IMG/VR virus record: IMGVR_UViG_3300023278_000857 | Location: 1,398-65,397 of that record | Source: a virus | Length of the DNA: 64,000 bases | Strand: one strand, 5' to 3' | Shown here: positions 1 through 64,000 of the stretch, piece after piece | Numbering within the stretch: the stretch's first letter is position 1 | Layout of the letters: each line of letters begins with the position of its first letter | Notes under the pieces: generated by a model | The model's database searches: none | What the model was told of the DNA's origin: nothing | Seen by the model: the letters and a program-made list of their open reading frames with translations, nothing else | Made by a program: the position numbers and the translations under genes

Positions 1-1
1 A

Positions 2-112
2 AGACTATATCATCATGATGAAGATATGGCAGTAACTTTAGATAATGTAAGAATATACAATCGTGTTTTAACTGATGCTGAAGTCACTCAGATTTATAAT
101 TTGGAGAATTAA
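2..112 (+). CDS. 3' end of a LamG/concanavalin-A-like domain virion protein (partial)
   Basis: Frame 2 reads ...DMAVTLDNVRIYNRVLTDAEVTQIYNLEN*, matching the LamG C-terminal DxVRIYNRxL motif. Confidence 0.6.
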   Translation, partial: RLYHHDEDMAVTLDNVRIYNRVLTDAEVTQIYNLEN

Positions 113-113
113 T

Positions 114-464
114 ATGTTAATTAGAGTAGTAGACAATAAAATATATAGAATTAACAATGGTTTAACTCCAGAACAAGAACTTGAATTTGCTGAAAATAAT
201 GCTAATGCTGGCTTTATGATAATTGATAGCTTACCCACTGTTGACCCAGATCAAGGGAAACACTTTAAATTTGCGGGTGATGATATTGTTCCTGATGACG
301 ATCGTAATGCAATTGATGCTCAAAATGTAGTAAATCAATCTAATAGAAAACAGTTAGAAGATACTGATTGGAAAGTCATCCGCGAATTAGAGCGTATGTA
401 TTTGTCCGATACTGTATTAAATACAGAGCGTGAAGAATTACGAACTAGTATAGTGGACAGTTAA
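114..464 (+). CDS. Tail fibre assembly/chaperone-like protein
   Basis: GGAG upstream of ATG114 (more likely start than 75); C-terminal DTDWKVIRE...REELR resembles phage tail-fibre assembly proteins. Confidence 0.5.
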   Translation: MLIRVVDNKIYRINNGLTPEQELEFAENNANAGFMIIDSLPTVDPDQGKHFKFAGDDIVPDDDRNAIDAQNVVNQSNRKQLEDTDWKVIRELERMYLSDTVLNTEREELRTSIVDS

Positions 465-539
465 GTCAGAATAAAATTCAAACTCTAAGTTAAAAATCAC
501 ATAAATAGTTACAATGATATCCTTACATGATTTTTTGTA

Positions 540-568
540 TTGACAAAAATACATAAATATAGTAGTAT
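540..568 (+). promoter_or_regulatory. sigma70-like promoter with a late promoter (ATAAATA 553-559) nested in its spacer
   Basis: TTGACA-17bp-TAGTAT. Confidence 0.6.
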
Positions 569-589
569 AGAATGAAATAGGACCGAAAC

Positions 590-754
590 ATGCCATTACC
601 AGCAACAGGTAGTCAAATATCCATAAACCAAGTGCAAATACACTATGGGTTTACAAGTGGCAGTACTAGAACAATGAGTGCTCTTGGTACACAAGTAGGT
701 ATTACTGCTGGCAATACAGTGTTGTTGAGTTCTAGTTTCGGTGGACAACCATAA
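590..754 (+). CDS. Small 54-aa Gly/Ser/Thr-rich protein, probably virion-associated (absent from ORF track)
   Basis: MPLPATGSQISINQVQIHYGFTSGSTRTMSALGTQVGITAGNTVLLSSSFGGQP*; AGGA upstream; fills the gap before 772. Confidence 0.65.
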   Translation: MPLPATGSQISINQVQIHYGFTSGSTRTMSALGTQVGITAGNTVLLSSSFGGQP

Positions 755-771
755 ACTCATAGGAGAAATTA

Positions 772-1209
772 ATGTCTGAATTTGAATACACAACATTTGT
801 CTTGGGCAGATGTTCAAGTCCCGCATCTAAGTATGCGAAAGTTACTCAAGATATCACTGATACAAAAGCTACACCATTCTGGAGAAAGAATCGTAGTCAT
901 ATCAAGATGCTAAAAAAAGTTAAAAGTAATTTAGAAAAAGAATATAAATCAGATGAATTACAATTTAAAAATAATGTAGCACAAGTTGAATACTATGTAG
1001 AAAGACTAGCTAAACGCAGTGCCATTGAACTATTAGCAACTGGTAAAGTAAGCACAGAAACAATGGAAGATATGACGTGTTTAGGCAATGATTACTTTAT
1101 TGACTGTGTACGTAAAGCAACTATTATTTCTTCTCAACTTAACAACGAAGTACAAAATGCTGAAAAAACAGTACAGCAAGATGACGTTGTGCCACTAAAC
1201 ATGATGTAA
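772..1209 (+). CDS. Hypothetical protein
   Basis: 145-aa ORF with AGGAG RBS, operon-like spacing. Confidence 0.75.
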   Translation: MSEFEYTTFVLGRCSSPASKYAKVTQDITDTKATPFWRKNRSHIKMLKKVKSNLEKEYKSDELQFKNNVAQVEYYVERLAKRSAIELLATGKVSTETMEDMTCLGNDYFIDCVRKATIISSQLNNEVQNAEKTVQQDDVVPLNMM

Positions 1210-1210
1210 T

Positions 1211-1810
1211 ATGATTGGTATATGTGTTCCGGTTAGAGATACGTTACACACTAACTTTGCTTATTGCTTAGTACAACTAACGTCACATCTAACAAAAAAT
1301 AATATAGACTATAAATTATATTTTGAGAATGGTAGTTTAATTGCTGATCAGCGATATAGGCTTACTAGTTTAGCAGTGCAAGAAAAATGTACAGAAATAT
1401 TATGGCTTGATAGTGATATGGTATTTCCTGCAAGTATATATATGTCATTATCCAGTCATAATAAAGATGCGGTTGCGTGTACATATAGTACTAGAACAAA
1501 ACCATACCGTAATGTTGCGTTTGTATCCAATGATTTAACAGCGACTGCAAGTCATACATCAGGATTGCATAAAGTATACGCAGTAGGTATGGGTATTATG
1601 TTGACAAAAACAGAAGTTTTTGTCAACATACCACGTCCTTGGTTTAATACATATTGGGATTATCAAACTGAGTCATTTAGTGGAGAAGATATTTACTTTT
1701 GTAATCAACTACATAATTATAATTACAGTCTATATGTTGATTTTGAATTAAGTGCTAGTTGTGGGCATATTGGAAGTACAACAATTAAAATGGAAAATAT
1801 TAATGTTTAA
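1211..1810 (+). CDS. Glycosyltransferase, GT-A/GT2-like
   Basis: IGICVPVRD, LWLDSDM (DxD), GMGIML and SGEDIYFC motifs. Confidence 0.75.
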   Translation: MIGICVPVRDTLHTNFAYCLVQLTSHLTKNNIDYKLYFENGSLIADQRYRLTSLAVQEKCTEILWLDSDMVFPASIYMSLSSHNKDAVACTYSTRTKPYRNVAFVSNDLTATASHTSGLHKVYAVGMGIMLTKTEVFVNIPRPWFNTYWDYQTESFSGEDIYFCNQLHNYNYSLYVDFELSASCGHIGSTTIKMENINV

Positions 1811-2972
1811 CACCGCTTCATTGAATACGTTTAGTTTTACTAAATCTAAATGGAATCGATATCCAATTATTGAAACATTAGATATGAATGATTACTCAGT
1901 AGTTGAAAAATATAAGTCTAAATATCCGTATGTGTGGCTTAAAAACAAAGAGTATGATATTTTAGAAACATTTAATTGGAACTATACTCCAAGTGATGAC
2001 ACTGCTAACCAAATACATATTTTTCCGTTATGCAATGAACTAGGAAAGCGTCCAATTAATTGGGAAGCACTGAAACTTATTCCCACTGCAGTTAATTCAA
2101 GTACTACTGAACATAAAAGCTCAAATATTGCATCATACCAAAAAAATATAACCCCAATATATTTTTATTCCTTTAAGGACAGATCTGCGATAAAGAAATT
2201 TAAACATCGTATGGAATTTTTTAACCATACACGTTGTCATTTATTAAATGATAAAGATACATTCGACGAAGTTCTTTATTCTATTGCAGCTAATGTTAAT
2301 TTAACTCAACCAATTTGGATAATTAATCTAGACGTTAATATAGAAAAATCAGATATGTTAACATCCAAGTATGCTAATAATTTAATGTACACATTTGGCG
2401 CTGACATTTATCTTTTTGATGTAATCCACAACAGCACTAATCAATGTTACGCAGATACGTCAGTGGCATTAGTTAATCCAGGATTTTTAGCAAAGCTATC
2501 AAACAATGTTTTAAAATCTAAAACTAGTACACAATCGACGCTAGCAACAGCTAATGTTATCCCTATCCATAAACAAATCGGTTATCTAGATGAGACTACT
2601 AATCCATACCGTGCTTGGGCCAACGCATATCTCACATGTTTAATGCTTAATAATACTAAACTGCCACACTTAAAAAAACAAAAAAATAAAATTTTAAGTA
2701 CACATTTTGAATTATCAGACACTAATGTAAACAGGTACGTTAAAGCAGGGTTACAGCAAGCGTCAAAAGATCAAGAACTTGAAACATTTAATTTCAATGA
2801 GTATGAAATTTGGTCAAATATTTTTAAGAGATTTACTGAATGGAATAACACTAGTTCAACTGAATCCTCTAAATTACTGGATAGGCGTATGTCTCAAGTT
2901 AAAAAAGTTTATGGTGAGGATAGTGATGAGTATCAAAAACTATCAAGCCAATTAGGCAAGTCTTCTTTATAA
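1803..2972 (+). CDS. Hypothetical protein, possibly a degenerate glycosyltransferase-like protein
   Basis: Long ORF coupled to the GT2 gene (ATG overlaps its 3' end); weak similarity only. Confidence 0.45.
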   Translation: MFNTASLNTFSFTKSKWNRYPIIETLDMNDYSVVEKYKSKYPYVWLKNKEYDILETFNWNYTPSDDTANQIHIFPLCNELGKRPINWEALKLIPTAVNSSTTEHKSSNIASYQKNITPIYFYSFKDRSAIKKFKHRMEFFNHTRCHLLNDKDTFDEVLYSIAANVNLTQPIWIINLDVNIEKSDMLTSKYANNLMYTFGADIYLFDVIHNSTNQCYADTSVALVNPGFLAKLSNNVLKSKTSTQSTLATANVIPIHKQIGYLDETTNPYRAWANAYLTCLMLNNTKLPHLKKQKNKILSTHFELSDTNVNRYVKAGLQQASKDQELETFNFNEYEIWSNIFKRFTEWNNTSSTESSKLLDRRMSQVKKVYGEDSDEYQKLSSQLGKSSL

Positions 2973-3409
2973 CGTTGTCTTTCCCATATAGCTACAATTT
3001 TATCAACCATATCTGCTTTTTCCAGTACTACACGAGCACCACGATGTAGTGGCTTGGGCCAAGCATTTACTTCTACCCACGCATAACCTGCTGTTTCATT
3101 ATTAGTAACTGGAATAAATTCTTCAAATACAGTAACACAATATGTATGATATGTAAATTTTTTATCATTACTTACAAATGTGTGTATGGGATATACTTTT
3201 TCAATATCAGGTAAATCGCCCATTTCTTCACGACACTCACGTAGTAGTGTTTCTATAGGACGTTCTTTTTTCTCAGACTTTCCACCCCAAAAACTCCAAG
3301 TAAGTGGATGACTTACTGTTTTACTACGTTGCTGCAGCATTAGCCGTCCTGTGTTAAGAGCTAAAAAGCAACAACCACTAGCTGTTAGCATTATAAGTAT
3401 ATTCTCCAA
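2933..3409 (-). CDS. NUDIX hydrolase
   Basis: Nudix box GGKSEKKERPIETLLRECREEMG. Confidence 0.85.
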   Translation of the reverse strand: MENILIMLTASGCCFLALNTGRLMLQQRSKTVSHPLTWSFWGGKSEKKERPIETLLRECREEMGDLPDIEKVYPIHTFVSNDKKFTYHTYCVTVFEEFIPVTNNETAGYAWVEVNAWPKPLHRGARVVLEKADMVDKIVAIWERQRYKEDLPNWLDSF

Positions 3410-4758
3410 AACCCACTATTGTATGTGCCTTCGTATGCGTTGATCCATTGTGAACCATTCCATTTAAGTTTATCCATAGTAGTTGTGTTTGTTGTATGTT
3501 CGGTAGTACTAACAGTGCTGGCGTCAAATGAGACACTCCATGTAGTACCATTATAGCTGATAATGTCGTTCTTCTTAGCAGATATAGTACCCCAAGAGCC
3601 ACCACTAGGTACTTCATTAAGTATAAGGTAACGGTCGCCAGATACAGCAGCAGTTAAGGTTCCATCTCCTGGATAACTTGTTTGCGGGTCAATTACAGCA
3701 TCTACTGCCGTTTGTGAATCCGCTGTTATAGTACTATTGTCTAACGTTACTGTTAAAGTATTTGATGTACTATCTCCACTAAGTGTACCAATAATGTCAG
3801 TGGTCATATCACTAGGATCGTCTGTTTGTTTAAATCTTATTTGACTGGTGCTTTCTCTAAGTTTAGCACCATATTGTTTAAAAATAGTATCCCAATCCAA
3901 CTCATTTACTACGGCACCAGCTTCACTTAATATCTGTGCTGTTGCTACTCCACCTGTTACGTCTAGTTTCACTTTATTATCAACGGCTATTACTGTATAA
4001 CTGGTTGTAATAGCGTTAATGTCGTTGAGTACTTTTATACTATCAGCATCACCAGTAGCCACTTCATGTAAGTTAGTAATGATAGTATGAATCATACTAC
4101 TTTTGCTTACTTTAGCTGGTGGATTAATTAAGATTGGCATTTCAAATGTTAAACTACAGATGTCAATAATGTCATCAACACCACTTGGTATGCTACGGTT
4201 TGTCCACTGTGTATTAACAAGCTCAACAACACTTAAACTACTCCAGTCTAGTGGGTTGTTTGTAGTATGTATATTAAGACTTGGATTAAACAATACTAGT
4301 ATTTGCTCTAGCATTTGCATTTTTTGATCTGTATTACTTGTCCATATGTCAGTTTGCATTCTTAACGTATAAGGCACTGGCATATGACGTTCTACTGTGT
4401 ACACACTGCCTTGTTTATTTTCGTAACTGTTGGTATTAGTATTGTACTCTTTTTCAATAACAGTCATTTTTTCTTCAAACTGTGGATATACACGCTTGTT
4501 TACATCTGGCTGTAAGTCAGTGACATAACAACTAATAAAAGGAACAGTGCTTAATGTATTCTCACTATTCTCTCTTTGTATATGTGCCGCCATACGACTA
4601 ATGTCACCATAGCGAACTGGTGTTGTGTGGTATATTGGATCACCTTGTTCAGTGTATCCTTTTACATACTGAAATCCAGCAAACAATCTAATAAACTGCT
4701 GAATATAGCGTCTAAATTGTTTGTCATAAAAGTATGGTACTGCGGTTATATTTGTCAT
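3391..4758 (-). CDS. gp15: T4 gp15-like tail terminator/sheath stabiliser with C-terminal extension
   Basis: YFYDKQFRRYIQQFIRLFAGF, VPVRYG-like and PVPYTL...IWT...QILVLFNP motifs typical of gp15-like proteins. Confidence 0.6.
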   Translation of the reverse strand: MTNITAVPYFYDKQFRRYIQQFIRLFAGFQYVKGYTEQGDPIYHTTPVRYGDISRMAAHIQRENSENTLSTVPFISCYVTDLQPDVNKRVYPQFEEKMTVIEKEYNTNTNSYENKQGSVYTVERHMPVPYTLRMQTDIWTSNTDQKMQMLEQILVLFNPSLNIHTTNNPLDWSSLSVVELVNTQWTNRSIPSGVDDIIDICSLTFEMPILINPPAKVSKSSMIHTIITNLHEVATGDADSIKVLNDINAITTSYTVIAVDNKVKLDVTGGVATAQILSEAGAVVNELDWDTIFKQYGAKLRESTSQIRFKQTDDPSDMTTDIIGTLSGDSTSNTLTVTLDNSTITADSQTAVDAVIDPQTSYPGDGTLTAAVSGDRYLILNEVPSGGSWGTISAKKNDIISYNGTTWSVSFDASTVSTTEHTTNTTTMDKLKWNGSQWINAYEGTYNSGFWRIYL

Positions 4759-4766
4759 ATTACTAT

Positions 4767-6521
4767 TTACCCACGCCTACGTGTTCTAGTTCTAGGATAC
4801 ATCACACCGCTTGTAGGACGATCATTTACGTCTTTGTTGTATGTGTTAAACGCCATATTACCTGCCGTTGCTCTGTGATTCTTCCACAGTGCTATTCTAT
4901 CAATGTCTGAACCGTCTAGGCTTACTCTTGTGTCGGTGGTTCCAGTTATGTCTTCTGTTGTGTCTTCCATTAATCCTGTGACAGCATTATCATACAAATA
5001 TGCTTTTGCTTGTGCCTGTGTGAGTGTAGGATATATTTCTGCTAAACAAGCCAACATGCCTGCTATAAACGGCGAACTATAACTTGTTCCTGATCCAGAT
5101 CCTATTGTGTCCCAGTTTGTTGTATTTGCTTCCTGTCCTGGATACGGAAACCCACCAAACATTATGGCACCTGTCTCTCCTGCGCCAAAGCAACCCTCTC
5201 CTGCGGCATATATATCTACACCTGGACCCCAACAGCTGAAACCCGATTTGCCGTTATCTGCTCTAGTACCTAACGAACCTACATTGATAGCACCGTTGAG
5301 TGAATAGGTGTCGCCACGATGGTAATAATTTCTGAACGGATAATAACCTCCAACAAAGTAGTTACGCATTGGATATTCCATCTGACCAACAATGTAGTTG
5401 TCCCAGTTGTCTCCACTAGGCAGATCAATATATCTGTTGGCGTTGCCGCCCGCAGTTACCACAATGATACCTTCTGTAATAGCATCTTGAAGATCACTAT
5501 TAGGTGATGACGAATTTACTTTAAAATTTTGATCGCTAGTCCATTCTCTGTCACCTGGACCAATACCTCTTGCTGTTAGTTCTGCTTCTGATAGATCATT
5601 GCCTGAGCCGTTGTCTAAAGTTACACCCTGGAAGTGAATTAAATTAGCACCGCCACCTATCGAGTTTTCTGTCCCCAAACTCAAATTCACAATGGTAGGA
5701 TTTTTCCTGCCTGTTGTTGGATTCACTGCTTTGGTTCTGTGGAACTCTCTGATGTAGGCAAAGGTTCTATCTGTGTTGTTACCGCCTGACTTTGAGCGTT
5801 CGTAAACTTTATCATACATATAGATGTTGGCATCGTTAGCAAGTCCGTATAGTGTTCCTGCCGCATAACTTGTGACTGCTGTAGGATGATGGCCTTGAGC
5901 ACTATAGTTGTCACGAGCATCTGCGTTGCTGTATGTGTAGTTGGTTCCACCATCAATTGTGTTGTAGTGTTGACCCCAGTTGTAGTCTACTATTCTATTT
6001 GAATAATCTTCATGGTCGCATAATGTCTCTAATTCAACAATAACAATGTCTACATTTTTACCACTTGCTGAATATGTTACACTGTCATCAACATACCTGT
6101 CGGATAGACTTGTAGCAGTTGATGACCAGTTGGTTCTGTTTGTGGGTTCAATGTGTCTTACCATGCCCCAATTTTTATGGTCAACATCATACTTCATTCC
6201 TGGTGTGTTATTTGCTTTTGTGAATGCTACCTGGCCGCTTGGAACACCTTTGTCAAATCTACCGGTGAAAGTACTTGCTGGTTTATCTACAATTCTGTCC
6301 AAAACACTCTGTGGCACAACTACTTCTACTCTGTCGTCATCAGCTACTTCTTGTGCTTCTTCTAAGGTAAGCATATAGCCTGTGGTTCTTGAAGTTGGTC
6401 GTCTGTTTTCACAATCTACAGTACGATCTGGAATAGTTAAAGCACCACCTGGTGTTTCCATATCATCATAAAACGCTTGGATGTCTTCGCCACGTTTGAG
6501 TGTTACTTGGAATAACTCCAT
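4767..6521 (-). CDS. Subtilisin-like (S8) serine protease with atypical triad residues
   Basis: VDIVIVE / GHHPTAV / VTAGGN / GTSYSSP motifs; N-terminal propeptide-like region. Confidence 0.8.
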   Translation of the reverse strand: MELFQVTLKRGEDIQAFYDDMETPGGALTIPDRTVDCENRRPTSRTTGYMLTLEEAQEVADDDRVEVVVPQSVLDRIVDKPASTFTGRFDKGVPSGQVAFTKANNTPGMKYDVDHKNWGMVRHIEPTNRTNWSSTATSLSDRYVDDSVTYSASGKNVDIVIVELETLCDHEDYSNRIVDYNWGQHYNTIDGGTNYTYSNADARDNYSAQGHHPTAVTSYAAGTLYGLANDANIYMYDKVYERSKSGGNNTDRTFAYIREFHRTKAVNPTTGRKNPTIVNLSLGTENSIGGGANLIHFQGVTLDNGSGNDLSEAELTARGIGPGDREWTSDQNFKVNSSSPNSDLQDAITEGIIVVTAGGNANRYIDLPSGDNWDNYIVGQMEYPMRNYFVGGYYPFRNYYHRGDTYSLNGAINVGSLGTRADNGKSGFSCWGPGVDIYAAGEGCFGAGETGAIMFGGFPYPGQEANTTNWDTIGSGSGTSYSSPFIAGMLACLAEIYPTLTQAQAKAYLYDNAVTGLMEDTTEDITGTTDTRVSLDGSDIDRIALWKNHRATAGNMAFNTYNKDVNDRPTSGVMYPRTRTRRRG

Positions 6522-6522
6522 G

Positions 6523-7077
6523 TTATGCCTCCAGTTGTAGTATGTTTAGATCTATTTGTACCGTACCTGTGCTACCGCTTTTGTTTGTAACTCTACATGG
6601 TATGTTTGTTGTTGGTGTGCCTTCTAAGTTGAATCCATAAGCACCTGGGCTTATAATAACTGTTTCAGCACCAGTTGTAATAACTTCTGCTATCAATCCT
6701 GCGTCTGCTGCTGGATCTGTACCTTCTGCTCTTGCGGCATCTGCTGTTCTTGTTGCGGCATTTACATATAATCTTACACGAGCCGCCTTATCTGTTGTAA
6801 TAGTTAGCAGTGTGTATGATTTGAATCCTGTGATATCTAAGTCTGCTTCAGCTGCATCTGCCAAACTGCCAGTTGTGCTTGTGACACTACCTCTGCTTTG
6901 TAGTCCTGAGCCGCCGCCGCCGCCACCGAGACCTACTAAATCAACTCCGCCTGCTGTTGCTCCGTCACTGATCTTTATTTTATTTGTGTCAGTGTCTACC
7001 CACAGCTCACCGTCTTTGCCAATGTACTGTGTGCTATCAGAGTTAATATTTTTTGAAATTAATTTTCTTGTTGCCAC
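6523..7077 (-). CDS. Virion/tail-fibre-associated protein with Mtd N-terminal-like repeat
   Basis: Probable GTG start at 7077 behind AGGAG; YIGKDGELWVDTDTNKIKISDG motif, poly-Gly linker. Confidence 0.6.
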   Translation of the reverse strand: MATRKLISKNINSDSTQYIGKDGELWVDTDTNKIKISDGATAGGVDLVGLGGGGGGSGLQSRGSVTSTTGSLADAAEADLDITGFKSYTLLTITTDKAARVRLYVNAATRTADAARAEGTDPAADAGLIAEVITTGAETVIISPGAYGFNLEGTPTTNIPCRVTNKSGSTGTVQIDLNILQLEA

Positions 7078-7084
7078 TTTGATA

Positions 7085-7119
7085 ATACTCCTGTTACTAC
7101 TATTTAGCAACAGGAGTAT
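7085..7119 (-). promoter_or_regulatory. RBS-sequestering hairpin with late promoter (CTAAATA) in its loop
   Basis: Perfect 11-bp inverted repeat ATACTCCTGTT/AACAGGAGTAT; on the minus strand the 3' arm holds AGGAG for the GTG at 7077. Confidence 0.65.
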
Positions 7120-7192
7120 ATTGTGTTAATATCCGTTTGGTTTTATTTATAGTTTTACTTCTTTTGGTTCCATCATATTATAATACCTCCCA

Positions 7193-7429
7193 TTACTCAA
7201 TTACCCCAATAATAGCGGAAAGCCCTACTGTTCCAGATACATTAGCCACATTGTCGTTCCCACCTGAAAACCCACCAGAGGCTGTAGTGACCATTGTGCA
7301 GTAGGGTGACCAAAGTAATCTATAATATAGATTACTTTCGTCTGCACCTATCAGCGCCTTATCTGGGTAGCCTTTCATTACAGGAATGCCGCCATTCAGT
7401 GCTTCGGAGTTTGCTGTAATCTCAAACAT
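7193..7429 (-). CDS. Small hypothetical protein co-acquired with the SGNH tail-fibre module
   Basis: AGGAG RBS, GC-richer composition like the adjacent module. Confidence 0.5.
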   Translation of the reverse strand: MFEITANSEALNGGIPVMKGYPDKALIGADESNLYYRLLWSPYCTMVTTASGGFSGGNDNVANVSGTVGLSAIIGVIE

Positions 7430-7438
7430 TAAAATCTC

Positions 7439-9880
7439 CTACGCATTCATAATGGCGTCTGCCCAAACCGCCCACATGCGTCGATAACCTTCAACAGTAG
7501 GATGGTATTGGTCTGACATTGTTTCCGCTTTGTTTAACTGATTGATGTTTGACTTTCCGTAAATATCCGCAACAGGGATACCCCACTTGTCTCCCAAAGA
7601 ACGAACTGCTTGCACATATTCATAGTAAGTCGAGCCATGCGAGTTTGTTGTTGTATCGTCGGGGTCGTGACCTGCGGCTAAACCAAACCCAGAAGTGATG
7701 CTAGTTAGAAACGCCTTATTCATTGTCCCTATAACAATCTTTGCATTTGGGTTTTTATCGTAAATCCGCTGGATCGCGAAGTTTAACGCACCAAGCATTG
7801 TGTCCAAGTCTGAATCCGTTAAGTCTGGATTTCCAGACCCATCAACAACATAAGGTACACACATGTCTATAGTCCCAATCGCGCTTTGATGCGTAATCGG
7901 GTCGTTCAGCGTAGCACTTAATAGGTAAATGTCGTATGTTTCAGCGGCTGGTTGTGCCAGCTCGTTTACCTGATAAACCCCTGATATGTTGTTTGGCGTG
8001 ACCCAAGTAGGTGTCGCAGTAATTGCCCAACCCGAGCCACCCATTGCATAAGTGTCAAACTTGCTTCCAAGCATACCGCGCAAGCGGGACTTTGAACGCT
8101 CTGCTTTCCAACTTTGGGCAACGCTATCACCCATAATAACAATACTTTTTCCACTGTTCGGGTTCCCCGCAAGAGATAAAGCAGCACGGCCATCAGTCTT
8201 AAACAAACGAATACCATCGTCTATAACGGATCCATCCATACACGAAACTAACAGTCTCTTTGCACCCGCAGGTGGCGTCCACGTGCTTGACCACTTTCCT
8301 ACCGGAGTTGTGTAACTATTAACTGTTACCGTGTCACAGTCAGCGCCAAGGTTGTTCAATGTGGTGCCGTTGTGTGTTATTGCCCCAAAGTTTTGGTTCG
8401 TGGTCAAAGGCAAGTGTTCGACTATCTCAAGGTTTGAAATTGCCTGTGAGTAATTGTTCTTTGGGTCATAGTGAAACATATAAGTTTCTGTGTCTGAAAT
8501 CGTGTAGCACCGAGTTTTAGAGAAACTATTTGATGGGGATGCGTTTTTGAATGTCCCATCACTCCACAAGTTCCCTACCATATCAAAATGGTCAACTTCG
8601 TTTTCATAAGCAAAAACGGCCTCATCGTCGCGCAGGGCAGCAGCTTGAACCGCTATTAAAGAACGGGCGTCTGCTATGGCAGTTATCTCATCTTCAGAAG
8701 TAACGCCACGAGTAGCCCCATCAGCCCTTACTTCATGCAGTTCCAAGTAATTTGAATATCCAGCCCCGAGGTCATACGCCGATAGCTTTAGTGTGACTGT
8801 CCCCTCTGGCACAAAGATAAATGGGTCTACGAAGGTTACATCCCCGCCCCACGAAGCCAGTATTGTTCCATTAGCATCTTCGGCGTGAATGTATCTGACG
8901 CCGCCTTGCGTGTCCCAAGTAATCTTATACAGGCCTGTCTTCTCTACTGTGAAGAGGTAGTTTCTGCCCCCATAGCCACCCACTGTTCCGTTGCTAATAT
9001 AGCTGCCCCCAGTAACAAACTCGATGAAGTAGCGAGCCACATAAGGCGAATTTACATAGCTACTTGACGGGTATCTAGCGACCTCCACTGCCACTGGTCC
9101 TGTGTCATGCCTATAACGAACAAGCTCATCGCCAACCGTCACAACAAACTGATCACTGACCGACGTTGCCGCAAGCCCTGCAGCAGTATCCGCGTAAACA
9201 TCTGCATTGACCGCTGCCGCGTCCCTTGCCGTTTCCGCAAGCGTTTGTGCCGCTACAGCGCCAGCCTGAGCGGCTTGAACGCCTGACTGTGCTGCCACCG
9301 CGTTTGTTTCTGCTGTTTCTGCTGCTACCTGTGCAACTTCTGCTGCTACCTGTGCAACTTCTGCTGCTACCTGTGCAACTTCTGCTGCAGTTTGCGCAGC
9401 TTGACCAGCGGAATCAGTTGCTGGTTTCCATTTAGAATCAGGAGCATCCCACTTTAATACTTGACCTGCCGCTGGCGGAGTAGTTGTTGTGTCTACATCA
9501 CTTAAATCTCCAATACTTTCAGCAGTAATATTTGTTAACACTACACCTAAATCACTAATTTGACTTTTGGTAATGCTAATTGCTGTTGTATCAAGCGGGG
9601 TAAAAGTAAAGACACCAGTTATGTTATTATATTCTAAATCTTGTGTGCCAGCCGCCGCAGTAGTAGCACTAAACGATGTTAACCCTACACCAAGTGTACT
9701 TAAACTAACAGTATTGCCGCCACTAATAGTTAAATCATTACCAACTAATGATAATGTTTGCCCGTCACTGTCTACAGCCGCCTCGAGTGTGCCAACTCTA
9801 GTGTCTAAATCAGTGAAGTTACCGTCTAACTCTATATGAGTTAACGCACTGCCTTTTACTAATCTTTTTGTTATTGCCAT
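7439..9880 (-). CDS. Chimeric tail fibre/spike with C-terminal SGNH (GDSL-like) esterase domain
   Basis: N-terminal LTHIELDGNF anchor, Ala-rich heptad stalk, SGNH blocks GDSVAQ / MGGSG / ATLND / SDQYHP. Confidence 0.8.
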   Translation of the reverse strand: MAITKRLVKGSALTHIELDGNFTDLDTRVGTLEAAVDSDGQTLSLVGNDLTISGGNTVSLSTLGVGLTSFSATTAAAGTQDLEYNNITGVFTFTPLDTTAISITKSQISDLGVVLTNITAESIGDLSDVDTTTTPPAAGQVLKWDAPDSKWKPATDSAGQAAQTAAEVAQVAAEVAQVAAEVAQVAAETAETNAVAAQSGVQAAQAGAVAAQTLAETARDAAAVNADVYADTAAGLAATSVSDQFVVTVGDELVRYRHDTGPVAVEVARYPSSSYVNSPYVARYFIEFVTGGSYISNGTVGGYGGRNYLFTVEKTGLYKITWDTQGGVRYIHAEDANGTILASWGGDVTFVDPFIFVPEGTVTLKLSAYDLGAGYSNYLELHEVRADGATRGVTSEDEITAIADARSLIAVQAAALRDDEAVFAYENEVDHFDMVGNLWSDGTFKNASPSNSFSKTRCYTISDTETYMFHYDPKNNYSQAISNLEIVEHLPLTTNQNFGAITHNGTTLNNLGADCDTVTVNSYTTPVGKWSSTWTPPAGAKRLLVSCMDGSVIDDGIRLFKTDGRAALSLAGNPNSGKSIVIMGDSVAQSWKAERSKSRLRGMLGSKFDTYAMGGSGWAITATPTWVTPNNISGVYQVNELAQPAAETYDIYLLSATLNDPITHQSAIGTIDMCVPYVVDGSGNPDLTDSDLDTMLGALNFAIQRIYDKNPNAKIVIGTMNKAFLTSITSGFGLAAGHDPDDTTTNSHGSTYYEYVQAVRSLGDKWGIPVADIYGKSNINQLNKAETMSDQYHPTVEGYRRMWAVWADAIMNA
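9317..9388. repeat. 21-bp tandem repeat, about 3.4 copies (encodes AAEVAQV heptads)
   Basis: TTCTGCTGCTACCTGTGCAAC at 9317, 9338 and 9359 plus a partial copy. Confidence 0.9.
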
Positions 9881-9892
9881 ATCTTTTTATCC

Positions 9893-11035
9893 TTACAGAA
9901 CGTAATCGTCACCCACATACCCGTCTTCAACATATTCGCTATTAACTTTATTGTCTGGACGTGGCAGAATAACATCACTTATTGCTTGCTTCCTATTAAA
10001 TTCTTCATCGTTTACCATTGACTTGGCATCTTCTGTAATATAATCACTTGCATTATATGTACGGTCTACCCAAGTCTTGTCAGTTACGTTATCATAACTT
10101 CTGTTCCACTTAGAACCTCTTCGTACAAACATTCGGTTTGGTGTAAAGTCTGTTCTAATAAAATATTCACCTTCATTAGCATCTGCTGGAAAAGCACTTC
10201 CGCTTGCTATTGTCTCTCCATGATTATATGTGTTGTCTTGTATTACTACACCGCCAGCAGTTGCATGTTCAAAACCATATAAGTGGTCTAATAAACTTGT
10301 GCCGTCTGGATCGTCTTGTGCTGCGCTGGCTACAATAGCATCACTAACATTAAATTCAGATTTGTATGTGCTTATGTCATGATTTAGTGTAGCACTATCA
10401 GCCGCATTTCCAAGTATATCATGAAACTCTTGTGCGTCCGTAAGTGGATTGAGTTTTACTCTCCAAATATGACTGTACCAAGTTTGACTAAATCCTTCAG
10501 CACCACGGTTACCGTCTGCTACTACATAATACTTGCTTATAGGTGCTTTGTTGGCATCTAACAATAAATCATCACGTAAATGAGGCAACTCTAATACATC
10601 ACCAGGCAATAGTTTTCGACCAAGTAACTCTACCATGTCATTAGTATGGAATGTCATATAAAACTGGTCGTTTGCTAAAAACATACCAAACTGTGTTAGG
10701 TCAAAATCATTGTCTTGTACATTATATATACCACGTAAGTCATAAATGTCTGGATCGTATTTTCTATCTCTGTTTTCCAAAAATAACAAGTCTTGTATTT
10801 TTGTTTCATTGATAATATTGTCTATGTTGATAAACTCTCCACTAAGTGGATCCACTTCACGTCCTTCAATATAGTTGGGCTGTGACGGATCATTTTGATC
10901 AGGCTGTGCAGCAGGTCCTACATACTTGTGTACATTAACTCCTGTGCCTCCAATCCAAAATTGCTCACGGATCTGTCGATCCATAAAGTGAAAATCGTTA
11001 GTTTTAGTTGGTTTATATAATGTTAAACGTGGCAT
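9893..11035 (-). CDS. gp14: T4 gp14-like neck protein
   Basis: MPRLTLYKP...MDRQIREQFWIGG, DLLFLENRDRKYD, GDVLELPHL motifs. Confidence 0.6.
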   Translation of the reverse strand: MPRLTLYKPTKTNDFHFMDRQIREQFWIGGTGVNVHKYVGPAAQPDQNDPSQPNYIEGREVDPLSGEFINIDNIINETKIQDLLFLENRDRKYDPDIYDLRGIYNVQDNDFDLTQFGMFLANDQFYMTFHTNDMVELLGRKLLPGDVLELPHLRDDLLLDANKAPISKYYVVADGNRGAEGFSQTWYSHIWRVKLNPLTDAQEFHDILGNAADSATLNHDISTYKSEFNVSDAIVASAAQDDPDGTSLLDHLYGFEHATAGGVVIQDNTYNHGETIASGSAFPADANEGEYFIRTDFTPNRMFVRRGSKWNRSYDNVTDKTWVDRTYNASDYITEDAKSMVNDEEFNRKQAISDVILPRPDNKVNSEYVEDGYVGDDYVL

Positions 11036-11040
11036 ACGTA

Positions 11041-11047
11041 TATTTAT
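11041..11047 (-). promoter_or_regulatory. T4-type late promoter, 5 nt before the ATG
   Basis: ATAAATA-TACGT-ATG on the minus strand. Confidence 0.65.
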
Positions 11048-11050
11048 GGC

Positions 11051-11079
11051 TTGACAATGTTTTCAAGATAGTGTATCGT
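11051..11079 (+). promoter_or_regulatory. sigma70-like early promoter
   Basis: TTGACA-17bp-TATCGT. Confidence 0.6.
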
Positions 11080-11114
11080 ATATAAGTAAGAGCAATATAG
11101 TTCAGGAGAATAAC

Positions 11115-12269
11115 ATGGCTAAATCAGCAACTCGTAAGAAAAAAACAGTACGTGCTACAAGACGTAAAGGCGCCTGGGATATGGTTCCACTAACAGATTG
11201 GCATGGAACACACTATCACGTCCATTATCTAATGGAATCCAAAGAGTGGTTAAACCAAGTTAAAAACTATATCAAGAAGAACTATGATAAAGAAACACAA
11301 CAAGCCATTAACAAACTTCCAGACTGGAAAGTTGGTGGTAAAAGTCATTATGCTACGGCGGCATTTATTGAAGAAAATAAGCCTGAGATCTTGCATCCTG
11401 ATTACACAGGTAAACTAAATGAATGGGTTGTCAGCCTGGCTGAAGAAGGTCAAAAGATCGTAGAGATTAAACAAGCTGAAGAAAGTACAAAAAAAGTAAA
11501 GTACGTGCCTACTATTCAGGAACGGTTAATGGAAGCTACTATTGATAAAATGGAAGAGCTTGACCAGTGGGAAGATGAATGGATTCGTGATCCTAAAAAG
11601 AATCCACTTAAAGATAAACAACCACTAAAACTATTTCGTAAGTTAGAAATTAATCTTGGTCATGCTCGTTGGATTCAACAATTTTACGAAGGTGCATATC
11701 AAGAACTAACTGAGCTTGTCAACTTGCCTACTCCTAAAAAACAAGACGATATGCAGCAACAACTTGCTGAAGGCTTTAGTCATTTAAGTACAAAAGAGAA
11801 AAAAGAACTACATAGTTTTTATGAGCGTATTTTCCAAGCACTTGAAATACTACGTGCTGAAAAGAAACAAACACGAACTGTTCGCAAGCCAAAGCAAAAG
11901 AGTGCTGTTGACTTAGTTAAGAAGTTGAAGTTTAAAGCAAGCGATCCAGACTTTGGAATTAGCAGTATTCCTCCGCAAGACATTGTGGGTGCGTCAGCAT
12001 TAGTTGTGTTTAACTGTAAAACACGTAAACTTGGCATTTACTATGCTGAACATGAAGCTACACTTCAAGTTAAAGGGACTACACTTCAGTTCTTTGATGA
12101 GAAAACAAGTAGACAAAAAACAGTACGTAAGCCAAGTGAAATATTGCCACAGTGGAAAAAGGTAACGCAGCACAAACTAAAAGCACAGTTCGGATATCTG
12201 AAAACTACTGATATTAAAATGAACGGTAGACTTAATGAAGATACTATTCTACTAAAAGCCTTCAAATAG
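11115..12269 (+). CDS. Hypothetical protein (basic, helical)
   Basis: 384-aa ORF, AGGAG RBS, own promoter. Confidence 0.75.
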   Translation: MAKSATRKKKTVRATRRKGAWDMVPLTDWHGTHYHVHYLMESKEWLNQVKNYIKKNYDKETQQAINKLPDWKVGGKSHYATAAFIEENKPEILHPDYTGKLNEWVVSLAEEGQKIVEIKQAEESTKKVKYVPTIQERLMEATIDKMEELDQWEDEWIRDPKKNPLKDKQPLKLFRKLEINLGHARWIQQFYEGAYQELTELVNLPTPKKQDDMQQQLAEGFSHLSTKEKKELHSFYERIFQALEILRAEKKQTRTVRKPKQKSAVDLVKKLKFKASDPDFGISSIPPQDIVGASALVVFNCKTRKLGIYYAEHEATLQVKGTTLQFFDEKTSRQKTVRKPSEILPQWKKVTQHKLKAQFGYLKTTDIKMNGRLNEDTILLKAFK

Positions 12270-12277
12270 TATAAATA
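12270..12277 (+). promoter_or_regulatory. T4-type late promoter
   Basis: TATAAATA-CTTAC-ATG. Confidence 0.7.
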
Positions 12278-12282
12278 CTTAC

Positions 12283-13023
12283 ATGGCAAAACGTGATGAA
12301 TTAATTAAAGAAATCGAACTTCGCTTAGGCGGACAAATGGTAGACGTAGAGCTCGACCCAGAGCACTACGATCTTTCCATTCGCAAAGCATTGGAAAAAT
12401 ATAGACAGCGTAGTGAAAACGCTGTTGAAGAAAGCTTCATTACATTAGACTTAGTAGTTGATGTTGCGGACTATACTTTACCTGATGAAGTTATAGACGT
12501 TTATACCATTTACAGACGAGCAAGTGGCACACTTAATGGTAGTGGTGGTGCTGATATGGAACCATTTGAAGCAGCTTACTTAAACAATTACCTACTACAC
12601 GGCGGTAGAGCTGGTGGACTAGCAACTTTTGATGCGCTATCACAACATCGTGAAACACTTGGACGTATTTTTGGTAAAGAGCTATTATTTACTTGGAACA
12701 CTGTTAGCAAAAAAATAACAATTCATCGTAGAAACAAAGCGGCTGATACTGTATACTTACATACCTACAAACAGCGTAGTGAAGAAGAATTACTTACTGA
12801 CACATATGCTATGCCATGGATTAAAGAACTAGCACTAGCATACAGTAAATTAATGTTAGCTGAAGCTCGTGGTAAGTTTAACACTATTGCTGGCCCACAA
12901 GGTGGTACAAGCCTTAATGCTGACGCACTACGTAGTGATGCGCAAATGGCAATTGATAAACTAGACGATGAGCTAAAAACTTATACTGACGGTCAAGCAG
13001 GTCTTGGCATAATTATTGGTTGA
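12283..13023 (+). CDS. gp13: T4 gp13-like neck protein
   Basis: IELRLGGQMVDVELDPEH, WIKELALAYSK...RGKF, GGTSLN motifs. Confidence 0.7.
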   Translation: MAKRDELIKEIELRLGGQMVDVELDPEHYDLSIRKALEKYRQRSENAVEESFITLDLVVDVADYTLPDEVIDVYTIYRRASGTLNGSGGADMEPFEAAYLNNYLLHGGRAGGLATFDALSQHRETLGRIFGKELLFTWNTVSKKITIHRRNKAADTVYLHTYKQRSEEELLTDTYAMPWIKELALAYSKLMLAEARGKFNTIAGPQGGTSLNADALRSDAQMAIDKLDDELKTYTDGQAGLGIIIG

Positions 13024-13048
13024 CAAATACACCTAACTGCGCTATCAT
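13020..13048 (+). promoter_or_regulatory. sigma70-like promoter for the dNMP kinase gene
   Basis: TTGACA-17bp-TATCAT. Confidence 0.6.
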
Positions 13049-13054
13049 ACAAAT

Positions 13055-13570
13055 ATGAAATTAAAATTACTCGTTATAGGTCATGGACGTCATGGCAAAG
13101 ATACTGTCTGTGAGATACTCAGAGATACGTATGGATACACATTTGAAAGTAGCAGCAAGTTTTGTAGTAAACAATTTATATACAATGACCTAAAGGACAA
13201 GTATGAATATGCTAATGAAGAAGAATGTTATGCTGACAGGCATAATCACAGAGCAGAATGGTATGATGCTATCTGCGCTTATAATGTACCTGATGCAGCG
13301 ACTCTAGGTAGAGAAATGTTTCAAGCGTACGATATCTATTGTGGGCTACGCAACAAAAAAGAATTCCATGCTATGAAAAACACAGGTGTATTTGATTACT
13401 GTATTTGGGTTGACCGTAGTGATCATTTACCTCCAGAAAATAAAAATAGTATGAGTTTGGAACAATGGATGTCAGACTTTACTATCTGTAATAATGGAAG
13501 TCTGGAAGATTTAAAATTTAATGTACATTCTTTAGTGGCGCACATTGATTCATACAGTGCAAGTAAATAA
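13055..13570 (+). CDS. Deoxynucleoside monophosphate kinase (T4 gp1-like)
   Basis: P-loop GHGRHGKDT, CIWVDR, ICNNGSLEDL. Confidence 0.7.
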   Translation: MKLKLLVIGHGRHGKDTVCEILRDTYGYTFESSSKFCSKQFIYNDLKDKYEYANEEECYADRHNHRAEWYDAICAYNVPDAATLGREMFQAYDIYCGLRNKKEFHAMKNTGVFDYCIWVDRSDHLPPENKNSMSLEQWMSDFTICNNGSLEDLKFNVHSLVAHIDSYSASK

Positions 13571-13656
13571 CTACGTAGTTAACCACTGTTTCCCCCCTGA
13601 TATATAGCTATCCTAATAAATACTAACATCGATAGATATGACCAGAGGAGAATAAA

Positions 13657-16041
13657 ATGGCTTTAGTATCACCAGGTGTACAGGTTAGTGTAACTGATGA
13701 AAGCGCATATGGCGCCGCCGGAAACGGAACAGTACCACTAATTGTTGTAGCAACGAGAGAAAATAAAACAGATCCAACTGGTAGTGAATCAGATGGTATC
13801 GCAAAATTTACAAAAGCAACACAAGCTGGTAATGTAATTTCAGTTACATCACAGCGTGAGCTTACACAATATTTTGGTAATCCAACATTCACTACAAACG
13901 GAACAGCTATTGTACAAGGTAGCGAAACAAGTGAATACGGCTTATTAGCCGCATACAGTTATCTAGGACAAGGATCACGTGCTTTTATCGTTCGTGCTAA
14001 CATTGACCTAGCACAATTAGATTCAACAACAATTCAACCAACAAGTGCTTACTCAACAGTGGGTTCATATTGGTTAGACACAGATGCTAGTAAGTATGGT
14101 ATCCATGTATGGAATTCAACCACTTCACTATGGGAAAATAAAATACCAACAGTAGAAGTAATTAGTACAGCAGCAGGCACAGCACCAGCAGCCGCAGTAG
14201 TAACTGGCGGTTATCATGTTGTAATTTCAACATTAAGTAACAGTATTGAATATTACAAAGAAGATGCTAGCGCATGGGCAACAGCCGGCGCAACACTTGA
14301 CAAACACTATAACGCTCCAGCATCACCAAGTAATGGCGATGTTTGGGTTAAAACAACTAGCCCAGGTAATGGTGTAAGTATTGCTATTAGTACATTTACT
14401 ACAGCATGGATTCCACAAACAGTAGCAGGCGTAAGTGATGGTTCAGATAATGCTGATATTACTACATTTGTACCACAAGATGGTTCAAGTGCTACAGCGT
14501 TAACATCAAGTGCTACCGCAGGTGGCGTACTATTGGGTAAAGCTGCAGATCAAATTGATATTACTATTGTAAGTGGAGCAGGTGCTCCAATAGCAATATC
14601 TACTTCAACACTAGCACAAATTGCAACACCAGTAGCAACAGCAGCAACTGGACAATACTGGTTTGATAATACAATTAATTCATTAGACTTATATGTTAGC
14701 GCAGGAGCCGCTTGGACAGCAGCAACTGACGTACAGTATGGTACAACAGCCCCAACAACTGACAAAGATGGAAACGCACTAGCAGACGGTGATATTTGGG
14801 TAGACACAACATTAGCATCTTCAGGATTAGTTAATGAACGTGATTATCCAAAGATTTATCAACACAATGGTGCTGCTTGGGTTAAACATTCAAATAGTGA
14901 CCAAACAAGTGCTAACGGTGTATTGTTTGCTGACATTGATGATACAGCAGGCGGTGGAGCGGCTATTACTGGAGCACCAAGCGCAGTAATTTATCCAGAC
15001 GGACTATTAGCAGTCAACATGTGTCAAAGTAGAAATACTGTACGCAGTTGGAACGGCACAGCATGGAGAAATGCTGCGTCAAATAATTCAGATGGCAGTG
15101 GCGCATTTGGCAGATATGCTCAGCGTAAAGTTGTAGCGGCTGGAATGCAAGCAGTAGTAGCAGGAGCAGATTTACGTGAAGAGCAGTACGCATACAGTTT
15201 ACTAGCAGCACCTAACTATCCTGAACTAACAGACGAGTTAGTTACACTAAACAGTGACCGTGGAGAAACAGCATTTATTATCATTGATACACCAATGCGT
15301 AAAAACGCAACTGACGCAATTAGTTGGGTTAAAAATAGTAACGCAGCTACTGAAAATGGTGAAGATGGATTAGTAACAAATAATACTTACAGTGCTGCTT
15401 ACTATCCAGCAGGTAATTCAACAGAGCCAGTTGGTGGTAAAACAGTAGTTGTTCCAGCAAGTCACATGGCGCTATATACGTTTGCTTATAACGACAACAT
15501 TAGTTTCCCATGGTTTGCTCCAGCAGGTCTAACACGTGGTGTTGTACAAAACGCAAGCGCAGTTGGTTTTATTAATGGCGAAAACGAATTTAAAGCTATT
15601 ACACTAACACAAGGACAGCGTGATGAAATGTACCAAAACAAACTAAATCCAATTACAACGTTTATTGGACAAGGTACAGTTATATTTGGACAGAAAACAT
15701 TAGCAAGTACAACTACAGCACTTGACCGTGTTAATGTAGCACGTTTAGTTGCTTACTTGAGAGAACGTTTTGATGAGATTGCTAGACCATTCTTGTTCGA
15801 ACAAAACGATACACAGACACGTGCCAGAGCAAAACAAGTGTTTGAACGTTTCCTAGCAGACATCTTAAGTCGTAGAGGCGTAACAGACTTTGCTGTTGTA
15901 TGTGATACAAGTAACAACACACCAGCACGTATTGACCGTAATGAACTTTATATTGATGTGGCAATTGAGCCAACTAAATCAGTAGAATTTATTTACATTC
16001 CAATCCGTATTGTTAACAGTGGTACACTATCTAACGTATAA
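13657..16041 (+). CDS. gp18: Tail sheath protein
   Basis: MALVSPGVQVSVTDES, WFAPAGLTRG, NPI, GQKTL, DRVNVARL, EFIYIPI motifs. Confidence 0.92.
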   Translation: MALVSPGVQVSVTDESAYGAAGNGTVPLIVVATRENKTDPTGSESDGIAKFTKATQAGNVISVTSQRELTQYFGNPTFTTNGTAIVQGSETSEYGLLAAYSYLGQGSRAFIVRANIDLAQLDSTTIQPTSAYSTVGSYWLDTDASKYGIHVWNSTTSLWENKIPTVEVISTAAGTAPAAAVVTGGYHVVISTLSNSIEYYKEDASAWATAGATLDKHYNAPASPSNGDVWVKTTSPGNGVSIAISTFTTAWIPQTVAGVSDGSDNADITTFVPQDGSSATALTSSATAGGVLLGKAADQIDITIVSGAGAPIAISTSTLAQIATPVATAATGQYWFDNTINSLDLYVSAGAAWTAATDVQYGTTAPTTDKDGNALADGDIWVDTTLASSGLVNERDYPKIYQHNGAAWVKHSNSDQTSANGVLFADIDDTAGGGAAITGAPSAVIYPDGLLAVNMCQSRNTVRSWNGTAWRNAASNNSDGSGAFGRYAQRKVVAAGMQAVVAGADLREEQYAYSLLAAPNYPELTDELVTLNSDRGETAFIIIDTPMRKNATDAISWVKNSNAATENGEDGLVTNNTYSAAYYPAGNSTEPVGGKTVVVPASHMALYTFAYNDNISFPWFAPAGLTRGVVQNASAVGFINGENEFKAITLTQGQRDEMYQNKLNPITTFIGQGTVIFGQKTLASTTTALDRVNVARLVAYLRERFDEIARPFLFEQNDTQTRARAKQVFERFLADILSRRGVTDFAVVCDTSNNTPARIDRNELYIDVAIEPTKSVEFIYIPIRIVNSGTLSNV

Positions 16042-16066
16042 AAAGACTAAAATAACTACAAACTTA

Positions 16067-16094
16067 ATGGGCGCCAAGTGCGTCCATTTTTTTT
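16067..16094 (+). terminator. Rho-independent terminator
   Basis: ATGGGCGC/GCGTCCAT hairpin followed by a T-run. Confidence 0.7.
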
Positions 16095-16140
16095 CACTGA
16101 TTTCTTATAAATAGTATTAGCTAGTATAGAGGAGACTAAC

Positions 16141-16731
16141 ATGGCAGTATTAACAACACTAGGTGTTCCAGACAATTCAGGAAACACCACTACTATTATG
16201 CCAAAACTACAGTACCGTTTCAGAGTTACTTTTGAAGGTGAAGGCTTTAGTGCTACACCAACAAGAAACGTTATCAGTACAAGTAGACCTGGATTAACAC
16301 ACGAACAAATTCCAGTAGATGCATACAACAGTAGAATTTATTTGGCAGGTAAACACACATGGGAACCTGTAAGTATTGTATTACGTGACGACATTGATGG
16401 CGTTACACTAAGAGAATTAAACAACCAACTTAACAGACAAGTTGACCATGCTAACCAAAGTTCAGTAAGAGCAGGCGCAGGTTACAAATTTACAACTTCA
16501 ATAGAAACACTTGATGGCGGAAACCCAACACCAGGTGTACTAGACAAGTTTGAACTTAGTGGTTGCTACATCACAAACATTCAGTATGGCGATATGGCAT
16601 ACAGCGCAAGTGATCAAATACAAGTTACAGTACAAATTCAATACGACAACGCAGAGATTTATGACGCTTCTGGTAACGCAACACTTACAGGCGCTGCAGT
16701 AGACAATACATTAGTTAACGCAACAGGCTAA
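16141..16731 (+). CDS. gp19: Tail tube protein
   Basis: PKLQYRFRV, YLAGKHTWEP, ITNIQYGDMAYS motifs; follows the sheath gene. Confidence 0.85.
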   Translation: MAVLTTLGVPDNSGNTTTIMPKLQYRFRVTFEGEGFSATPTRNVISTSRPGLTHEQIPVDAYNSRIYLAGKHTWEPVSIVLRDDIDGVTLRELNNQLNRQVDHANQSSVRAGAGYKFTTSIETLDGGNPTPGVLDKFELSGCYITNIQYGDMAYSASDQIQVTVQIQYDNAEIYDASGNATLTGAAVDNTLVNATG

Positions 16732-16737
16732 TAACTA

Positions 16738-17376
16738 ATGGGAATAACCTCTAGCACTGGTCCAGTTAATGCGGCAGCATCGATTTACGGAGTCGACGAC
16801 CTCGTAATGTTCAAGAAGCCAAGACAGAAATTTAATTTTTCTGTGTTTATGGAAATTGACGATGCTGCTACACTATCTGATGAAAGCTACGGAAAATCAT
16901 TTGTATTTGATAGAGTATCAGGAGTTGAACTACCTGACTACCAATACAATGTAACAAAATTAAATCAATATAATCATCAAAGATTTGTAACAACTAGACA
17001 GGATATTTCACCATCGTCAATAACATTTTATGATACTGTTGATGGTCACTTCCAAAATTTACTTACTTCTTATGCTTCATATTATTACTCACAAGGATTA
17101 ACTGAACTTGCTATGCCATTTTCATCTAATGCTACTGCTGGCGGAATTAGTACACCAAGTGGACTTAACGCAATAAATTCTTTAGGTAGATTTTTCTTTA
17201 GTAGAATTACTATTGGCACGGTTGATACTCAAGGCCCACAAACTGGCCGAAAGGTGATTATGTCTAACTGCATGATGACAAATGTTACTCATGACAGACT
17301 AGATTATTCAGACAGCACACCAGTTACTTTTACAGCACAATTTCAACCAGAACACGTTGCTTTTGAAAACTTTTAA
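16738..17376 (+). CDS. Tail-tube-like baseplate/tube initiator (gp48/gp54-like)
   Basis: Tube-like pattern VELPDY...ITFYD...VTHDRLDYS. Confidence 0.55.
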   Translation: MGITSSTGPVNAAASIYGVDDLVMFKKPRQKFNFSVFMEIDDAATLSDESYGKSFVFDRVSGVELPDYQYNVTKLNQYNHQRFVTTRQDISPSSITFYDTVDGHFQNLLTSYASYYYSQGLTELAMPFSSNATAGGISTPSGLNAINSLGRFFFSRITIGTVDTQGPQTGRKVIMSNCMMTNVTHDRLDYSDSTPVTFTAQFQPEHVAFENF

Positions 17377-17397
17377 TTAAACATAAATACGTATATA

Positions 17398-17847
17398 ATG
17401 GCATCTAAGTTTCAACAAGGAATATTCACACCTAGAAATTTATCTAGGTATATTGGTAAACATTCACCGAGATATCGTAGTGGATGGGAATTAAAATTTA
17501 TGAGATTTTGTGATACACATCCTAGTGTAGTAGCATGGGCAAGTGAATCACATAGAATACCATATTTTCATCCAGTTAAAAATAAACAAACAATGTACGT
17601 GCCAGACTTTTTTATAGTGTATGAAGATGTAAACAAAAAAAGACATGCTGAGTTTATAGAAATTAAGCCTGCTGGACAAATACTTGGCAATGCTAGAAGT
17701 CCAGCACAAAAAGCCGCCGCAGTAGTAAACGAAGCCAAGTGGCAAGCCGCAAAGTTGTTTGCTTCAAAACAAGGTGTAGGATTTAGAGTACTAACTGAAA
17801 ATGAACTTTTTAATAATCCTAAGAAAACAAAGAAGAGAAAAAAATGA
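17398..17847 (+). CDS. gp4: Head completion nuclease (T4 gp4-like, TnsA-like fold)
   Basis: YRSGWE..FM..CD, WASE...IPY, YVPDF, IEIKP, KWQAA. Confidence 0.85.
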   Translation: MASKFQQGIFTPRNLSRYIGKHSPRYRSGWELKFMRFCDTHPSVVAWASESHRIPYFHPVKNKQTMYVPDFFIVYEDVNKKRHAEFIEIKPAGQILGNARSPAQKAAAVVNEAKWQAAKLFASKQGVGFRVLTENELFNNPKKTKKRKK

Positions 17848-18371
17848 GTAAAAAAATTGAAGAAGTTTTTAACATGGCCAGTCCAGAAACACCAGAACAT
17901 ACTACAGCAGATGAAACTGGATTTGATTTAGAATCAATGCAACAAGCATTAGATATTGCTGATAAAATTGACCAAGCATTACCAGCAGTGCGTGATTTAG
18001 AGTCACTTGATAAAGACATGGACGATTATGCCCAACAAGCAATGGATGCGTTTAAGGATCTTATGGACCTTGGACAAAACGTAGAAGACAGACATGCTGC
18101 TCCAGTGTTTGATAGCGCAAGTAAAATGATGACAAATGCCATTACAGCTAAGACAGCAAAGATGGACAAAAAATTAAAGATGATTGAGATGCAAATGCGT
18201 AAACGTAAACTTGATTTAGAAGAAAAGAAAGTTGAAATGCAAATTGCTAAAATTAATGACACCCCAATTGACGGCGGCCCGATTGAAGGTGCTGCTGAAG
18301 AATTTGATCGCTCTAGCCTTATTAACGACATTATGGCAAAAGTAGCAGAATCAAAGAACGGTGATAAATAA
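17844..18371 (+). CDS. Putative terminase small subunit (gp16-like)
   Basis: Helical AFKDLMDLGQNVEDRHAAPVF region resembles T4-like gp16; lies upstream of the terminase large subunit. Confidence 0.45.
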   Translation: MSKKIEEVFNMASPETPEHTTADETGFDLESMQQALDIADKIDQALPAVRDLESLDKDMDDYAQQAMDAFKDLMDLGQNVEDRHAAPVFDSASKMMTNAITAKTAKMDKKLKMIEMQMRKRKLDLEEKKVEMQIAKINDTPIDGGPIEGAAEEFDRSSLINDIMAKVAESKNGDK

Positions 18372-18391
18372 CTATAAGATAGGATAATATT

Positions 18392-18892
18392 ATGAAAAGT
18401 TTAAAGCAATATTTGGCAGAATCTGAGAAAACATATAACTTCAGACTACGTACTGTGGCTGAAATGTCAGATGATCAACTAGATAAATTAGAGAAGCACT
18501 TAGCAAGATACAATGTAGAAAGCGTAAGTTCTCCTAAGACTAGTATTATTCAAAGAAGTCCAGCTGGATTTGGCGATATTGGTCCAAGTGCAGTATTGAC
18601 TATGGAAATTGTAACACACCTACCATGTACTCCAAATGTAATGCAAGAAGAAGTTGCCGCGGCAACTGGTATTCACATTGGCGCAATTAGAATATATAAT
18701 GAGGGTGAGTTTATCGATGAGGAAGAAGATTTAGAAAACTCTACTGAAAAAGATAGCAAAAGTGTATTAGCAGATGCTGATTACAGTGAAGCTGAAAAAG
18801 TAGAACATAAAGATAATTTTGGAAATGAATTTGTTTCTAACTTTGTTAAGAACTTACCTAAATCAGAACTAGCAACAGAGTATAAGGTATAA
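18392..18892 (+). CDS. Putative head-internal protein with capsid-targeting-like N-terminus
   Basis: MKSLKQYLAE|S; late promoter ATAAATA upstream. Confidence 0.55.
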   Translation: MKSLKQYLAESEKTYNFRLRTVAEMSDDQLDKLEKHLARYNVESVSSPKTSIIQRSPAGFGDIGPSAVLTMEIVTHLPCTPNVMQEEVAAATGIHIGAIRIYNEGEFIDEEEDLENSTEKDSKSVLADADYSEAEKVEHKDNFGNEFVSNFVKNLPKSELATEYKV

Positions 18893-18896
18893 AAAA

Positions 18897-19517
18897 ATGG
18901 ATTTAAGAGACTTAGTAAAATTAGCAGGAATTGTAAACCCAGAACTTCTTAACAGAATTGAAACAACAGCAGAAGTTGAAGAAGCAGAAGGCGCAGGCTT
19001 TGAGCAAGCAACAACCGCACCAGATGAACAAATGATGGATGACCCAATGCAATCAATGGGTAGTGATGTAGATACAAGTTTACGCCGTTACTTGAAAGCA
19101 AAAGGCGATCATGTTAGTGTAGACGAAACTGTATATCCAGACCATACAGTGGAAAGTGTAAGCGAAGCATATGCGTCATTTAAAGAAGGCAGTGCTGAAG
19201 ATGAAAAAGCAATAAGACGTGCTTTTGATAAAGCAGACGAACCAGAGCGTGGCGAGAAAAGAAAAAAAGTATCTCTTGAAAAAGCACCATGGGAAAAAGA
19301 CGACGATGATAAAGTAGACGAAGCAAAAGTTGAAGAAGACGATATTGACGAGAATGCTTTTAATCAAGCGGCTGCTGCAGCATCAAGAGCTGGTAAAGAC
19401 AGTTTTGAGTTTGGTGGCAAAACACATAAAACTACAATGAAAAAAGATACAGCACACAAACTATCTGATAGTGTTGATAGTGAGCTAGCAGTACTTAGAA
19501 GAAACGCAGGAATTTAA
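18897..19517 (+). CDS. Acidic putative prohead core/internal protein
   Basis: Highly acidic; KLAGI at the N-terminus and RRNAGI at the C-terminus. Confidence 0.55.
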   Translation: MDLRDLVKLAGIVNPELLNRIETTAEVEEAEGAGFEQATTAPDEQMMDDPMQSMGSDVDTSLRRYLKAKGDHVSVDETVYPDHTVESVSEAYASFKEGSAEDEKAIRRAFDKADEPERGEKRKKVSLEKAPWEKDDDDKVDEAKVEEDDIDENAFNQAAAAASRAGKDSFEFGGKTHKTTMKKDTAHKLSDSVDSELAVLRRNAGI

Positions 19518-19518
19518 T

Positions 19519-20277
19519 ATGGCACATTCAAAAATAGACAATACATTTAATAGAGCAATGGATAAACTAACAGAACTTAGTAGTGTATTCCGTGAAGATG
19601 GAAAACTAGCTGAAGCATGTGGAAGTGATTGCGATTTAAATGGAGTTAGATCTGCTTTTGAAGAACTAATGGGAGCAATGCGTGAAGCACACACAGAAGC
19701 AACCATGGAAGAGTCAGTAACTGAAGATGCTGGCAAAGTTGGCTACATGGAAATGTTCTTTACAGACCGTGATGGTGGTGAAGTTAGTTATGAAGTTGAA
19801 GTTACACTTAACAATGGTAAGCTAGACGTTACTGGCCCTATGCCAGGCCCAGAAGACGACCTATATTGGGATGACGCAGACATTGATGAGCAACTACGTG
19901 ATGCAATGGCTGATCCAAGTGTTATTACTTGGATGAACGAAGCCATGGGCGCACCAGACTACAACCCATCACGTGGTGAATATGATAGTAACCGCGAATA
20001 TGGAATGTTTAGTGACGAAGGCAATGCTGAAGTTGCTGAACTTGTAGACGATATTGTTAAACGACATGAAGCTGGTGAATTTGATAGTCCAGAGCGTGCT
20101 ATTGATGCCGCTATGTCAGACTTAATGACCCTGTCAGATGATAACGATGATTTTGGAGAAGCGTCTGATACAGATGTTAGAGATCAAGTAGCACGTGACT
20201 TAGACAGTCGTATTGGTCGTGATAGTGGATTTGGTGAAGCTATCGAATATATGAAAAAATTAGCAGGAATAGAATAA
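19519..20277 (+). CDS. Acidic putative prohead core/internal protein
   Basis: Highly acidic; ends YMKKLAGIE. Confidence 0.55.
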   Translation: MAHSKIDNTFNRAMDKLTELSSVFREDGKLAEACGSDCDLNGVRSAFEELMGAMREAHTEATMEESVTEDAGKVGYMEMFFTDRDGGEVSYEVEVTLNNGKLDVTGPMPGPEDDLYWDDADIDEQLRDAMADPSVITWMNEAMGAPDYNPSRGEYDSNREYGMFSDEGNAEVAELVDDIVKRHEAGEFDSPERAIDAAMSDLMTLSDDNDDFGEASDTDVRDQVARDLDSRIGRDSGFGEAIEYMKKLAGIE

Positions 20278-20621
20278 TGAAATCATTTACTGAATATTTA
20301 AACGAAGGAACTAAAGGTTGTTCTGATTGTGAATACATGAAAGACGAAACTGATGGTGAAATTGACACATGTGATGAGTGTGCTGCTGAGAAGCGTGAAA
20401 AAACTAATGAAGCTGGCGGATACTACACCCAACCAATATACGATATGATCGAAGAGCATGGTATTGATAAAGTAATGCACGAACTACTAACTGCCTTAGA
20501 CGCAGATGTTATACAAGCCGCACTGTCTAGAATGGCAAAAAATTTAGATGAAGCAACAAATGATGAGCATACACACGCACACGAAGAATTAGATTACTTG
20601 CGCAAACTAGCGGGTATATAA
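20277..20621 (+). CDS. Putative head-internal protein
   Basis: MKSFTEYLNE|G; two CxxC pairs; ends YLRKLAGI. Confidence 0.55.
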   Translation: MKSFTEYLNEGTKGCSDCEYMKDETDGEIDTCDECAAEKREKTNEAGGYYTQPIYDMIEEHGIDKVMHELLTALDADVIQAALSRMAKNLDEATNDEHTHAHEELDYLRKLAGI

Positions 20622-20657
20622 TATACAACCCTTAATTACAGGCTTAAGGTTTACATT

Positions 20658-20696
20658 GGGGAGACTAACAATATAAATTGTTGTCTCCCCTTTTTT
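20658..20696 (+). terminator. Rho-independent terminator
   Basis: GGGGAGAC...GTCTCCCC hairpin followed by TTTTTT. Confidence 0.75.
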
Positions 20697-20716
20697 AACT
20701 CAACATAAGTAATAGT

Positions 20717-22273
20717 ATGTCAGTAGATACAAAACTAACCAAAACCCCATATCAAAGAGAAAAGTATACAAGTGAGCAACTGCAAGAACTTGCTAGGTGT
20801 ACTATTGATCCACAACACTTTATTACAGAGTACTGTTGGATTCAGCATCCTACTAAAGGACGTTTAAAGTTTGATCTCTTTGATTATCAGCGTGGACTGT
20901 TAGATAGTTACCACGATAACAGATATAGTATTGCGCTCATTAGTAGACAAATGGGTAAGTCAACAGCGGCGGCGGCATACTTACTATGGTATGCGATGTT
21001 TATGCCTGACCAAACTATCCTTATTGCGGCACACAAATACAGTGGCGCACAAGAGATTATGCAACGTATACGATTTGCTTACGAATTACTACCAAACTTT
21101 ATACGAGCAGGTGTTACCGCATATAACAAAGGTAGTTTAGAATTTGACAATGGTAGCCGTATTGTAGCACAAGCAACTACTGAAAATACTGGACGTGGTT
21201 TGTCTATCTCACTAGCATACTTAGACGAGTTTGCGTTTGTGCGACCTACCATTGCCCGTGAATTTTGGACAGCATTGTCACCAACACTTAGTACAGGTGG
21301 TAAATGTATTATTACAAGTACACCAAACCAAGACGATGACCAATTTGCCCAAATTTGGCGTTCAGCACTAAAAACTACTGATGCTTACGGTAATGAACGT
21401 TTAGTAGGTGAGAATGGATTTAAAGCATACAGTGCTGATTGGACATTTCATCCAGATAGAGACCAAGAATGGGCAGACGTAGAACAAGGTAAGATTGGTG
21501 AAGAACGTTTCCGTCGTGAACACTTAAATGAATTTATTGCGTTTGATGAAACACTTATTGATAGCTTAAAACTAACGCTATTAGAACATAAAGATGTTTA
21601 TAAAAAGACAGGACAGGTGCGTTGGTATCGTCCAATACAAAACGGAAAAACTTATATAGCAGGACTTGATCCTAGTTTAGGTACAGGAGGCGACAATGCC
21701 GCAATACAAGTTTATGAATTACCAGGTATGCGACAAGTTGCTGAATGGATGCACAACAAAACGCCAATACAACAGCAAATTAAAATACTACGTGGAATGT
21801 TAGCTGATATACAAACAGGCGCACCAGAAAGTGAAATCTACTGGAGTGTAGAGAATAATACACTTGGAGAAGCAGCACTAGTAGTAATTAATGAAATGGG
21901 CGAAGAGAATATAGCTGGTACATTTATTAGTGAACCACGTAAGTCTGGTTCAAGTAGAGGTTATAGAAAAGGGTTTACAACTACAAATAAAAGTAAACTT
22001 GCTGCTTGTAGTAAATTTAAAAACTGGATTGAAGTTGATAAAATGGAAATTGCTAGTAGTACATTGTTACGTGAAACAAAAACATTCATTGCTCGTGGTG
22101 CTAGTTATGCCGCAAAAGAAGGCGAAACAGATGATTTAGTAATGGCTGCACTACTTGTTGTACGTGTTGCTCAGCAAGTAGCGCAATATGATGAAGTTAC
22201 ATATAATGAGTTAAAAGATAGTTTTGGTGAAGAAGAAGACCTCGCTCCTATGCCATTTACGTTTTTGGTATAA
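20717..22273 (+). CDS. gp17: Terminase large subunit
   Basis: Walker A SRQMGKST, Walker B YLDEFAF, STPN coupling motif, RNase H-like GLDPS and DDLVMA. Confidence 0.95.
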   Translation: MSVDTKLTKTPYQREKYTSEQLQELARCTIDPQHFITEYCWIQHPTKGRLKFDLFDYQRGLLDSYHDNRYSIALISRQMGKSTAAAAYLLWYAMFMPDQTILIAAHKYSGAQEIMQRIRFAYELLPNFIRAGVTAYNKGSLEFDNGSRIVAQATTENTGRGLSISLAYLDEFAFVRPTIAREFWTALSPTLSTGGKCIITSTPNQDDDQFAQIWRSALKTTDAYGNERLVGENGFKAYSADWTFHPDRDQEWADVEQGKIGEERFRREHLNEFIAFDETLIDSLKLTLLEHKDVYKKTGQVRWYRPIQNGKTYIAGLDPSLGTGGDNAAIQVYELPGMRQVAEWMHNKTPIQQQIKILRGMLADIQTGAPESEIYWSVENNTLGEAALVVINEMGEENIAGTFISEPRKSGSSRGYRKGFTTTNKSKLAACSKFKNWIEVDKMEIASSTLLRETKTFIARGASYAAKEGETDDLVMAALLVVRVAQQVAQYDEVTYNELKDSFGEEEDLAPMPFTFLV

Positions 22274-22300
22274 ATACATTATATAGAAAGTTAAAGAAAT

Positions 22301-23665
22301 ATGTTGAGTTCAGAATTAGTTGCAGAAAAGATGTTTAAAATACTCAAAGGCAACGGTCATGATTTAAAATTGTATACTGATCAAGGTGCTGATACAGTAG
22401 ATCCTTCAGTGGCTAGACGATTTTATATAATAGACAATGGAACTATGATTAGTTTAGATGAAACTGAAAATACTCGTAATATAAAAGTGAGTTTAGGATC
22501 AAATGTAGATCATCAATCAATAAAAGAAACATTGGGACAAATTAAAAGTTTAGCCAATCGTAGCATTATTGAATACACACTAAAAAATTATACTAAGTCA
22601 ATTGAACCAAAAGATTTCGACTACCAAGCTCAAAAGGTAAAAGATATGAATCAAGATACAGTAAATGAAGGCATCGGAGCCGCATACGGAAGTAGCAAAA
22701 GCAGCTACCAAAAATTAGAAAGTGCTAGACTTGTTATTAAACATAACAAAGCAGTGAATGAAGAACAACGTGGATCACGTAGTAGAAACATTCAAGCCAT
22801 CTACATTGAAAACAGCGAAGGCGAACGTTACAAGTTTCCAAGTAATAACTTAGCAGGCGGTAGAGCTATGCTACGTCACGTACAAGCTGGTGGTAATCCA
22901 ATGGATGACTTCGGAAAGCATATCGCAGAACAATGTTCAGAATTAAAGAAACTTAAAGAGTTTAGACGTTATAGTGAAAAGAATGGACTTGTTAACGAAG
23001 ATACAGCAGATATTGTAGAAGCGGTTATTGGACGTATTAACAGTATACGTGAAACATTAAATCGTATGAAGGGCGCAAGAACCTATTCATCAATGATTGA
23101 AGCATTTACGGCCAGTGATGAGCAACTGGACGAAGATGGACTAGACGATATCAAAACAAAATTTACAGTACATCACTTTGATGAAAATGTAGAAGGCGCA
23201 CTACCTTATGTTCAGTCACTTGTAAGAGAGATGCAAGCAGTACGTGAACACAATACAAAAGTAGCAGAAACAATCAACAACCTTGTAAGCGTTGTTGAAA
23301 ACAGTGGTAAAACAGTTTGGGTTAAAGAAGGCACCGACATTGTCGGCGATCCTGAAAATCCAATGAACCACACATTTGAGAATTCTTCAGCACGAGCGCA
23401 ACTAGGCGCAGTGATGGAGTATATTGCTAACGTTCTTGATGAGAGCGAAAGCACAATGTCGAATTGTCTTGCAGAAGCAAGTAAATTGGTTGACAGCATC
23501 AACGACGATGCTATACTGGGTAAATCAGCAAAAGCACTTGCTTCGCTGATGCCTAAACTACAGCCAACACACAATGAGACACCAGTACATGCTGAAACTA
23601 ATCAATGGGAAGACGATATCAATACCGTACTTGAAAACTACGATATTAATAAACTTTTTACTTGA
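22301..23665 (+). CDS. Hypothetical, probably head/virion protein
   Basis: 454-aa ORF behind late promoter TATAAATA; several (V/L)xE processing-like sites. Confidence 0.65.
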   Translation: MLSSELVAEKMFKILKGNGHDLKLYTDQGADTVDPSVARRFYIIDNGTMISLDETENTRNIKVSLGSNVDHQSIKETLGQIKSLANRSIIEYTLKNYTKSIEPKDFDYQAQKVKDMNQDTVNEGIGAAYGSSKSSYQKLESARLVIKHNKAVNEEQRGSRSRNIQAIYIENSEGERYKFPSNNLAGGRAMLRHVQAGGNPMDDFGKHIAEQCSELKKLKEFRRYSEKNGLVNEDTADIVEAVIGRINSIRETLNRMKGARTYSSMIEAFTASDEQLDEDGLDDIKTKFTVHHFDENVEGALPYVQSLVREMQAVREHNTKVAETINNLVSVVENSGKTVWVKEGTDIVGDPENPMNHTFENSSARAQLGAVMEYIANVLDESESTMSNCLAEASKLVDSINDDAILGKSAKALASLMPKLQPTHNETPVHAETNQWEDDINTVLENYDINKLFT

Positions 23666-23690
23666 CAAGTTAACGCAGGTATATTATATT
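23662..23690 (+). promoter_or_regulatory. sigma70-like promoter for the SSB/UvsX operon
   Basis: TTGACA-17bp-TATATT. Confidence 0.65.
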
Positions 23691-23779
23691 AGTGATAATA
23701 AGTACATTGTCACTTAGGCAAACTTAGGCAAAAGTTGCATTACGCAACACACATAGGCAAACATATTAGGAGAATAACT

Positions 23780-24808
23780 ATGGCATCATTGGCAGAAATT
23801 AAAGCAAAACTACAAGCACAGGACAACAGCGGTCCAAGCAAACAAAGCGGCGGTGGCGATAACGCAATTTACCCGTTTTGGAATATCCCAGAAAATTCAA
23901 CAAGTGTAATTCGTTTCCTTCCAGATGGAGATACGAGTAATACTTTCTTTTGGCGTGAGCGTCAAATGATTCGCATGGAGTTTCAAGGAATTGAAGGACA
24001 ACCAGACAGTCGTCGTTGTGTTGTAAACGTTCCATGTAATGAAATGTGGGGACCAGTTGGAAGCTGTCCAGTTCTTTCAGAAGTACGACAGTGGTTTAAA
24101 GATCCAAGTCTTGAAGACATGGGCCGTAAGTATTGGAAAAAACGTTCATACGTATTCCAAGGTTTTGTAACTGAGAACTCACTTGATGAGGAATCTCCAG
24201 AAAATCCAATCCGTCGATTCGTAATTAATCCAAGTATCTTCAATATTATTAAAGGTGCTCTAATGAGCAGTGACTTTGAAGAACTACCTACAGATTACGA
24301 AGCTGGTACAGACTTCCGTCTTACTAAAACAACAAAAGGCCAATACGCAGATTATTCAACTAGTGGCTGGGCTCGTCGAGAGCGTAGTTTGGATAGTAAC
24401 GAACGTGCAGCAATTGAAACACACGGATTGTATAATCTAAATGACTATCTTCCAAAGCAACCAAGTGAAGCAGAGTTGGCAGTAATTGCTGAAATGTTTG
24501 AAGCTAGTGTTGATGGTAAAATGTATGATCCAGTACGTTGGGGTAATTTTTATCGCCCAGCAGGTGTACAAATTGATACGTCAAATAGTATGCCTAACAA
24601 TGGTAGTGCGCCAACAGCGGTATCTACTCCAGTAGCAACACCAGCACCACAGCCAGTGGCAGTATCTGCTCCAGTAGCAGAAGCAACTACTGATACAGGT
24701 TGGCAAGCACCTACTCCTGCGCCAACACCAACACCTGCTCCAGTAGCAGCTGAAGGTGAAAAGCCAAGTGCACAGGACATCTTAGCAGCAATCCGCTCAA
24801 GAGCATAA
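23780..24808 (+). CDS. gp32: Single-stranded DNA-binding protein (T4 gp32-like)
   Basis: AGGAG before ATG23780; IRFLP, Zn ligands C...CP, YWKKR, DF.L.K...ADYS; Pro/Ala-rich tail. Confidence 0.88.
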   Translation: MASLAEIKAKLQAQDNSGPSKQSGGGDNAIYPFWNIPENSTSVIRFLPDGDTSNTFFWRERQMIRMEFQGIEGQPDSRRCVVNVPCNEMWGPVGSCPVLSEVRQWFKDPSLEDMGRKYWKKRSYVFQGFVTENSLDEESPENPIRRFVINPSIFNIIKGALMSSDFEELPTDYEAGTDFRLTKTTKGQYADYSTSGWARRERSLDSNERAAIETHGLYNLNDYLPKQPSEAELAVIAEMFEASVDGKMYDPVRWGNFYRPAGVQIDTSNSMPNNGSAPTAVSTPVATPAPQPVAVSAPVAEATTDTGWQAPTPAPTPTPAPVAAEGEKPSAQDILAAIRSRA

Positions 24809-24826
24809 ATCCTTAACAAACAAATA

Positions 24827-24859
24827 GGGGCGACAGGTAGTCGCCCCACACTTTCTTTT
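24827..24859 (+). terminator. Terminator/attenuator hairpin between gp32 and uvsX
   Basis: GGGGCGAC/GTCGCCCC stem then a T-rich tract. Confidence 0.6.
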
Positions 24860-24871
24860 TAGGAGACAATA

Positions 24872-25996
24872 ATGGCACGACCATTTGATATTAGTAAATT
24901 CCGTAAGAGTATTACAAAAGCGGTACCCGGACTAAGTGTCGGGTTTAATGATCCAGATACTTGGATTTCAACAGGTAATTATACACTAAACAAACTTATT
25001 AGTGGAGACTTTAACAAAGGTATTCCACTAGGCAAAGTATCAGTACTAGCTGGTGAATCAGGCGCAGGCAAATCATATATTGCGGCTGGCAACATTGTTA
25101 AACAAGCACAACTTCAGAACATTTTTGTTGTGTTAATTGATACTGAAAACGCACTAGATGAGACTTGGTTACATGCACTGGATGTAGATACTAGTCCTGA
25201 AAAATTGCTAAAACTTAACTTAGCAATGATTGACGATGTAGCCAAAGTTATGAGTGATTTCATGACAGACTACAAAAAAGATTACGCAGATACAGACAAG
25301 GACGAACGTCCTAAAGTATTGTTTGTGATTGACTCATTAGGCATGATGTTGACACCAACTGATGTTAAACAGTTTGAAGCAGGTGACATGAAAGGTGACC
25401 TTGGACGTAAGCCCAAAGCATTAACATCGCTTGTTCGTAACACTGTTAACATGTTGGGCGAATACAATGTAGGGCTAATGGCAACTAACCACACATACGC
25501 ATCACAAGATATGTTTGACCCAGATGATAAGATTTCAGGCGGACAAGGCTTTATCTATGCTAGTAGTATTGTGGTAGCAATGCGCAAGTTAAAACTAAAA
25601 ACTGATTCAGACGGCAATAAGACTTCACAAGTACATGGTATTAGAGCGGCATGTAAAGTAATGAAAACACGTTATGCTAAACCGTTTGAAAGTGTACAAG
25701 TGGAAATTCCATATGAAACTGGTATGAGTCCATATAGTGGTCTTGTTGAGTTTTTGGAAGCAAAAGATGTACTCAAGAAAAGCGGCAACAGTTTAGAATA
25801 CACTAGCCCGACAACAGGCGAAGTAATTAAAATGTTCCGTAAACCTTGGAATGCTAACAAAGACGGCGCCTTAGATCTTATTATGTCAGAATGGGACGAT
25901 AAAGTCGCTGATGCCGTAAAAGAAGATATTGATGTAGATGAACTAAATAACGAGAACACATTATCTGAGGAAACTGAATCATATGAAACTAAGTGA
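24872..25996 (+). CDS. uvsX: RecA-like recombinase UvsX
   Basis: GESGAGKS P-loop, IDTENALD, VIDSLG, GGQGFIYASS. Confidence 0.92.
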   Translation: MARPFDISKFRKSITKAVPGLSVGFNDPDTWISTGNYTLNKLISGDFNKGIPLGKVSVLAGESGAGKSYIAAGNIVKQAQLQNIFVVLIDTENALDETWLHALDVDTSPEKLLKLNLAMIDDVAKVMSDFMTDYKKDYADTDKDERPKVLFVIDSLGMMLTPTDVKQFEAGDMKGDLGRKPKALTSLVRNTVNMLGEYNVGLMATNHTYASQDMFDPDDKISGGQGFIYASSIVVAMRKLKLKTDSDGNKTSQVHGIRAACKVMKTRYAKPFESVQVEIPYETGMSPYSGLVEFLEAKDVLKKSGNSLEYTSPTTGEVIKMFRKPWNANKDGALDLIMSEWDDKVADAVKEDIDVDELNNENTLSEETESYETK

Positions 25997-26231
25997 AGAC
26001 GAAATTGAACAGTTCGTGAATCTTTGGATGGCAGTAAAGCCATACATTACAGCAAAGGACAAGTATGACGCTTGCCAAAAGTTCTTAATGACCCTTGAAG
26101 ATTCAATTGATATTGAAGAAGTATCTGATGAACTAGTTGGTTTTGACGGAACTATTGACAAAGTTATCCGAGACAAATATACTGAATATGTAGATTTGGA
26201 CGAGTTTAACGAAGATGATGAAGAATGGTAA
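25983..26231 (+). CDS. Small acidic hypothetical protein
   Basis: Coupled between uvsX and uvsY. Confidence 0.7.
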   Translation: MKLSEDEIEQFVNLWMAVKPYITAKDKYDACQKFLMTLEDSIDIEEVSDELVGFDGTIDKVIRDKYTEYVDLDEFNEDDEEW

Positions 26232-26687
26232 ATGAGCTGGTTTAACGATATACGAAAAGATATCAGTAACATTATCCCTGCAATTGATTATTACGAAAAA
26301 GAATTAGACGAAGCACGTAAAGAGTGTGGCCTTAAAGGCAGTGTTGAAAGACATTCACGAGACATGCCTGGTATAATTGAATATCGTTTTAATCAGTTAC
26401 AGGAGATAGAAGCAGTACTTGAATATCTGAATATAGAACTTCGTAAAATAAAAACACAGAAGTATAAAAAGTTTCTAGAGCATTATAATCGTGCTCTAAG
26501 TAGCCGTGATGCTGACAAGTATGCTGAAGGCGAGCAAGATGTTATTGATCAGCAACATATCTGTAATGAGTTTGCTCTTATACGAAACAAGTATATGGGA
26601 CTAATCAAAGCACTAGATGCTAAAGGTTTCCAGATTAACAACATTGTAAAATTAAGATCAGCAGGATTAGAAGATATTTCATTATGA
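26232..26687 (+). CDS. uvsY: UvsY-like recombination mediator
   Basis: Helical protein, YNRALSSRDADKYAEGE, KALDAKGFQINNIVKLRSAG; adjacent to uvsX. Confidence 0.65.
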   Translation: MSWFNDIRKDISNIIPAIDYYEKELDEARKECGLKGSVERHSRDMPGIIEYRFNQLQEIEAVLEYLNIELRKIKTQKYKKFLEHYNRALSSRDADKYAEGEQDVIDQQHICNEFALIRNKYMGLIKALDAKGFQINNIVKLRSAGLEDISL

Positions 26688-26839
26688 GTAAAAAAACATG
26701 TGACGCATTTTTCTGTACAAAACAAACACCTAAGAAATATCGTTACTGTTATGACTGCGCCAAAAACAAAGGCTTAATTGGTAGTACCAACTGGATTGGT
26801 TGGCTAATATTAATTTTAATTTTAATGGCATTTTTTTAA
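26684..26839 (+). CDS. 51-aa Cys-rich protein with C-terminal transmembrane segment (absent from ORF track)
   Basis: MSKKTCDAFFCTKQTPKKYRYCYDCAKNKGLIGSTNWIGWLILILILMAFF*; ATGA overlap with uvsY stop. Confidence 0.6.
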   Translation: MSKKTCDAFFCTKQTPKKYRYCYDCAKNKGLIGSTNWIGWLILILILMAFF

Positions 26840-26848
26840 AAAACCGGC

Positions 26849-26877
26849 TTGACAACCAAGACGTCTTACTGTATATT
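26849..26877 (+). promoter_or_regulatory. sigma70-like promoter with palindromic operator AAGACGTCTT in the spacer
   Basis: TTGACA-ACCAAGACGTCTTACTG-TATATT. Confidence 0.7.
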
Positions 26878-26913
26878 ATAAGAGTAAGTTAATTGTTAAG
26901 AAGGTAGCTTTAC

Positions 26914-27117
26914 ATGAGAGGTCCTAAAACATGGCCGTCGGAAGTTATTAATACAAAAGGTCATTGGGCCGTTGATACTGAATGGACCAGAGTTGGTAGC
27001 AAAGGTGATGAATACACTATTAAACTAACAAATGCTGGATGGCAATGTGATTGTCCAGCATTTCGTAAATGTAAACATATCAAATCTATTGAGGAATTGT
27101 TTAACAATGATGTATAG
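26914..27117 (+). CDS. SWIM zinc-finger protein
   Basis: WQCDCPAFRKCKHI. Confidence 0.7.
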   Translation: MRGPKTWPSEVINTKGHWAVDTEWTRVGSKGDEYTIKLTNAGWQCDCPAFRKCKHIKSIEELFNNDV

Positions 27118-27481
27118 TGTAATCGGCGGTACTAAAAAAGAACGACAACTGGTAACAGAAGCACTATGGTTTGCTAAAGATTACTGGTTGCCACGCCACC
27201 GTAAACTAGCAGTTGATGTAGAGATTGCGCCAGGATTGGCCGCTGAAGCAGACTGTTTAGAAGGCGATGATGATCGTGAGTATGAGATCCGTGTTCGCAA
27301 AGGTCTGAAAGCTGAAGACCTTATTACTGCTATCTTCCATGAGTTTGTACATATTAAACAAGCAGTACGTAAAGAGTTTCCCATGTTTGAACCTAGCGAT
27401 ATTCCTTACTTTGAACGTCCTTGGGAGATTGAAGCATATGCTGAACAAGAAAAAATGTTAAAAAAATACAAAAAAAGTTAA
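27107..27481 (+). CDS. Small zincin-like metallopeptidase (HExxH)
   Basis: TAIFHEFVHIKQ and PWEIEAY motifs; start 27107 more likely than 27032. Confidence 0.65.
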   Translation: MMYSVIGGTKKERQLVTEALWFAKDYWLPRHRKLAVDVEIAPGLAAEADCLEGDDDREYEIRVRKGLKAEDLITAIFHEFVHIKQAVRKEFPMFEPSDIPYFERPWEIEAYAEQEKMLKKYKKS

Positions 27482-27489
27482 ATTAGGTA

Positions 27490-27518
27490 TTGACATCTTG
27501 GTCTAGAACTGCTAGACA
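27490..27518 (+). promoter_or_regulatory. sigma70-like early promoter (TCTAGAACTGCTAGA family)
   Basis: TTGACA then a spacer shared with the promoter at 33238. Confidence 0.5.
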
Positions 27519-27551
27519 TTATGTATAAGTTAAGCAAACAGGAGTTAGCAA

Positions 27552-27959
27552 ATGGCGTATGTATCACAAGAAACGAAAAAAGAATTAGCACCAGGCATCA
27601 AAGCAGTGCTAAAAAAGTATCGTATGAAAGCTAGCATTAGTGTTAACAATCACTCAACAATTTGTGTAAACATTAAGAGCGGTCCAATTGACTTTATTGG
27701 TGAAGCTAATAAAAAGAATATGGAGATCGCAGAACGCCGTGGTACACCATACTATGAAAATGATGGATACATTCAAGTAAACCCTTACTATCCTGAAACA
27801 TATGGTGACGCTAGTGACTTTCTAGTAGAGCTAGTAGATGCTATGAAAGGCCAAAATTATTTTAACAATGATGACGCAATGACTGATTACTTTAGTCGTT
27901 CACACTACACTGATGTTAATGTTGGTAAGTGGAATAAACCATATACATTGGAGGTATAA
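27552..27959 (+). CDS. Hypothetical early protein
   Basis: CAGGAG RBS, 135 aa. Confidence 0.7.
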   Translation: MAYVSQETKKELAPGIKAVLKKYRMKASISVNNHSTICVNIKSGPIDFIGEANKKNMEIAERRGTPYYENDGYIQVNPYYPETYGDASDFLVELVDAMKGQNYFNNDDAMTDYFSRSHYTDVNVGKWNKPYTLEV

Positions 27960-27963
27960 GTTA

Positions 27964-28248
27964 ATGAAACTATCAGATTTTAAAAAAATGGAAACACGTC
28001 CTGGATCTTTCCAGACAATACTACAGTTTGGAGACCAAATAGAACTGTCAGTTATTAGCGGAGACGGATCTTATTCCAGTATTGATGCTCCATATGAAAT
28101 CGCAGTATTTCGCAACGGTGAGTTTACTCAGTTTCCAGGTATTACAGGCCCAGACGATGATGTTCGTGGACATCTAGTTGAACAGGATGTTGATTTGGTT
28201 ATTAAGAAACTTGTTACTGTAACTAAAGCCGATCCTGTACAAGTATAA
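27964..28248 (+). CDS. Hypothetical early protein
   Basis: GGAGG upstream; probable start 27964. Confidence 0.65.
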   Translation: MKLSDFKKMETRPGSFQTILQFGDQIELSVISGDGSYSSIDAPYEIAVFRNGEFTQFPGITGPDDDVRGHLVEQDVDLVIKKLVTVTKADPVQV

Positions 28249-28273
28249 AGTAAACTAAAAACAATAGAATTAA

Positions 28274-28350
28274 GGTTCCTTAGCACAGCTGGATAGTGCA
28301 GCCGCCTTCTAAGCGGCAGGTCATAGGTTCGAATCCTATAGGGACCACCA
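28274..28350 (+). tRNA. tRNA-Arg(UCU)
   Basis: Cloverleaf, anticodon arm GCCGC-CTTCTAA-GCGGC, TTCGAAT T-loop, encoded CCA. Confidence 0.92.
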
Positions 28351-28357
28351 GAATACA

Positions 28358-28441
28358 CCTAGTGATGATAAATGGGGAATCTCAGCGCTCATAACGCTTC
28401 GTCGTAAGACCGAGTTGGTTCGATTCCAACCGCTAGGACCA
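28358..28441 (+). tRNA. Atypical tRNA with CAU anticodon (Met or Ile2) and long variable arm
   Basis: CCTAGTG/CGCTAGG acceptor, AGCG-CTCATAA-CGCT, variable arm GTC-GTAA-GAC, T-arm GTTGG/CCAAC, ACCA. Confidence 0.75.
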
Positions 28442-28488
28442 ATAATCTGTTACGCAGTGGTTTTAAGTTCGAATAGATAAATAACTAT

Positions 28489-28926
28489 ATGAACAAATGT
28501 AACCACTGCGAAGCAGACACAAACAACCCAAAGTTTTGTAGCAAATCTTGTGCTGCAAAATATAATAACAAAGGTGTTAGACGGCACGGCAAAGATCCTA
28601 TTAAGTGTGTAGTATGTAATACAGAAACACGCAATAAGAAATTTTGTAGTAGTAAGTGTTCAGGCTCTGTTAGGAAAAAAGATCCTAAACTAATAGCCGC
28701 AAGTAATGCCGCAAGGCAAGCACGTTACAGAGCAAAGTATGGATATAATAGAGCATATGCCAAAGACGCCAATAAAGAAGTGATGAAGATGATATATGAG
28801 AATTGTCCAGTGGGACACGAAGTAGACCATATTATGCCATTGTCAAAAGGCGGACTACACCACGAAGATAATCTACAATATCTTACTGTAAAAGAAAATA
28901 GGAAAAAAGGTAATAGTACTCCTTAA
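28489..28926 (+). mobile_element. Free-standing HNH endonuclease gene 1 in the tRNA island
   Basis: Two CxxC...FCSxxC Zn repeats, then HEVDHIMPLSKGG...NLQYLT..EN. Confidence 0.8.
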
Positions 28927-28929
28927 GAG

Positions 28930-29100
28930 TACCAAAAGACGTGTTGGGTAGCACCAGCTAGTATGGGTTAGCAAATCCCATATGACGAGAAGTGATGTTG
29001 CAGTCACAACAAAAGGCTCGATGAAAGTATTCCGGCATGTGTTTGTCGTTAGCGTGGATAGGCGGAGCGAAAGCGTTGAGAACCTCCCACGCATACACAG
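28930..29100 (+). ncRNA. Unclassified structured RNA candidate in the tRNA island
   Basis: Stacked hairpins TATGGG/CCCATA, GTGA/TCAC, GCGTGG/CCACGC with a GC-GAAA-GC tetraloop; no plausible ORF on this strand. Confidence 0.45.
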
Positions 29101-29112
29101 AAATTAGATACT

Positions 29113-29197
29113 GCCCGCGTGATGGAATGGTAGACATAACAGACTTAAAATCTGTGGCCTTCAAGGCGTGTCGGTTCGAGTCCGACCGCGGGTACCA
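29113..29197 (+). tRNA. tRNA-Leu(UAA)
   Basis: ACAGA-CTTAAAA-TCTGT, long variable arm, A73-CCA. Confidence 0.92.
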
Positions 29198-29202
29198 AAA
29201 AT

Positions 29203-29293
29203 GGAAGTGAGACTTGGTAGTCAGAGGAGTCTTATAAGCTCTTTGCGCCAGATTAGCGCCTTTGAGGTGGTTCGAATCCACCCACTTCTACCA
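29203..29293 (+). tRNA. tRNA-Ile(UAU) with long variable arm
   Basis: GGAAGTG/CACTTCT acceptor, GGAGT-CTTATAA-GCTCT, variable arm GCGC-CAGATTA-GCGC, T-arm, ACCA. Confidence 0.8.
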
Positions 29294-29314
29294 ATTTAAA
29301 CGACAGACGAATAG

Positions 29315-29343
29315 TTGACAGACACTAAATAAACTGTTATAAT
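29315..29343 (+). promoter_or_regulatory. Consensus sigma70 promoter within the tRNA island
   Basis: TTGACA-17bp-TATAAT. Confidence 0.8.
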
Positions 29344-29398
29344 AAACAAGTAAGCAAAGACGTTTACAACGCTATTTAAGATTTAAGAAACTAAATGT

Positions 29399-29473
29399 TC
29401 CGACGTAGCTCAGCGGTAGAGCAGTTGACTGTTAATCAATTGGTCGTAGGTTCGATCCCTACCGTCGGAGCCA
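29399..29473 (+). tRNA. tRNA-Asn(GUU)
   Basis: TTGA-CTGTTAA-TCAA anticodon arm, G73-CCA. Confidence 0.92.
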
Positions 29474-29479
29474 AAATAA

Positions 29480-29570
29480 GGAGAGTTGGCCGAGTGGCTT
29501 AAGGCACCCGATTACTAATCGGACGAACGTTAATAGCGTTCCGTGGGTTCGAATCCCACACTCTCTGCCA
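29480..29570 (+). tRNA. tRNA-Ser with ACU anticodon
   Basis: GGAGAGT/ACTCTCT acceptor, G73, long variable arm, CCGA-TTACTAA-TCGG (anticodon 29514-29516). Confidence 0.85.
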
Positions 29571-29584
29571 TAATAAATAAGTAC

Positions 29585-29662
29585 ATGGTTAATAAATGTC
29601 CTGAATGTAAATTTGAATTGGATCATAATGATTTTTGTCCAATTTGTAGAGTAAAAAGATAA
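29585..29662 (+). CDS. 25-aa CxxC...CxxC zinc-ribbon micropeptide (absent from ORF track)
   Basis: MVNKCPECKFELDHNDFCPICRVKR*; preceded by ATAAATA-N5-ATG. Confidence 0.55.
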   Translation: MVNKCPECKFELDHNDFCPICRVKR

Positions 29663-29707
29663 CGCCGCAATAGATGGTTTAGTTTTGCTCAACTAATAGA
29701 GCAAATT

Positions 29708-29737
29708 TTGCTTAAAAGGATAAATACTTTTGAGCAA
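29708..29737 (+). promoter_or_regulatory. Hairpin with late promoter GATAAATA in its loop, just upstream of the HNH2 RBS
   Basis: TTGCTTAAAAG-GATAAATA-CTTTTGAGCAA then GGGAGA and ATG29749. Confidence 0.65.
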
Positions 29738-29748
29738 GGGAGACACCA

Positions 29749-30255
29749 ATGTTTAAATGCGGTGAATGTAAAAAAGAATATGCTACCCAAAGAGCGTTGA
29801 ACGCACATATGGTAGCACATAAAGAAGGAAGTAGATATAGCGTTAGCAGAGCAGGACCTATAAAAACATTTATATGTCTACACTGTGGAAATGAAAACAA
29901 ATGGTCACACTCGACTAAGAATAAATTTTGTAATTTAGAGTGCCAACATAGTTTCCAACATAACGAACACATTCGTAGTTGGAAGGAAACAGGTAAACTA
30001 AGCAAAGGACCAGTTAAGCGTTACTTGGCAGAACAAGTAAGTGGATGCTGGGAGTGCGGAATTACTGAGTGGAACCAAAAGCCAATTGTGTTAGAATTAG
30101 AACACAAAGATGGCAATTCAGAAAATAACGCTGAAGATAATCTAAGTTTGTTATGTCCTAACTGTCATAGTCAGACATCAACATACAAGGGTAGAAATAA
30201 AGGAAACGGACGACATAGTAGAATGAAACGCTATTATGAAGGACAAAGTTTCTAA
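29749..30255 (+). mobile_element. Free-standing HNH endonuclease gene 2
   Basis: C2H2 finger, FCNLEC, CWECG...LELEHKDGNSENN...NLSLLCPNCH. Confidence 0.85.
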
Positions 30256-30330
30256 GCTGATGTGGCCCAATGGTAAGGCAACTGATTTGTAATCAGTAGA
30301 TTGGGAGTTCGATCCTCTCCATCAGCACCA
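30256..30330 (+). tRNA. tRNA-Thr(UGU)
   Basis: ACTGA-TTTGTAA-TCAGT; starts at the base right after the HNH2 stop codon. Confidence 0.92.
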
Positions 30331-30337
30331 TTAATAT

Positions 30338-30359
30338 GCGCCTGTGGTGAAATTGGTAG
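30338..30359 (+). pseudogene. 5' fragment of a split tRNA-Leu
   Basis: GCGCCTGTGGTGAAATTGGTAG (acceptor 5' strand and D-arm); pairs with CAGGCGC at 31161-31167. Confidence 0.8.
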
Positions 30360-30404
30360 GTAAAACAAATATGCGTTTGTCTACCAACTTAGATAAATAA
30401 CTGT

Positions 30405-31031
30405 ATGAACAATACAGATATACCATTAGGAAAACTTTGCGATAGCGGCTGTGGACAACAGGCACAGTATTTTAGTAAAGACACAGGAAGATATAGGTGT
30501 CTTAAAAGTGCTAACAGTTGTCCTGCTAATAAAGCAAAGAATAGCAAAGGCTTAAAGAAAGCCCACGCTGAAGGAAGAATACCCGTCTTTACAGACGAAA
30601 TGCGTGAGAAATCACATATTAGTCATAGGCGCAAATTAGTAGAAGAGAAACCTTTTGAGGATCTTGGACACATATTGCGGAAAAAGATTGTACTGGAAGA
30701 ACAAGACTACAAGTGCTTACATTGCAATTTAGATGAATGGATGGGGTTGCGTATAACATTAGAGTTGGATCATATCGATGGCAACAATAAAAATAATGTT
30801 AGAAGCAATTTAAGATGCCTTTGCCCTAACTGCCATAGTATTACAGATACTTGGAAAGTAGGAAATATCAAAGGCAAAAACACAAGGAAGCGTAGCGATG
30901 AAGAAATCATCGCTGCCTTTAAGAAGTGTAGTAGTATGAATGCTACATTAAAGGAATTAGGTTATAACTGGGGTAGTGCTGGTACTGTAAAAAAAGTACT
31001 ATTCCAATATAAACTAATAGAAAGTATTTAG
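30405..31031 (+). mobile_element. Free-standing HNH endonuclease gene 3, inserted within the split tRNA-Leu
   Basis: CLHCNLDEW...LELDHIDGNNKNN...NLRCLCPNCH; C-terminal HTH-like tail. Confidence 0.85.
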
Positions 31032-31035
31032 GTAT

Positions 31036-31120
31036 GCGGGTGTGGCGAAATTGGTAACCGCATCACGTTTAGGTCGTGACGCCGCAAGGCTTGGGGGTTC
31101 GAGTCCCTTCACCCGTACCA
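31036..31120 (+). tRNA. tRNA-Leu(UAG), putative replacement copy
   Basis: TCACG-TTTAGGT-CGTGA, long variable arm, A73-CCA; 4 nt after the HNH3 stop. Confidence 0.92.
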
Positions 31121-31130
31121 AATATAAAGG

Positions 31131-31171
31131 TGCTTTACGGCGTGGGGGTTCAAGTCCCTCCAGGCGCACCA
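31131..31171 (+). pseudogene. 3' fragment of the split tRNA-Leu (variable arm, T-arm, acceptor 3' strand, CCA)
   Basis: TGCTTTACGGCGTGGGGGTTCAAGTCCCTCCAGGCGCACCA. Confidence 0.8.
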
Positions 31172-31260
31172 TATAAAGGGTTTTGTTCCCCTTGTAAAAC
31201 AATTGAGCAAATGGTGCCCAGGATGTCCTAAGCAGGACCCAAAACTGCTTACACTAATTC

Positions 31261-31345
31261 GTCAATGCGGGTTTGCTAACAGTAACAGACACTACAGGCG
31301 TCATGTCAACTACTGCGGTAAGGTTCGACTCCTTAATTGACACCA
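31261..31345 (+). ncRNA. tRNA-like RNA with a 6-bp acceptor stem and no canonical anticodon arm
   Basis: GTCAAT/ATTGAC plus ACCA, T-arm TAAGG-TTCGACT-CCTTA, D-like stem GTTTG/CAGAC. Confidence 0.55.
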
Positions 31346-31351
31346 AGACAA

Positions 31352-31427
31352 TGGAAAGTAGATCAATTGGTAGATCATTTGTTTTTGGTACAAAAGGTTG
31401 AAGGTTCGAGTCCTTCCTTTCCAGCCA
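31352..31427 (+). tRNA. tRNA-Gln(UUG)
   Basis: U1-A72, G2-C71, G3-C70 and G73 Gln identity elements; TTTGT-TTTTGGT-ACAAA. Confidence 0.88.
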
Positions 31428-31456
31428 AAGTTATAAAAATATAAAGGAAAAATAAA

Positions 31457-31711
31457 ATGGATATTATTTTAATTGCAGTAATCCTCTCGGGCCTAGTAGG
31501 TTACTGGGCAAACAACTGGGGGCGCAATGGCTGGCTTTGGTTTGCTGCTTCGTTACTAGTATCATCACTAATCACAGCAATTGTGTTGTTCTTTATGGGC
31601 AGAGATGGTGCCGCAAAAGAAGAAAAAGAAGCACAAGAGATTGAAGCAGAAGCACAGAAATCTGCTGCTATCGAGAAACGTAAATCAGAATTAATGAAGG
31701 ATAAAAAATGA
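31457..31711 (+). CDS. Small membrane protein
   Basis: Two hydrophobic helices plus a charged tail; AAGGA RBS. Confidence 0.7.
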   Translation: MDIILIAVILSGLVGYWANNWGRNGWLWFAASLLVSSLITAIVLFFMGRDGAAKEEKEAQEIEAEAQKSAAIEKRKSELMKDKK

Positions 31712-31908
31712 AAGAACAATTAGTAAAAGCCGCACGTATGCATGCCGAAGGCGAGTTAGAACGTGCTAAAACAAACGTCATGGTTTACATGAACAATGCC
31801 ACAGGTATTGGTGAGCATAGTGACATTGTAGAAGCTATCCAAGAAGAACTTGATAAAATGGCTGCGGCTCATGACCGTATGGAAATGCTAACTAAATACT
31901 TTCCATAA
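31708..31908 (+). CDS. Small helical protein of a type common in marine T4-like phages
   Basis: GIGEHSDIVEAIQEELDK motif. Confidence 0.7.
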   Translation: MKEQLVKAARMHAEGELERAKTNVMVYMNNATGIGEHSDIVEAIQEELDKMAAAHDRMEMLTKYFP

Positions 31909-32144
31909 TGTACAGCATAGAAATGGACCATGATGAAATTGTAATTACAATCATGGACGACACTGGCAGTGAATCCGATATCATTATCAATAGTTTTGAT
32001 GATATAGTATACATTAGGCAATTTGAAGATGATAATCCCCGCCCACAGTCAATAGCAATGACACCAAAGATGTGGGAAGAACTTATCACCGCGATAGATA
32101 GTCCAGAAGGCTTCTTTAAAACAGTCAATAGGAACAAAAAATGA
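31908..32144 (+). CDS. Hypothetical protein
   Basis: Translationally coupled 78-aa ORF. Confidence 0.65.
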   Translation: MYSIEMDHDEIVITIMDDTGSESDIIINSFDDIVYIRQFEDDNPRPQSIAMTPKMWEELITAIDSPEGFFKTVNRNKK

Positions 32145-32959
32145 CATCTAAGACTTTAATCTTTACTATTGGATTAACTGACGCCGTCGATAATAATAAT
32201 GAATGGGGTGTGCATGCCGAGCATAAAATGGAAAAAGGGCACCAATTATACAATTTGTATAAGCAGAATCCAGAAGTAGAAAAAGCATCTATTTCCTGGA
32301 AACTGAATATGAATAATCCACTAATTGCTAAACTGATTTACCAATGGGAAGAAACAATTAGAAAACCACACCTTAAAATGGTGACTACACAACATACTGA
32401 TTTCCATTATAACAAAGAATATTTAAATATGTTCTTGGATTTAGCACATATTCCATTACTGCCTGGCAGTGATAATATATCAATGACTAATAAAGAGCTA
32501 ATGGATTATGATCTGACCCTAGCACAAAATGTTACATGGGGAGCATTAAAAATAAATGTAGATCGAATATATGATTTTAATAATGCAGAGCTCCAATCAT
32601 TCTCTCGACAAATTGATGAAGTACATACAACTGAAAAATTTATTGTTGATTCATATGATGTCGTTAGTAACAAAATACTAGATATACCATTAAGTTTTAG
32701 TTTTAACCTAGAATTATCTCAAATGAAAAGGAAAAAACCATCACTGTCATTCAGTGACTTAATGCATCACCAACAATCAATTTTTACCAAGTATGAATCA
32801 GAACTAAGTGATTTAGGATATGATAAAGAACTATATACAAAATTACTTACTAGTGAAGTAATAGTAATTGGCGAACCAAATGATTCTCCTGCAACTCGTT
32901 ACGAAACTTTTTCTAAATATCCAACAGTGTGTCGTACTAGCTTAACCAAAGAGGAATAA
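32141..32959 (+). CDS. Hypothetical protein
   Basis: 272-aa ORF, ATGA overlap. Confidence 0.65.
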   Translation: MTSKTLIFTIGLTDAVDNNNEWGVHAEHKMEKGHQLYNLYKQNPEVEKASISWKLNMNNPLIAKLIYQWEETIRKPHLKMVTTQHTDFHYNKEYLNMFLDLAHIPLLPGSDNISMTNKELMDYDLTLAQNVTWGALKINVDRIYDFNNAELQSFSRQIDEVHTTEKFIVDSYDVVSNKILDIPLSFSFNLELSQMKRKKPSLSFSDLMHHQQSIFTKYESELSDLGYDKELYTKLLTSEVIVIGEPNDSPATRYETFSKYPTVCRTSLTKEE

Positions 32960-32961
32960 CA

Positions 32962-33177
32962 ATGAAAATTTTAAAAACATTTAAGAAAGAAGACAAATCA
33001 GCTGTAATTAGTATTAGTAAAGAAGTGTTAACTTGTGCCTTTTATGAAAGCGAAACTCGTATTGGGGAGATTGAATATCCCAACAATACTTTCAGACACG
33101 TAGAAGATGCTGCTGAAAACTGGACCACTGGTATTTTGAAATTAGAAACTATTCAACAATATGGAAAAGTTGCTTAA
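32962..33177 (+). CDS. Hypothetical protein
   Basis: GAGGA RBS, 71 aa. Confidence 0.6.
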   Translation: MKILKTFKKEDKSAVISISKEVLTCAFYESETRIGEIEYPNNTFRHVEDAAENWTTGILKLETIQQYGKVA

Positions 33178-33237
33178 ATTAATTCAAATTATTTTATAAC
33201 CTATTGAAAACAAAGAAAACCTTTGTTCTGTTTTCTG

Positions 33238-33266
33238 TTGACTTACTGATCTAGAACTGCTAGAAC
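33238..33266 (+). promoter_or_regulatory. sigma70-like early promoter (TCTAGAACTGCTAGA family)
   Basis: TTGACT then a spacer shared with the promoter at 27490. Confidence 0.5.
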
Positions 33267-33301
33267 ATGCATATAAGTTAAACAAAAGCAAGGAATACAA
33301 A

Positions 33302-33586
33302 ATGGTAATGTTAAACACAGCAATTCAAGCAATTCAAAACAGTGACCGTAATGAGCTAAATCAGATCATTGCAGCAGTTAAACTGCGTCAAACATTCCTT
33401 GCTCGCCAAGCATCACGTTCGTTTATGGTAGGTGACATTGTATCATTTACAGGACGCCGTAATGCTACAGTAACAGGGCGTGTTACAAAAGTTAACCAAA
33501 AGACTGTAGTTGTTCTTGACAACAACTCGTCTACACAGTGGAAAGTTACAGCATCAATGTTGACGCCACTTAGCATAGGAGTGTAA
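33302..33586 (+). CDS. Small protein with SH3/KOW-like C-terminal half
   Basis: VGDIVSF...GRVTKVNQKTVVV pattern. Confidence 0.6.
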   Translation: MVMLNTAIQAIQNSDRNELNQIIAAVKLRQTFLARQASRSFMVGDIVSFTGRRNATVTGRVTKVNQKTVVVLDNNSSTQWKVTASMLTPLSIGV

Positions 33587-33590
33587 TCAG

Positions 33591-33800
33591 ATGTGGGCAA
33601 TCGAAGCAAGAAATTTTGGTGAGAAAAAAGATTACTTTTACCAGTCTGGATTGACAATGAAAGAAGCTCACCGTATGATCGCAAAAATGTCCAACAGTGG
33701 CAATTGGGCTAGCTGTCGTGCTTGGGATAAAGTTGCTGAGTGGAAGCAAGAAGAAGCTAACGAACGTATCCGTAAATTTGGTGGAAAGTTGTCAGTATGA
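33591..33800 (+). CDS. Hypothetical protein
   Basis: AGGAG RBS, 69 aa. Confidence 0.6.
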   Translation: MWAIEARNFGEKKDYFYQSGLTMKEAHRMIAKMSNSGNWASCRAWDKVAEWKQEEANERIRKFGGKLSV

Positions 33801-34492
33801 AAAAGCCAGAAACAGTTTATAATGTAGACCAAGTCTTGCAGTTATCTGTATATGTGGACGATCAGCAAGGTTTTATTAAAAGCGGGTTTGGCTTTTACGA
33901 TAGCGATCGTGGTCAAGAAACCAAAGACAATAAAACTGCGATATTCCATTACATGAATGGCGCAGTTGACATGCCAGCTATTACTGAAGATCAAAAAGAA
34001 CGTGCTAACAGTATCCGTGAATACTTTAAGGGTACACTAGTAGCAAAGAAGCTCATGGGCACACTTAATAGTTTTGAAGATGGTGTTATAAAATCTATTG
34101 GTAATAACGAAACTAATAGTTTTGGTGTTAGTGTTATTGCTAGTTTGCCCAACAGTTTGCGTATTAGCAAAAAGCGTGATGATCTAGACGATTGGTTCGA
34201 TAACCTACGTGATAAAAGTGAGTTTATTGGCAAACGTGGTGAGCGCCTCCGCTTTGGAGCATATGTACGTGATGTAAAATTTATTGCCAAATATGGTATT
34301 CACTTAGTAACTTGTGTTGATAAAAATGAAAACATTGTGAAGTTCTTCTTTAATAAAGAACCTGATATCGCAGGTTTGCTTGAAGGCCGTAATGTTACAC
34401 TTACTGGTAAAGTTAAACAACATGATGTTAGCAAGTTTAGTCAGTGTAAAGAAACTGTAATTAATTATGTAAGAGTAGAAGAAAGTACTTGA
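33797..34492 (+). CDS. Hypothetical protein with OB-fold-like C-terminus
   Basis: FIGKRGERL...VTLTGKVKQH...ETVINYV pattern. Confidence 0.6.
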   Translation: MKKPETVYNVDQVLQLSVYVDDQQGFIKSGFGFYDSDRGQETKDNKTAIFHYMNGAVDMPAITEDQKERANSIREYFKGTLVAKKLMGTLNSFEDGVIKSIGNNETNSFGVSVIASLPNSLRISKKRDDLDDWFDNLRDKSEFIGKRGERLRFGAYVRDVKFIAKYGIHLVTCVDKNENIVKFFFNKEPDIAGLLEGRNVTLTGKVKQHDVSKFSQCKETVINYVRVEEST

Positions 34493-34518
34493 CATCTTGA
34501 ATAACTGGTGTTATTATG
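34489..34518 (+). promoter_or_regulatory. sigma70-like promoter for the ATPase gene
   Basis: TTGACA-18bp-TATTAT. Confidence 0.5.
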
Positions 34519-34552
34519 AATATATAAACAGAGCAAATGGAGTGAGAAACAG

Positions 34553-35563
34553 ATGCAACAAGTAATAGTACATAACGGATCATACCGCAATATGCCAGTA
34601 ACTGACAAAGTCTTTAAAATGACTAAAGAATTTAAGGACGGCGCAACTGGACCTTATATTACAGTATGTGGTAAAGAGCATAGTAATATGCCAGATCGTA
34701 ATGTCCGTATTAATGTAAAAGGAACAACTTGCTTTTCATTAATGACAAATGGTGAGGTAGAAGCACCAGAAAAAACTGAAACAGACGCAGAGATAATTGA
34801 ACGCCTGCGTGAACGTTTTCAAGTATTAGAAGATATGACATACGCATCATGTGATGGTGTTGTCCGTGGTATGGTTGTTACTGGTCCTCCAGGTGTAGGT
34901 AAATCCTACGGTGTAGAGAAGGTAATGAATGAAGCGGAAATGATGAACAAAATGGGCGGAGGTACCACAGGTACTGGACGCAAATATGGAATGGAAAAAG
35001 GTGCCGCAAGTGCCATTGGTTTGTACAAGCTACTATTTGAATATGCCAACGAAGGCAGTGTGCTTGTACTAGATGACTGTGATAGTGTATTGTACGACGA
35101 GACATCACTTAACTTGCTTAAAGCAGCACTAGACAGTAGCCCAAAGCGGTTCCTAAGCTGGCGTAGTGAAAGCCGTGTGCTTCACAACGAAGGCATTCCA
35201 GACAAATTCGAGTTTAAAGGTTCGATTATCTTTATTACTAACCTCAAGTTTGAAAAGACACGTGGTAAGATTAAAGATCACCTAGACGCTATTATGTCAC
35301 GGTGTCACTATTTGGACCTTACACTGGATACAATGCACGAAAAGTGGTTGCGTTGTAAGCAGATCGTCAGTGACGGTATGCTAACCGAATATAACTTTGG
35401 TGAAACTGAACAATCAGATTTGCTGGATTATATACACGAAAACCGTAACAAGCTACGTGAAATGAGCTTGCGTATGGTGCTAAAGATCGCCGATCTCAAG
35501 AAGATGAACGGTGACAAATGGAAGCGGTACGTAGAAATGACTTGTATGCGCCGTAACTCCTAA
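34553..35563 (+). CDS. AAA+-type ATPase
   Basis: Walker A GPPGVGKS, Walker B LVLDDCD, IFITN sensor, SRC arginine finger. Confidence 0.8.
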   Translation: MQQVIVHNGSYRNMPVTDKVFKMTKEFKDGATGPYITVCGKEHSNMPDRNVRINVKGTTCFSLMTNGEVEAPEKTETDAEIIERLRERFQVLEDMTYASCDGVVRGMVVTGPPGVGKSYGVEKVMNEAEMMNKMGGGTTGTGRKYGMEKGAASAIGLYKLLFEYANEGSVLVLDDCDSVLYDETSLNLLKAALDSSPKRFLSWRSESRVLHNEGIPDKFEFKGSIIFITNLKFEKTRGKIKDHLDAIMSRCHYLDLTLDTMHEKWLRCKQIVSDGMLTEYNFGETEQSDLLDYIHENRNKLREMSLRMVLKIADLKKMNGDKWKRYVEMTCMRRNS

Positions 35564-35569
35564 TAGACA

Positions 35570-35660
35570 GTACAATAGTGGACCTCCTCTGTCTGCGTCA
35601 CTCTCACTCAACACTATTGTGCAAACTGGGGCTCGGTAAGACATCTTACCGAGCCTTCCT
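35570..35660 (+). ncRNA. Two-hairpin 3'-UTR element / sRNA candidate with a pyrimidine-rich loop
   Basis: ACAATAGTG/CACTATTGT stem with a CCTCCT-containing loop, then a 12-bp GGCTCGGTAAGA/TCTTACCGAGCC hairpin. Confidence 0.45.
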
Positions 35661-35674
35661 TATTATAAGTATTA

Positions 35675-35703
35675 TTGACAACCCCCAATAGATAGTGTAG
35701 TAT
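35675..35703 (+). promoter_or_regulatory. sigma70-like promoter for uvsW
   Basis: TTGACA-17bp-TAGTAT. Confidence 0.6.
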
Positions 35704-35710
35704 ATCAAAT

Positions 35711-37165
35711 ATGAAATGTAAAATTATTCTCAAAGACGAAGTCAACTGCAAAATTTCAGGATTGGACTTACAAACTCGTCGTAAATGTGAACAGAAATTA
35801 AAGTTTATGTTACCATACGCTAGACATGTTCCTGCTTATAAACTAGGACGTTGGGATGGTTGTGTTGGTTACTTTACTATGGGTGGCAACACATTTGTAA
35901 ATGCGCTGAGTCATATTATTCCAATTCTTCAAGAACAGCGATATGATTTTGATATAGAAGACAATCGTAAGAGTTGGGATCTAAAGTTTTCAGAAATAAC
36001 TGAAGATCATTTTAGTGATAGAGCATGGCCAGAAAAACATCCTGCCGCAGGACAACCTGTTGTACTACGTGATTATCAAGTTGCGATTATAAACAAGTTT
36101 ATATCCAATACACAAAGTATTCAAGAGATTGCCACAGGCGCAGGTAAAACACTAATGACAGCCGTGCTTAGTAATCTAATTGAGCCTTATGGCCGTAGTA
36201 TCGTTATTGTACCAAACAAAGATTTGGTTAACCAAACAGAAGCAGACTACATTAACTTAGGATTAGATGTGGGTGTATACTTTGGTGACCGTAAAGACTT
36301 TGGTAAAACACACACCATTTGTACTTGGCAAAGTTTAAACATTATGGAAAAACGTTTCCGTGATGGTGACCAAGACTGGGGACTAGACGATTTTGCTGAA
36401 GACGTAGTATGTATTATGGTAGACGAAGTACACCAAGCAAAAGCAGATGTACTTAAAAAACTACTAACAGGCTCATTCCGTAATGTGCCAATACGTTGGG
36501 GGCTAACAGGAACAATACCCAAAGCTGATTACGAACGACTAAGTTTAGAAGTAAGTTTAGGAGAAGTTGTGCATCAGTTAGCCGCAAGTGACTTACAGGA
36601 GCAAGGTGTACTGGCACAGTGTAATGTTAACGTACTACAGTTACAAGACACTGTTAGCTATGGAAACTATCAAAGCGAATTAACTTACTTGACAACTGAC
36701 AAAAATCGTTTAGACTACTTAGGAGACCTTATAGCAAACTTAGCTAAGTCAGGCAATACACTTGTATTGGTTGACAGAATTAAAGCAGGTGAAGGATTGC
36801 TGGAACGACTGGGTGAAGATGTTGTGTTTATTAGTGGCAGTATGAAGTCTAAAGATAGGAAAGATGAATATGATGAAGTTAGTGAAGCAGATAATAAAGT
36901 TATCATCGCAACCTATGGTGTGGCTGCCGTGGGTATTAATATTCCTCGTATTTTTAACTTGGTTCTTTTGGAGCCTGGCAAGTCCTTTGTAAGAGTAATC
37001 CAAAGTATTGGACGTGGTATACGTAAAGCACAAGATAAAGACAGTGTTCAGATATGGGACATAACTAGTAGTGCTAAGTTTAGTAAACGCCACTTAACTG
37101 AACGCAAGAGGTTTTATAAAGAAGCAAATTATCCGTTTAGGGTAGAGAAAGTCAATTTTAAATGA
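35711..37165 (+). CDS. uvsW: SF2 DNA helicase UvsW-like
   Basis: LRDYQ Q-motif, ATGAGKT, DEVH, GLTGT, QSIGRGIR. Confidence 0.88.
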   Translation: MKCKIILKDEVNCKISGLDLQTRRKCEQKLKFMLPYARHVPAYKLGRWDGCVGYFTMGGNTFVNALSHIIPILQEQRYDFDIEDNRKSWDLKFSEITEDHFSDRAWPEKHPAAGQPVVLRDYQVAIINKFISNTQSIQEIATGAGKTLMTAVLSNLIEPYGRSIVIVPNKDLVNQTEADYINLGLDVGVYFGDRKDFGKTHTICTWQSLNIMEKRFRDGDQDWGLDDFAEDVVCIMVDEVHQAKADVLKKLLTGSFRNVPIRWGLTGTIPKADYERLSLEVSLGEVVHQLAASDLQEQGVLAQCNVNVLQLQDTVSYGNYQSELTYLTTDKNRLDYLGDLIANLAKSGNTLVLVDRIKAGEGLLERLGEDVVFISGSMKSKDRKDEYDEVSEADNKVIIATYGVAAVGINIPRIFNLVLLEPGKSFVRVIQSIGRGIRKAQDKDSVQIWDITSSAKFSKRHLTERKRFYKEANYPFRVEKVNFK

Positions 37166-37662
37166 AAGTATTAACAGTAGAGAATCAAAGTTATGATTTA
37201 GATTACGTACCAGAAGAAATAGAAGATATACGTTATTGTGTATTAGATTACAGCGACAAGGATAACGCAGATTACATATTTGTACCATTAGTATTTTTGG
37301 AAAGTTTTAGTTCTCCTGCGGCGGTGTTAAAAATAGGAAAGCATACAGTTAATGTACCACTAGACTGGAGTTTAATTGTATGTGATCCAATGGTAGGCGA
37401 GCCAGAAGTATTGCCTATCACAAGTTTAAATGATCGTGGATTTCAAGCATTTTCGATTAATCCAATTAGTGGATTTATGCCTGAGTTCAACGAAGTAGAA
37501 ATAGTAAACATTTATCAAGATATGAAATGGTATTTTCCTAAATTAAAATATGGGCATATACTAGCAGTACCACTTGAAGATAAAGAAAAACCAATGTGTG
37601 CTTATTTCGTAAAAGAGACTAATAAAATACCTGATGTACTGAGTACTGATGATTTATGGTAA
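37162..37662 (+). CDS. Hypothetical protein
   Basis: 166 aa, beta-rich, coupled to uvsW. Confidence 0.7.
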   Translation: MKVLTVENQSYDLDYVPEEIEDIRYCVLDYSDKDNADYIFVPLVFLESFSSPAAVLKIGKHTVNVPLDWSLIVCDPMVGEPEVLPITSLNDRGFQAFSINPISGFMPEFNEVEIVNIYQDMKWYFPKLKYGHILAVPLEDKEKPMCAYFVKETNKIPDVLSTDDLW

Positions 37663-37680
37663 TTTCAAAAGGAGAATAAA

Positions 37681-37857
37681 ATGACACTACACGAACAAAT
37701 TGTAGAAGCATATGACGCATATGTAAACGAACACGAAATCTGGGAAGGCAAAAGCACTAAAGCGGCGGCTGGTAGAGCTCGTAAAGCACTGGGAGAACTA
37801 GGCAAACTAACTAAGACTCGTCGTGCTGAGATCCAAGAACGTAAGAACTCAATGTAA
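37681..37857 (+). CDS. 58-aa histone-H1-like (Hc1-family-like) basic protein (absent from ORF track)
   Basis: AGGAG RBS; MTLHEQIVEAYDAYVNEHEIWEGKSTKAAAGRARKALGELGKLTKTRRAEIQERKNSM*. Confidence 0.65.
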   Translation: MTLHEQIVEAYDAYVNEHEIWEGKSTKAAAGRARKALGELGKLTKTRRAEIQERKNSM

Positions 37858-38066
37858 TGAGTGGGCAAAGACGCTGGCTTAAAGTTTGGAGTAGAACAGT
37901 TGGCATGCCAGCTGGGCTTAATGACGACGATAAGCCAGAGTTTTTGCCTCTACGACATAACGATGTTATTAAAGCATTATGGTTCAGAACGTTCTGGATT
38001 GTCTTGCATATTGTAACATGTTGTGCTATTATAGCTGGTAACGGAAGGACACTTGGTATATGGTAG
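37857..38066 (+). CDS. Small membrane protein
   Basis: Coupled ORF with a C-terminal hydrophobic helix. Confidence 0.6.
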   Translation: MSGQRRWLKVWSRTVGMPAGLNDDDKPEFLPLRHNDVIKALWFRTFWIVLHIVTCCAIIAGNGRTLGIW

Positions 38067-38521
38067 GTAAACTTAGCATTGCTAGCGAAATGAAAGCAAT
38101 TGATACTAAAGATCGTAACTGGTATAAAACACTTGATGATGAAGAACGTACAAAGTACGACAAACAAATGTGGATACAGCAGCGTTGGGCCAGTAGTGTT
38201 CAAGGCAGTAACGCAGTACAGTATCTAATCCTAGTTAATGACTATTCAAATGTTAACTTTAATCTACTAGCTAAACACCCAGAGCTACAGCTACAGTCTT
38301 TACAAATTGCTGGTGTAGGTAAAACACAAAAACATGATTGGATGCCTCCTGGTAAAAAAGGTAAAAAGAATAAACTAGCTGAATGGCTAGTAGCACAGTA
38401 TCCAGAATGTAATGATGATGAACTTATGATTTTAGCAGTAACAGGTGACAAAAAAGAGTTTTGTGATATGATGGAACAACAAGGAATGAAACCCAAGGAA
38501 ATAAAAGAGTTATTAAAATGA
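38060..38521 (+). CDS. Hypothetical protein (possibly clamp-loader small-subunit-like)
   Basis: 153 aa helical protein in the replication cluster; function is a guess. Confidence 0.5.
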   Translation: MVGKLSIASEMKAIDTKDRNWYKTLDDEERTKYDKQMWIQQRWASSVQGSNAVQYLILVNDYSNVNFNLLAKHPELQLQSLQIAGVGKTQKHDWMPPGKKGKKNKLAEWLVAQYPECNDDELMILAVTGDKKEFCDMMEQQGMKPKEIKELLK

Positions 38522-39171
38522 AGTGCGAGTATTGTGGCAAAGTTTTTAAGCGTGAAAGCACACTTATGTCACATATCTGTGAAAAGAAACGGCGATGGTT
38601 ACAAAAAGAGTTTCCTGAAACTATAGCTGGCTTTGTGGCATTTGATTTATTCTATCGTCTAGGTATGCAAAGTAAACCAAGAGAGTATTCACAGTTTGTT
38701 GACAGTCAGTATTTTAGTGCGTTTGTAAAGTTTGGTAGTTATTGTATTAATACTCGTGTCATTGATGCTGAAGCATATACACGATGGTTAGTACGTAAAC
38801 AAGCAAAGCTCAAGGACTGGGCAACTGACCGTATGTATATGCTGTTTATTAGAGAACATCTAAAAAAAGAAACAGTTGATAGAGCATTGGAAAGATTTGT
38901 AGAACACGCAAGTAAGACGTCTTACTTTGATACGTTCTGGGAAAGTGCTGGTGGTTATGTTATAGCAGATTGGGCAGAGAGTGGTAAAATATCTCCCTGG
39001 ATTATTATTTGTAGTAAACGAGCACAATCAGCATTAAACAATATGAATGAAGAATGCTTTAATCGTGTAGCAAACAGTATTGATGCTAGCCATTGGGGTA
39101 GAAAAACACAACAACAACCACAAGACGTGCAGTGGGTTAAAACAATTATAGACGGAGATAGTAATGCGTAA
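38518..39171 (+). CDS. C2H2 zinc-finger-containing hypothetical protein
   Basis: MKCEYCGKVFKRESTLMSHIC. Confidence 0.65.
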   Translation: MKCEYCGKVFKRESTLMSHICEKKRRWLQKEFPETIAGFVAFDLFYRLGMQSKPREYSQFVDSQYFSAFVKFGSYCINTRVIDAEAYTRWLVRKQAKLKDWATDRMYMLFIREHLKKETVDRALERFVEHASKTSYFDTFWESAGGYVIADWAESGKISPWIIICSKRAQSALNNMNEECFNRVANSIDASHWGRKTQQQPQDVQWVKTIIDGDSNA

Positions 39172-39457
39172 AATGTACAATAGTGTAATAGAGTTTTTTA
39201 AAGATAGTTATAAGTTTTCGCCGTTTGCGTTTTACTGTGAACTAATAGAGGCTGTAATGCTAATTAGTGCTAGTGCGGTGTTAACATACACAGTATTAGA
39301 TCCAGCAACTAAGATCTTTATTCCTATGTATTTGGTAGGCAGTATACTTGGTGTAATCAGCACATGGATTAGACGAGCAGGCTTTGCTATTGTACTAACA
39401 GTATGGTTTGTTGTAATGAATAGTATCGCTATGGTACAGTTATTTTGGTTGGGATAA
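39164..39457 (+). CDS. Small multi-pass membrane protein
   Basis: Three hydrophobic segments. Confidence 0.65.
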   Translation: MRKMYNSVIEFFKDSYKFSPFAFYCELIEAVMLISASAVLTYTVLDPATKIFIPMYLVGSILGVISTWIRRAGFAIVLTVWFVVMNSIAMVQLFWLG

Positions 39458-39460
39458 AGT

Positions 39461-40018
39461 ATGCCAGATATTGATTTAGACTTTGCTGATAGAAAACTAG
39501 CATTAAAGTTAGTACGTCATGTACCAGCAAGGATAAAAAGCAAGAAGCATAATACAGGTGTATATACACATCGTGTACCAGTAGATCCATTAAATGGCTA
39601 TTGTACACTGGATCATAAAATGGCAGATGAAAAGGGCTTCTTTAAATTAGATGTACTAAATGTTAGTATATACAAAGATGTAAGAGATAACGATCATCTA
39701 GAACAACTCATGAATAAAGAGCCAATGTGGCAATTACTAGAGCATACAGACTTTGTTGATAAAGTTTTTCATCTTTCAGGACATGATAAACTGCTAAAAC
39801 AATTACGTCCTAGTACACTAGAACAACTAGCGGCAACATTGGCAATTATACGTCCAGCTAAACGGCATTTGGCAAATCAAAGCTGGCAAAGAATACTACA
39901 AGAAGTCTGGACCAAGCCAGCTGGTAACGAATACTACTTTAAGAAAAGTCACGCTCATTCATACGCAATGGCGTGCATAGTACATATTAACTTGATATGT
40001 GAACAATTGGGATATTAA
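39461..40018 (+). CDS. Minimal DnaE/PolC (C-family polymerase) catalytic-core-like protein, 185 aa
   Basis: PDIDLDF (two catalytic Asp), FKLDVL (third Asp), IIRP, YFKKSHAHSYA. Confidence 0.8.
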   Translation: MPDIDLDFADRKLALKLVRHVPARIKSKKHNTGVYTHRVPVDPLNGYCTLDHKMADEKGFFKLDVLNVSIYKDVRDNDHLEQLMNKEPMWQLLEHTDFVDKVFHLSGHDKLLKQLRPSTLEQLAATLAIIRPAKRHLANQSWQRILQEVWTKPAGNEYYFKKSHAHSYAMACIVHINLICEQLGY

Positions 40019-40019
40019 C

Positions 40020-40757
40020 ATGAATAGAGATAATTTTTTACACGATTTAGATCATATAGGATTCACAGTTCAGCGTGATGCTTTTGATATAGAAAAGATA
40101 AACGAACTTAATAACTTTGCTGAAACAATAAGACCCGAACGTGGCCATACCAAAGATAAAAAATGGGTTGGATGGAATCAAGTAAACGATATTGAAAATC
40201 CCAAGACTGATATTGATTGGGCGTATTACTGGACTGAACAAGTTCAACATCCAATAATCAATGAAATGAAAAATACACTAGGACAATACGCAGACGCAGC
40301 ATTTGGTGAACATAATTGGGTATGGCATGTACAAGATTTTATTGTATTACATCCAGGTATGAACTTTTATCGTCCACATATTGATACACCTTATAGATTT
40401 CCAGAATTTCGATATAATCAAGAATTATTGGGTCTACAGTTTATGGTGATGATGTGTGATTTTAATGAACACAACGGAGCAACGGGATACGTTCCCGGAA
40501 CTCACAAATACATGTTCGATCCAAAAAGCATTCAAGACGATAAAAGCTGGGATACATTCTATGCCGACAACTATCAACAATACACAGCAAACGCTGGTAG
40601 TTTTGTAGCGTGGCATCCGAGGTTGCTACATAGTACTATGCCTAATAAAAGTAATGAAATTAGACGAGCATTATTACTACATGCGGCAGAAAAAACAACC
40701 AGTCGTAGACTAAGTGTAATTGATCCGCAAGTAAACAGTAATCTTAGAACTAGTTAA
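40020..40757 (+). CDS. PhyH-family 2OG-Fe(II) dioxygenase
   Basis: HIDTP (HxD), NGATGYVPGTH, WHPRLLHS...N...RRALL. Confidence 0.8.
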   Translation: MNRDNFLHDLDHIGFTVQRDAFDIEKINELNNFAETIRPERGHTKDKKWVGWNQVNDIENPKTDIDWAYYWTEQVQHPIINEMKNTLGQYADAAFGEHNWVWHVQDFIVLHPGMNFYRPHIDTPYRFPEFRYNQELLGLQFMVMMCDFNEHNGATGYVPGTHKYMFDPKSIQDDKSWDTFYADNYQQYTANAGSFVAWHPRLLHSTMPNKSNEIRRALLLHAAEKTTSRRLSVIDPQVNSNLRTS

Positions 40758-41133
40758 CTTTACGTACTAACTGAATATTACGGCGTTTAACTCGTTTCTG
40801 GCAGATATCACTTAGGCTAATAGTTGGACCATGTACTACTTGAAAGTCTTTAAGACTAAATGTAACCAATGATGATCTATATTTGCTCCACTGACTTTTA
40901 AAAATAATGTTAATAGGGATCATTCTATTTGTTCCCCACCACCATTCTTCGCCTAGTTCAATAAATTCTTCTTTGTGTTTATCATTTTTGATATTATCAA
41001 AACAATACATACTGGCCATCTGATGGTCCTGATTTTGCATTATTCCAACGTACTCGTTACCACCATACAGAACCAAGGTTAAGAATGGAAAGTCTTCTAG
41101 TAGTTTTTGATATTTGTTTGGTATATGTGTCAT
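40750..41133 (-). CDS. Hypothetical protein
   Basis: 127-aa ORF with its own ATAAGTA late-type promoter at 41143-41149 (minus). Confidence 0.65.
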   Translation of the reverse strand: MTHIPNKYQKLLEDFPFLTLVLYGGNEYVGIMQNQDHQMASMYCFDNIKNDKHKEEFIELGEEWWWGTNRMIPINIIFKSQWSKYRSSLVTFSLKDFQVVHGPTISLSDICQKRVKRRNIQLVRKVN

Positions 41134-41178
41134 TGTTATTATTACTTATCACTATAAATAGTAGTGGAGATCCGAAAC

Positions 41179-41970
41179 ATGAATTATCAAAGCAAAGCAT
41201 ATAGTTACAACCAACGAAGCGAAATTGTCATACCAAATCGTAGAGGCACAACGTACTATGGTTCACAAAATCATAAGCCGTTAATTGCTTATGAAGGTGT
41301 TACTAATGATTTTGAGTTCTTTGTTATTGATAACAGCCGTAAAAGTATTAGTTTAGCTAATAAGAGTTTTATAGCAACTATAGTTAACAGAACAACTAAG
41401 GTTGCTATTATAACTAAAACTCTTGTTACACTTGATACTGATACTGGAAGCGTTTTGATGCGCTTAACTGAATCTGATCTAGGTAAATTATCTCCTGCGT
41501 TATATGATGTTACCATTACTTATACCGATAGTGAAGCACTAGTATTTGGACTGTATAGTGACCAAAACGCTCGTTTAACTTATGTATTAGAAGTAAAGGC
41601 TAATCCAGCTGGTACCATTAAAACTAGTTTGATTTATGACGGGTTTAGTGGATCTCAAGACAAATCAGACCGCTTTGCTAGTACAGCTCAAAGTCAGAAT
41701 AGTGACGGAACAAATACTGTTGTAGCGTATACTACTAACTTTAGTGGTATGTTTTATGCGCAAGGATCACTAGAGCAAGATCCAACATCTGGTACTGATT
41801 GGTTCCAAATACAACTTAACCCTGGTGACGCCGAAGATGGCTGGAAGTTTACAAACTTTACTGGACTAGAACCGTTTACATTTGATGGTATGTTCATGTG
41901 GGTGCGTTTTACTTACATTTCTGACGCTGGTAACCAAGGAACACTTGACAAAGTGCTATTTAGAAGTTAA
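41179..41970 (+). CDS. Virion structural protein (BppU-N-like Ig/beta-sandwich)
   Basis: Late promoter TATAAATA at 41153, GGAG RBS; pattern ..NDFEFFV...G.V.....DL..L....YD. Confidence 0.55.
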   Translation: MNYQSKAYSYNQRSEIVIPNRRGTTYYGSQNHKPLIAYEGVTNDFEFFVIDNSRKSISLANKSFIATIVNRTTKVAIITKTLVTLDTDTGSVLMRLTESDLGKLSPALYDVTITYTDSEALVFGLYSDQNARLTYVLEVKANPAGTIKTSLIYDGFSGSQDKSDRFASTAQSQNSDGTNTVVAYTTNFSGMFYAQGSLEQDPTSGTDWFQIQLNPGDAEDGWKFTNFTGLEPFTFDGMFMWVRFTYISDAGNQGTLDKVLFRS

Positions 41971-41973
41971 ACT
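41945..41973 (+). promoter_or_regulatory. sigma70-like promoter for primase/helicase
   Basis: TTGACA-17bp-TAAACT. Confidence 0.55.
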
Positions 41974-41979
41974 GCATAT

Positions 41980-42999
41980 ATGATAGTTTTAGATTTTGTA
42001 CGCCAGAGCATTCCTGGTGGCTGGAAACAGTCCCCAAGTGGATGGACAAGTGGTAATTGTCCAATGTGCCATACTCGTGGACACAGTAGAGATACTCGTG
42101 GACGTGGCGGACTAATGTTCCAGGACGATAAAGTTCAATACAACTGTTTTAACTGTAATTACAAAACAGGTTGGAGCCCTGGTAAACGTATTAACACAAT
42201 GTTATCTGATTTACTAGTAGCGTTTGGTGCTGACCCAGCACAAATACAACGAGTTAATTTTGAACTGCTTAAAGAGAACGAAAAAGATCAAGTAGCACAA
42301 CAGTTTATTTCAACTACTGAACGTAAAGAAAAAGCTAAAATTACATGGCAACCCATGGAATTGCCAACTAACGCAACTACTTTTGATAAATGGGATACTG
42401 ATACACTAACTCCAAGACAACTAGAAAGTTTTATAAACGCAGTACAGTATGTTGAAGAGCGTGGAATGAGCTTCTATGATGGTTGGCAGTGGACACCAGA
42501 AAGCCATTTCAGAAATCGTATCATATTGCCGTTTTACTATAAAGGAAAAATAGTAGGGTATACAGCACGTTGGGTAGGAAAAACTCCTGACAAAGCTACA
42601 CCAAAATACTATCATCAGATGCCTAAACACTTTGTTTATAATATAGATAAACAACGTACACATAAGTATACGATCGTTACAGAAGGTCAAATGGACGCAC
42701 TATTAGTAAATGGCATTGCTACTAGCGGTAATACACCAAGTAACGTACAGTGTGATATTATTGATGATCTAAAAAAAGAAGTTATAGTTGTGCCAGACGC
42801 AGATAAAGCAGGCATGGACTTGGTTAAAACAGCAATCCGTAGAGGATGGAACGTAAGTTTTCCCCCTTGGGAAGACTGTAAAGATGCGGCAGATGCTGCT
42901 GTAAAATATGGTAGATTATTTACAGTGAGGAGTATTTTAGACAGTGCTGAGAGTAATTCAACAAAAATACAACTACTAGCAAAGGGATACTGTAGGTAA
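41980..42999 (+). CDS. gp61: DNA primase (DnaG/gp61-like)
   Basis: N-terminal Zn finger CPMC...CFNC, TOPRIM IVTEGQMDA and PDADKAG. Confidence 0.88.
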   Translation: MIVLDFVRQSIPGGWKQSPSGWTSGNCPMCHTRGHSRDTRGRGGLMFQDDKVQYNCFNCNYKTGWSPGKRINTMLSDLLVAFGADPAQIQRVNFELLKENEKDQVAQQFISTTERKEKAKITWQPMELPTNATTFDKWDTDTLTPRQLESFINAVQYVEERGMSFYDGWQWTPESHFRNRIILPFYYKGKIVGYTARWVGKTPDKATPKYYHQMPKHFVYNIDKQRTHKYTIVTEGQMDALLVNGIATSGNTPSNVQCDIIDDLKKEVIVVPDADKAGMDLVKTAIRRGWNVSFPPWEDCKDAADAAVKYGRLFTVRSILDSAESNSTKIQLLAKGYCR

Positions 43000-43000
43000 T

Positions 43001-43231
43001 ATGTTTAAACCAATAAGTGCTTATAGTGATTTACAAAGTTATTGGACTAAGCATTTTGCTTGGACACCAACACGTAGTGATCATAGCGGAAAGTTTATTT
43101 GGTTGACAAATTACTGGGAATACGCTATAACTATGGATATGAATGGCGCAGTACCACGCAAAGGTGATGCTTGGCGAATGATCTACACTCGAGAGGAATA
43201 TATATTGAAGAAGTTAACAAATAATGAGTGA
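43001..43231 (+). CDS. Hypothetical Trp-rich protein
   Basis: Coupled between primase and helicase. Confidence 0.6.
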   Translation: MFKPISAYSDLQSYWTKHFAWTPTRSDHSGKFIWLTNYWEYAITMDMNGAVPRKGDAWRMIYTREEYILKKLTNNE

Positions 43232-44609
43232 AGAGTACACAGAAGATTTACAAAAGTTATATCTAGAGTTTTTACTTGCTGACAAAGATTTGTTTGTACG
43301 CTGTAATGCGATTACAAATAGCAAATACTTTGTTCGTAAGTATCAGCCTGTTATGGACTTTATACAAGAACATGTTGAAGGTTATAATGACTTACCAACA
43401 CATGAACAAATTAAAGCTAAAGTAAGAATTGAATTTGACGATGTAAGAGCAAAGATTACTGATGACCATAAAAAATGGTTTATGGATGAATACGAAAAGT
43501 TTTGTAGACACAAAGCACTTGAAGGTGCTATCTTGGAAAGTGCTGATAAATTAGAACGGCATGAGTACGGAAGTGTTGAGCAACTGATTAAAGATGCTGT
43601 TGGTATTGGCCTAGCAAAAGACTTTGGACTTAACTACTGGGATGATCCAGCAGGACGTATACAAGCAATTAAAGACAATCGTGGACAAAATAGTACTGGT
43701 TGGGAGAGCTTGGACAAAGTATTGTATGGTGGATTTAATCCAGGCGAACTAAACATCTTTGCTGGTGGTAGTGGTAGTGGTAAAAGTTTGTTTATGCAAA
43801 ACATGGCACTCAACTGGAGTTTGGCTGGCAAGAATGTAGTGTATGTTAGTTTAGAGCTTAGTGAAGAACTATGTAGTATGCGTATTGATGCTATGGTTAC
43901 AAACCAGAGTACTAAAGATGTTATGCGTAATGCTGATGATACAGCACTTAAAGTTAGAATGGCTAGTAAAAAAGCAGGCGTACTACAAATGATACAAATG
44001 CCAAATGGTGCCACAGTTAATGATATTAAGGCATATATTAAAGAATATCAGATTCAAAACGACATTAAAATTGATGGATTGTTTGTAGACTATTTGGATC
44101 TTATGATGCCTGTTAGTGTTAAAGTTAATCCAAGCGATCAGTTTATTAAAGACAAGTATGTAAGTGAAGAACTACGTAACTTGGCTATTGAGCTTAACAT
44201 ATTGTTTGTTACAGCCTCACAGTTGAATCGTGGTGCTGTTGATGAAGTAGAGTTTGACCACAGTCACATTGCTGGTGGTATTAGTAAGATTAATACAGCA
44301 GACAACCTAATCGGTATCTTTAGCTCAAGAGCAATGCGTGAGCGTGGTAGAGTACAGATCCAGTTTATGAAAACACGTAGTAGTAGTGGTGTTGGGTCTA
44401 AACTAGACTTGGGCTATGATATGAATACACTTAGAATTACAGACTTGGATGAAGATGAACAAGGCGAAGCTGGACAAGTGGCAAGTATCTATCAGAGCTT
44501 AAAGAATAAAGCAACTGTTAGTCCTGCTGGTACTGAGTCAGCACAACCTGATAATACCGCAGTGGAAAACGCCGCAAGATTACAAAATTTACTTAAACGA
44601 AGGGAATAG
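43224..44609 (+). CDS. gp41: Replicative DnaB-like helicase (gp41-like)
   Basis: GGSGSGKS P-loop, SLEL, VDYLDLM, TASQLNR, KTRSS. Confidence 0.9.
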   Translation: MSEEYTEDLQKLYLEFLLADKDLFVRCNAITNSKYFVRKYQPVMDFIQEHVEGYNDLPTHEQIKAKVRIEFDDVRAKITDDHKKWFMDEYEKFCRHKALEGAILESADKLERHEYGSVEQLIKDAVGIGLAKDFGLNYWDDPAGRIQAIKDNRGQNSTGWESLDKVLYGGFNPGELNIFAGGSGSGKSLFMQNMALNWSLAGKNVVYVSLELSEELCSMRIDAMVTNQSTKDVMRNADDTALKVRMASKKAGVLQMIQMPNGATVNDIKAYIKEYQIQNDIKIDGLFVDYLDLMMPVSVKVNPSDQFIKDKYVSEELRNLAIELNILFVTASQLNRGAVDEVEFDHSHIAGGISKINTADNLIGIFSSRAMRERGRVQIQFMKTRSSSGVGSKLDLGYDMNTLRITDLDEDEQGEAGQVASIYQSLKNKATVSPAGTESAQPDNTAVENAARLQNLLKRRE

Positions 44610-44801
44610 TTGTTAAAACATTGATGCCGTTGACCTTATGTGTTGTCTATAATATGATGTACGAACAACGGGCGAAGATATTAGCCTGAATTGCTGCCCG
44701 CATCCCATAGTTGGTATTAATTCTTATTGCCTATGGATCCTAAGTTCACGATCAGGAAATGCAAAGTTGCCATAAGTACTATCCACCAATGTTTTAACAA
44801 C
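44609..44801. ncRNA. 193-nt element bounded by 15-bp terminal inverted repeats; structured RNA candidate
   Basis: GTTGTTAAAACATTG (44609-44623) / CAATGTTTTAACAAC (44787-44801) with several internal stems. Confidence 0.55.
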
Positions 44802-44803
44802 AA

Positions 44804-44815
44804 TATTTATAAATA
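44804..44815. promoter_or_regulatory. Palindromic overlapping divergent late promoters
   Basis: TATTTATAAATA is its own reverse complement, giving ATAAATA on both strands. Confidence 0.6.
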
Positions 44816-44823
44816 GTATTGAT

Positions 44824-45060
44824 ATGAAACGTAAAACGAGATCTATTTTAGAAGAAATTAATTCGATGTCACCAAAGCGTGATAGACGGCAACTTGTTGA
44901 AGCAAATGCCGCTCAGGTAATTGCTACGGCAATTAACCTAATTGAATTAATTAATGAAACATTTGATGACGAAACTGCTGCAGACTTGAATAAAAGATTA
45001 ATTAATTCAATTCGCACAAAGGATCCTCGGAAGTTTAAAAGAGGAGTATCAAAGCTGTGA
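44824..45060 (+). CDS. Small putative head-internal protein
   Basis: MKRKTRSILEE|; first gene of the late operon. Confidence 0.6.
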   Translation: MKRKTRSILEEINSMSPKRDRRQLVEANAAQVIATAINLIELINETFDDETAADLNKRLINSIRTKDPRKFKRGVSKL

Positions 45061-45845
45061 AGATTAAAGACATACTAGGCGGAATGAGCAAACGCAAAAT
45101 CCGTCGTGGAAGCCGTATTAAAAGATTAAGACAAGAAGATTTACATCTTAGAGAAGGTGGCAATGTATTTCCTGACAGCGTAGGATTTGATCACAAACTA
45201 ATACCTGGCATTATGAAATCAATTAATTCAGTACTGGCAAAAACTGGCAGTACTGCTATACCAATTGGTAGTGGAGCAACTCCAACACCTGGTAAAGTAA
45301 GCGGCGACTTGGATATGATTGTAGACGTTAATCAACTGAAACAACATTTTAATATGGAAGACGCTAAAGATGGTGATATCCGTAAAAAACTACGTCAAGT
45401 ATTTGACTTAGCAGGATTTAACACAGGGCAAAGTGGCACTAGTGTACACGTAGAAGTTCCAATTGGTGATAATACACACCAAGTAGATGTTATGGTAGTA
45501 CCAAATGCTGGCAATGCGGCAAAGTTTCATACACACAGTATTCCACAAGGTTCAAAGTGGAAAGGTGTAAACAAGCAAATAGCATTGGCTAATTTAGCTA
45601 GAAAACAAAACTTATTGTGGTCAAACTTCCAAGGTCTATTTAAAAGACTGGAAAATGGTAAAAAAGACCCAAATGGATTAATTACAGATAACATTGATAA
45701 AATCGCACAGATATTATTAGGCCCTAATGCCACAGGAAAAGACATGGGCAGCGTTGAGAGTATTATGGCAGCGTTGGGTAAAGAAGCAGGTGATGCACTA
45801 CTGGTAGATTTAAGAAATGATCCTAACTGGAAAGAACTAGAATGA
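45057..45845 (+). CDS. Pol-beta-superfamily nucleotidyltransferase-like protein
   Basis: IGSGATPTPGKVSGDLDMIVD (hGS...DxD) and QVDVM third Asp; basic leader ending HLRE|G. Confidence 0.65.
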   Translation: MKIKDILGGMSKRKIRRGSRIKRLRQEDLHLREGGNVFPDSVGFDHKLIPGIMKSINSVLAKTGSTAIPIGSGATPTPGKVSGDLDMIVDVNQLKQHFNMEDAKDGDIRKKLRQVFDLAGFNTGQSGTSVHVEVPIGDNTHQVDVMVVPNAGNAAKFHTHSIPQGSKWKGVNKQIALANLARKQNLLWSNFQGLFKRLENGKKDPNGLITDNIDKIAQILLGPNATGKDMGSVESIMAALGKEAGDALLVDLRNDPNWKELE

Positions 45846-46918
45846 AAGCCCGTCAATTTTTAGCAGAAGCAGCCAAGGTAGGGCGTGAATATCAACACCT
45901 CGAAGACCTTGTGTTTGCTGAAGGCAGTGCCGGCGCCCTACGAGCGGCGAGTATATTACAAAGGCTCGGACAAGATTCAAATGATGTAGCTATTAAATGG
46001 GACGGGAACCCTACTATCTATTGGGGAAGAGAAGCAGACGGAACGTTTGTACTAACTGGTAAAAATGGTTGGGGTAAAAATAAAAGTACTAGCAGTGATG
46101 ATCTAAAATCATTTGTTATGAGTACTGGTAAAGGCGAAGACTGGCGACAGGAATTTGCTAATAACATGGGCGATGTATTTGACATCATGCAGCGTAACAC
46201 ACCAAATGATCTACGTGGCTTTATATATGGTGACTTATTGTACTCACCAAGCAAACCATACGTATCAAACAACGACTCATATCAGTTTGAACCAAATAGT
46301 GTTCTATATACTGTAGATGCTAATAGTGATCTTGGCAAGAGAGTTGGCGCAAGTAGTATTGGTATTGCGGCGCACAGTATATACGGAGAGTTTGGTGACA
46401 AAACTGGCACTCCTATTAAAGATACAAAAAGAATTAATACTAATGAAGTGGTAGTTATGGGACAAACATACGTACCGCATCAAGCTAGTGTAGATACTAG
46501 TTCAGTAGAAGCCATTATAAAAGCAACTAATGCTAATGCTCAAGCAATTGATAACTGGTTAACACCTGAACAAGGGCTTAGTAACAAAGGTAATATCATT
46601 TATACATACGTAAATCAAATGGTAAAACAAGGTAAATTAAAGCAATTACAAAGTGGTTTTTTCGATTGGTTAAAAACTAGTAAAGTAAGTGCTGGGCAAC
46701 AAGCAAAGTTAATGGCAGGAGATTCCAATGGACTGTCAGCAATTTTAGGCTTAGTTGTACAAATTATGACAGTAAAAAATAATATTATTGATCAGCTAGA
46801 CAATGCTCCAGCTGATGTAACAGCAACTACAAAAGGTGAAAGTGGTGGCGAAGGTTATGTAGTAGGTAGAGATAAGATTAAACTTGTGCCAAGACATCGC
46901 TGGACACCAAACTTATAA
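45842..46918 (+). CDS. ATP-dependent ligase-fold (RNA-ligase-like) protein
   Basis: Motif I IKWDGN, motif III IYGDL, motif IV GEGYVV, motif V IKLV; N-terminus MKARQFLAE|A. Confidence 0.6.
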   Translation: MKARQFLAEAAKVGREYQHLEDLVFAEGSAGALRAASILQRLGQDSNDVAIKWDGNPTIYWGREADGTFVLTGKNGWGKNKSTSSDDLKSFVMSTGKGEDWRQEFANNMGDVFDIMQRNTPNDLRGFIYGDLLYSPSKPYVSNNDSYQFEPNSVLYTVDANSDLGKRVGASSIGIAAHSIYGEFGDKTGTPIKDTKRINTNEVVVMGQTYVPHQASVDTSSVEAIIKATNANAQAIDNWLTPEQGLSNKGNIIYTYVNQMVKQGKLKQLQSGFFDWLKTSKVSAGQQAKLMAGDSNGLSAILGLVVQIMTVKNNIIDQLDNAPADVTATTKGESGGEGYVVGRDKIKLVPRHRWTPNL

Positions 46919-46926
46919 ATACTAGC

Positions 46927-47712
46927 ATGGAAAAACAATATACAGCAAAGCAATGGTCAGAAATTGAAGGCGGACATACTATGAGCGAAAATAGTAAACC
47001 TGAATTTGGGTTTATTAACGATCTTAATGAAGCCAGTAAAATGTACAGAACTCGTCAACAACTTGAAACAGTTGATTTGAGAAATACACTAGACTTTGCG
47101 TTTATGAATTTAATAACAATGCACATAATGTCACAAAATCCAAGTACTAAACTAATAGCGCAAGATTATGCTAAAAGAACACTTGCTGGTGGTGGTAACT
47201 TTAAAAATTATCGCAGAGATGGAAATGATCTTTATCACGCACTTCATAAAATATCAACTAAAACTGGTATTGATGCCAATGAAAAAGGTTTAGCATCTAA
47301 AGTTAGTATACCAGATCAACAATTAAAAACATATTTGAGATCTATAGCTGTTGGACAAGATTCCAAACAAGCTAGTGGATTATTCATGCGTCTTGAACGT
47401 AACTTTGACATCAAAGAAGCTAACTATAAGTCTTTAAGACGAATGGCAACTAACTGGCAAGGATTACAGGCAGGACAAAAACAATTATCAGCAACTAGAA
47501 TAATTCAATATTATAGAGCTAATGCTATACGCAGTGAATTATATGAACCATTTAAACAATTTAGTAAAGCAGGTGGATTAATTAATCCAGATATTTCTAG
47601 CGCAGAGCCAAAAATTACTGCTAGAAAAATTGCCAGAAAAGCAGCCATTGGTACTGCGGCGTTTGCTGGTGGGTTTGCTGGTGGTAGAGCATTTGGTAGA
47701 AGTCTAGTTTAA
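46927..47712 (+). CDS. Putative head-internal/ejected protein with C-terminal glycine-zipper-like helix
   Basis: ATAAATA-N5-ATG; DLNE|A site; ends AAIGTAAFAGGFAGGRAFGRSLV. Confidence 0.6.
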   Translation: MEKQYTAKQWSEIEGGHTMSENSKPEFGFINDLNEASKMYRTRQQLETVDLRNTLDFAFMNLITMHIMSQNPSTKLIAQDYAKRTLAGGGNFKNYRRDGNDLYHALHKISTKTGIDANEKGLASKVSIPDQQLKTYLRSIAVGQDSKQASGLFMRLERNFDIKEANYKSLRRMATNWQGLQAGQKQLSATRIIQYYRANAIRSELYEPFKQFSKAGGLINPDISSAEPKITARKIARKAAIGTAAFAGGFAGGRAFGRSLV

Positions 47713-47720
47713 GGTGTCAT

Positions 47721-48125
47721 TTGATACAACAATACATAGCTTACACGTTAGTTGATATTACAAATAATCGTAATACTAAGAATACTTCAGCGTATAATCA
47801 AAAACAAAATCTTAATACATTTATACAACTAGCTGGCATGAGAAGCCAGCCAATATCTATCGCAGTTAAGTGTCTTAAAGCACAAGATGTAGTTGATTAC
47901 CGCTTCGGATCAGCACATAAAGGACTACATCATGTGTGGAAAATTGAATTTGCAGTAGAGCATGCCGACGTTTATATGTTAAATGATAATCCAGTACATT
48001 TCTTAGAAAACGATTTTGATGGTGTAGCATTTACGCCTTATTTGACAGAAACCGCAAACTTTATCACTAATACATTTGAGACTTATGATGAAAAACTATT
48101 AAACATATACTTTAAGAAAATGTAG
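47721..48125 (+). CDS. Hypothetical protein
   Basis: 134 aa, TTG start. Confidence 0.6.
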   Translation: MIQQYIAYTLVDITNNRNTKNTSAYNQKQNLNTFIQLAGMRSQPISIAVKCLKAQDVVDYRFGSAHKGLHHVWKIEFAVEHADVYMLNDNPVHFLENDFDGVAFTPYLTETANFITNTFETYDEKLLNIYFKKM

Positions 48126-48253
48126 TCATCAATAAATAGTATTAACAAATAAAGACGGAGTTCGCCACAAGCCTCCGATATCAAAAAGGCTACATAAAAG
48201 GACGGCTGTTAACAAGGCACAACGATGTGCTGAAGACACAGTTGAGATAAGTT

Positions 48254-48550
48254 ATGTCTATAGGAACGATTGGGGCAACCCAGTTAGAGAAACAGAATTT
48301 AGAAGCGCATGTTGACCTGTGCGCTGAGAGGTATCGTGTGTTAGAAGAGAAAGTCAACAATATTGATACCCGTCTCAATAATATTGAGAAGAGTGTTGCT
48401 CAAATGCGCGAAGAAGGCATCCGTGAATTATCTAAAATGCGTGAAGAAATGATTAAAGCAAACGCCACAACAAATAAAATAATGATGGGAACAGGCGGTA
48501 CAGTTCTTGCTGGTGTACTAACATTACTAGCAACATTATTAATGTCATAA
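48254..48550 (+). CDS. Coiled-coil protein with C-terminal TM helix (XhlA/holin-like architecture)
   Basis: Heptad region LEEKVNNIDTRLNNIEKSV then GTGGTVLAGVLTLLATLLM. Confidence 0.55.
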   Translation: MSIGTIGATQLEKQNLEAHVDLCAERYRVLEEKVNNIDTRLNNIEKSVAQMREEGIRELSKMREEMIKANATTNKIMMGTGGTVLAGVLTLLATLLMS

Positions 48551-48569
48551 AAATCTAATAAATAACTAT

Positions 48570-48857
48570 ATGAACTTAAATGAACTCACATCAGAAGAAC
48601 CTGTTGTCGAAGCACAGTTAGTCTGGGCTCGCAAAGGTAATAAAATTGTTAGAAAATTTCGCTGTAGCGTAGGACAGCGACAAGGCAGAGTGGTGAGTGA
48701 TCCATCACAATGTGCTAAACCTATTGATCTAAAGAAAAGAATGACCTTGCGCAAAACTAAAGCAAAAATGGGTGCTAGAATAGCTAAAAAAGCACAGCGT
48801 ACTAAACGTATGAATCCAGCAAGTAAAGCAATACAAAGGCTAAACAAGGTAAAGTAA
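48570..48857 (+). CDS. Small basic putative head-internal protein
   Basis: ATAAATA-N5-ATG; MNLNE...VVE|A then an Arg/Lys-rich body. Confidence 0.6.
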   Translation: MNLNELTSEEPVVEAQLVWARKGNKIVRKFRCSVGQRQGRVVSDPSQCAKPIDLKKRMTLRKTKAKMGARIAKKAQRTKRMNPASKAIQRLNKVK

Positions 48858-48858
48858 C

Positions 48859-49251
48859 ATGAAGATATTTGATATTATCACTGAAGACAAAAAAACATGG
48901 ATGAAGGACGGTGTTGAAATGTGCAGCAAAGACTGTTGTGGACAACCTGTTACTGAATGTGAATGTGGTCCAGAATGTAAACATTGTGACTGTTACAAAG
49001 TTAATGAAGCATATGGTTTAGCTCAGGGTAGATCGAGTGCGGGTAAATTTGCTAATGATCAAAAAAATATGAATAAACGTATGAACAATACAATGGCAAA
49101 TACTAACCGAGAGCTTACAATTAAACAAACACAAATGAATAAAAATGCCAACAGAGATGCAAGACGTCTTCCTACTGGCACACCAAACCGTGCGGCGTAC
49201 GACAATATGCGTCAGGATTTACTAAGAGCCAGAGGGATACAAAACCAATGA
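48859..49251 (+). CDS. Putative head-internal protein with Cys cluster
   Basis: MKIFDIITE|D; CSKDCCGQPVTECECGPECKHCDC. Confidence 0.6.
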   Translation: MKIFDIITEDKKTWMKDGVEMCSKDCCGQPVTECECGPECKHCDCYKVNEAYGLAQGRSSAGKFANDQKNMNKRMNNTMANTNRELTIKQTQMNKNANRDARRLPTGTPNRAAYDNMRQDLLRARGIQNQ

Positions 49252-49475
49252 GAGCGTTTGTAACCAAAGGTGGGTTCCCTACATTTATTAATATTCGTGA
49301 AAGTGATTTCTTAGATCAACATTTTACAGAAGATAAACTGTTGGAAAAAAAATCATTAAATGAACGTGATACATACATTGCGCAAAACTTAGTTGGACGT
49401 GGCGTATTAGATAAAGTAGTAAACAATGGCGGTGCCAGTTACAAACTTAACATTAATAATTATGGAAAAATTTAA
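49248..49475 (+). CDS. Hypothetical protein
   Basis: Coupled 75-aa ORF. Confidence 0.6.
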   Translation: MRAFVTKGGFPTFINIRESDFLDQHFTEDKLLEKKSLNERDTYIAQNLVGRGVLDKVVNNGGASYKLNINNYGKI

Positions 49476-49942
49476 TGACCAGGTCACTCAAAGATATCTT
49501 AACTTCTCAAGTTAATGAAACTAGCGCAATGCTTAATGAAGCTGCGGAATCTGATATTAATCTAAAAGTTGCCATGACACAAACTATAACCGAACAATCA
49601 ATTACAGTACAAAACTATCGTATTGATATTGTTAGCGAAGAGTTTGCTGGTAGACAAAAAAACTTTTACAATGTAGTTGATGGCAAAGAAGTAATACACA
49701 GTGACTTAGCATTGTTTGAAACAGCAATGGGTATTGTTAAAAAATATATCACTAATAAAACATCAGGAATTAAAGAACTAGAGCAGTATGACCATGATTA
49801 TAGTAATGCGCTATATGAAACTTGGGCGCACCAATCTAGAGCGAATAAAGGCGGTATCAATGAAGATATTGCCATTGCTAAAGCCAGTAGGGCAAAGCAA
49901 AAAGTACAAGAAGCAAAGCAAAGAATTTTAGCACGTCTGTAA
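49475..49942 (+). CDS. Hypothetical late protein
   Basis: Coupled 155-aa ORF with LNE|A and INE|D sites. Confidence 0.6.
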   Translation: MTRSLKDILTSQVNETSAMLNEAAESDINLKVAMTQTITEQSITVQNYRIDIVSEEFAGRQKNFYNVVDGKEVIHSDLALFETAMGIVKKYITNKTSGIKELEQYDHDYSNALYETWAHQSRANKGGINEDIAIAKASRAKQKVQEAKQRILARL

Positions 49943-49982
49943 TAGATGTGTATAAATATAATAAACAACGGGGAATTATACA

Positions 49983-50831
49983 ATGTATTTAAACGATTTA
50001 AACTCAGCTGCCCACAACGTAGAAAAAATTAACAAAGTATTGGCTAATACATTTGGTCATAATGTTAATATTGCGGAAATGAGCAGTGAATCATTAGGGC
50101 GTATGTTAAGCGCAACTAATGCAAAGATTACAGCAATTAAAGAAAGCACTAGTGCGTATTGGGAAGATAAAACTTATAATAAATTAAGTTTAATTTCACA
50201 CTCATTACGTACATATATTAATGAAGTCGCGCCAACACGTAACGATGGTAAAAAGATGAAAACCAAAGTTCGTGAATCAGCAGAACTAGAGCAAGCAGAA
50301 GTAATGCTAGCTGCTCAAGAGTTAGTTGATGGACTACAAAAAATAGTTGAAGACTTAGCAGGAATGCAAGTACAAAAACTTATGCCAATTGTTGATGCTA
50401 TGAAAGAACAAGTTGGCTTTGAACAAGCTGAAGCGTACAATGCTAGTGCTGAAGCGGCATTAGGTGGATTACTAGATCAAGCAAAAACTGCTAAAGGTGA
50501 ACTAGAGAACGCAACACTTGTAGCACGTGGCGAACAGCCAGCACAAGCAATGCCAACAGACATGGGTGTAGACTCAATGGATATGGGCGACACAGATGAA
50601 CTAGACATGGGTGACGACTTTGGTGGAGACGATGCTGCAGCTGGTGATGATAATCAACTTGGACGTGAACTAAAGGGCGAAAGTGCTTTAGCAAACATGG
50701 AAAGAGATGCGTTAGCTGAAAAAAAGTTTCTAGAGAGTAAAGACAAGCTCTTTAAAATGGTTGAAAGTGGAACAATGTCACATGCCCAGTTTATTAATAT
50801 TATCAATGAACTAGACACGGACAACAAGTAA
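49983..50831 (+). CDS. Putative prohead scaffold/core-like protein
   Basis: Late promoter TATAAATA, long coiled coils, acidic linker. Confidence 0.5.
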   Translation: MYLNDLNSAAHNVEKINKVLANTFGHNVNIAEMSSESLGRMLSATNAKITAIKESTSAYWEDKTYNKLSLISHSLRTYINEVAPTRNDGKKMKTKVRESAELEQAEVMLAAQELVDGLQKIVEDLAGMQVQKLMPIVDAMKEQVGFEQAEAYNASAEAALGGLLDQAKTAKGELENATLVARGEQPAQAMPTDMGVDSMDMGDTDELDMGDDFGGDDAAAGDDNQLGRELKGESALANMERDALAEKKFLESKDKLFKMVESGTMSHAQFINIINELDTDNK

Positions 50832-51148
50832 TGCTAATTAATGAAGTTATGACAACCGAGGGGCAAGACTATGTCTTAAATGGTATTGAAGAATTAATTG
50901 TTCGATCCAAAGCACGTGGCATGACTTCAATTAAAACACCAGCATTATTAGCTAAACTACAGTCTAGTGGATATTATTTAGAAATGAAATCACTAGTACG
51001 TATGCTGAACAGTATTAATGCTGTTGGCAGTGCTAACAAAGAAGAAGTAAAATTAGATTCAGCTCTCCCCACTGAAACTGATCCTACTGACGATACTGTT
51101 AGTAAAATGGCATCAAAACAACTGTCAAAGAAAGATAAGAAACTATGA
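50831..51148 (+). CDS. Hypothetical late protein
   Basis: MLINE|V N-terminus, coupled. Confidence 0.6.
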   Translation: MLINEVMTTEGQDYVLNGIEELIVRSKARGMTSIKTPALLAKLQSSGYYLEMKSLVRMLNSINAVGSANKEEVKLDSALPTETDPTDDTVSKMASKQLSKKDKKL

Positions 51149-51486
51149 GTTATCAGGTAAGCGCACAACAAGCAAGAACAACAGCAAGAAATGATTTAAC
51201 AATCTTTGATGAAACATCAGCATTGATGCGTCAAGTTATAGTTGATGCTGGCACTGGCGCTTACCAGACAACAATATTAGATGGCACCACAATGACAGAA
51301 AGTGATCCATCAGCAACTGCTGATGCGCAAGCATATTTTAATGTTTGGCAAGGCACTGTTACTGACGCAGGAAAATCTGATCAAATGAAGCAGGTTATTA
51401 GTTATTTCGAGAACTTGGGCTATACAATAGTACGTCAGACAAATACTAGTACAAATACTACATTTAAATGGGTAATCAACTATTGA
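51145..51486 (+). CDS. Hypothetical virion protein
   Basis: Coupled 113-aa ORF. Confidence 0.6.
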   Translation: MSYQVSAQQARTTARNDLTIFDETSALMRQVIVDAGTGAYQTTILDGTTMTESDPSATADAQAYFNVWQGTVTDAGKSDQMKQVISYFENLGYTIVRQTNTSTNTTFKWVINY

Positions 51487-51511
51487 CAATGTAGTTCATT
51501 AGTGCTATAGT
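51483..51511 (+). promoter_or_regulatory. sigma70-like promoter for the exonuclease gene
   Basis: TTGACA-17bp-TATAGT. Confidence 0.6.
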
Positions 51512-51517
51512 CACTAT

Positions 51518-52183
51518 ATGTTAAAAATTACCACACCCTACCCGTATCAACAATTTAAACGTAAGAGCGTACACGGCAAACGTCTGTACGAAAATCCGTA
51601 TGGCGATCCTGTGCCTAGTGTTACTACTATCCTAAGTAAAACAAAGGATATGACACACCTTAATGCTTGGAAAAAGCGTGTAGGTGAAAAGAAAGCACAA
51701 CAAATTGTAACTGAAGCTGCTGGCGTAGGTTCAATAATGCACGAAATGTTGGAAGCATGGAGCCTTAACCAAGAGTACACAGGCAAAACTATGCTACAAG
51801 CCAAGATGATGGCAGAGACCGTTATAAAAAACGTAGAAGCTGACATTGACGAAGTTTGGGGTAGTGAAGTAAACTTGTGTTATCCAGGATTGTATGCTGG
51901 TACAACTGACTTGGTTGGTATGTACAAAGGCAAACCAACTATCATGGACTTTAAACAAACCAACAAGCCCAAGAAGCGTGAATGGATTGACGATTACTTT
52001 ATGCAAGCCGCCGCTTATGCCATGGCACACAATGAAATATTTGAAACAAAGATTGAGCATGCCGCTATCTTTATGTGTAGTCGAGACTTAGACTGGCAAT
52101 TATTTGAAGTAGGACCAGAAGAGTTTAAAGTTTGGGAAGAAAAGTGGGCCGGCAAAGTAGCAGAGTTTTATAACCTGTCATAA
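51518..52183 (+). CDS. PD-(D/E)XK exonuclease
   Basis: VPSVTTILS, G...H, YAGTTDLV, IMDFKQT, QAAAYAMA. Confidence 0.85.
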   Translation: MLKITTPYPYQQFKRKSVHGKRLYENPYGDPVPSVTTILSKTKDMTHLNAWKKRVGEKKAQQIVTEAAGVGSIMHEMLEAWSLNQEYTGKTMLQAKMMAETVIKNVEADIDEVWGSEVNLCYPGLYAGTTDLVGMYKGKPTIMDFKQTNKPKKREWIDDYFMQAAAYAMAHNEIFETKIEHAAIFMCSRDLDWQLFEVGPEEFKVWEEKWAGKVAEFYNLS

Positions 52184-52206
52184 ATACATTATAGAGGAAA
52201 AGACCA

Positions 52207-52866
52207 ATGGCAGACACACGTATTAGTAAAATTAAAGTAAGACAAGGCGACTTCGCAGATTTGCCTATGCTTGATCCAGGTGAAATTGGATACGCAACAG
52301 ATAATCAAAGGTTGTTTATCGGGAATACTACTATTAGTGTAGGTACAGGTAATGGCGTAAATACTGCGTTTGTTGTACCAAGTACATTACTACAAAATGG
52401 AGTAGTTGCTATCTTTGATGCTGGCACACAAGTTAATGTTGCTGATTATAGTATTGTAGGCAGTACATTAACATTTTCTACAGCACCAACGGGTGCTATT
52501 ACAGCAAACTACAATGGTGAAATTAGCATGGAGCGTTACGCAACAATTCCAAGCATTATTGAACTTGCTGCTAATGGTAGTAGTGCTATAACTGGCTTTA
52601 GTATTGATACCACACTATACAATATCGCTATCATTGATTATACATTAGAAAGTACTAATGGTGTACGTGTTGGCCAAATCAGAATGGCAACAGACATTAG
52701 TGCTTCAACAAGCGCAATTGATGATAATTATACCGAAACCTCGGCAGTAGACGTAACCTTTAGTGCTGATATTAGCGTAGCAAATACACTACGTTTAATG
52801 TACACTGATGGCGCTAATACTATAACGAAATTTAAATATACATATCAACTTTGGAACAGCAATTAA
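52207..52866 (+). CDS. Virion structural protein with Mtd N-terminal-like domain
   Basis: ISKIKVRQG...LDPGEIGYATDNQRLFIG; late promoter upstream. Confidence 0.6.
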   Translation: MADTRISKIKVRQGDFADLPMLDPGEIGYATDNQRLFIGNTTISVGTGNGVNTAFVVPSTLLQNGVVAIFDAGTQVNVADYSIVGSTLTFSTAPTGAITANYNGEISMERYATIPSIIELAANGSSAITGFSIDTTLYNIAIIDYTLESTNGVRVGQIRMATDISASTSAIDDNYTETSAVDVTFSADISVANTLRLMYTDGANTITKFKYTYQLWNSN

Positions 52867-53303
52867 ATAATCAAGCCTGGTACGAGTCACCTAGCAAGCG
52901 TTTAAGTATGTGGCGTGACTTCCGTAATGGCTTGGATAAAACAAACACACTTGAAGTAAGTAATACTGTTATGCACTGGTGGAAAAATGCCCCTTTGAGT
53001 AGTATAACTATTGATCCTGTTAATTCAGAACACTGGCCAACGCCTTGGGAAATGCTACACCAAGGCCACTTTTGTCAAAACAGCGTAGCGTTAGGCATGG
53101 CATATACTATCTATTATGCTAACCCAGACATACAAAATGAACTATTGTATGTAACATGTCTTGGTCAAAGTTTTCAACGGCTTTGTGCGTTAATCGACAA
53201 TAAACACTTGCTTAACTTTGATCATGGCCGTATAAGTACATTACCCACTGAAGATATATGTTCTGTTTCCTACAGAACTAAAATAAAAAATATAATAAAA
53301 TAA
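52851..53303 (+). CDS. Hypothetical protein
   Basis: 150 aa, WPTPWEML...FCQNSVAL. Confidence 0.6.
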   Translation: MEQQLNNQAWYESPSKRLSMWRDFRNGLDKTNTLEVSNTVMHWWKNAPLSSITIDPVNSEHWPTPWEMLHQGHFCQNSVALGMAYTIYYANPDIQNELLYVTCLGQSFQRLCALIDNKHLLNFDHGRISTLPTEDICSVSYRTKIKNIIK

Positions 53304-53362
53304 AAATAACTCACCGAACTAAGATGATTCGGCATTAGATATACTATAAGGACGAAAACAGT

Positions 53363-55663
53363 ATGAGCAATATTCAAGTAACAAAAAGAGATGGAAGTAA
53401 AGAGGCAATAGACCTTGAAAAGCTACATAAAGTAGCTTTTTATGCCTGTGAGGGTATTAACGGAGTTAGCCCTAGTCAAGTTGAGATGAAGAGTAACTTA
53501 CATTTTTACAATGGCATTACAACTGATGATATCCAAGAAACACTTATTAAAAGTGCTTCAGAGTTAATTGAAGAAGATGCTCCAAACTATCAATGGGTAG
53601 CAGGGCGCCTTATTGTGTATCATTTGCGCAAACAAGTATACGATAGCTTTGAACCTTGGCATATTTTAAAACTAATTAAACGTAATGTTGCGGACGGTTG
53701 GTATGACCCAGCGTTACTTAGTGAATACACTGACGCTGAGTGGGAAGATTTAAATCAATACATCAAACACGAACGTGATCAAGACTTTACATATGCTGCT
53801 ATGGAGCAGTGGCGTGGAAAGTATCTTGTACAAAATCGTGTTACAGGACAAAAACTAGAAACACCACAAATGGCATATATGCTAATTGCGGCAACATTAT
53901 TTGCTTCATATGATAAAGATACAAGATTAAAATGGGTTAAGGATTATTACGATGCCATTAGTACTTTCGATATTAGTTTACCTACTCCTGTTATGGCGGG
54001 CGTCCGTACTCCACAGAGACAATTTAGTTCGTGCGTTCTTATTGAAACTGGCGATAGCCTTGATAGCATTAACGCAACTACTAGTAGTATTGTCAAGTAC
54101 GTATCACAAAAAGCAGGAATTGGTATTGGAGCAGGAAGTATACGAGCTCTCGGCTCCCCTATACGTAAGGGTGACGCATATCATACCGGGGTCGTTCCTT
54201 TCTTTAAGATGTTCCAGTCTGCTACCAGATCATGTAGCCAAGGCGGCGTGCGAAATGGAGCAGCAACATTATATTACCCGATTTGGCATCTCGAAGCAGA
54301 AGATTTACTAGTTCTTAAAAACAATAAAGGTATTGAGGACAATCGTGTACGTCAAATGGATTATGGTGTACAGTTTAATAAACTAATGTATGAGCGTCTA
54401 ATTACTGGTGGAGATATTACTTTATTCTCACCTAGTGATGTACCAGGTCTATACGAAGCATTTTTTGCTGATCAAGACGAGTTCAAACGTCTATATGAAA
54501 CAGCAGAGCGTAATACTAGACTACGTAAGAAGACAGTACCAGCACTTGAATTGTTTAGTCACTTTATGGGCGAGCGCAAAGATACTGGACGCATTTATTT
54601 ACAAAACGTAGACCATTCAAACGAACACGGCAGTTTTAAACCTAATCTAGCACCAATTAAACAAAGCAACTTATGTTGTGAAATTAATCTACCCACCAAA
54701 CCACTTAATGACTTTAATGATCCAGAAGGTGAGATTGCCTTATGTACACTTAGCGCAGTCAACTGGGGGAATATTCGCAAGCCAAGTGACTTTATTCGTA
54801 TTGGTAAACTAGCAGTACGTGGACTTGATGCCTTACTCAGTTATCAGAACTATCCAGTAATTGCTGCTGAAATGGCAACCATGGGCAGACGCCCACTGGG
54901 TGTAGGTATTATTAACCTAGCATACTGGATGGCACGTAATAATATGACATACAGCGAGCCCAATCTAGAAATGATTGATGAGTATGCTGAAGCATGGAGT
55001 TATAGCTTAATTAAAGCAAGCGCAGACCTAGCACAAGAGCAAGGCGCATGTTTGTGGAATGACCAAACAAAGTATAGTGATGGTATCTTGCCTATTGACA
55101 CATATAAGAAAGATGTTGATGAACTAGTAGCACATAAAGAACGTATGCCATGGAAAGAACTAAGAAAACAATTAGCTGAAACTGGTATCCGTAATAGTAC
55201 ACTAATGGCCCTAATGCCAGCCGAAACATCAGCACAAATTAGTAATGCGACAAATGGCATTGAACCACCACGTAGTCTTGTTAGTATTAAACAATCAAAG
55301 CATGGTGTACTAAAACAAGTTGTGCCTGGTATCCATCATCTTAAGAACAAATATGAGCTACTATGGGATCAAACATCTCCAGAAGGTTACTTGAAAATTA
55401 TGGCAGTGTTACAGAAATATATTGATCAAGGCATTAGTGTTAATACAAGTTATAATCCACAGCACTTCCCAGATGAGAAGATTCCAATGAGTAGTATGCT
55501 ACAACACCTAATGATGTTCTACAAGTATGGCGGCAAACAGTTATACTATTTTAACACATATGACGGTGCGGGTGAAATAGATATTGACAAACTTGAACAA
55601 TCAAGTATAGTAGAAGATAATATAACAATTGATGACGAAGCATGTGAAAGCTGTGTACTTTAA
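53363..55663 (+). CDS. nrdA: Ribonucleotide reductase class Ia alpha subunit
   Basis: ATP cone VTKRDG, TPVMAG, SSCVL, SNLCCEI, MPAETSA, C-terminal CESC. Confidence 0.96.
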   Translation: MSNIQVTKRDGSKEAIDLEKLHKVAFYACEGINGVSPSQVEMKSNLHFYNGITTDDIQETLIKSASELIEEDAPNYQWVAGRLIVYHLRKQVYDSFEPWHILKLIKRNVADGWYDPALLSEYTDAEWEDLNQYIKHERDQDFTYAAMEQWRGKYLVQNRVTGQKLETPQMAYMLIAATLFASYDKDTRLKWVKDYYDAISTFDISLPTPVMAGVRTPQRQFSSCVLIETGDSLDSINATTSSIVKYVSQKAGIGIGAGSIRALGSPIRKGDAYHTGVVPFFKMFQSATRSCSQGGVRNGAATLYYPIWHLEAEDLLVLKNNKGIEDNRVRQMDYGVQFNKLMYERLITGGDITLFSPSDVPGLYEAFFADQDEFKRLYETAERNTRLRKKTVPALELFSHFMGERKDTGRIYLQNVDHSNEHGSFKPNLAPIKQSNLCCEINLPTKPLNDFNDPEGEIALCTLSAVNWGNIRKPSDFIRIGKLAVRGLDALLSYQNYPVIAAEMATMGRRPLGVGIINLAYWMARNNMTYSEPNLEMIDEYAEAWSYSLIKASADLAQEQGACLWNDQTKYSDGILPIDTYKKDVDELVAHKERMPWKELRKQLAETGIRNSTLMALMPAETSAQISNATNGIEPPRSLVSIKQSKHGVLKQVVPGIHHLKNKYELLWDQTSPEGYLKIMAVLQKYIDQGISVNTSYNPQHFPDEKIPMSSMLQHLMMFYKYGGKQLYYFNTYDGAGEIDIDKLEQSSIVEDNITIDDEACESCVL

Positions 55664-55682
55664 TAATAAAGAGAGAAAATAA

Positions 55683-56810
55683 ATGAGTGTTTTTGACGTA
55701 ACTAACAAAGGTAGCCAAACAAATAACTTGGCATTCCTTGATCCATCAGGTGGTGTAACAATTCAACGTTACGATACAATGAAGTATCCTAGCTTTGATA
55801 AGTTTACAGACAAACAACTGGGATTCTTCTGGCGTCCAGAAGAAGTTGACACATATCGTGACGGCAAAGACTTTAAATTACTAACAGATCATGAACAACA
55901 TATCTTTACAAGTAATCTTAAAAGACAAATCTTGTTAGACAGTGTACAAGGACGTGGTCCAGTAGAATCGTTTGGCAGTATTGTAAGTTTGCCAGAACTA
56001 GAGAACTGGATTATTACTTGGACATTTAGTGAAACAATTCACAGTCGTAGTTACACACATATTATTCGTAATGTGTATAATGACCCAAGTGTTATTTTCG
56101 ATCAACTTATGGATATTCCAGAGATTATTGAATGTGCTGGAGATATTTCCAAGTACTATGATGATTTAATTGAAGGTGCTGGTTGGTATAATCTATTAGG
56201 CGAAGGCACACATACTGTTAATGGCAAGAAGATTAAAGTTGATCTGTATGAGCTTAAAAAGAAACTTTGGTTAGCACTAATGAGTGTTAACATTCTTGAA
56301 GGTGTTCGTTTTTACGTATCATTTGCGTGTAGCTGGGCGTTTGCTGAACTTAAAAAGATGGAAGGCAATGCTAAAATTATTAAGTTTATTGCTCGTGATG
56401 AAAACCTACACTTGGGATCAACACAGTTATTACTTAAAACACTGAAAAAAGATGATCCAGTGTTTGAACAGATTGCTCGTGAAACAGAAGCTGAATGTAT
56501 TAAGATGTTTACTGATGCGGTAGACCAAGAAAAAGCATGGGCTGACTATTTGTTTAAAGATGGTAGTATGCTTGGCTTAAACAAAGAACTACTAAGTCAG
56601 TATATTGAACACATTGCTATGAAGCGTATGACAAATGCTGGACTACCTAAGATTTACACACAAACTAGTAACCCATTACCTTGGACACAAAAATGGATTG
56701 CTGGCGGAGATGTACAAGTAGCACCACAAGAAACAGAAATTACAAGTTATATTAATGGTGGTACAAAGCAAGATGTAAACGCAGATACATTCAAAGGATT
56801 TAGTTTATGA
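55683..56810 (+). CDS. nrdB: Ribonucleotide reductase class Ia beta subunit
   Basis: FFWRPEEV, LDSVQGR, ETIHSRSY, EGVRFY, RDENLH, VAPQETEI. Confidence 0.96.
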   Translation: MSVFDVTNKGSQTNNLAFLDPSGGVTIQRYDTMKYPSFDKFTDKQLGFFWRPEEVDTYRDGKDFKLLTDHEQHIFTSNLKRQILLDSVQGRGPVESFGSIVSLPELENWIITWTFSETIHSRSYTHIIRNVYNDPSVIFDQLMDIPEIIECAGDISKYYDDLIEGAGWYNLLGEGTHTVNGKKIKVDLYELKKKLWLALMSVNILEGVRFYVSFACSWAFAELKKMEGNAKIIKFIARDENLHLGSTQLLLKTLKKDDPVFEQIARETEAECIKMFTDAVDQEKAWADYLFKDGSMLGLNKELLSQYIEHIAMKRMTNAGLPKIYTQTSNPLPWTQKWIAGGDVQVAPQETEITSYINGGTKQDVNADTFKGFSL

Positions 56811-57085
56811 TTACAGTATACAGCAAAAACTTATGCGGGTACTGTGACATGGCTAAGGATTATTTAAAAAAGAACGGATTCGAATTTGAGGAGATCAATG
56901 TCGAGTCTGTTCCAGAAGCACGTGAGTTTCTAATTACAGAAGGTCACAGAACAATGCCACAAATTTATCATAATGGCAAATTATTAGTAGAAGGCGGCGG
57001 AATGGCGTTAGTAAGATTACAACCTCAAACTGTACGTGAACTCATAGGAGAAGTAGACTTAAATGTTAAAGATTTCAAACTTTAA
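56807..57085 (+). CDS. Glutaredoxin/NrdH-like redoxin
   Basis: CGYC active site, RTMPQI, follows nrdB. Confidence 0.88.
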   Translation: MITVYSKNLCGYCDMAKDYLKKNGFEFEEINVESVPEAREFLITEGHRTMPQIYHNGKLLVEGGGMALVRLQPQTVRELIGEVDLNVKDFKL

Positions 57086-57392
57086 AAAAGGCGATGTAAT
57101 GACTGTTAAATGTAGCACTGGTGAAGAAGTCGTTGCTAGATTTGATTCAGAAGATGAAAACGCACTTAACGTAATAAAGCCAACAGTGCTTACAATTAAT
57201 CCACAGGATGGCAAAGCAATGCTTATTCCTTGGATTATGAGTATTGATACAAAAAGCAATGATCCAGTGTTTATTGGTAAAGCGCAAGTTGTAGCAATTA
57301 CAAAAACTGAAAAGAACTTAGCTGACGGTTATATGAAAAGTACCACTGGTATTACAACAGCAACCACAGCAGAAAGCAATTTTCTTATTTAA
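57063..57392 (+). CDS. Sm-like/small beta-barrel hypothetical protein
   Basis: TVKCSTGEEVVARF...LIPWIM pattern. Confidence 0.55.
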   Translation: MLKISNFKKGDVMTVKCSTGEEVVARFDSEDENALNVIKPTVLTINPQDGKAMLIPWIMSIDTKSNDPVFIGKAQVVAITKTEKNLADGYMKSTTGITTATTAESNFLI

Positions 57393-57403
57393 TAAATACG
57401 TGT

Positions 57404-57703
57404 ATGAACTTTGTACACCGAAATAATGATAAACGACTATGTGGCGCATCAACTAGAGCTATAGTTAATAATGTCAGAGTAAACAACCAATTTATTAGTA
57501 CAGAGGGCGACCCCAACAGTCATGGTGGGGGCGCTCTTCAAGCTACTGCGACTAGTGGTAGAACTCGTGCTGGCGGTAAACCTATTATCATTTTAAATGA
57601 TCCCTCGTCAGCAGACAGCTATTGCGGACGACCAGGTTATGGTCCTGAACACTGTGGACCATCAGCGACAAGCGCAAGCGGCAATGTAAGAGCCGGAGGT
57701 TAA
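57404..57703 (+). CDS. PAAR-like spike tip protein (gp5.4-like)
   Basis: HRNNDKRLCGA, GDPNSHGGG, HCGP...SGNV; ATAAATA-N5-ATG. Confidence 0.7.
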   Translation: MNFVHRNNDKRLCGASTRAIVNNVRVNNQFISTEGDPNSHGGGALQATATSGRTRAGGKPIIILNDPSSADSYCGRPGYGPEHCGPSATSASGNVRAGG

Positions 57704-57704
57704 C

Positions 57705-60248
57705 ATGGCAGAATTTACTGATTTTAAAAATGGCTTACAAAACGCCAACGACTATCTTGATACTAGACATCATCTAAGTGGTACCACTGCTTTAGGTAAT
57801 AGTAATTTACGAGCAGTAGCACAAGCAGAGTACAGTTTTACATTACGTGAACTACTATGTGGCGTGCTAGGCGGCAACGGTATAAAACTTCCAAACATTC
57901 AGATTTGTATGAGCGCAAATATTAATGCGCTACTGGGTATACCAGCATTACAAGGAGAGTTATTTGATGCGTTATCACAACTAGATGGCGCAATGAACGA
58001 CTTTATGGATCACACTAAGTTAGATAGTATACTTGGACGTCTTAATGGAGTATTAGCAGAAGCACAAAACGTTGCTAATATGATTAACTTTTGTAGCGCA
58101 CCAGTAGATCCGATTGCTATTCCAAATATGTTGGAACGAGCAATGGGTAGTTTCCTTGGTGCTGGTAAAAACTTAATTGATCAAATTGGTAGCATCGTAC
58201 CTGGTCAAGTATGTGCTTGTATAGGCACAGGCGGCTTCAATGGTAACGTGTTTAACGGTGGCATACTAGGTAACATTGCTAATAATATTGATGCTATTAA
58301 TGCTGGGTCACTTGGACAAAGTGTAATTGACAGTATACGTGGAGATATTGAAGGTGTTGCTAGTGGTATTAAAAACTTAATTAGTTTTGAGAATAATATT
58401 AATGGATCATATAGTTTAGGCGGAAGCCAATTTGCTACTCCTGATCCAAATTGTAATAGTGGTGTTGGTGTTATGCATAACCCACAAAACGGCAGTATTG
58501 CTGGAAATGCTCGATTAGCCTCAAGTATGAAAGGGTTATATGACAAACTTGCTGGTTATCCAGTTACATATAGACCAGGAACTTCTCTTGGTGGATCAAA
58601 CGGCAATGTACCAATTAGCGCAAGTAACCTTGATCCGTCTGCGGCAGAACCAATTGAATACGAAAACATCTTTAAACTATTGTTTGATGATGATTTCTTA
58701 ACACTATTAGATCAAGCAGATGATCCACAGAGTAATGTAGACAATCAGATTCCAGTATACGATTATTGTGGTACAATCATTGGATATACTACACAAGTAG
58801 TACAACGAGAAGCAGATAAAAGTTTAGGCAGTGATCCAACAGTACCTAATAGCCCAGGCTATTTGGCAGGTGGATTAAGCACTAGTGAAGGAAATACAGC
58901 TACAGATAATCCAACAGTAGCAGGTGGTACTATTTCAGTACAAAGCGGTGGCGGTGCTAATGTTTATTTGGTTAATAGTGAAGCCGCACAGTTGGCACTA
59001 CAAACAAATACAAATGATTTGGTAGTAAGAACAGACATCTTAACTATATTTGCTCGCTTAGATACAGCTTCATTTAACTTTGGTACAATGGCAGACTATC
59101 AACAAAGTAGTGTAACATTTACCGCATTTGGAAAAAACGTTAACGAATTATCTGGTACAGGATTTGTAGCAAAAGATGGTACAGTTGCTATAGCAAGATC
59201 AATTAACGGTACTAATAATGAAATAACAGTTATTAATGGTAATGGTGCTGGCGGCAATCCTACTATTAGACTAGCTGATAATACAATTATACCAGGAAAC
59301 GCAAGTCTTACAATTCCAGATGGAGATACTGCTCAACGTCCAACTAGTCCACAACAAGGAATGGTGAGATACAATACTACTAACAACAATGTCGAAGCAT
59401 ATTTTAATGATACTGGATTATGGGAACCATTTGCTACTGCTAATGATTTACAAAATAATCAATTTAACATTATTAATATTGGCACAGGTGTTGAAGTTTA
59501 TAAACAACTTAATGGAACAAACCAACACGAATTTAGAAAAATTAATGCTAGTGGTGCTCTTAGTATTGTACAAAATACTAGTGATATTACTATTAGTGAT
59601 ACACTAACTGCTAGTAACTTAGGTACTGGAGCAGAGATATTTAAATCAAGAGTAACAAATGATTTACAATTCAGAAAACTAAAATCGTCTAATAACAGTG
59701 TAACGATTACTGAAAATGCTAATGATATTGATTTAACTGTACCAGGTGTAGGAAATACAACCCTAACAACTACTGACGCAACATCAACACCAGTATTGTT
59801 TAATGGATTAGCACTTAGTCCTGGTACTAACAAAACTTGGTTCTTTAAGATTTATGTTTTAGCTGGGCAGGCGACAACTAACCGAGCTTGGCAACTACAA
59901 GGTGTAGTACAAGATATTAACGATATAGATAGTTTTGTTGGCGCAGTTAGCCGTATAGACTATCAGCGTAACACTGGAGAGCTATCAATTAATCCTTGGA
60001 ACGCTACTACAGCATACTCAACTGGTAATCAAGTTGAACACGACTTAATTATATATCAAGCAAATGCTGATATTTCTGCTAACACACCAAGTTCTTATAC
60101 TACTCCTGATGTTAATAGTGATTGGACTGTTACAGACTCTGGCTGGAATGCTAGTGTTATTATTAATAGTGGATCCATGTCTATTAGAGTACGTGGAGAT
60201 ACAAGCACTGTAAACTGGAGTGTTAAACTAGAATACGTTGAATTATAA
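57705..60248 (+). CDS. Large baseplate/tail-associated protein with fibre repeats and a CBM5/12-like motif
   Basis: AQRPTSPQQGMVRYNTT fibre motif, repeated G.GAEIFK..V...LQFRKL units, PWNATTAYSTGNQVEHD..IYQA. Confidence 0.6.
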   Translation: MAEFTDFKNGLQNANDYLDTRHHLSGTTALGNSNLRAVAQAEYSFTLRELLCGVLGGNGIKLPNIQICMSANINALLGIPALQGELFDALSQLDGAMNDFMDHTKLDSILGRLNGVLAEAQNVANMINFCSAPVDPIAIPNMLERAMGSFLGAGKNLIDQIGSIVPGQVCACIGTGGFNGNVFNGGILGNIANNIDAINAGSLGQSVIDSIRGDIEGVASGIKNLISFENNINGSYSLGGSQFATPDPNCNSGVGVMHNPQNGSIAGNARLASSMKGLYDKLAGYPVTYRPGTSLGGSNGNVPISASNLDPSAAEPIEYENIFKLLFDDDFLTLLDQADDPQSNVDNQIPVYDYCGTIIGYTTQVVQREADKSLGSDPTVPNSPGYLAGGLSTSEGNTATDNPTVAGGTISVQSGGGANVYLVNSEAAQLALQTNTNDLVVRTDILTIFARLDTASFNFGTMADYQQSSVTFTAFGKNVNELSGTGFVAKDGTVAIARSINGTNNEITVINGNGAGGNPTIRLADNTIIPGNASLTIPDGDTAQRPTSPQQGMVRYNTTNNNVEAYFNDTGLWEPFATANDLQNNQFNIINIGTGVEVYKQLNGTNQHEFRKINASGALSIVQNTSDITISDTLTASNLGTGAEIFKSRVTNDLQFRKLKSSNNSVTITENANDIDLTVPGVGNTTLTTTDATSTPVLFNGLALSPGTNKTWFFKIYVLAGQATTNRAWQLQGVVQDINDIDSFVGAVSRIDYQRNTGELSINPWNATTAYSTGNQVEHDLIIYQANADISANTPSSYTTPDVNSDWTVTDSGWNASVIINSGSMSIRVRGDTSTVNWSVKLEYVEL

Positions 60249-60267
60249 ATAATACTGAAGAAAACAC

Positions 60268-60296
60268 TTGACAAATAAGTCGTTTTGCCGTATATT
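60268..60296 (+). promoter_or_regulatory. sigma70-like promoter with downstream operator-like GTAAGACGTCATGG (60317-60330)
   Basis: TTGACA-17bp-TATATT. Confidence 0.6.
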
Positions 60297-60357
60297 ATGT
60301 AAAGTAATAGGTTATGGTAAGACGTCATGGCAAACACTATAACTTAACCATAGGCAA

Positions 60358-60663
60358 ATGAAAGGCAAATTAATGAGATCGAAAGATACTGGAAACGGGC
60401 GCAAAATTATGGCAAAAGTCGAAGTACCCCTAGGGGTAGACGACATAACATTATACGCATTAAGATACCTCGATGAGATTGGCGATAACGATCCACGAGA
60501 AACTGTATTATCAAGCACAAAAAGAGAAATATTTGGATTTGCGAAAAGAGCATTGTTCTTATACGGCGCAAATGAACCAAAACACTATGTAACAAACAAA
60601 CTTAACGGACAAGTAAAAGTAGTTCGTAAGATTGTAGAATATAAATTTCCAGAGTGTGATTAA
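60358..60663 (+). CDS. Hypothetical protein
   Basis: 101 aa behind an early promoter. Confidence 0.6.
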   Translation: MKGKLMRSKDTGNGRKIMAKVEVPLGVDDITLYALRYLDEIGDNDPRETVLSSTKREIFGFAKRALFLYGANEPKHYVTNKLNGQVKVVRKIVEYKFPECD

Positions 60664-60896
60664 TGAGTAATGTAATAAACTTCAATCTAGAGAGAGCAAC
60701 TCGCAAAAGTGGATTGCATCGAGCAGAATGTAAACAAATGATTGAAGATGGATTTGATCCAATGAACCCAACTGATATTGAACACTACGGCGATTGGTTC
60801 AGTGTTGCGGCCAATATTGAAATGGAACATAATTGGACAGACGAAGAAATACAACGGTTATTAACTGACGTATTAGGGCAAGAACCTAAAAAATAA
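60663..60896 (+). CDS. Hypothetical protein
   Basis: Coupled 77-aa ORF. Confidence 0.6.
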   Translation: MSNVINFNLERATRKSGLHRAECKQMIEDGFDPMNPTDIEHYGDWFSVAANIEMEHNWTDEEIQRLLTDVLGQEPKK

Positions 60897-60913
60897 ATAT
60901 ATTAAACAAAGAA

Positions 60914-61456
60914 GTGGACCAACAGTTGAGCGATGTACTTGTATTAAATGCTGACGCACAACCGGTTAGTTTCCTGCCACTAAGTGTAGTGCAATGGAAG
61001 GAAGCAGTGATGTATATGTACCATGATAAATGTACAGTACTAGACTGGTATGATGATTGGGTAGTAAGATCTACAAATTGGGAAACCCGAGTGCCGGCTG
61101 TTATTATGCTAAAAAGTTTTATGCATAAAACCCGTAATCCACGATTTAGTAAAACTAATTTATATTTGCGAGATATGTATGAGTGTGGTTACTGTGGCAA
61201 GCGACACCCTAAAAATGATCTAACAATGGATCATGTCATGCCTATCAGCAAAGGCGGCAAAACAAACTGGACCAACACAATGACAGCATGTAAGCCGTGT
61301 AACTGGCGCAAGAGCGACAAAGTAGGGCCAGACTGGCGACCACTATATAAACCGTATGCTCCTGGTTATTATGAGCTAGTACGCAAACGTAAGCAACTGG
61401 ATTTTACAGTACGACATCCGAGCTGGTATCAGTGGCTTGATTTAGAAGATACTTAA
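60914..61456 (+). CDS. HNH endonuclease (McrA-like family)
   Basis: VLVLNAD, CGYCG, LTMDHVMPISKGG, N..TACKPCN. Confidence 0.85.
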   Translation: MDQQLSDVLVLNADAQPVSFLPLSVVQWKEAVMYMYHDKCTVLDWYDDWVVRSTNWETRVPAVIMLKSFMHKTRNPRFSKTNLYLRDMYECGYCGKRHPKNDLTMDHVMPISKGGKTNWTNTMTACKPCNWRKSDKVGPDWRPLYKPYAPGYYELVRKRKQLDFTVRHPSWYQWLDLEDT

Positions 61457-61463
61457 AAACTTC

Positions 61464-61492
61464 TTGACAACTTATAACATTTATGTTAATAT
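61464..61492 (+). promoter_or_regulatory. sigma70-like promoter
   Basis: TTGACA-17bp-TAATAT. Confidence 0.55.
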
Positions 61493-61559
61493 GGTGAAGT
61501 TGTGTGACTGTTCACACACCGGGAGACATAACCCGTAAAACCTAAAAGGAGATAAAAAT

Positions 61560-61790
61560 ATGGATATTCTTAAAAAGATTAAAGGATGGGCTGCTGGCCT
61601 AACAGACTTGGGACTTTCAATTGTAGCACTACTGCTAGTTGTTGAAGTACTAGGATTAGGAGCGATTCCGTTCTTCCCAGAAACAAGTGTAGTAGCAAAC
61701 GTATCAGCGATGCTAGGCACACTAAGCGCAGAAGGCCTAATGGGCTTGATTGCTATCTGGGTACTATATGCTATTTGGAATAGAAAATAG
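61560..61790 (+). CDS. Small membrane protein
   Basis: AGGAG RBS, two hydrophobic helices. Confidence 0.7.
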   Translation: MDILKKIKGWAAGLTDLGLSIVALLLVVEVLGLGAIPFFPETSVVANVSAMLGTLSAEGLMGLIAIWVLYAIWNRK

Positions 61791-61825
61791 ACAGGCTTTA
61801 ATTTAAAAAAAATTATAAGCTATTG

Positions 61826-61854
61826 AAAGCGAAGGATTTTTTCCTTCGCTTTTT
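61826..61854 (+). terminator. Terminator hairpin, possibly bidirectional
   Basis: AAAGCGAAGG/CCTTCGCTTT stem followed by a T-run. Confidence 0.65.
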
Positions 61855-61856
61855 GC

Positions 61857-61885
61857 TTGACTACCAATACGTCTTACTGTATATT
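61857..61885 (+). promoter_or_regulatory. sigma70-like promoter with palindromic operator variant
   Basis: TTGACT-ACCAATACGTCTTACTG-TATATT, near-identical to 26849. Confidence 0.7.
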
Positions 61886-61914
61886 GATGGTATAAGTTAA
61901 ACAAAGGATAGCAG

Positions 61915-62121
61915 ATGCATACGAAAAAAGAATACGCATTCACAACACAATCAGAAGCGCAAGAGTTTGCCAACAGATACTTAGGTCCATCTGGACGTCC
62001 AGATCGTGACACTTATGTAACTGGTCCATTTTACCGTGATGATGCTGTTACTTTTAAAGATATGCCAGGTGTTGAGTGTAGACCACCTTTTTGGTCAGTT
62101 GGCATAGAAATTTATTCATAA
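61915..62121 (+). CDS. Hypothetical early protein
   Basis: AAGGA RBS, 68 aa. Confidence 0.6.
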   Translation: MHTKKEYAFTTQSEAQEFANRYLGPSGRPDRDTYVTGPFYRDDAVTFKDMPGVECRPPFWSVGIEIYS

Positions 62122-62137
62122 AAATACCTTTTAGGGC

Positions 62138-62166
62138 TTGACACCAAGACGTATTGGTGCTATATT
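62138..62166 (+). promoter_or_regulatory. sigma70-like promoter with palindromic operator variant
   Basis: TTGACA-CCAAGACGTATTGGTGC-TATATT. Confidence 0.7.
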
Positions 62167-62196
62167 CGTAGTATGATAACAAACAAGGAAACAAAA

Positions 62197-62526
62197 ATGA
62201 TGCTAACAGGTTACACAGAAAAGAAAATTATCGAAAACTTTGCTGACGCATATATGGATGGAGATGTAGTTCGTTGGGTATCCAATGACCGTGTTCCATT
62301 TCTTGATATGGTAACTGACTTTGCAACATTAGGTTTGATTGAAGATTTTCAAATTGAGCTTTCAGAAAACACTCGCAAGATTGAACAGTCTGCATTTTTA
62401 AAAGAGTACATGTTTTCACAAGCTAACCGTTCAGAAGAAGAAAAGAACGAAGAGCGTATGATGGCTCAAGCAGCTTTTGGTCCAGATACTAAAGTTGTTA
62501 ACGTAATTACAGGAGAAGTTATATAA
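62197..62526 (+). CDS. Hypothetical early protein
   Basis: AAGGA RBS favours start 62197 over 62173. Confidence 0.6.
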   Translation: MMLTGYTEKKIIENFADAYMDGDVVRWVSNDRVPFLDMVTDFATLGLIEDFQIELSENTRKIEQSAFLKEYMFSQANRSEEEKNEERMMAQAAFGPDTKVVNVITGEVI

Positions 62527-62780
62527 TGACTATTGAATCAGAACTGCCAATTGATGTACTTAATAAGATCGATAATATATATGATACTGTACATGGTGGC
62601 CCATATGATCGTGGTGGCGCTGACAGTTATTATGGTCGAGCGTTTAATCCACATTACTGGCCCGAAGGTACACACAAAGGTGCTCGTGTTGAAATGAAAG
62701 ATATGACGCCACTAGAAATTACTGCTTATACCAAAGGCTTTAATGATAATGAAGCTGATGGTGCTTTTAAAGAATGGTAA
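62526..62780 (+). CDS. Hypothetical early protein
   Basis: HGGPYDRGGADSYYGR motif, coupled. Confidence 0.65.
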   Translation: MTIESELPIDVLNKIDNIYDTVHGGPYDRGGADSYYGRAFNPHYWPEGTHKGARVEMKDMTPLEITAYTKGFNDNEADGAFKEW

Positions 62781-62787
62781 TTAACAC

Positions 62788-62816
62788 TTGACAAAAGTGG
62801 TTATTATCTATATATT
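62788..62816 (+). promoter_or_regulatory. sigma70-like promoter
   Basis: TTGACA-17bp-TATATT. Confidence 0.6.
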
Positions 62817-62838
62817 ATTTAAGTAAGGAGTGTTTATT

Positions 62839-63063
62839 ATGGCCACATTTGAAATTGAAACAATTGAATACAACAAACACGGAAGTGTTAAAAAAGAGTT
62901 CGAATTATTTGGTAGTAAAAAAGAAGCTATCAATCATATGAGAAAGAAAATTAAAGATCGTCACGGCTTACTCCAACGAGGTGAAGTTAAAGACGGCGAA
63001 GTTAAACTTCTCGATGATCGAGGAACTGTCCGACAGGAAATTAAATTTGGACAGATTATATAA
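62839..63063 (+). CDS. Hypothetical protein
   Basis: AAGGAG RBS before ATG62839. Confidence 0.6.
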   Translation: MATFEIETIEYNKHGSVKKEFELFGSKKEAINHMRKKIKDRHGLLQRGEVKDGEVKLLDDRGTVRQEIKFGQII

Positions 63064-63086
63064 TCTCTACAAAAATTGAGGCAATA

Positions 63087-63620
63087 ATGAAAAACTTTCT
63101 AATCAACATCACAAGTGACGTATACAATATTCTTTTAGTTGTTGCGATTATGTTAGTAGTAACACCAGCAAATGCTGAACAAACGTTTGCTGGATATGAG
63201 CAAGATTCCTTTCCAGAAACATATTGTATGGCGCTAAACATTTATTACGAAGCACGTGGTAGCAGTATGGCTGACCAAATTGGTGTTAGTGATGTTGTAT
63301 TAAATCGTGTACGTGATATTCGTTATCCAGATAATGTATGCGAAGTAGTTAGGCAGGGTCGACAAGACAGTAACGGAAATATGATACGTAATGCTTGTCA
63401 GTTTAGCTGGTATTGCGATGGTAAAGCAGACACTCCCCAAGACCAAGACTCTTGGATTAGTGCACAAACACTTGCTTGGCGTATTATGAAGTTTGAAGAG
63501 TTTCGTGGAATAACAGAAGGCGCAACTCACTATCACGCACATTATGTAAATCCACGTTGGGCTCGTGACCTTACACTTACTGGATCAATTGGAGTACATA
63601 AATTTTATCGTTGGGACTAA
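63087..63620 (+). CDS. SleB-like cell wall hydrolase (Hydrolase_2)
   Basis: Signal/TM N-terminus; CMALNIYYEARG, VVLNRV, CQFSWYCDG, ATHYHA.YV.P.W, HKFY. Confidence 0.85.
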   Translation: MKNFLINITSDVYNILLVVAIMLVVTPANAEQTFAGYEQDSFPETYCMALNIYYEARGSSMADQIGVSDVVLNRVRDIRYPDNVCEVVRQGRQDSNGNMIRNACQFSWYCDGKADTPQDQDSWISAQTLAWRIMKFEEFRGITEGATHYHAHYVNPRWARDLTLTGSIGVHKFYRWD

Positions 63621-63638
63621 AAATACATAAATATATGT

Positions 63639-64000
63639 ATGAAAATAAACGAAGTAATAAATCAACCACTTGAAGAAGGTCCAAACGACCCTCATATTTT
63701 TAAAGCAGTGTTTATGGCTGGTGGCCCTGGATCTGGAAAGTCATACGTGGCTGGAAAGATGTTAGGCGGCACTGGCCTTAAATCTGTTAATAGTGATGAG
63801 ATTTATGAATATCTGGCACAGAAACAAGACATTGATTTAGGTGATCCGGCACAAGTGATCTCGCCACAAGGTCAAGAAGTACGTGGTAGAGCTAAAGAAC
63901 TTACACAAAAAAAACGTGGACACTATTTAGATGGTAGACTGGGTGTAGTAATTGATGGCACAGGTAAAGATGTTGACAAAGTAAAAAAAGATAGTCAAGC
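63639..64000 (+). CDS. P-loop kinase (zeta-toxin/PNK-like), 5' partial, with capsid-targeting-like N-terminus
   Basis: MKINEVINQPLEE|GPNDPHIFKAVFMAGGPGSGKS...VNSDEIYE...VIDGTG; ATAAATA-N5-ATG; runs off the window end. Confidence 0.7.
   Translation, partial: MKINEVINQPLEEGPNDPHIFKAVFMAGGPGSGKSYVAGKMLGGTGLKSVNSDEIYEYLAQKQDIDLGDPAQVISPQGQEVRGRAKELTQKKRGHYLDGRLGVVIDGTGKDVDKVKKDSQ

Follow-up and report, generated by a model that had tools for sequence, protein, structure and literature searches.

A spare tRNA-Leu gene and an HNH endonuclease gene nested in a resident tRNA-Leu gene of an uncultured myovirus: a probable homing cassette

How can an endonuclease gene that is carried by neither an intron nor an intein lie inside a conserved tRNA gene, and what becomes of the gene that it interrupts? 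To our knowledge, homing endonucleases are thought to persist in conserved genes only by way of introns or inteins, or to reside between genes where long flanking homology is available. The question is raised here by a locus within the tRNA array (28274–31427) of an uncultured myovirus, at which an HNH gene and a complete tRNA-Leu(UAG) gene separate two pieces of another tRNA-Leu gene. The window, by which we mean the whole stretch of 64,000 nt that was analysed, comes from a 72.6-kb record with an estimated completeness of about 20%, which encodes a tail sheath, a large terminase, a ribonucleotide reductase and a DnaB-like helicase. Three HNH genes are interspersed among the tRNA genes of the array, and the gene at the locus is termed HNH3. 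A megablast comparison of 28200–31500 with cultured phages returned single tRNAs only, and no cultured relative carried the locus.

All features of the locus lie on the plus strand. An intact tRNA-Thr(UGU) at 30256–30330 (called by ARAGORN and Rfam, 69.1 bits) is followed, after 7 nt, by the 5′ piece of the resident tRNA-Leu (30338–30359), which comprises positions 1–22 of that gene, i.e. the acceptor 5′ strand, the D-stem 5′ strand and the D-loop. The insert of 771 nt (30360–31130) consists of a 45-nt leader, the intact HNH3 gene for a 208-aa HNH endonuclease (30405–31031), a gap of four bases, an intact tRNA-Leu(UAG) that we refer to as the cargo (31036–31120; ARAGORN and Rfam, 50.5 bits), and a 10-nt spacer (31121–31130) that forms the right end and resembles the short spacers of relatives. 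The 3′ piece (31131–31171) then supplies positions 45–85 of the resident gene, namely the variable arm, the T-arm, the acceptor 3′ strand, A73 and CCA. Neither piece was called by ARAGORN or Rfam, and only the inner tRNA-Leu was reported. A conserved element is located downstream of the 3′ piece (31173–31350), and its predicted fold was not more stable than those of shuffled sequences (z = −0.35).

An exact search found the 22-mer of the 5′ piece in 32 IMG/VR contigs. It forms the start of an intact 85-nt tRNA-Leu(UAG) in 29 of them (22/22 identity), and the final 41 nt of 18 of these 29 intact genes are the same as window positions 31131–31171 (41/41). By BLAST, the segment 31130–31173 was 100% identical to two of the relatives with an empty site, L001 and L012. 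Because both pieces match intact tRNA-Leu(UAG) genes, the broken gene was itself a tRNA-Leu(UAG), and its substitute has that anticodon too. A tRNA-Thr(UGU) lies upstream of the tRNA-Leu with the 22-mer in 24 contigs, with a gap of 4–7 nt in 16 of the 24, so that the resident gene in the window has the same upstream neighbour as the genes at the empty sites. Relative to the intact genes, positions 23–44 are absent from the window; these 22 nt make up the 3′ strand of the D-stem together with the complete anticodon arm, and 771 nt stand in their place. The resident gene is thus destroyed, and the insert supplies a tRNA whose anticodon is the same.

The alignment with L012 gives the clearest view of the site before and after occupation, with 21 nt between the aligned flanks in that contig versus 770 in the window. 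The flanks themselves are 84% identical from the tRNA-Thr to the 5′ piece, 100% over the 3′ piece and 85% over the downstream element. Homologous loci are therefore polymorphic for the presence of the insert, the 29 contigs with the intact allele having no HNH gene inside it. An initial annotation, made from the sequence alone, had described a single tRNA-Leu split in two, with its anticodon arm lost and with perfect complementarity between the separated acceptor strands GCGCCTG and CAGGCGC. Each of these statements agreed with the comparison to intact relatives, and the search that it had proposed for an unbroken GCGCCTG...CAGGCGC gene was answered by the 29 contigs above.

The intact and divergent tRNA-Leu(UAG) that the same annotation had placed between the halves was also recovered, and was identical to the resident allele at 59 of 85 positions. 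Identity by segment was 18/22, 11/22 and 30/41, which makes the segment that was deleted from the resident gene the most divergent part of the cargo. Another contig (L036) has a tRNA-Leu that is 84/85 identical to the cargo, follows a tRNA-Thr and is not accompanied by an HNH gene; judged by this comparison, in other contigs the cargo allele is an ordinary one. Several unlike cargo tRNAs accompany the same HNH clade, among them one of 77 nt whose variable arm is short. The cargo tRNAs of the HNH3 clade all depart from the resident D-loop/D-stem sequence, and each does so differently. Such deviation would be needed for immunity to the enzyme, but does not prove it.

HNH3 is a member of the HNH (His-Me finger) endonuclease superfamily. 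It was matched by PHROG HNH endonuclease families at E values of 7e-25 and 1e-24, and by Pfam HNH_3 at 0.005, which is below the cut-off. The catalytic residues H123 (in ELDH), N135 and H144 (in CPNCH) were invariant in both alignments, of 34 and of 53 relatives. So were two CxxC pairs, C104/C107 and C140/C143, of the kind that hold a structural zinc in the zinc-bearing subgroup, and a four-cysteine cluster near the N-terminus. An AlphaFold2 model (mean pLDDT 82) placed two strands at residues 120–123 and 136–139, followed by a helix at 141–146. When this model was compared with the PDB by Foldseek, no match was obtained at E ≤ 0.001, and the only matches were local ones of about 60 residues to the HNH domains of TagI, McrA and Cap5 (probability 0.93–0.99, E > 0.04). 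A family-profile search of PDB sequences found nothing meaningful. The pN/pS ratio of HNH3 versus its relatives was 0.08–0.24, indicating that the gene is under purifying selection, and by these sequence measures the nuclease gene looks functional. The open reading frame has its own start and stop codons and lies between RNA genes, outside any self-splicing intron or intein; no intron family matched in 28000–31700 at E ≤ 10.

The leader contains an inverted repeat (30350–30390) in which D-loop sequence of the 5′ piece is opposed to an inverted copy in the leader (GTCTACCAAyTT). The initial annotation had reported a short inverted repeat that pairs with the orphaned D-loop. The pairing is real, but its extent had been understated, as the arms (30350–30364 and 30376–30390) are 15 nt long, 80% complementary and 11 nt apart. 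The leader copy was conserved in 14 close relatives, and consensus folding of the leader in relatives revealed no compensatory change at any pair. Because the sequence is conserved without compensatory change, a structural role of a leader hairpin is unsupported. The repeat may be a hairpin, a site bound by protein or a scar. Immediately 3′ of the leader copy is a box resembling T4 late promoters, ATAAATA-N5-ATG (30393–30407), which is 5 nt ahead of the HNH3 start codon and is also found ahead of HNH1. There are 9 such sites in the window versus 0.58 expected, and none of 100 shuffled sequences reached 9. The box is kept before the HNH gene in relatives from other genomic contexts, and the cassette therefore seems to carry a start signal of the late type with it. 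By its likeness to the T4 sequence, the box probably acts as a promoter from which the gene would be expressed late. The inverted D-loop copy beside it could serve as an operator for self-repression of the nuclease, by analogy with I-TevI, which reportedly represses its own gene.

The spacer sequence was less informative. The initial annotation had noted that the sequence after the cargo tRNA is repeated after the old 3′ half, and the repeat ATATAAAGG is indeed present at both sites, 31122 and 31171. The observation did not prove general, since TATAAAGG occurs 4 times in the window versus 3.5 expected, and the sequence that follows the 3′ piece differs in relatives. Spacers of 8–17 nt, ending just before the start of the variable arm in the 3′ piece, were found in six of the relatives (L134, L135, L136, L137, L141 and L151). 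A target-site duplication was considered for the repeated spacer and was rejected, because relatives do not have the repeat and the window shows no enrichment of the 8-mer. The mechanism probably does not involve the repeated spacer.

Comparison with relatives identifies the insert as a mobile unit. A search for relatives of HNH3 yielded 420 at E ≤ 0.001, and their surroundings were gathered by exact look-up, from IMG/VR and from JGI metagenomes. In one locus (L134), the cargo tRNA is identical to that of the window, the spacer nearly so, and the HNH gene shows 97% identity to HNH3; the HNH genes of a further group (L038–L043) show 98%. The nucleotide identity of L134 and L038 to the window is 94–96%, and extends only from about 30336–30345 to about 31125–31157, or from the D-arm of the 5′ piece roughly to the T-arm region; the flanks on both sides are unrelated. 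The same cargo tRNA and spacer thus accompany HNH genes of 97–98% identity in unrelated flanks, which is, by comparison, the pattern of co-conversion.

The association with tRNA-Leu extends well beyond these close copies. All 19 loci of the close clade (69–97% identity) for which downstream sequence was available have a tRNA-Leu(UAG) that starts between −10 and +18 nt relative to the HNH stop codon. Among full-length relatives, down to 31% identity, 28 of 40 abut a tRNA-Leu with the anticodon UAG, UAA or CAA, and in several of the others the neighbour is a tRNA-Leu(UAA) that is seemingly interrupted by a group I intron and was not called by ARAGORN. Nearly every close relative has, upstream of the HNH gene, the start of a tRNA-Leu that ends in the D-loop and is followed by the conserved leader, and the end of a tRNA-Leu lies downstream of the cargo tRNA at many loci.

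Eleven curated loci with both pieces were used for an acceptor-pairing test. The acceptor halves paired 7/7 in 8 of the 11 loci, compared to 3.6% of cross-locus combinations (permutation p ≤ 5e-5), and the 5′ acceptor sequences were distinct in all 11. One of the 8 matching loci (L152) has an HNH gene only 45% identical to HNH3 and a tRNA-Leu(UAA); because so distant a relative also has matching halves, the architecture is either old or recurrent in the family. In two of the 11 loci (L134 and L137) the halves do not match, and on our reading of their sequences a crossover may have extended beyond one of the pieces. The cassette is thus found between flanks that are unrelated, and at least 11 different resident alleles show this architecture. 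No intact allele matching the resident pieces of L135 (GCCCTTA type) was found in IMG/VR.

The relatives also include degraded forms. The 3′ piece is eroded in L140, L143, L144 and L149, with shortening to 26, 14 or 9 nt, and the HNH gene of L037 is truncated at its 5′ end. Chimeric cargo tRNAs, which mark crossovers inside the tRNA, are present in L038 and L138. The tRNA of L038 has a 3′ acceptor strand that pairs perfectly with the stranded 5′ piece and not with its own 5′ end, and L138 is a nested case with a third allele in between.

The explanation that we consider best, and hold with high confidence, is that the locus is a free-standing HNH homing-endonuclease cassette nested in the resident tRNA-Leu(UAG), in which the two pieces act as homology arms and the cargo acts as the replacement gene. 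The mobile unit very likely consists of the leader, the HNH gene, the complete spare tRNA-Leu(UAG) and the short spacer, and it separates position 22 of the target from position 45. The enzyme would, in a mixed infection, cut an unoccupied tRNA-Leu in or near the region from the D-loop to the anticodon arm, a site suggested by the position of the insert, while the cargo tRNA, which differs most in the cut region, would escape cutting. The broken ends could then pair with D-arm and T-arm sequences that are conserved in the pieces flanking the cassette in the donor, and repair would copy all four parts of the unit into the recipient. At 22 and 41 nt, the stretches of homology that the pieces offer are short. 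The recipient would keep its own acceptor sequences at the outer ends, and for this reason the halves would match allele by allele. Because the target pieces travel along, the cassette could enter a tRNA-Leu in any genomic context, an independence that an intron-borne endonuclease owes to its exons. Function would be restored by the spare gene, where an intron-borne endonuclease relies on splicing. The initial annotation had likewise read the locus as a selfish HNH gene that breaks the resident tRNA-Leu and supplies a substitute, in the manner of SegB. That view gains support from the empty sites (L012, L001 and others), from the same HNH-plus-tRNA unit in unrelated flanks (L134, L038) and from the 11 resident alleles with matching halves. 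Its description of the unit as toxin-antidote-like may be kept as an analogy only.

Four other explanations were weighed against this one. An assembly artefact, in which reads of phages with different tRNA-Leu alleles were joined, is suggested by the fact that repeats, tRNA genes among them, are places where short-read assemblies break or are mis-joined, and that many of the relatives come from contigs of about 1 kb ending in tRNA sequence; Logan contigs of four runs, moreover, did not contain the junctions of the window itself. However, nesting with both pieces was present in separate ENA and JGI assemblies (L044–L046; L135, L136, L137, L141 and L142; L054 and L140), and Logan contigs from two marine runs span the right-hand junction of the L134 form, so we regard such an artefact as very improbable. 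Even less credible, to the point of being negligible, is the idea that the two pieces still form a working tRNA, either split or interrupted by an intron, through joining of their transcripts. Perfect complementarity of the acceptor halves would be expected of such a gene, and some distant HNH relatives do adjoin the seemingly intron-interrupted tRNA-Leu(UAA) described above. Yet the joined halves cannot yield a tRNA-Leu, because both pieces lack the 3′ strand of the D-stem and all of the anticodon arm; the search of 28000–31700 for intron families was negative even at its permissive threshold; and the 3′ piece is worn to 9–26 nt in relatives, as a remnant would be. Two specific candidates of this kind were rejected. 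An endonuclease encoded by a group I intron in tRNA-Leu had no Intron_gpI match to support it, and removal of the insert leaves the gene short of 22 nt; a split tRNA gene of the Nanoarchaeum type would need positions 23–44, which are in neither piece.

The insert could also be real without being a homing element, if a one-off illegitimate recombination had dropped a foreign HNH-plus-tRNA segment into the gene as a dead end, with the nuclease having no role in its spread. Both junctions in the window lack obvious homology to the lost 22 nt. In addition, Logan contigs of four runs over 30200–31300 included none with the window's own junctions, and contained L038-type and L134-type relatives instead. 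Against such an accident, the same junction positions and the same leader recur in many independent assemblies and in 11 resident alleles, and the HNH gene is under apparent purifying selection; we consider it quite unlikely. A different emphasis is that the cargo tRNA is the selected part, a variant tRNA-Leu(UAG) that evades a tRNA-cleaving defence of the host, with the nuclease tolerated or favoured for spreading or amplifying it. The cargo and the resident tRNA differ most in the D-stem and the anticodon stem (11/22), and there is a precedent in SegB-driven amplification of phage tRNA-Tyr, reported under the tRNA-cleaving defence Septu, which is defeated in this way (PMC13096335). Nevertheless, no defence that cuts tRNA-Leu(UAG) was linked to these phages in the data, and the presence of several unlike cargo tRNAs with one HNH clade is better accounted for by hitch-hiking than by one adaptive allele. 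We judge this explanation unlikely as the principal one, although it is compatible with the homing-cassette explanation and does not exclude it.

Taken as a homing cassette, the locus is a variant of the free-standing homing endonucleases, and its nearest published analogues are T4 SegB and the mobile endonuclease ORFs (mORFs) of fungal mitochondria. SegB recognises a motif in the tRNA T-arm and spreads together with neighbouring tRNA genes (PMC2330249). As in the cassette, a free-standing nuclease gene among phage tRNA genes spreads at the expense of the tRNA region of the recipient. Unlike HNH3, SegB is a GIY-YIG enzyme, its gene lies between tRNA genes and uses long flanking homology, and it involves neither a split target nor nesting. 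[quoted passage not shown] In the cultured T4-like coliphage OE5505, an HNH protein is 47–48% identical to HNH3 over residues 91–190, and its gene is 6 nt upstream of a tRNA-Leu(UAA); no target pieces are visible around it. The T5-type and OE5505 genes belong to the same superfamily as HNH3, and the OE5505 gene also adjoins a tRNA-Leu, but without nesting pieces. We know of no description of spare-gene nesting for F-Tfl-type enzymes. Some records name OE5505-type HNH genes "F-TflIV", which is an annotator's label.

The closest match in layout is provided by fungal mitochondrial mORFs, which enter genes together with a foreign replacement C-terminus (atp6 in Allomyces; atp6, atp9, cox2 and nad3 in Glomus), while the native end persists downstream as a remnant whose sequence is almost the same as in uninvaded relatives (PMC3630166). 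In both cases a divergent replacement lies beside the nuclease ORF and the native part is retained, a likeness in layout only. The mORFs invade protein-coding genes of organelles and replace only the 3′ end, which gives a hybrid gene, whereas the cassette supplies a complete RNA gene and has target pieces on both sides. Fractured genes, in which a free-standing endonuclease gene lies between the halves of a gene with a split intein (PMC2677866), resemble the cassette in that the endonuclease brings its own control elements. They are rescued by protein trans-splicing, while the halves in the cassette are dead and function falls to the spare gene. Elements mobilized by an integrase also enter tRNA genes, and rebuild the 3′ end from the attachment site that they carry. 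They share with the cassette the insertion into a tRNA gene, a partial tRNA copy at the border and the preservation of function by sequence that the element brings. The cassette differs from them in having no integrase, bringing a whole tRNA gene, deleting 22 nt of the target and measuring only 771 nt. We found no description of an HNH-plus-spare-tRNA cassette nested in a tRNA gene in the literature, in a search that covered few of the subscription journals and does not prove absence.

We lean, by a modest measure, toward the broader view that these cassettes are a distinct class of homing element, splice-independent and nested in genes, with portable target-piece arms and a complete spare gene. 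On that view they would be widespread in uncultured phages, with HNH subfamilies each tied to one tRNA identity (Leu for HNH3, and Thr for the neighbouring HNH2). Such a cassette would represent a third solution to the problem of persistence, in which the element resides inside a conserved gene, retains the broken ends of that gene as homology arms and makes good the damage with a spare copy. This would explain the frequent attachment of HNH genes to the 5′ ends of tRNA genes, the abundance of tRNA fragments and chimeric tRNAs in phage tRNA arrays, and the movement of tRNA alleles between unrelated phages. Sequences are available for the intact target, for the occupied site and for the presumed immune allele, which makes the cut site and the determinants of immunity directly mappable. 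For annotation, tRNA fragments beside HNH genes would be a warning, to be read as scars of invasion rather than as assembly noise.

The tRNA-Thr(UGU) gene of the tRNA array directly abuts HNH2, its G1 following immediately on the HNH2 stop codon (29749-30330 for both genes together; HNH2 encodes 168 aa with a C2H2-like finger at the N-terminus). At 23 unrelated loci carrying HNH2 relatives that were 45-53% identical, tRNA-Thr started 0-12 nt past the match in more than half. Because tRNA-Thr adjoins both HNH2 and the majority of these relatives, HNH2 appears to be a sister cassette linked to tRNA-Thr. Upstream, the window showed no remnant of a tRNA-Thr. Just upstream of HNH2 lies a 25-codon ORF (29585-29662) with an ATAAATA-N5-ATG start; it encodes CPEC...ELDH...CPIC, which reads like a shrunken HNH/zinc-ribbon remnant.

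HNH1 (28477-28926, 145 aa) has the start region TAGATAAATAACTNTATGAAC, which includes ATAAATA-N5-ATG, in common with HNH3. It is flanked on one side by an odd 84-nt tRNA-Met call, to which the Rfam tRNA-Sec model gave only 17.5 bits, and on the other by a 186-nt stretch without annotation followed by tRNA-Leu(UAA). Two further tRNAs in the window were unusual. A 91-nt tRNA with a long variable arm and the anticodon UAU (29203-29293) was called Ile, and its Rfam match was tRNA-Sec-like only (31 bits); the same type was also present in the relatives L010, L011 and L013. The second was a tRNA-Ser with the anticodon ACU (29480-29570), also found in L002, L004 and L032.

Past the 3′ piece of the resident tRNA-Leu is a conserved non-coding element of ~174 nt (31173-31346). 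Its identity was 94% in the relative L141, 93.5% in L036, where tRNA-Leu follows tRNA-Thr without an HNH gene, and 85% in the empty-site relative L012, and in every case tRNA-Leu(UAG) lay upstream. ARAGORN called no tRNA in the element, Rfam gave only a weak YrlA-like match (18 bits), and its fold was not more stable than that of shuffled sequences (z = -0.35). The end of the element resembles a T-arm, acceptor strand and ACCA.

One type of cargo past the HNH stop codon was a 77-nt tRNA with the anticodon UAG (L037 1472-1548, L047 and L053), in which the D-arm is tRNA-Leu-like and the variable arm is only 4-5 nt long. The tRNA array of the relative L037 also contains a GC-rich, apparently structured stretch of ~450 nt between tRNA-Arg and tRNA-Ala (370-830), and similar 'filler' sequences occur past tRNA-Leu in L036 and L141.

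In 'mini' tRNA-Leu remnants at two loci (L145, about 1660-1770; L148, about 1900-1960), the acceptor 5′ strand is joined straight to the variable arm, T-arm and acceptor 3′ strand, and the acceptor strands match perfectly. L145 carries a tandem pair, with AACAYA in front of each copy. These remnants may have been left behind when a cassette was lost, or they may represent small tRNA-like RNAs.

The 22-mer that forms the 5′ piece of the resident tRNA-Leu(UAG) also begins a tRNA-Leu(UAA)-like gene in L023 (about 12735-12841, minus strand) and L030 (5739-5845). In both, ~33 nt interrupt the anticodon loop, and ARAGORN did not call the gene; the interruption could represent a short intervening sequence, or the gene could be damaged. 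At four other loci (L061, L063, L072 and L153), tRNA-Leu(UAA) lies directly downstream of distant HNH3 relatives (35-46% identity), and its anticodon loop appears to be interrupted by a group I intron. The HNH3 family may therefore also be associated with intron-bearing targets or cargoes.

Follow-up and report, generated by a model that had tools for sequence, protein, structure and literature searches.

The window (the whole 64,000-nt stretch of DNA analysed here) comprises bases 1398-65397 of a 72.6-kb viral contig from IMG/VR, IMGVR_UViG_3300023278_000857, for which CheckV estimates a completeness of about 20%. As it encodes a tail sheath, a large terminase, helicases and a ribonucleotide reductase, the contig is a piece of a large myovirus, probably a jumbo phage. 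Near and distant DNA searches of the INPHARED phage records returned no relatives, similarity being limited to tRNAs, and a tblastn search of the same records with one large window ORF likewise found none. Our subject is the tRNA array of this phage (28274-31427), in which nine called tRNAs are interspersed with three HNH genes, and more specifically a tRNA-Leu gene within it that has been broken in two.

All of the features described lie on the plus strand. A tRNA-Thr(UGU) gene (30256-30330; called by ARAGORN, 69 bits with Rfam) is followed by an orphan 5' tRNA fragment (30338-30359), which reads GCGCCTG-TG-GTG-AAATTGGTAG and comprises the acceptor 5' strand and, as far as GGTAG, the D-arm; an orphan 3' fragment (31130-31171) holds the variable arm, the T-arm and then CAGGCGC-A-CCA, that is, the acceptor 3' strand, A73 and CCA, ending at 31171. 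An earlier note, made from the letters of the sequence, had read the two as one tRNA-Leu, split into halves that are complementary in the acceptor stem, lie 770 nt apart and have lost the anticodon arm. That reading holds base for base, as both pieces are identical to an 85-nt tRNA-Leu(UAG), here called allele A, which is found unchanged in at least 19 other viral loci or contigs of IMG/VR: the 5' piece matches its nt 1-22 (22/22) and the 3' piece its nt 44-85 (41/41, or 42/42 with G31130 included). A degenerate IMG/VR search with the 5' piece matched more than 119 loci; by our own calculation, the chance expectation for an exact 22-mer in 128 kb is about 7e-9. The acceptor strands of the two orphans pair at 7/7 positions. 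That said, when 7-nt acceptor complements with a following NCCA are sought naively, spurious pairs turn up as well (30326/31210, for example), such that acceptor complementarity alone is weak evidence and it is identity to the intact allele that counts. Comparison with intact allele A also confirms the loss of the anticodon arm: about 21-22 of the 85 nt (from nt 23 to 43/44) are missing from the resident gene, having made up the 3' strand of its D-stem together with all of the anticodon arm, anticodon included, and in their place stands a 770-nt insert made up of a leader, an HNH ORF, a tRNA-Leu(UAG) and a spacer. The intact allele makes one small correction to the earlier reading, in that the anticodon of the disrupted tRNA was UAG too.

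The earlier note had proposed looking for relatives that carry the intact GCGCCTG...CAGGCGC tRNA-Leu; this search was run and found them, including syntenic ones in which the gene stands after tRNA-Thr. Four loci (L006, L037, L072 and L074) are syntenic with the window over 15-20 kb at 68-75% identity, and allele A is intact in the three that reach the tRNA array (L006, L037 and L074); L072 stops inside the tRNA, its left neighbour lying outside its sequence. ARAGORN places tRNA-Thr(UGU) directly before intact allele A in L006 and L074, and in L042 the Thr-spacer-A junction is as in the window, with ATTAATATG, 9 nt spanning the Thr-Leu junction, identical in both and a homologue of window 31176-31259 downstream of the intact gene. 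The same succession of Thr and intact A occurs in L047, L063 and others, and an alignment with eight Thr-Leu pairs from other contigs matches the order of Thr, short spacer and allele A; tRNA-Thr is conserved as the gene to the left of the resident tRNA-Leu(UAG). Judged from their sequences, loci of the L006/L037/L074/L042 type are empty-site alleles, and there is hence a presence/absence polymorphism at one locus, between the window with the insert and L042, L006, L037, L074, L047 and L063 without it. The perfect state of the orphans in the window indicates that the event here would have been a recent one.

Of the contents of the insert, the note had named an HNH gene and an intact, divergent tRNA-Leu(UAG), and both are there. 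The first, which we call HNH3 (30405-31031; 627 nt), encodes a 208-aa HNH (His-Me finger) endonuclease with matches to two PHROG profiles, both annotated ‘HNH endonuclease’ (PHROG 14736, E 7e-25; PHROG 10822, E 1e-24); the Pfam family HNH_3 scores 16.9 bits, under its cutoff of 24.8, and only HNH families match, with no GIY-YIG domain found in the protein. From the N-terminus, a four-Cys ribbon and a helical linker lead to a Cys4 HNH core (H123, N135, H144), behind which comes a C-terminal three-helix domain, and in an alignment of 27 homologues C104, C107, H123, N135, C140, N142, C143 and H144 are invariant. Membership of the HNH/His-Me finger group thus follows both from the PHROG profiles and from the presence of the catalytic His/Asn and Cys4 zinc-site core. 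In an AlphaFold2 model (pLDDT 85) the Cys ribbon at the N-terminus is small and is followed by three long helices, a beta-beta-alpha core (strands 120-123 and 136-139, then helix 141-144) and the C-terminal three-helix domain; free-standing homing endonucleases are typically built of modules in this way. Foldseek matches to this model are local and almost all to HNH nucleases, whole-model E-values being weak (0.03-0.3): alignments of 55-70 residues were obtained with Cap5, McrA, ScoMcrA and TagI (25-32% identity, probability up to 0.99), and weaker or longer ones with I-HmuI (probability 0.41) and Cas9. A sequence search of the PDB returned nothing meaningful. Pairwise dN/dS among eight HNH3 homologues ranges from 0.07 to 0.28, from which it follows that the protein is under purifying selection.

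The second gene, the cargo tRNA-Leu(UAG) or allele B (31036-31120; ARAGORN, 50.5 bits with Rfam), is intact, with A73, an encoded CCA, a long variable arm and a G1·U72 pair, and differs from allele A in the D-loop (GGTAAC versus GGTAGA) and the anticodon stem (TCACG/CGTGA versus CTAGA/TCTAG). It recurs identically in L129 (85/85), whilst the cargo variant of L133/L356 carries compensatory changes in the D-stem and the anticodon stem, pointing to a working tRNA. In L217, and in L215, an empty-site relative of the cassette-bearing locus L346, alleles like B are ordinary resident tRNA genes with no HNH gene. A 9-nt AT-rich spacer (AATATAAAG; 31121-31129) forms the right end of the insert, and related spacers close the homologous cassettes of L129 (AATATAATA) and L353 (AATACACTA). 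The repeat of TATAAAGG after both CCA ends, to which the note had drawn attention, does exist (31123 and 31172), but the meaning given to it falls away: the window holds four copies versus 3.5 expected, and the 8-mer is not conserved at the same place in the nearest cassette copy, L129, where AATATAATA stands instead.

The 45-nt leader (30360-30404) has homologues in 13 related cassettes and contains several elements of its own. One arm, CTACCAA (30381-30387), is complementary to the orphan D-loop TTGGTAG (30353-30359), and this inverted repeat, described in the earlier note, is both present in the window and kept in relatives; it measures 6-9 bp in 7/8 HNH3-clade cassettes, and in several of these only 6 bp, which is individually unremarkable against shuffled sequences. 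In L138, a distant relative (37% identity) with a Leu-UAA cargo, both arms have changed in step (ATCGGTAGTGC/GCACTACCGAT) and pair over 11 bp, as seen in 0/300 shuffles. At a guess, the repeat might serve the stability or processing of the HNH message. Six nucleotides before the ATG lies ATAAATA (30393-30399), a motif that we take to resemble the T4 late promoter, TATAAATA, and which is also found just upstream of about a dozen window ORFs and before all three HNH genes. The start codon itself is buried in a hairpin (30401-30417) whose 5' arm belongs to the leader, and in which a G-C pair has become A-U by a double change in L131, L132 and L123. The leader region of the window folds at -19.7 kcal/mol (z -2.6), and RNAalifold detected no consensus covariation across the leader and start region, which is partly an alignment problem; the inverted repeat was scored separately. 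The hairpin over the ATG recalls, by analogy, how translation of endonuclease genes is held back in T4, and tight control of expression is discussed in the SegB paper. The leader may itself be the relic of the 5' part of an older tRNA: L340, in which it runs on into GCTAG-TCT, and the leader alignment are suggestive of this.

To what extent the insert behaves as a unit can be seen from HNH3 homologues (67-98% identity) collected from viral and metagenome contigs. Wherever downstream sequence was available, an intact tRNA with anticodon UAG begins within 0-5 nt of the HNH stop codon, with the exception of L341, where it starts 9 nt before the stop; a homologous leader precedes the ORF wherever the full upstream sequence is present, apart from the 5'-truncated L003. 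Upstream of the leader there usually stand the first 21-24 nt of another tRNA, and downstream of the cargo and a short AT-rich spacer there are often the last 40-45 nt of one. Homologous cassettes occupy at least 12 distinct contexts in all, and acceptor-complementary orphan halves occur in six independent targets. Five of these pair perfectly: GCGCCTG/CAGGCGC in the window, GCGGGTA/TACCCGC in L033 (L033/L123), GCCCGGA/TCCGGGC in L130, GCCCTTA/TAAGGGC in L353 and GCGGGTA/TACCCGC in L361; in the sixth, L362, the stem is as in L361 with a single G·U pair.

L129 shares 603/627 nt of the HNH gene (96%) and the entire cargo with the window, but only 17/22 and 29/42 nt of the flanking tRNA, its cassette sitting inside a different tRNA-Leu gene that adjoins a protein gene; in L357-360, at 98% HNH protein identity, the cassette lies inside a GCGGGTA-type tRNA after tRNA-Thr. 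One and the same cassette is thus found in at least three different tRNA-Leu genes (window, L129 and L357; HNH 96% at the nucleotide level for L129 and 98% at the protein level for L357), and this near-unchanged recurrence shows directly that leader, HNH gene, tRNA and spacer move together, which bears out the earlier idea of a discrete, mobile HNH-plus-tRNA unit. The left junction falls at D-loop nt 21-24 in all cassettes except L340, and the right junction at nt 40-45 in the window, L129, L132, L135 and L353; the 3' orphan of L132 matches an intact Leu(UAG) in L196.

L129 and L353 have identical leaders (41/41) and HNH genes that are 86% identical, a mosaic that points to recombination inside cassettes. 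L357 is without a 3' orphan, and its cargo joins the 5' body of allele B to the 3' end of the invaded tRNA, with a G7·U66 pair; going by its sequence, this chimera is the product of a crossover inside the tRNA, and a similar crossover is seen in L130, whose cargo has mismatched acceptor strands. In L346 and L134 there is at most a 5' orphan, the 3' orphan is reduced to 9-13 nt in L133/L356 and L341, and that of L033 has an altered T-loop. Being mismatched, truncated or altered in relatives, the orphans evidently decay, as seen in the older copies L133, L033 and L341, and are remnants rather than functional RNAs.

A second cassette of the same kind probably lies next door. The tRNA-Thr of the window is a divergent allele, different from that of relatives, and directly follows the stop codon of HNH2 (29749-30255), another endonuclease that falls in the PHROG families of HNH3, with a C2H2 finger and an HNH core. 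L196 provides a parallel, with an HNH homologue followed directly by tRNA-Thr and then by the intact Leu(UAG).

Allele A contains a 34-nt core, spanning D-loop to anticodon arm, that recurs without a mismatch in tRNA-Leu(UAG) genes on the chromosomes of at least 120 marine Alpha- and Gammaproteobacteria; over their full length, the bacterial genes depart from A at 7 or more positions, most of which lie in the acceptor and T stems. The deleted segment is hence the most conserved part of the gene, a type of site that homing endonucleases exploit. The canonical D-loop, (T/A)TGGTAGA, is absent from 14/14 distinct cargo tRNA(UAG) genes linked to HNH3-clade genes, which carry GGTAAC, GGTAAA, ATAGGTAGA, ATAGGCAGA, GGCAGA, GGCATA or TTTGGTATA, together with unusual anticodon stems; the leucine gene of L196 was left out of this set, as the HNH gene there precedes tRNA-Thr and the Leu is an ordinary resident. 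Among unlinked tRNA(UAG) genes the motif is kept in 33/65 and lacking in 32/65, a difference (Fisher p = 2e-4) drawn from a sample biased by the search pattern, so that we regard the contrast as suggestive. On these sequence comparisons the cargo allele is probably resistant to HNH3. In the donor, the break in the orphan gene physically interrupts the putative target site, and the deviation of the cargo in D-loop and anticodon stem stands as a correlation only. The earlier note had also cast the cargo as a rescue tRNA, and in the window its anticodon, UAG, is indeed that of the gene that was destroyed; this does not generalise, since in L033 the destroyed tRNA is, from its intact allele, a 77-nt UAA type and the cargo is UAG.

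Synthesising these findings, we consider it likely that the locus holds a free-standing HNH homing endonuclease nested inside its own target gene and accompanied by a resistant spare allele. We suggest that the HNH cassette was copied into the resident, host-like tRNA-Leu(UAG) gene of the phage; that HNH3 would cut tRNA-Leu genes with a canonical D-loop and anticodon-arm core, the very part that is absent here; and that the break would be repaired by recombination with a cassette-bearing genome as template, the tRNA halves flanking the cassette serving as homology arms in the way that exons do in intron homing. The cargo allele would escape cutting through its differing D-loop and anticodon stem and would keep UAG decoding, at little cost to the invaded phage, whilst a right-hand crossover inside the tRNA instead of the orphan half would produce a chimeric cargo and leave no 3' remnant. 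Products that such repair predicts are observed (the chimeras of L357 and L130, and L346/L134 without a 3' orphan), and we count them in favour of homing. Several points weigh against it. The would-be homology arms of the window measure no more than 22 and 42 nt, except where a recipient shares synteny beyond the tRNA gene as well; the replacement in L033 is not like for like; and B-like alleles stand without any HNH gene in L217 and L215. Nor is the first nested copy derivable from homology-directed repair alone, because a complete tRNA and spacer precede the 3' orphan and about 20 nt of the target are lost; a single illegitimate capture, followed by ordinary homing via the orphan arms, would suffice. 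The ‘toxin-antidote’ twist of the earlier note survives as an analogy only, a resistant allele beside the endonuclease gene being the normal state of intronless homing.

The most serious alternative, which we nonetheless think improbable, is that the split gene is a passive recombination scar, formed by illegitimate exchange via the conserved D- and T-arms, with the HNH gene as a bystander or directed at some other target or purpose, such as a SegB-like amplification of tRNA genes that would counter host defences which cleave tRNAs. tRNA arrays are prone to recombination, the chimeric tRNAs of L130 and L357 and the mosaic leaders of L129 and L353 could be read in the same way, and for T6 a segmental amplification of tRNA genes driven by SegB is described (PMC13096335). 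Against a scar speaks the cassette as a unit, with its constant left junction in at least 12 contexts and a distance from stop codon to tRNA start of 0 to +5 nt maintained across 67-98% HNH identity; orphan halves are also significantly associated with these HNH genes relative to controls, and the ORF is under purifying selection. Passive recombination would, moreover, leave the universal deviation of the cargo from the canonical D-loop unexplained.

There is very little to be said for the possibility that the halves still yield a tRNA, whether by splicing of the 770 nt as an intron (group I or other) or by joining in trans, as in archaeal split tRNAs. Cyanobacterial tRNA-Leu genes do carry group I introns, and the acceptor halves of the window are perfectly complementary and undecayed. 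However, neither the cis nor the trans version could supply the lost D-stem strand (3') or any part of the anticodon arm, so that no anticodon could be restored; Rfam searches of the insert at E <= 10 found no group I/II intron and no other family; the insert contains a complete, independent tRNA; and the orphan halves are mismatched, truncated or decayed in L129, L133, L341 and L033. An intron-containing tRNA gene (21-22/85 nt absent, the anticodon among them) and a trans-joined split tRNA gene were both rejected on these grounds, and splicing of the halves, which the earlier note had raised against itself, is contradicted by the lost anticodon and the missing intron core as far as sequence can tell. 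Misassembly, likewise raised there and a natural suspicion for a metagenome-derived viral contig that might be chimeric, is ruled out for practical purposes by recurrence of the architecture among contigs assembled independently of one another, from JGI, ENA, Logan and NCBI samples, and of the near-unchanged cassette in L129 and L357-360.

Returning to homing by a nested endonuclease, it is tempting to ask how far it extends. Distant HNH3 homologues (33-65% identity) lie almost all in phage tRNA arrays, and at 38 non-redundant loci a same-strand tRNA starts -56 to +37 nt from the HNH stop codon, mostly -23 to +15, the tRNAs including Leu-UAA, Lys, Asp, Ile, Met, Cys, Asn, Ala, Val and Ser. Orphan halves beyond the 99th percentile of a cross-locus control occur on the 5' side in 8 of the 38 loci and on the 3' side in 6, among them Asn (L177) and Leu-UAA (L138 and L140), with Ile (L159) borderline; L172 is an Arg example with a different gene order. 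The PHROG 14736/10822 family may work in this manner on isotypes that include Leu-UAG, Leu-UAA, Asn, Ile and Arg. Since the D- and T-arms of tRNAs are conserved across unrelated phages and hosts, such arms could be used almost anywhere, and as the deleted 22-nt core is identical in the chromosomal tRNA-Leu(UAG) of hosts, HNH3 might also cut the host gene. We would put forward only tentatively, and with rather more doubt than conviction, the wider proposition that these are self-contained, context-independent homing cassettes with portable target-tRNA arms, that the PHROG 14736/10822 family operates on many isotypes and forms a main engine of marine-phage tRNA arrays, and that the host gene is perhaps cut as well. 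If true, endonuclease-tRNA cassettes would build, shuffle and diversify the tRNA arrays of large marine phages.

Homing of this kind would explain the HNH genes and tRNA fragments that litter phage tRNA arrays, the circulation of isoacceptor alleles with unusual D-loops and anticodon stems, and the movement of tRNA genes between unrelated phages; it would also constitute a third route by which an element becomes harmless to its carrier, neither splicing itself out nor sitting beside its target, but destroying the target and carrying a spare. For annotation there is a warning, in that tRNA halves beside HNH genes would be homing scars and not split or intron-containing tRNAs. The system may be of interest for mobile elements, phage tRNAs and tRNA-targeting defence, could yield endonucleases that discriminate between alleles of a tRNA gene and, with target, cargo and enzyme all short, is directly testable.

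Several known systems share parts of this arrangement. Integrase-mediated islands and prophages insert in tRNA genes, carry a replacement 3' end and leave a displaced tRNA fragment behind; the likeness lies in the tRNA gene as target, in the restoration of its function by sequence of the element and in the displaced fragment, whereas the cassette described here lacks both an integrase and att-type direct repeats, brings a tRNA that is complete and displaces the two halves alike. In classical homing, a group I intron or intein that bears an endonuclease sits inside its recognition site, making the invaded allele immune, with the halves of the host gene as homology arms, but at our locus there is no splicing, and function would be restored by a second, complete gene copy within the element instead of by its removal from RNA or protein. 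The F-TflI/II/IV endonucleases of T5 belong, like HNH3, to the HNH family. Their ORFs are interspersed with the genes of the T5 tRNA region (cited in PMC2330249); in the literature read, no relation of them to split tRNA genes or cargo tRNAs is reported.

In the case of ‘fractured genes’ (PMC2677866), a host gene is broken in two by an endonuclease gene and a compensating device is present; that device is split-intein protein trans-splicing, in contrast to the substitute gene and abandoned halves seen here. T4 SegF, SegG and MobE, as cited in PMC2330249 and PMC2790892, lie beside a resistant allele of their target; when a co-infecting phage brings the sensitive allele, that allele is cut and converted, and inheritance of the endonuclease gene goes with it. 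The target there is an intact protein gene, whereas here endonuclease and putative resistant allele lie inside the destroyed sensitive allele. In the literature searched, coverage of which was incomplete, we came across no account in which an endonuclease-plus-tRNA cassette splits a tRNA gene.

In its proposed working the locus resembles SegB, a free-standing GIY-YIG homing endonuclease of the T4/T6 tRNA gene cluster that cuts inside tRNA genes and drives inheritance of the tRNA region (PMC2330249, PMC13096335). Both endonuclease genes lie amid phage tRNA genes, and co-localisation with tRNAs is widespread; SegB cuts the tRNA genes of relatives that lack it, so that its own gene and the neighbouring tRNAs are preferentially inherited, much as we propose for HNH3. 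The differences are equally clear: SegB is a GIY-YIG enzyme and HNH3 an HNH enzyme; SegB recognises the T-psi-C motif, sits between genes and replaces those of the recipient cleanly via flanking homology; and neither split target halves nor a nested replacement allele has been described for it. HNH3 is therefore SegB-like in its proposed working without being a SegB-type member, and by this analogy we would place the locus as a further form of intronless homing, akin to that of T4 SegB.

Immediately 5' of the HNH3 cassette, in which an HNH endonuclease gene and its cargo tRNA-Leu(UAG) lie within a split resident tRNA-Leu(UAG), there is what looks like a second endonuclease-plus-tRNA unit, made up of HNH2 and a tRNA-Thr(UGU) (29749-30330). 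HNH2 is a protein of 168 aa with a C2H2 finger and an HNH core, and falls in the same PHROGs as HNH3; the tRNA begins one base past its end. When set against the Thr allele of all relatives, this tRNA-Thr(UGU) is divergent in its acceptor, D- and T-arms, with an anticodon arm that is identical. Clear orphan Thr halves, that is, remnants of an interrupted gene flanking such a unit, were not seen around HNH2 and its tRNA.

The remaining HNH gene of the array, HNH1 (145 aa; region 28474-29112), is of a different HNH type, and has in common with HNH3 a 23-nt upstream/start sequence, TAGATAAATAACT(A/G)TATGAACAA. Next come 186 nt of non-coding DNA, partially conserved in the compared locus L008 (85% over 137 nt), and then a tRNA-Leu(UAA).

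Other arrangements are found among related loci. The order is changed in a distant family member (L172, 1764-2434), running from an orphan tRNA 5' half through an intact tRNA-Arg(CCU) and the HNH gene to an orphan 3' half, and the acceptors of the two halves match (CTCGCC/GGCGAG). This and six further distant HNH loci (L142, L150, L160, L165, L169 and L177) have GGAGGTTCGAT as their ribosome-binding region, directly before the ATG; in it a Shine-Dalgarno sequence is joined to an apparent T-loop motif (GGTTCGA), which could be a coincidence or a tRNA relic. Locus L003 carries a GOLLD RNA with an embedded tRNA-Arg (232-694; 180 bits, above the Rfam gathering score) and, just 3' of it, a tRNA-Ala and an HNH3 homologue that is truncated at its 5' end and has its own tRNA-Leu(UAG).

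Class II tRNA bodies, with their long variable arm, are as a rule those of Leu, Ser or Tyr tRNAs, which makes the identity and decoding of three such tRNAs in the window noteworthy: these have the unexpected anticodons CAU (84 nt, 28358-28441), UAU (91 nt, 29203-29293; Rfam favours tRNA-Sec, with a score of 31 bits that is below threshold) and ACU (91 nt, 29480-29570). Normal tRNA-Leu is likewise class II; a family of ~77-nt class I tRNAs (short variable loop, A73) with leucine anticodons (UAG, UAA, CAA) is widespread in these phages, examples among many IMG/VR loci being L003 1472-1548, L010 and L209 3031-3107. Among HNH3-type cassettes, one member of this class I family serves as cargo and another as target.

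Downstream of the split tRNA-Leu lies an 84-nt non-coding block (31176-31259), 85% identical to a counterpart in L042 that is 3' of an intact tRNA-Leu and adjoins a tRNA-Pro. Beyond it is a tRNA-like element (31261-31346) with acceptor GTCAAT/ATTGAC, T-arm GGTTCGACTCC, ACCA and a long, irregular middle; it is 83% conserved in L047, is called by neither ARAGORN nor Rfam, and folds no better than shuffles (z -0.6).

As for promoters, a perfect sigma-70 consensus (TTGACA, 17 nt, TG, TATAAT; 29315-29343) stands 5' of tRNA-Asn, and in L135 and L346 tRNA blocks have TTGACA...TATAAT pairs of a similar kind ahead of them. Across the window the heptamer ATAAATA shows no over-representation (26 observed, 29 expected); about a dozen copies lie just 5' of the start of an ORF and in its coding orientation, among these ORFs structural genes and HNH1, HNH2 and HNH3 (examples at 7144(-), 11041(-), 12271, 13616, 16107, 18364, 22270, 41154, 46915, 49952, 52180 and 60893), a placement that suggests a late promoter of the T4 type.

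Follow-up and report, generated by a model that had tools for sequence, protein, structure and literature searches.

Family C polymerases are the replicases of bacteria and are normally longer than 1000 residues. A split minimal form of DNA polymerase III alpha was described in group 2.2 jumbo phages by Iyer, Anantharaman, Krishnan, Burroughs and Aravind (2021, Viruses 13:63, PMC7824862). The authors reported that the split Pol III alpha accompanies a family B polymerase (section 3.4.1) and suggested for it a possible joint role with the family B enzyme in the synthesis of one strand or in repair; for the origin of Pol III they proposed an ancestral minimal form. We found in the literature no biochemical or genetic work on any member of this family, the 2021 description being a computational one; in the Sharanji paper 'DNA polymerase III DnaE' is only listed among the annotations.

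Here we analysed a 64,000-nucleotide stretch of viral DNA (the window), which is part of a 72.6-kb contig that is about 20% complete. We concluded that a 185-aa gene on its plus strand is an ordinary further member of the published family. It almost certainly belongs to the split mini-Pol III alpha of the group 2.2 jumbo phages (those like RaK2, PA5oct and Atu_ph07), and codes for the C-terminal one of the two chains. This chain will be called the C-half and its partner the N-half.

The C-half and its counterpart in DnaE

The gene and the motifs of its product are located as follows.

39461..40018, plus strand: the C-half gene, a 185-aa ATG-to-TAA ORF, for the C-terminal chain of the split minimal Pol III alpha that binds Mg2+ and the template
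39461..39484, plus strand: MPDIDLDF, residues 1-8, the two-aspartate motif right at the start codon (aligned with E. coli 399-406 and M. tuberculosis DnaE1 413-420)
39548..39559, plus strand: HNTG, residues 30-33, by motif position the counterpart of E. coli HAGG 511-514
39644..39652, plus strand: K62-L63-D64 with the third catalytic aspartate, within KLDVL (residues 62-66), equivalent to E. coli K553-F554-D555 (KFD at 553-555 in E. coli DnaE)
39851..39865, plus strand: R131-P132-A-K134-R135, the RP of the DnaE 'FRPGP' and two family-specific conserved basic residues (aligned with E. coli 639-641)
39938..39964, plus strand: F160-KKSH-AHS-Y168, the 'O-helix' motif (FKKSHAHSY, residues 160-168; aligned with E. 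coli 753-767)

All three motifs on which the original prediction was based (PDIDLDF, KLDVL and F-x-K-S-H-x-x-x-Y) were present in this ORF. The ORF matched the 197-position profile of PHROG 11778 ('DNA polymerase') from end to end with E=5e-58; in Pfam, only the finger domain of Pol III alpha was matched, below the threshold (E=0.003). The family profile of the C-half was collinear with residues 399-421, 598-641 and 753-767 of E. coli DnaE, and the single C-half sequence showed the same correspondence with M. tuberculosis DnaE1, where MPDIDLDF fell at 413-420. The PHROG match and the collinear alignment bear out the view of the ORF as a drastically reduced segment of a C-family (DnaE) polymerase that has kept the catalytic motifs.

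In the profile alignment, D3, D5 and D64 of the C-half took the positions of D401, D403 and D555 of E. coli DnaE, R131-P132 those of R639-P640 and S163-H164 those of S759-H760. The three E. coli aspartates are named as active-site residues, and H760 has been identified as the dNTP steric gate (PMC8485763). The C-half carries all three metal-binding aspartates, K62, reduced fingers and the O-helix with the steric-gate H164. Conservation of the steric-gate histidine predicts that the split enzyme would use dNTPs, and K134/R135 may have a role in phosphate binding.

The AlphaFold2 model of the C-half, made with an alignment of 106 sequences, had a mean pLDDT of 94.6 and a pTM of 0.86. A Foldseek comparison with Pol III alpha had been proposed along with the original prediction; in the search of the PDB with this model, the best 14 matches were Pol III alpha chains without exception (probabilities as high as 1.00, E values from 2e-3 on, TMq 0.4-0.5). 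The predicted fold aligned to residues 400-781 of E. coli DnaE and the protein ended at the equivalent of residue ~781; about 383 DnaE residues are condensed to 185, and the C-half spans about one sixth of a normal DnaE. In the model, the thumb (E. coli ~433-510, within ~422-510) was replaced by a tight beta-hairpin with strands at residues 21-25 and 28-35. The spacing between D5 and D64 was 59 residues, compared to 152 residues between D403 and D555 in E. coli. Further downstream, 23 residues stood in place of the 111 found in E. coli between 641 and 753, and about 110 residues of the fingers were gone (E. coli ~645-750, including the YQEQ motif at 686).

The C-half had no PHP domain (there was no PHP match and the ORF starts at the DxD), thumb, OB domain, beta-clamp motif or C-terminal domains, and most of the fingers were missing. 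The GRGS half of the palm was missing too, as were the helices found ahead of the DxD in every C-family polymerase. The lack of the PHP, OB and clamp-binding parts and of most of the fingers had been recognized earlier; the thumb and the GRGS half of the palm have to be added to that list. The gathering score of Pfam PF07733 was not reached by the C-half, only by the separate N-half and by the fused form of the protein (see below).

Full-length homologs of the C-half were found in 96 sequenced phages, nearly all of them jumbo phages, which together with the work of Iyer et al. (2021) agrees with the earlier statement that such ORFs are annotated in related jumbo phages. The nearest ortholog in a cultured phage was that of the Sinorhizobium phage Phosso (50% identity), followed by Atu_ph07 (46%), the PA5oct group (44%) and the RaK2/121Q group (~35%). 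A megablast search of the sequenced phages with the 5 kb around the C-half gene gave no match, that is, no close cultured relative. In a metagenome protein collection, the homologs made up at least 7,975 clusters at 90% identity, all of ~185-195 aa, and 400 representatives at the 50% identity level. Among the 75 IMG/VR loci for which the ORF was recovered, its length was 184-196 aa in 74 and 208 aa in the remaining one.

Across the alignment of 106 C-half sequences, which reached down to ~29% identity, D3, D5, K62, D64, R131 and P132 were invariant, and D7, H30, G33, K134, K161 and H164 were conserved in at least 90% of the sequences. The dN/dS of the gene (Nei-Gojobori, against relatives with 80-95% amino acid identity) was 0.08-0.10. 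Because of the family matches, the gene order (described below), the low dN/dS and the conservation of residues, we consider the ORF real, intact and constrained.

The N-half and the break point

What remains of the Pol-beta-type palm, with the GRGS loop, is carried by a separate protein of ~170 aa. When complete relatives were searched with Pfam PF07733, a second small ORF scored above the cut-off; it codes for 172 aa in the case of RaK2 and for 177 aa in that of Phosso. These proteins end in '...GLGRGSSV...DLDVNEFLKY' (RaK2) and '...GVGRGSSV...ELDFDEFLN' (Phosso), which is the point where the C-half starts. The N-half is PHROG 11127, as the C-half is PHROG 11778. In the closest larger relative, the 133-kb IMG/VR contig G001 (37% complete), whose C-half is 95% identical, an N-half of 170 aa, again above the PF07733 cut-off (L090:1507-2016 on the minus strand of that locus), was encoded on the same strand 65 kb downstream of the C-half.

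On the 72.6-kb contig itself, no N-half was found with Pfam PF07733, with phmmer searches that used the RaK2 and Phosso N-halves, or with a GRGS regular expression. The earlier statement that no complementary fragment is visible in the window is therefore correct and extends to the whole contig. The sole match of the regular expression, at 9156-9413 on the minus strand, was rejected as a low-complexity G/R-rich frame and not a homolog. The lack of an N-half is expected because the contig reaches only ~31 kb downstream of the C-half gene, and it carries no information on the phage as a whole. Since neither the N-half gene nor a gene for a family B polymerase (PolB) lies on this fragment, both are attributed to the source phage on the basis of its relatives.

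The two halves occurred together. The numbers of phage records with the C-half and with the N-half were, respectively, 34 and 34 for Escherichia, 8 and 8 for Erwinia, 8 and 8 for Salmonella, 4 and 4 for Xanthomonas, and 11 and 10 for Klebsiella; the surplus N-half matches among the phage records were ordinary full-length phage DnaEs. The two near-complete uncultured genomes that had been picked via the N-half (G004 and G005) both had a C-half as well. We also observed three natural fusions (P0233, P0272 and P0273), 375-376 aa long, 78-81% identical to each other and coming from two different sources. Their layout in the combined alignment was the N-half, a linker of 8-9 residues and the C-half, and Pfam PF07733 spanned the junction with E=5e-16.

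The co-occurrence and the natural fusions argue, at the level of sequence, that the two halves belong together, and from the fused forms we infer that the separate chains would assemble. The description of the ORF as a self-contained '185-aa minimal polymerase core' is not supported, given that the GRGS half of the same palm is a separate co-occurring gene.

The nearest C-half relatives of the fusions (P0274-P0282, 51-59% identical) were separate ORFs of 206-222 aa that start at the DxD. A search for longer homologs yielded P0121 (350 aa) alone, which was rejected as a fusion; it shares with the family the last 109 residues alone, its N-terminus is unrelated, and it is probably a chimera. In P0215 (233 aa), the first ~105 residues of the C-half alone were joined to unrelated sequence, probably as an assembly or recombination chimera. 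P0121 and P0215 are rare, each being a single-member cluster, and P0121 came from a single 2-kb contig.

In all 80 of the 80 IMG/VR loci with the N-half (L092-L171), GxGRGS was followed 35-40 residues later by a stop; therefore, the position of the break does not vary within the family. Joining of the chains by an intein or by trans-splicing was rejected: the C-half begins with M-P-D-I-D, the N-half stops at that short distance past GRGS, and the natural fusions have only the linker of 8-9 residues. With no space left for the pieces of a split intein, the two chains would have to associate without a covalent link.

Right behind the N-half gene, at a distance of -4 to +37 nt, 67 of the 80 loci had a small ORF of 63-178 aa that belongs to PHROG 14844 (for example, L090:1109-1507 on the minus strand and L004:1802-2161). 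The first ~55 residues of these proteins were conserved (…RG..IDM..L…N…VGN..MNARGD.L…G.V…). Because of its tight coupling to the N-half gene, the PHROG 14844 protein is a candidate for an accessory role beside the split polymerase.

Gene neighbourhood and the family B polymerase

The following features surround the C-half gene.

35628..35703, plus strand: terminator-like hairpin (13-bp stem, 7 G-C pairs; 35628-35657), then a sigma-70-like promoter match from a consensus scan, ahead of uvsW
35711..37165, plus strand: UvsW-type helicase (Pfam ResIII and Helicase_C, PHROG 16), which opens the compact plus-strand block with the C-half gene
38518..39171, plus strand: syntenic C2H2 zinc-finger protein of 217 aa with an N-terminal finger (PHROG 11058), two genes upstream of the C-half
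39164..39457, plus strand: hydrophobic protein of 97 aa, encoded immediately before the C-half, no family match
39999-40757 (probable ATG 40020), plus strand: PhyH-family (phytanoyl-CoA dioxygenase-like, 2OG-Fe(II)) oxygenase right behind the C-half (Pfam E=2e-22)
41980..42999, plus strand: DnaG-type primase (PHROG 47, E=2e-34; Toprim_2)
43224..44609, plus strand: DnaB-type replicative helicase (DnaB_C, E=3e-22; PHROG 19, E=8e-73)

The plus-strand block consists of uvsW, four small conserved genes of unknown function, the C-half gene and the PhyH dioxygenase gene. Beyond the block there are one minus-strand gene and a gene for a virion protein, followed by the primase and DnaB. The Pfam and PHROG searches thus agreed with the primase, helicase and UvsW neighbours named in the original prediction. 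The order from UvsW to primase and DnaB around the C-half was kept in RaK2 and Phosso. Both phages have unnamed genes at the position of the zinc-finger gene. Neither has a gene at the place of the PhyH gene, which therefore looks like a lineage-specific insertion. For the products at 38060 and 38518, which had been named along with the C-half in the proposed assays, we observed no link to it beyond the conserved gene order. Further downstream, there are two plus-strand genes at 45057-46918. A DUF6267 match (E=6e-28) was obtained there, and for 45057-45842 neither Pfam nor PHROG gave one.

The hairpin and the sigma-70-like match ahead of uvsW could possibly mark the boundary or start of a transcription unit; the number of sigma-70-like matches in the consensus scan was not above chance. 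The late-promoter motif TATAAATA was not enriched in the window (10 found compared to 8.5 expected) and had no copy immediately ahead of the C-half; the one T4-type late motif in the vicinity, at 41153, comes after the uvsW block. With these consensus matches as its basis, the place of the C-half in the uvsW block hints at early or middle expression.

A PolB gene was matched in seven larger relatives: RaK2, Phosso and five large uncultured contigs (G004-G008). In six of the seven it was a single reading frame of 881-1013 aa. In the 327-kb IMG/VR contig G005, PolB matches fell in two frames of 723 and 330 aa, ~2.4 kb apart at ~256955-260417, which suggests either an insertion within the PolB gene or its division into two genes. 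The 72.6-kb contig (~20% complete) and G001 (37% complete), both of which are fragments, yielded no PolB. Because every complete or near-complete relative that we checked also has a PolB-type gene, the term 'replicase' is probably wrong for the split enzyme. The earlier suggestion of 'half of a split replicase' is supported in its first part by the N-half gene and the fusions, and is probably wrong in its second.

Proposed role, rival explanations and comparison with known systems

The best explanation overall, which we regard as probable, is that the gene codes for the C-terminal one of the two subunits that make up a minimal DNA polymerase of family C. The two chains would associate non-covalently and share a single active site, at which a primer on a template would be extended with dNTPs. 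The split enzyme would probably be a short-patch enzyme of low processivity, active in gap filling, repair or recombination-dependent synthesis; low processivity is expected because the thumb, clamp-binding, OB and PHP modules are absent. It would work beside a family B replicase and be expressed with the uvsW gene block. We have moderate confidence that the enzyme would prove to have real templated DNA-polymerase activity. Since the thumb and ~110 residues of the fingers are missing, templated synthesis may be weak or may need further partners.

A more specific picture is offered tentatively, as one that we consider possible rather than likely. The halves, encoded 30 to >200 kb apart in different gene clusters, may form an active thumb-less polymerase of ~355 aa, which would be the smallest C-family polymerase known. 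The PHROG 14844 'NARGD' protein or a phage clamp might grip the DNA, and the enzyme could serve recombination-dependent or repair synthesis linked to UvsW.

Several other explanations have to be weighed against the two-piece polymerase. The two-piece enzyme could be a nucleotidyltransferase of another kind (a terminal transferase that works without a template, an enzyme that tails RNA or primers, or a synthase of nucleotide signals) that retains only the Pol-beta-type core of DnaE; we find this rather unlikely, as the conservation of the steric gate and the presence of fingers specific to DnaE speak against it. It is far less probable that the 185-aa protein acts alone as a minimal polymerase or primer-extension enzyme, which had been the main idea of the original prediction. 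All three metal-binding aspartates are indeed in the C-half, and a confident fold was predicted for the C-half by itself (pLDDT 94.6). Against this stands the GRGS nucleotide-binding half of the palm, which is a separate co-occurring gene and is fused to the C-half in three natural proteins.

The probability that the split mini-Pol III is the main replicase of the phage appears slighter still. The position of the C-half gene near the primase and the replicative helicase would fit such a role, as would the failure to find PolB on the 72.6-kb contig and on G001. These contigs, however, cover only 20% and 37% of their genomes, RaK2, Phosso and each of the five large uncultured contigs tested have a PolB, and the split enzyme is devoid of clamp-binding, proofreading-docking (PHP) and processivity modules. 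To the view that the C-half is what decay has left of a full-length dnaE, or a remnant without catalytic function, we give next to no credence. Its size of about one sixth of a normal DnaE and its abrupt start at the catalytic motif are what such a fragment might look like, but the uniform length, the invariant catalytic residues, the confident fold and the dN/dS of 0.08-0.10 refute decay, for which a dN/dS near 1 had been proposed as the sign.

If the two-piece family-C polymerase is what we take it to be, its conserved two-chain form of ~355 residues, which is extremely abundant, would show how small the catalytic unit of family C can be. It bears on the origin of Pol III, that is, on the choice between an ancestral minimal form and a secondary reduction, and on the question of why T4-like giant phages keep a second polymerase. 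An active thumb-less enzyme of ~355 aa, if confirmed, would be a minimal experimental model for the build-up or paring-down of bacterial replicases, and the natural fusions could be expressed as single chains. The gene of the source phage has its value in confirmation and in testable details: the fixed break point, the fusions and the steric gate.

Among the known systems, the cyanobacterial Ssp and Npu DnaE are also C-family polymerases made from two distant genes, with split-intein pieces that splice the halves into one chain. In the phage enzyme, the break is elsewhere, and there are no split-intein segments at the facing ends of the halves. Bacterial DnaE or Pol III alpha (1160 aa in E. 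coli; PDB 2hnh, 3e0d, 5lew) and PolC (3f2b) have the PHP domain, thumb, beta-clamp motif, HhH, OB domain and tau-binding region, none of which is present in the split enzyme. Its palm is cut into two polypeptides with a total of ~355 aa, compared to >1000 for DnaE and PolC; what it shares with the canonical DnaE is the catalytic triad and the steric-gate histidine (D3, D5, D64 and H164).

A functional analogy is provided by Pol X of the African swine fever virus, a polymerase of the Pol-beta fold made up of a nucleotidyltransferase fold and a fingers subdomain, which acts in short-patch repair beside a family B replicase (PMC11646218). This minimal polymerase, known from experimental work, consists of one chain and comes from family X instead of C; it is not a relative of the split enzyme.

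From the split family of Iyer et al. (2021), the present case differs in nothing essential. It has the same C-terminal Mg2+- and template-binding unit and the same T4-like replication set (UvsW, DnaG and DnaB); the NTP-binding N-terminal unit from a distant gene and the family B polymerase are present in the relatives. The phage is an uncultured one and its partner gene lies off the fragment. To that description our analysis adds the fixed break point, the natural fused forms, the structural models and the conservation of the steric gate.

Follow-up and report, generated by a model that had tools for sequence, protein, structure and literature searches.

A miniature family-X-polymerase-like nucleotidyltransferase and a probable ligase-type partner encoded side by side in an uncultured marine giant phage

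Pol X and the ligase of ASFV act in base excision repair (PMC8450572), and in Phaeocystis globosa virus a Pol-beta core is fused to an NAD+-dependent ligase domain in a single protein, PgVPolX, which fills and seals base-excision-repair intermediates (PMC5537341). Among RNA repair systems, RlaP nucleotidyltransferases have been described together with the ATP-grasp RNA ligases Rnl1 and Rnl2 and with T4 Pnkp, the predicted logic being that lost nucleotides are restored and the ends then ligated (PMC7824862). The capsid-targeting sequence (CTS) of phage T4 is MKTYQEFIAE (PMC8442874), and the polyvalent proteins form a class that is predicted to be packaged and injected and that often joins unrelated activities (PMC5512222).

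The window analysed here is a stretch of 64,000 nt from an uncultured marine giant phage (IMG/VR record IMGVR_UViG_3300023278_000857, record positions 1,398–65,397). It contains three translationally coupled ORFs on the + strand, encoding proteins of 78, 262 and 358 amino acids; the second starts with GTG and has a GTGA overlap with the first, and the third has an ATGA overlap with the second. The overlapping genes for a nucleotidyltransferase and a ligase-motif protein that had been predicted are real, as are their motifs. The features are as follows.

44808–44815, + strand: TATAAATA motif, T4-type late-promoter consensus, 9 nt before the first ATG of the operon
44824–45060, + strand: basic protein of 78 amino acids (p78), pI 10.2, matching phrog_11854 (E 3e-18)
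45057–45155, + strand: N-terminal extension of the nucleotidyltransferase (amino acids 1–33), with MKIKDIL, a very basic stretch and an L-R-E end
45057–45845, + strand: miniature family-X-polymerase-like nucleotidyltransferase (NTase), 262 amino acids, predicted catalytic residues G71 S72, D84, D86 and D144
45842–45868, + strand: leader MKARQFLAE, nine residues, resembling the T4 capsid-targeting sequence
45842–46918, + strand: DUF6267 protein of 358 amino acids (Pfam PF19782, E 6e-28), probable ligase-type covalent nucleotidyltransferase
46927–47712, + strand: basic protein of 261 amino acids (p261), function unassigned, a kept downstream neighbour preceded by a separate TATAAATA copy at 46914
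47721–48125, + strand: protein of 134 amino acids (p134), function unassigned, a kept downstream neighbour by gene order in IMG/VR loci
63639–64000, + strand: 5' part of a P-loop kinase gene that continues beyond the window, N-terminus MKINEVINQPLEE-G

Original prediction of a Pol-beta-fold nucleotidyltransferase was confirmed by structural modelling and comparison. The AF2 model of the NTase (mean pLDDT 90.6) retrieved Pol lambda as all of its top 50 Foldseek matches (E 6e-8), and VIA-align superposed it on Pol beta (Z 12.3, rmsd 4.0, 176 aligned) and on ASFV Pol X (Z 11.3, rmsd 3.3, 162 aligned in a chain of 176), with further matches to Pol lambda, Thermus PolX and TdT. The palm and C-terminal thumb (model residues 38–237) superpose on solved PolX enzymes, whereas the CCA-adding enzymes and CD-NTases with which comparison had been proposed, and also TUTases, align only over a core of ~100 residues; on this model the NTase appears closest to family-X DNA polymerases. 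The signature of Pol-beta nucleotidyltransferases, hG[GS]...DxD with a third Asp on the next-but-one strand, is present, and G71, S72, D84, D86 and D144 are invariant in an alignment of 45 diverse homologues. The 8-kDa dRP-lyase and helix-hairpin-helix fingers domains are absent; alignments begin at Pol beta residue 142, and only a disordered leader of 33 residues precedes the palm.

At threshold, the Pfam profiles DNA_pol_B_palm and DNA_pol_B_thumb failed to recognise the NTase family; sub-threshold palm matches were found in three of the 45 family members (best E 0.016), and in some neighbouring Atlas clusters the palm and thumb families were found in 13–19% of members. RlaP (PF10127) gave no match at E up to 1 on the NTase contig and four related contigs, and was absent from the Pfam scans too. 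Searches of the phage collection with the NTase (tblastn) and with the DNA of the locus returned no match, nor did phmmer searches of PDB sequences with the NTase and the DUF6267 protein. The upstream neighbours in P-TIM40 and DLP6 were considered as NTase homologues and rejected, having no similarity to the NTase or to one another.

The ligase motifs that had been recognised in the 358-amino-acid protein withstood comparison across its family. Three distant DUF6267 clades have only 21–27% identity with the window protein and keep motif I (KxDG); K52, D54 and G55 (of KWDG), G130, D131, E337, G338 and K347 are invariant across them, as are F149, P151, N152 and Y156, which lie on predicted strands together with G130-D131, E337-G338 and K347. 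The residues that would be motifs III, IIIa, IV and V come in ligase order, an assignment made by pattern and without significant alignment, and D131 is an Asp where ligases carry Glu. In the AF2 model (pLDDT 88.3), which has a helical insertion, the motifs lie on beta-strands as they do in ligases. The fold matches are weak and mostly ligases: the best by VIA-align was the Naegleria RNA ligase 5cot (Z 6.0, 178 aligned) and many others scored Z 4.3–5.9, DNA ligases nearly as high as RNA ligases, these scores (Z up to 6) being of a size that chance arrangements can also reach. Naegleria Rnl5, Trl1 and REL1 are among the top structural matches; Foldseek against the PDB gave E 0.02 or worse, a level at which chance arrangements are likewise met, with RNA and DNA ligases dominating the weak matches; and an AFDB cluster named 'RNA ligase domain-containing protein' matched at E 8e-4.

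In profile searches, DUF6267 matched neither the Rnl1 and Rnl2 nor the DNA-ligase Pfam profiles: DNA_ligase_A_M, RNA_ligase, RNA_lig_T4_1 and mRNA_cap_enzyme had no match in 35 family members at E up to 10. A profile built from the DUF6267 alignment found no ligase in the PDB, only spurious low-complexity matches such as eS8, and hhalign of this profile with the single sequences of T4 Rnl1, Rnl2 and DNA ligase was not significant, the sole Rnl1 overlap covering 16 columns at motif IV/V (E 0.13). On the contigs, which are incomplete, no member of the NAD-ligase or Rnl2 families turned up. The C-terminal OB domain and motif VI are absent from the model, in which the chain ends 11 residues past motif V with a short helix only. 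DUF6267 is, on this modelled structure, probably a ligase-type covalent nucleotidyltransferase, with K52 in KWDG as the candidate nucleotidylated Lys; by sequence, this putative ligase family is linked by no profile to known ligases. The family is viral and comprises >2000 clusters at 90% identity, and no mention of it was found in the literature searched.

The NTase and DUF6267 are functionally linked, because they are fused in both domain orders and are adjacent in every complete locus of the window phage clade. Among 64 long cluster representatives, 24 are Pfam-confirmed NTase-DUF6267 fusions, which makes this much the commonest architecture, and the two genes are neighbours in 75 of 80 window-clade loci, the rest being cut by contig ends where checked. 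DUF6267 is also recurrently fused or adjacent to HIGH (NMNAT-like) nucleotidyltransferases, triple fusions with the HIGH domain being found, and occurs fused to Cu/Zn SOD (SodC); relatives of the NTase domain are found in polyvalent architectures with ART-PolyVal, Tad3, NUDIX and GNAT. Fusions with unrelated effectors (SodC, Tad3, GNAT) could mean co-delivery and not a shared reaction.

The pair had been placed in a late operon of head proteins and not with replication genes. The first part of this gained support, since the block from 44824 onward is in synteny with genes that lie 3' of gp41 in RaK2 and fHe-Yen9-04 and carry the annotation virion structural protein; the second did not, as a primase (41980–42999) and a DnaB/gp41-type helicase (43224–44609) lie directly upstream of the operon. 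Homologues of p78 were found by tblastn in RaK2 (ORF129), fHe-Yen9-04 (g285), CBB, PA5oct and Phosso; in RaK2-type jumbo phages they are annotated as virion structural proteins and always lie immediately 3' of the gp41 helicase. In 56 of 80 related IMG/VR loci the genes run helicase, p78, NTase, DUF6267, p261, p134, and the remainder show shorter stretches of that order. Searches of Pfam and PHROG gave no match for p261.

The TATAAATA motif ahead of the operon is part of a palindrome, TATTTATAAATA; the upstream intergenic element had no match in an Rfam search. Copies of the motif in the window number 10 against 8.45 expected, a total that alone is not above chance. Eight of the nine + strand copies lie within ~35 nt upstream of a same-strand ORF start; starts with such a copy upstream include 12283, 16141, 22301, 41164, 44824, 46927 and 49983, and also 7110 on the - strand.

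Both enzymes had further been credited with protease-cleavable leaders of one type; the two leaders are of different types. The DUF6267 leader MKARQFLAE (nine residues, pLDDT 37) resembles the T4 CTS and has an [IL]-x-E end; it is modular, since the window clade and the DLP6-like clade have it and the cyanophage clade, whose leaderless DUF6267 homologues are annotated only as hypothetical, does not. CTS-like N-termini occur in 4 of the 92 genes of the window against 0.17 expected (Poisson P ~3e-5). The NTase leader (amino acids 1–33; pI 11.6, pLDDT <50) differs in kind and is missing from most homologues, most of which begin 3–5 residues ahead of EGGN. The cleavage site proposed within it, HLRE/G, belongs to a conserved domain start, [LIVFM]-x-E-G-G-N; because leaderless homologues and internal fusion junctions keep this start as well, it does not point specifically to a protease site. 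A gp21-type protease (Peptidase_S77) was not found on the 72.6-kb fragment or on four related fragments (20–37% complete), and is present in RaK2, fHe-Yen9-04, DLP6, P-TIM40 and T4. We counted the DUF6267 leader, the enrichment of CTS-like N-termini, the upstream TATAAATA motif, the homology of the first gene, gp21 in relatives and the polyvalent relatives in favour of packaging. Several independent clues of context fit late expression and head loading, and virion delivery of the NTase and DUF6267 is plausible on these genomic grounds.

The analysis establishes the folds with their motifs, a functional link between the two genes, the modularity of the leader and the presence of a late-promoter motif; the pair's catalysis, packaging and substrate are inferred. 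The reading we prefer, tentatively and at a little less than an even chance, is a fill-and-seal end-repair pair that is expressed late, with DUF6267 and probably its partners loaded into the prohead. Late transcription and translational coupling would yield two cooperating enzymes: the NTase, with palm and thumb only, would restore the lost nucleotide(s) at a broken 3' end, and DUF6267, adenylylated at K52, would then seal the break. DUF6267, and probably also its operon partners, would enter the prohead via the T4-style capsid-targeting leader; the leader would be trimmed after its Glu by a gp21-type protease and the proteins released with the DNA, and the module could act ahead of phage gene expression. 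As substrate, DNA nicks or gaps seem the foremost candidate, RNA or tRNA a serious second, and something else the least probable of the three, with an appreciable share of its own. We counted against fill-and-seal repair and packaging the lack of a ligase profile, OB domain or motif VI in DUF6267 and its low fold scores, together with the leaderless cyanophage homologues, the domain-intrinsic LxE of the NTase and its different kind of leader, the failure to find a gp21-type protease on the five incomplete fragments, the effector fusions that could reflect co-delivery, and the position of the genes next to primase and helicase.

The chemistry originally envisaged was tRNA repair of the T4 Pnk/Rnl type, in which an injected kit of kinase, NTase and ligase would restore tRNAs cut by PrrC/RloC-type anticodon nucleases; such a kit would resemble T4 Pnkp/Rnl1 and the predicted RlaP-NTase/RNA-ligase pairs. 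The P-loop kinase predicted to start at 63639 is real: in the full contig it has 231 amino acids and matches Zeta_toxin (E 1.2e-14) and AAA_33 (E 6.6e-14). This leader-bearing, Pnk-like kinase favours tRNA repair, as does the occurrence, in 4 of 80 DLP6-like loci, of homologous kinases no more than 5 kb from DUF6267; MKINE/D-IVKE-G leaders similar to that of the kinase are also found on the NTase fusion proteins P0282 and P0364. However, the kinase lies 17 kb from the pair and has no HAD 3'-phosphatase domain, and the genes scanned yielded no end-healing phosphoesterase. On the side of RNA are the missing OB domain of DUF6267, as in RNA ligases, its best structural matches (Rnl5, Trl1 and REL1) and AFDB cluster, the nine tRNA genes of the window, and the accompaniment of RNA ligases by RlaP-type Pol-beta NTases, a described jumbo-phage theme (PMC7824862). 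Set against these, DUF6267 falls in no Rnl Pfam family and DNA ligases score almost equally, while the NTase is not a Pfam RlaP and matches PolX over palm and thumb. The assignment to T4-type tRNA repair was not borne out, and we consider tRNA repair by an injected kit unlikely.

A similarly low probability is given to the proposal that these are late intracellular DNA-repair or maturation enzymes that are not packaged, which would fill gaps and seal nicks in replicated or recombined concatemers before packaging, the leaders having no targeting role. PolX and a ligase are a classical DNA-repair pair, primase and helicase are immediately upstream, and the leaderless DUF6267 homologue of cyanophage P-TIM40 follows gp41 amid replication genes. 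Nevertheless, on a related contig (G002) the same gene pair coexists with a gene for a canonical ATP-dependent DNA ligase (PF01068), so the role of DUF6267 is not just that of replicative ligase, and its identification as the missing replicative ligase was rejected in general. The modular, T4-CTS-like leader with its enrichment at window N-termini, the synteny with annotated virion-protein genes and the relatives in polyvalent, predicted-injected architectures also argue for packaging. It is improbable, finally, that the two are independent injected effectors against signalling or NAD-depletion defences, the NTase modifying a protein or small molecule or making or capping a nucleotide signal and DUF6267 being a non-ligase adenylyltransferase of NAD+/nucleotide metabolism: the fusions with Tad3 (a Thoeris inhibitor), NUDIX, GNAT and ART-PolyVal, the recurrent HIGH (NMNAT-like) partners and the Cu/Zn SOD fusion would suit this, as would the habit of polyvalent proteins of combining unrelated activities (PMC5512222), but the PolX thumb, the subdomain that grips the nucleic-acid substrate, is retained in the NTase, no other architecture comes near the PolX-DUF6267 fusion in frequency, and PADLOC gave no match for the NTase, DUF6267, the kinase, p261 or p134.

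If the fill-and-seal reading is extended to its full consequence, marine T4-related and giant phages would pack a polymerase-ligase kit via a T4-type leader, elsewhere with a kinase and an NMNAT-like enzyme, and the injected kit would mend phage DNA or essential RNAs cut by defence nucleases before phage expression; we regard this wider picture as possible but on balance unlikely. If the enzymes are capsid-borne, this phage would be the first seen to bring repair enzymes for nucleic acid into the cell together with its genome, which would represent a new class of pre-emptive counter-defence. DUF6267, if a ligase-type enzyme, would be a new branch of a textbook superfamily. The phage pairing of PolX with a putative ligase, often fused, extends a design seen in ASFV, giant algal viruses and eukaryotic single-strand-break repair, and compact polymerase-ligase fusions may serve as reagents.

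One of the nearest counterparts of the NTase is ASFV Pol X (O174L; PDB 5hr9 and 6imk), which is likewise a minimal palm-and-thumb PolX without the 8-kDa and fingers domains, and which is paired with a virus-encoded DNA ligase (NP419L) in short-gap filling and sealing, much as the window genes are paired. The ASFV ligase, however, is canonical and ATP-dependent with an OB domain, whereas DUF6267 has neither the OB domain nor sequence similarity to it; the host of ASFV is a eukaryote, and the N-terminal leaders and late-promoter motif belong to the window pair. PgVPolX shares with the 24 PolX-DUF6267 fusions the architectural logic of PolX and ligase on a single polypeptide, but its ligase is of the NAD+-dependent LigA type, a different family from DUF6267, and it has dRP-lyase activity where the window NTase lacks the 8-kDa domain. 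As in the RlaP/Rnl/Pnkp systems, a Pol-beta-superfamily NTase lies beside a ligase-like protein with a P-loop kinase on the contig; unlike them, the NTase is not a Pfam RlaP, DUF6267 is outside Rnl1/Rnl2 and the phosphatase module is missing. Relatives of both domains occur in the multi-domain chains of polyvalent proteins with ART-PolyVal, GNAT, NUDIX, Tad3 and HIGH NTase (Iyer et al., 2017; PMC5512222), whereas those of the window are separate single-domain proteins of an operon. With the T4 internal proteins IPI–III and Alt, which are CTS cargo trimmed by gp21, DUF6267 shares a similar leader, a late-promoter motif and membership of a T4-type morphogenetic lineage whose members include phages with gp21-family proteases; the T4 cargo consists of small basic inhibitors or an ADP-ribosyltransferase, whereas the candidate cargo of the window phage would be nucleic-acid enzymes.

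The original prediction placed a nucleotidyltransferase (NTase) and a ligase-like protein in overlapping ORFs, and the first three ORFs of the operon were present as claimed, with a 4-nt overlap each (GTGA, ATGA):

44824-45060 (+), 78-aa protein, first gene of the operon
45057-45845 (+), 262-aa NTase
45842-46918 (+), 358-aa protein with ligase motifs
46927-47712, 261-aa protein
47721-48125, 134-aa protein

The motifs exceed mere pattern matching, as their key residues are invariant in homologue alignments. In an alignment of 45 NTase homologues, with identity down to 27%, the sole invariant positions were G71, S72, D84, D86 and D144. The 358-aa protein belongs to PF19782 (DUF6267; Pfam, E 6e-28), of which no mention was found in the literature searched; comparison of three clades, only 21-27% identical to the window protein, showed K52, D54 and G55 (KWDG), G130-D131, E337-G338 and K347 to be invariant, together with F149, P151, N152 and Y156.

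Of all the results, the strongest is that the NTase and DUF6267 are functionally linked. When 1.84 billion cluster representatives were searched with the NTase, 229 relatives were returned, and a DUF6267 domain was found in 24 of the 64 listed representatives of at least 330 aa; these fusions occur in both orders, with DUF6267 N- or C-terminal, and several were confirmed by Pfam. Within the window's clade, 80 IMG/VR loci keep one gene order as far as their contigs extend: helicase, 78-aa protein, NTase, DUF6267, 261-aa protein and 134-aa protein. The NTase is absent from the cyanophage and DLP6-like DUF6267 clades; a HIGH-motif (cytidylyltransferase/NMNAT-like) enzyme lies 3' of DUF6267 in both annotated examples from these clades, is also found fused to DUF6267, and occurs in triple fusions with PolX and DUF6267. 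Homologues of the P-loop kinase beginning at 63639 (+) lie within 5 kb of DUF6267 at four DLP6-like loci. In the ESM Atlas, a viral cluster (65 members) carries DUF6267 fused to a Cu/Zn superoxide dismutase domain, and a second cluster (78 members) carries it fused to a cytidylyltransferase-like domain.

The NTase model (AlphaFold2, 45-sequence alignment) had a mean pLDDT of 90.6, with residues 35-262 at approximately 97 and residues 1-33 disordered. DNA polymerase lambda filled the entire top 50 of a Foldseek search of the PDB (best E 6e-8); independently, VIA-align ranked Pol beta first (Z 12.3, 176 residues aligned), followed by Leishmania Pol beta, ASFV Pol X (Z 11.3, 162 residues aligned of a 176-residue chain), Pol lambda, Thermus PolX and TdT. 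These PolX-type matches all cover model residues 38-237, whereas TUTases, CD-NTases, MenT and an archaeal CCA-adding enzyme aligned only with the NTase core of approximately 100 residues (Z 7-10), and the NTase is thus an ASFV-type mini-PolX made up of palm and thumb. A CCA-adding or CD-NTase (cGAS-type) enzyme, the comparison proposed originally, was rejected because such structures align to this core only; the protein resembles neither, its closest structural matches being PolX enzymes. RlaP was rejected on a family-profile search. At the sequence level the NTase had no Pfam family assignment, and DNA_pol_B_palm gave only sub-threshold matches, in 3 of 45 relatives.

Relatives of this NTase (P0354, P0389, P0388, P0282 and P0293) include mini-PolX fusions to Tad3 (a Thoeris inhibitor) with DUF5661, to a HIGH NTase with ART-PolyVal, and to NUDIX, GNAT and sigma-70 region 4 domains, a set that reads, from domain content, as a polyvalent-protein-like network.

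The DUF6267 protein is probably a ligase-type covalent nucleotidyltransferase. In its model (AlphaFold2, 35 sequences from three clades; pLDDT 88.3) the conserved motifs are predicted to lie on beta-strands in the order of ligase motifs I, III, IIIa, IV and V, with a helical insertion of approximately 110 residues before motif IV and, in place of an OB domain, a short helix alone after motif V. Fold matches were weak but consistent across searches. Foldseek against the PDB gave E values of at least 0.02, mostly to Lig IV, archaeal DNA ligases, T4 Rnl1, Trl1 and Rnl3. Among AFDB clusters an 'RNA ligase domain-containing protein' matched (E 8e-4). VIA-align ranked Naegleria RNA ligase (Z 6.0) and a Prochlorococcus marinus ligase (5.9) highest, then Trl1, a Rhizobium phage ligase, REL1, Lig IV and T7 ligase, then T4 Rnl1, Rnl2 and DNA ligase, ASFV ligase and vaccinia capping enzyme; each aligned 140-194 residues across the whole model, with unrelated helical proteins scoring comparably. 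Profile searches and hhalign gave no sequence link to ligases. That DUF6267 is simply the replicative ligase was rejected because a related jumbo-phage contig, G002, carries the same pair plus a canonical ATP-dependent DNA ligase (L252, 25342-25875; PF01068, E 3.5e-12). Among DUF6267 homologues, P0139, P0140, P0144 and P0194 have a Cys-rich insert (CGKC...C.C) at the leader-to-core junction, and P0156-P0158 an insert of approximately 100 residues at this point.

The IMG/VR viral contig from which the window is taken measures 72.6 kb and has a CheckV completeness of ~20%, so the whole genome would be roughly 350 kb; close relatives of both proteins are encoded on marine metagenomic contigs of up to 357 kb. 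By gene content and synteny the phage groups with RaK2-type jumbo phages, distant relatives of T4. The operon lies among the following genes:

41980-42999, gp61-type primase
43224-44609, gp41/DnaB-type helicase
51518-52183, exonuclease, after a block of virion-annotated homologues

A copy of TATAAATA, the T4 late-promoter consensus, lies 9 nt 5' of the operon. Copies in the window (7144, 12270, 16106, 22269, 41153, 44808, 46914, 49951 and 60244) are nearly all just 5' of a same-strand ORF start, positions that suggest that this jumbo phage has late promoters of the T4 type, with a total no higher than chance. The 215-nt helicase-operon gap (44609-44815) has terminal inverted repeats (GTTGTTAAAACATTG / CAATGTTTTAACAAC) and a palindrome, TATTTATAAATA, presenting TATAAATA on either strand; it matched no Rfam family. 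Approximately 1.5 kb 3' of the terminase gene, beyond a 454-aa ORF (22301-23665), lie a weak gp32-like match (23735-24808; E 0.0098, under the Pfam cut-off) and a RecA/UvsX-like gene (24872-25996), so structural and recombination genes are interleaved in this phage.

Packaging of the two proteins in the virion is putative, and we lean slightly towards it. The nine N-terminal residues of the DUF6267 protein, MKARQFLAE, resemble the T4 capsid-targeting sequence (CTS), MKTYQEFIAE (PMC8442874). The leader reads M-R/K-x-x-Q/E-F/I-L-x-E in the window's clade and M-x-x-F-x-x-Y/F-L/I-x-E in the DLP6-like clade (MKTFKKFIAE in one), while cyanophage proteins begin at the conserved core; because it comes and goes by clade, is separated from the core by insertions in some homologues and is unstructured in the model, it behaves as a separable tag. 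CTS-like N-termini occur in 4 of 92 window genes (0.17 expected). The 78-aa protein has homologues in RaK2 and fHe-Yen9-04 at the same position, annotated 'virion structural protein', and several downstream genes are likewise homologous to virion-annotated proteins of RaK2-type phages. The late-promoter motif also favours packaging, as do NTase relatives within proteins bearing ART-PolyVal, Tad3, NUDIX and GNAT domains, an architecture predicted to be injected (PMC5512222). Proteases of the gp21 family, found in RaK2, fHe-Yen9-04, DLP6 and P-TIM40, point the same way. Against packaging, no gp21-type gene was found on the partial contigs examined, the NTase leader differs (MKIKDIL plus a basic stretch), and its supposed protease site, L-R-E|G, proved to be a conserved domain start, [LIVFM]-x-E-G-G-N, shared with leaderless homologues and fusion junctions. 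Nor do the genes stand apart from replication genes, as had been thought: primase and helicase directly abut the operon.

The other CTS-like leaders mark candidate head cargo, two of the three ORFs lying just 5' of the large terminase gene (20717-22273):

18392-18892; 20277-20621; 48859-49251, ORFs with leaders MKSLKQYLAE, MKSFTEYLNE and MKIFDIITE

P-TIM40 gene 183 (locus L002, 7171-8244), a HIGH nucleotidyltransferase adjoining a leaderless cyanophage DUF6267, has its own CTS-like start, MRFLDFIKE.

The original observation was thus largely right and its interpretation partly borne out: coupled enzymes hold up and head cargo is plausible, but the NTase is a mini-PolX, and tRNA repair is one of several possibilities for the module. 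In favour of an RNA substrate are the RNA-ligase-like architecture of DUF6267, which lacks an OB domain, the association with a Pnk-like kinase and the RlaP/RNA-ligase theme known in jumbo phages (PMC7824862). A DNA substrate is favoured by the PolX thumb, by the relative fused to a sigma-70 region-4 helix-turn-helix and by viral polymerase-ligase precedents. Polymerase-X with ligase is the classical fill-and-seal pairing. In joining a polymerase-X to a ligase-like partner, the NTase-DUF6267 pair is like the PgV PolX-ligase fusion (PMC5537341) and the ASFV base-excision-repair set (PMC8450572), in both of which this design has been validated.
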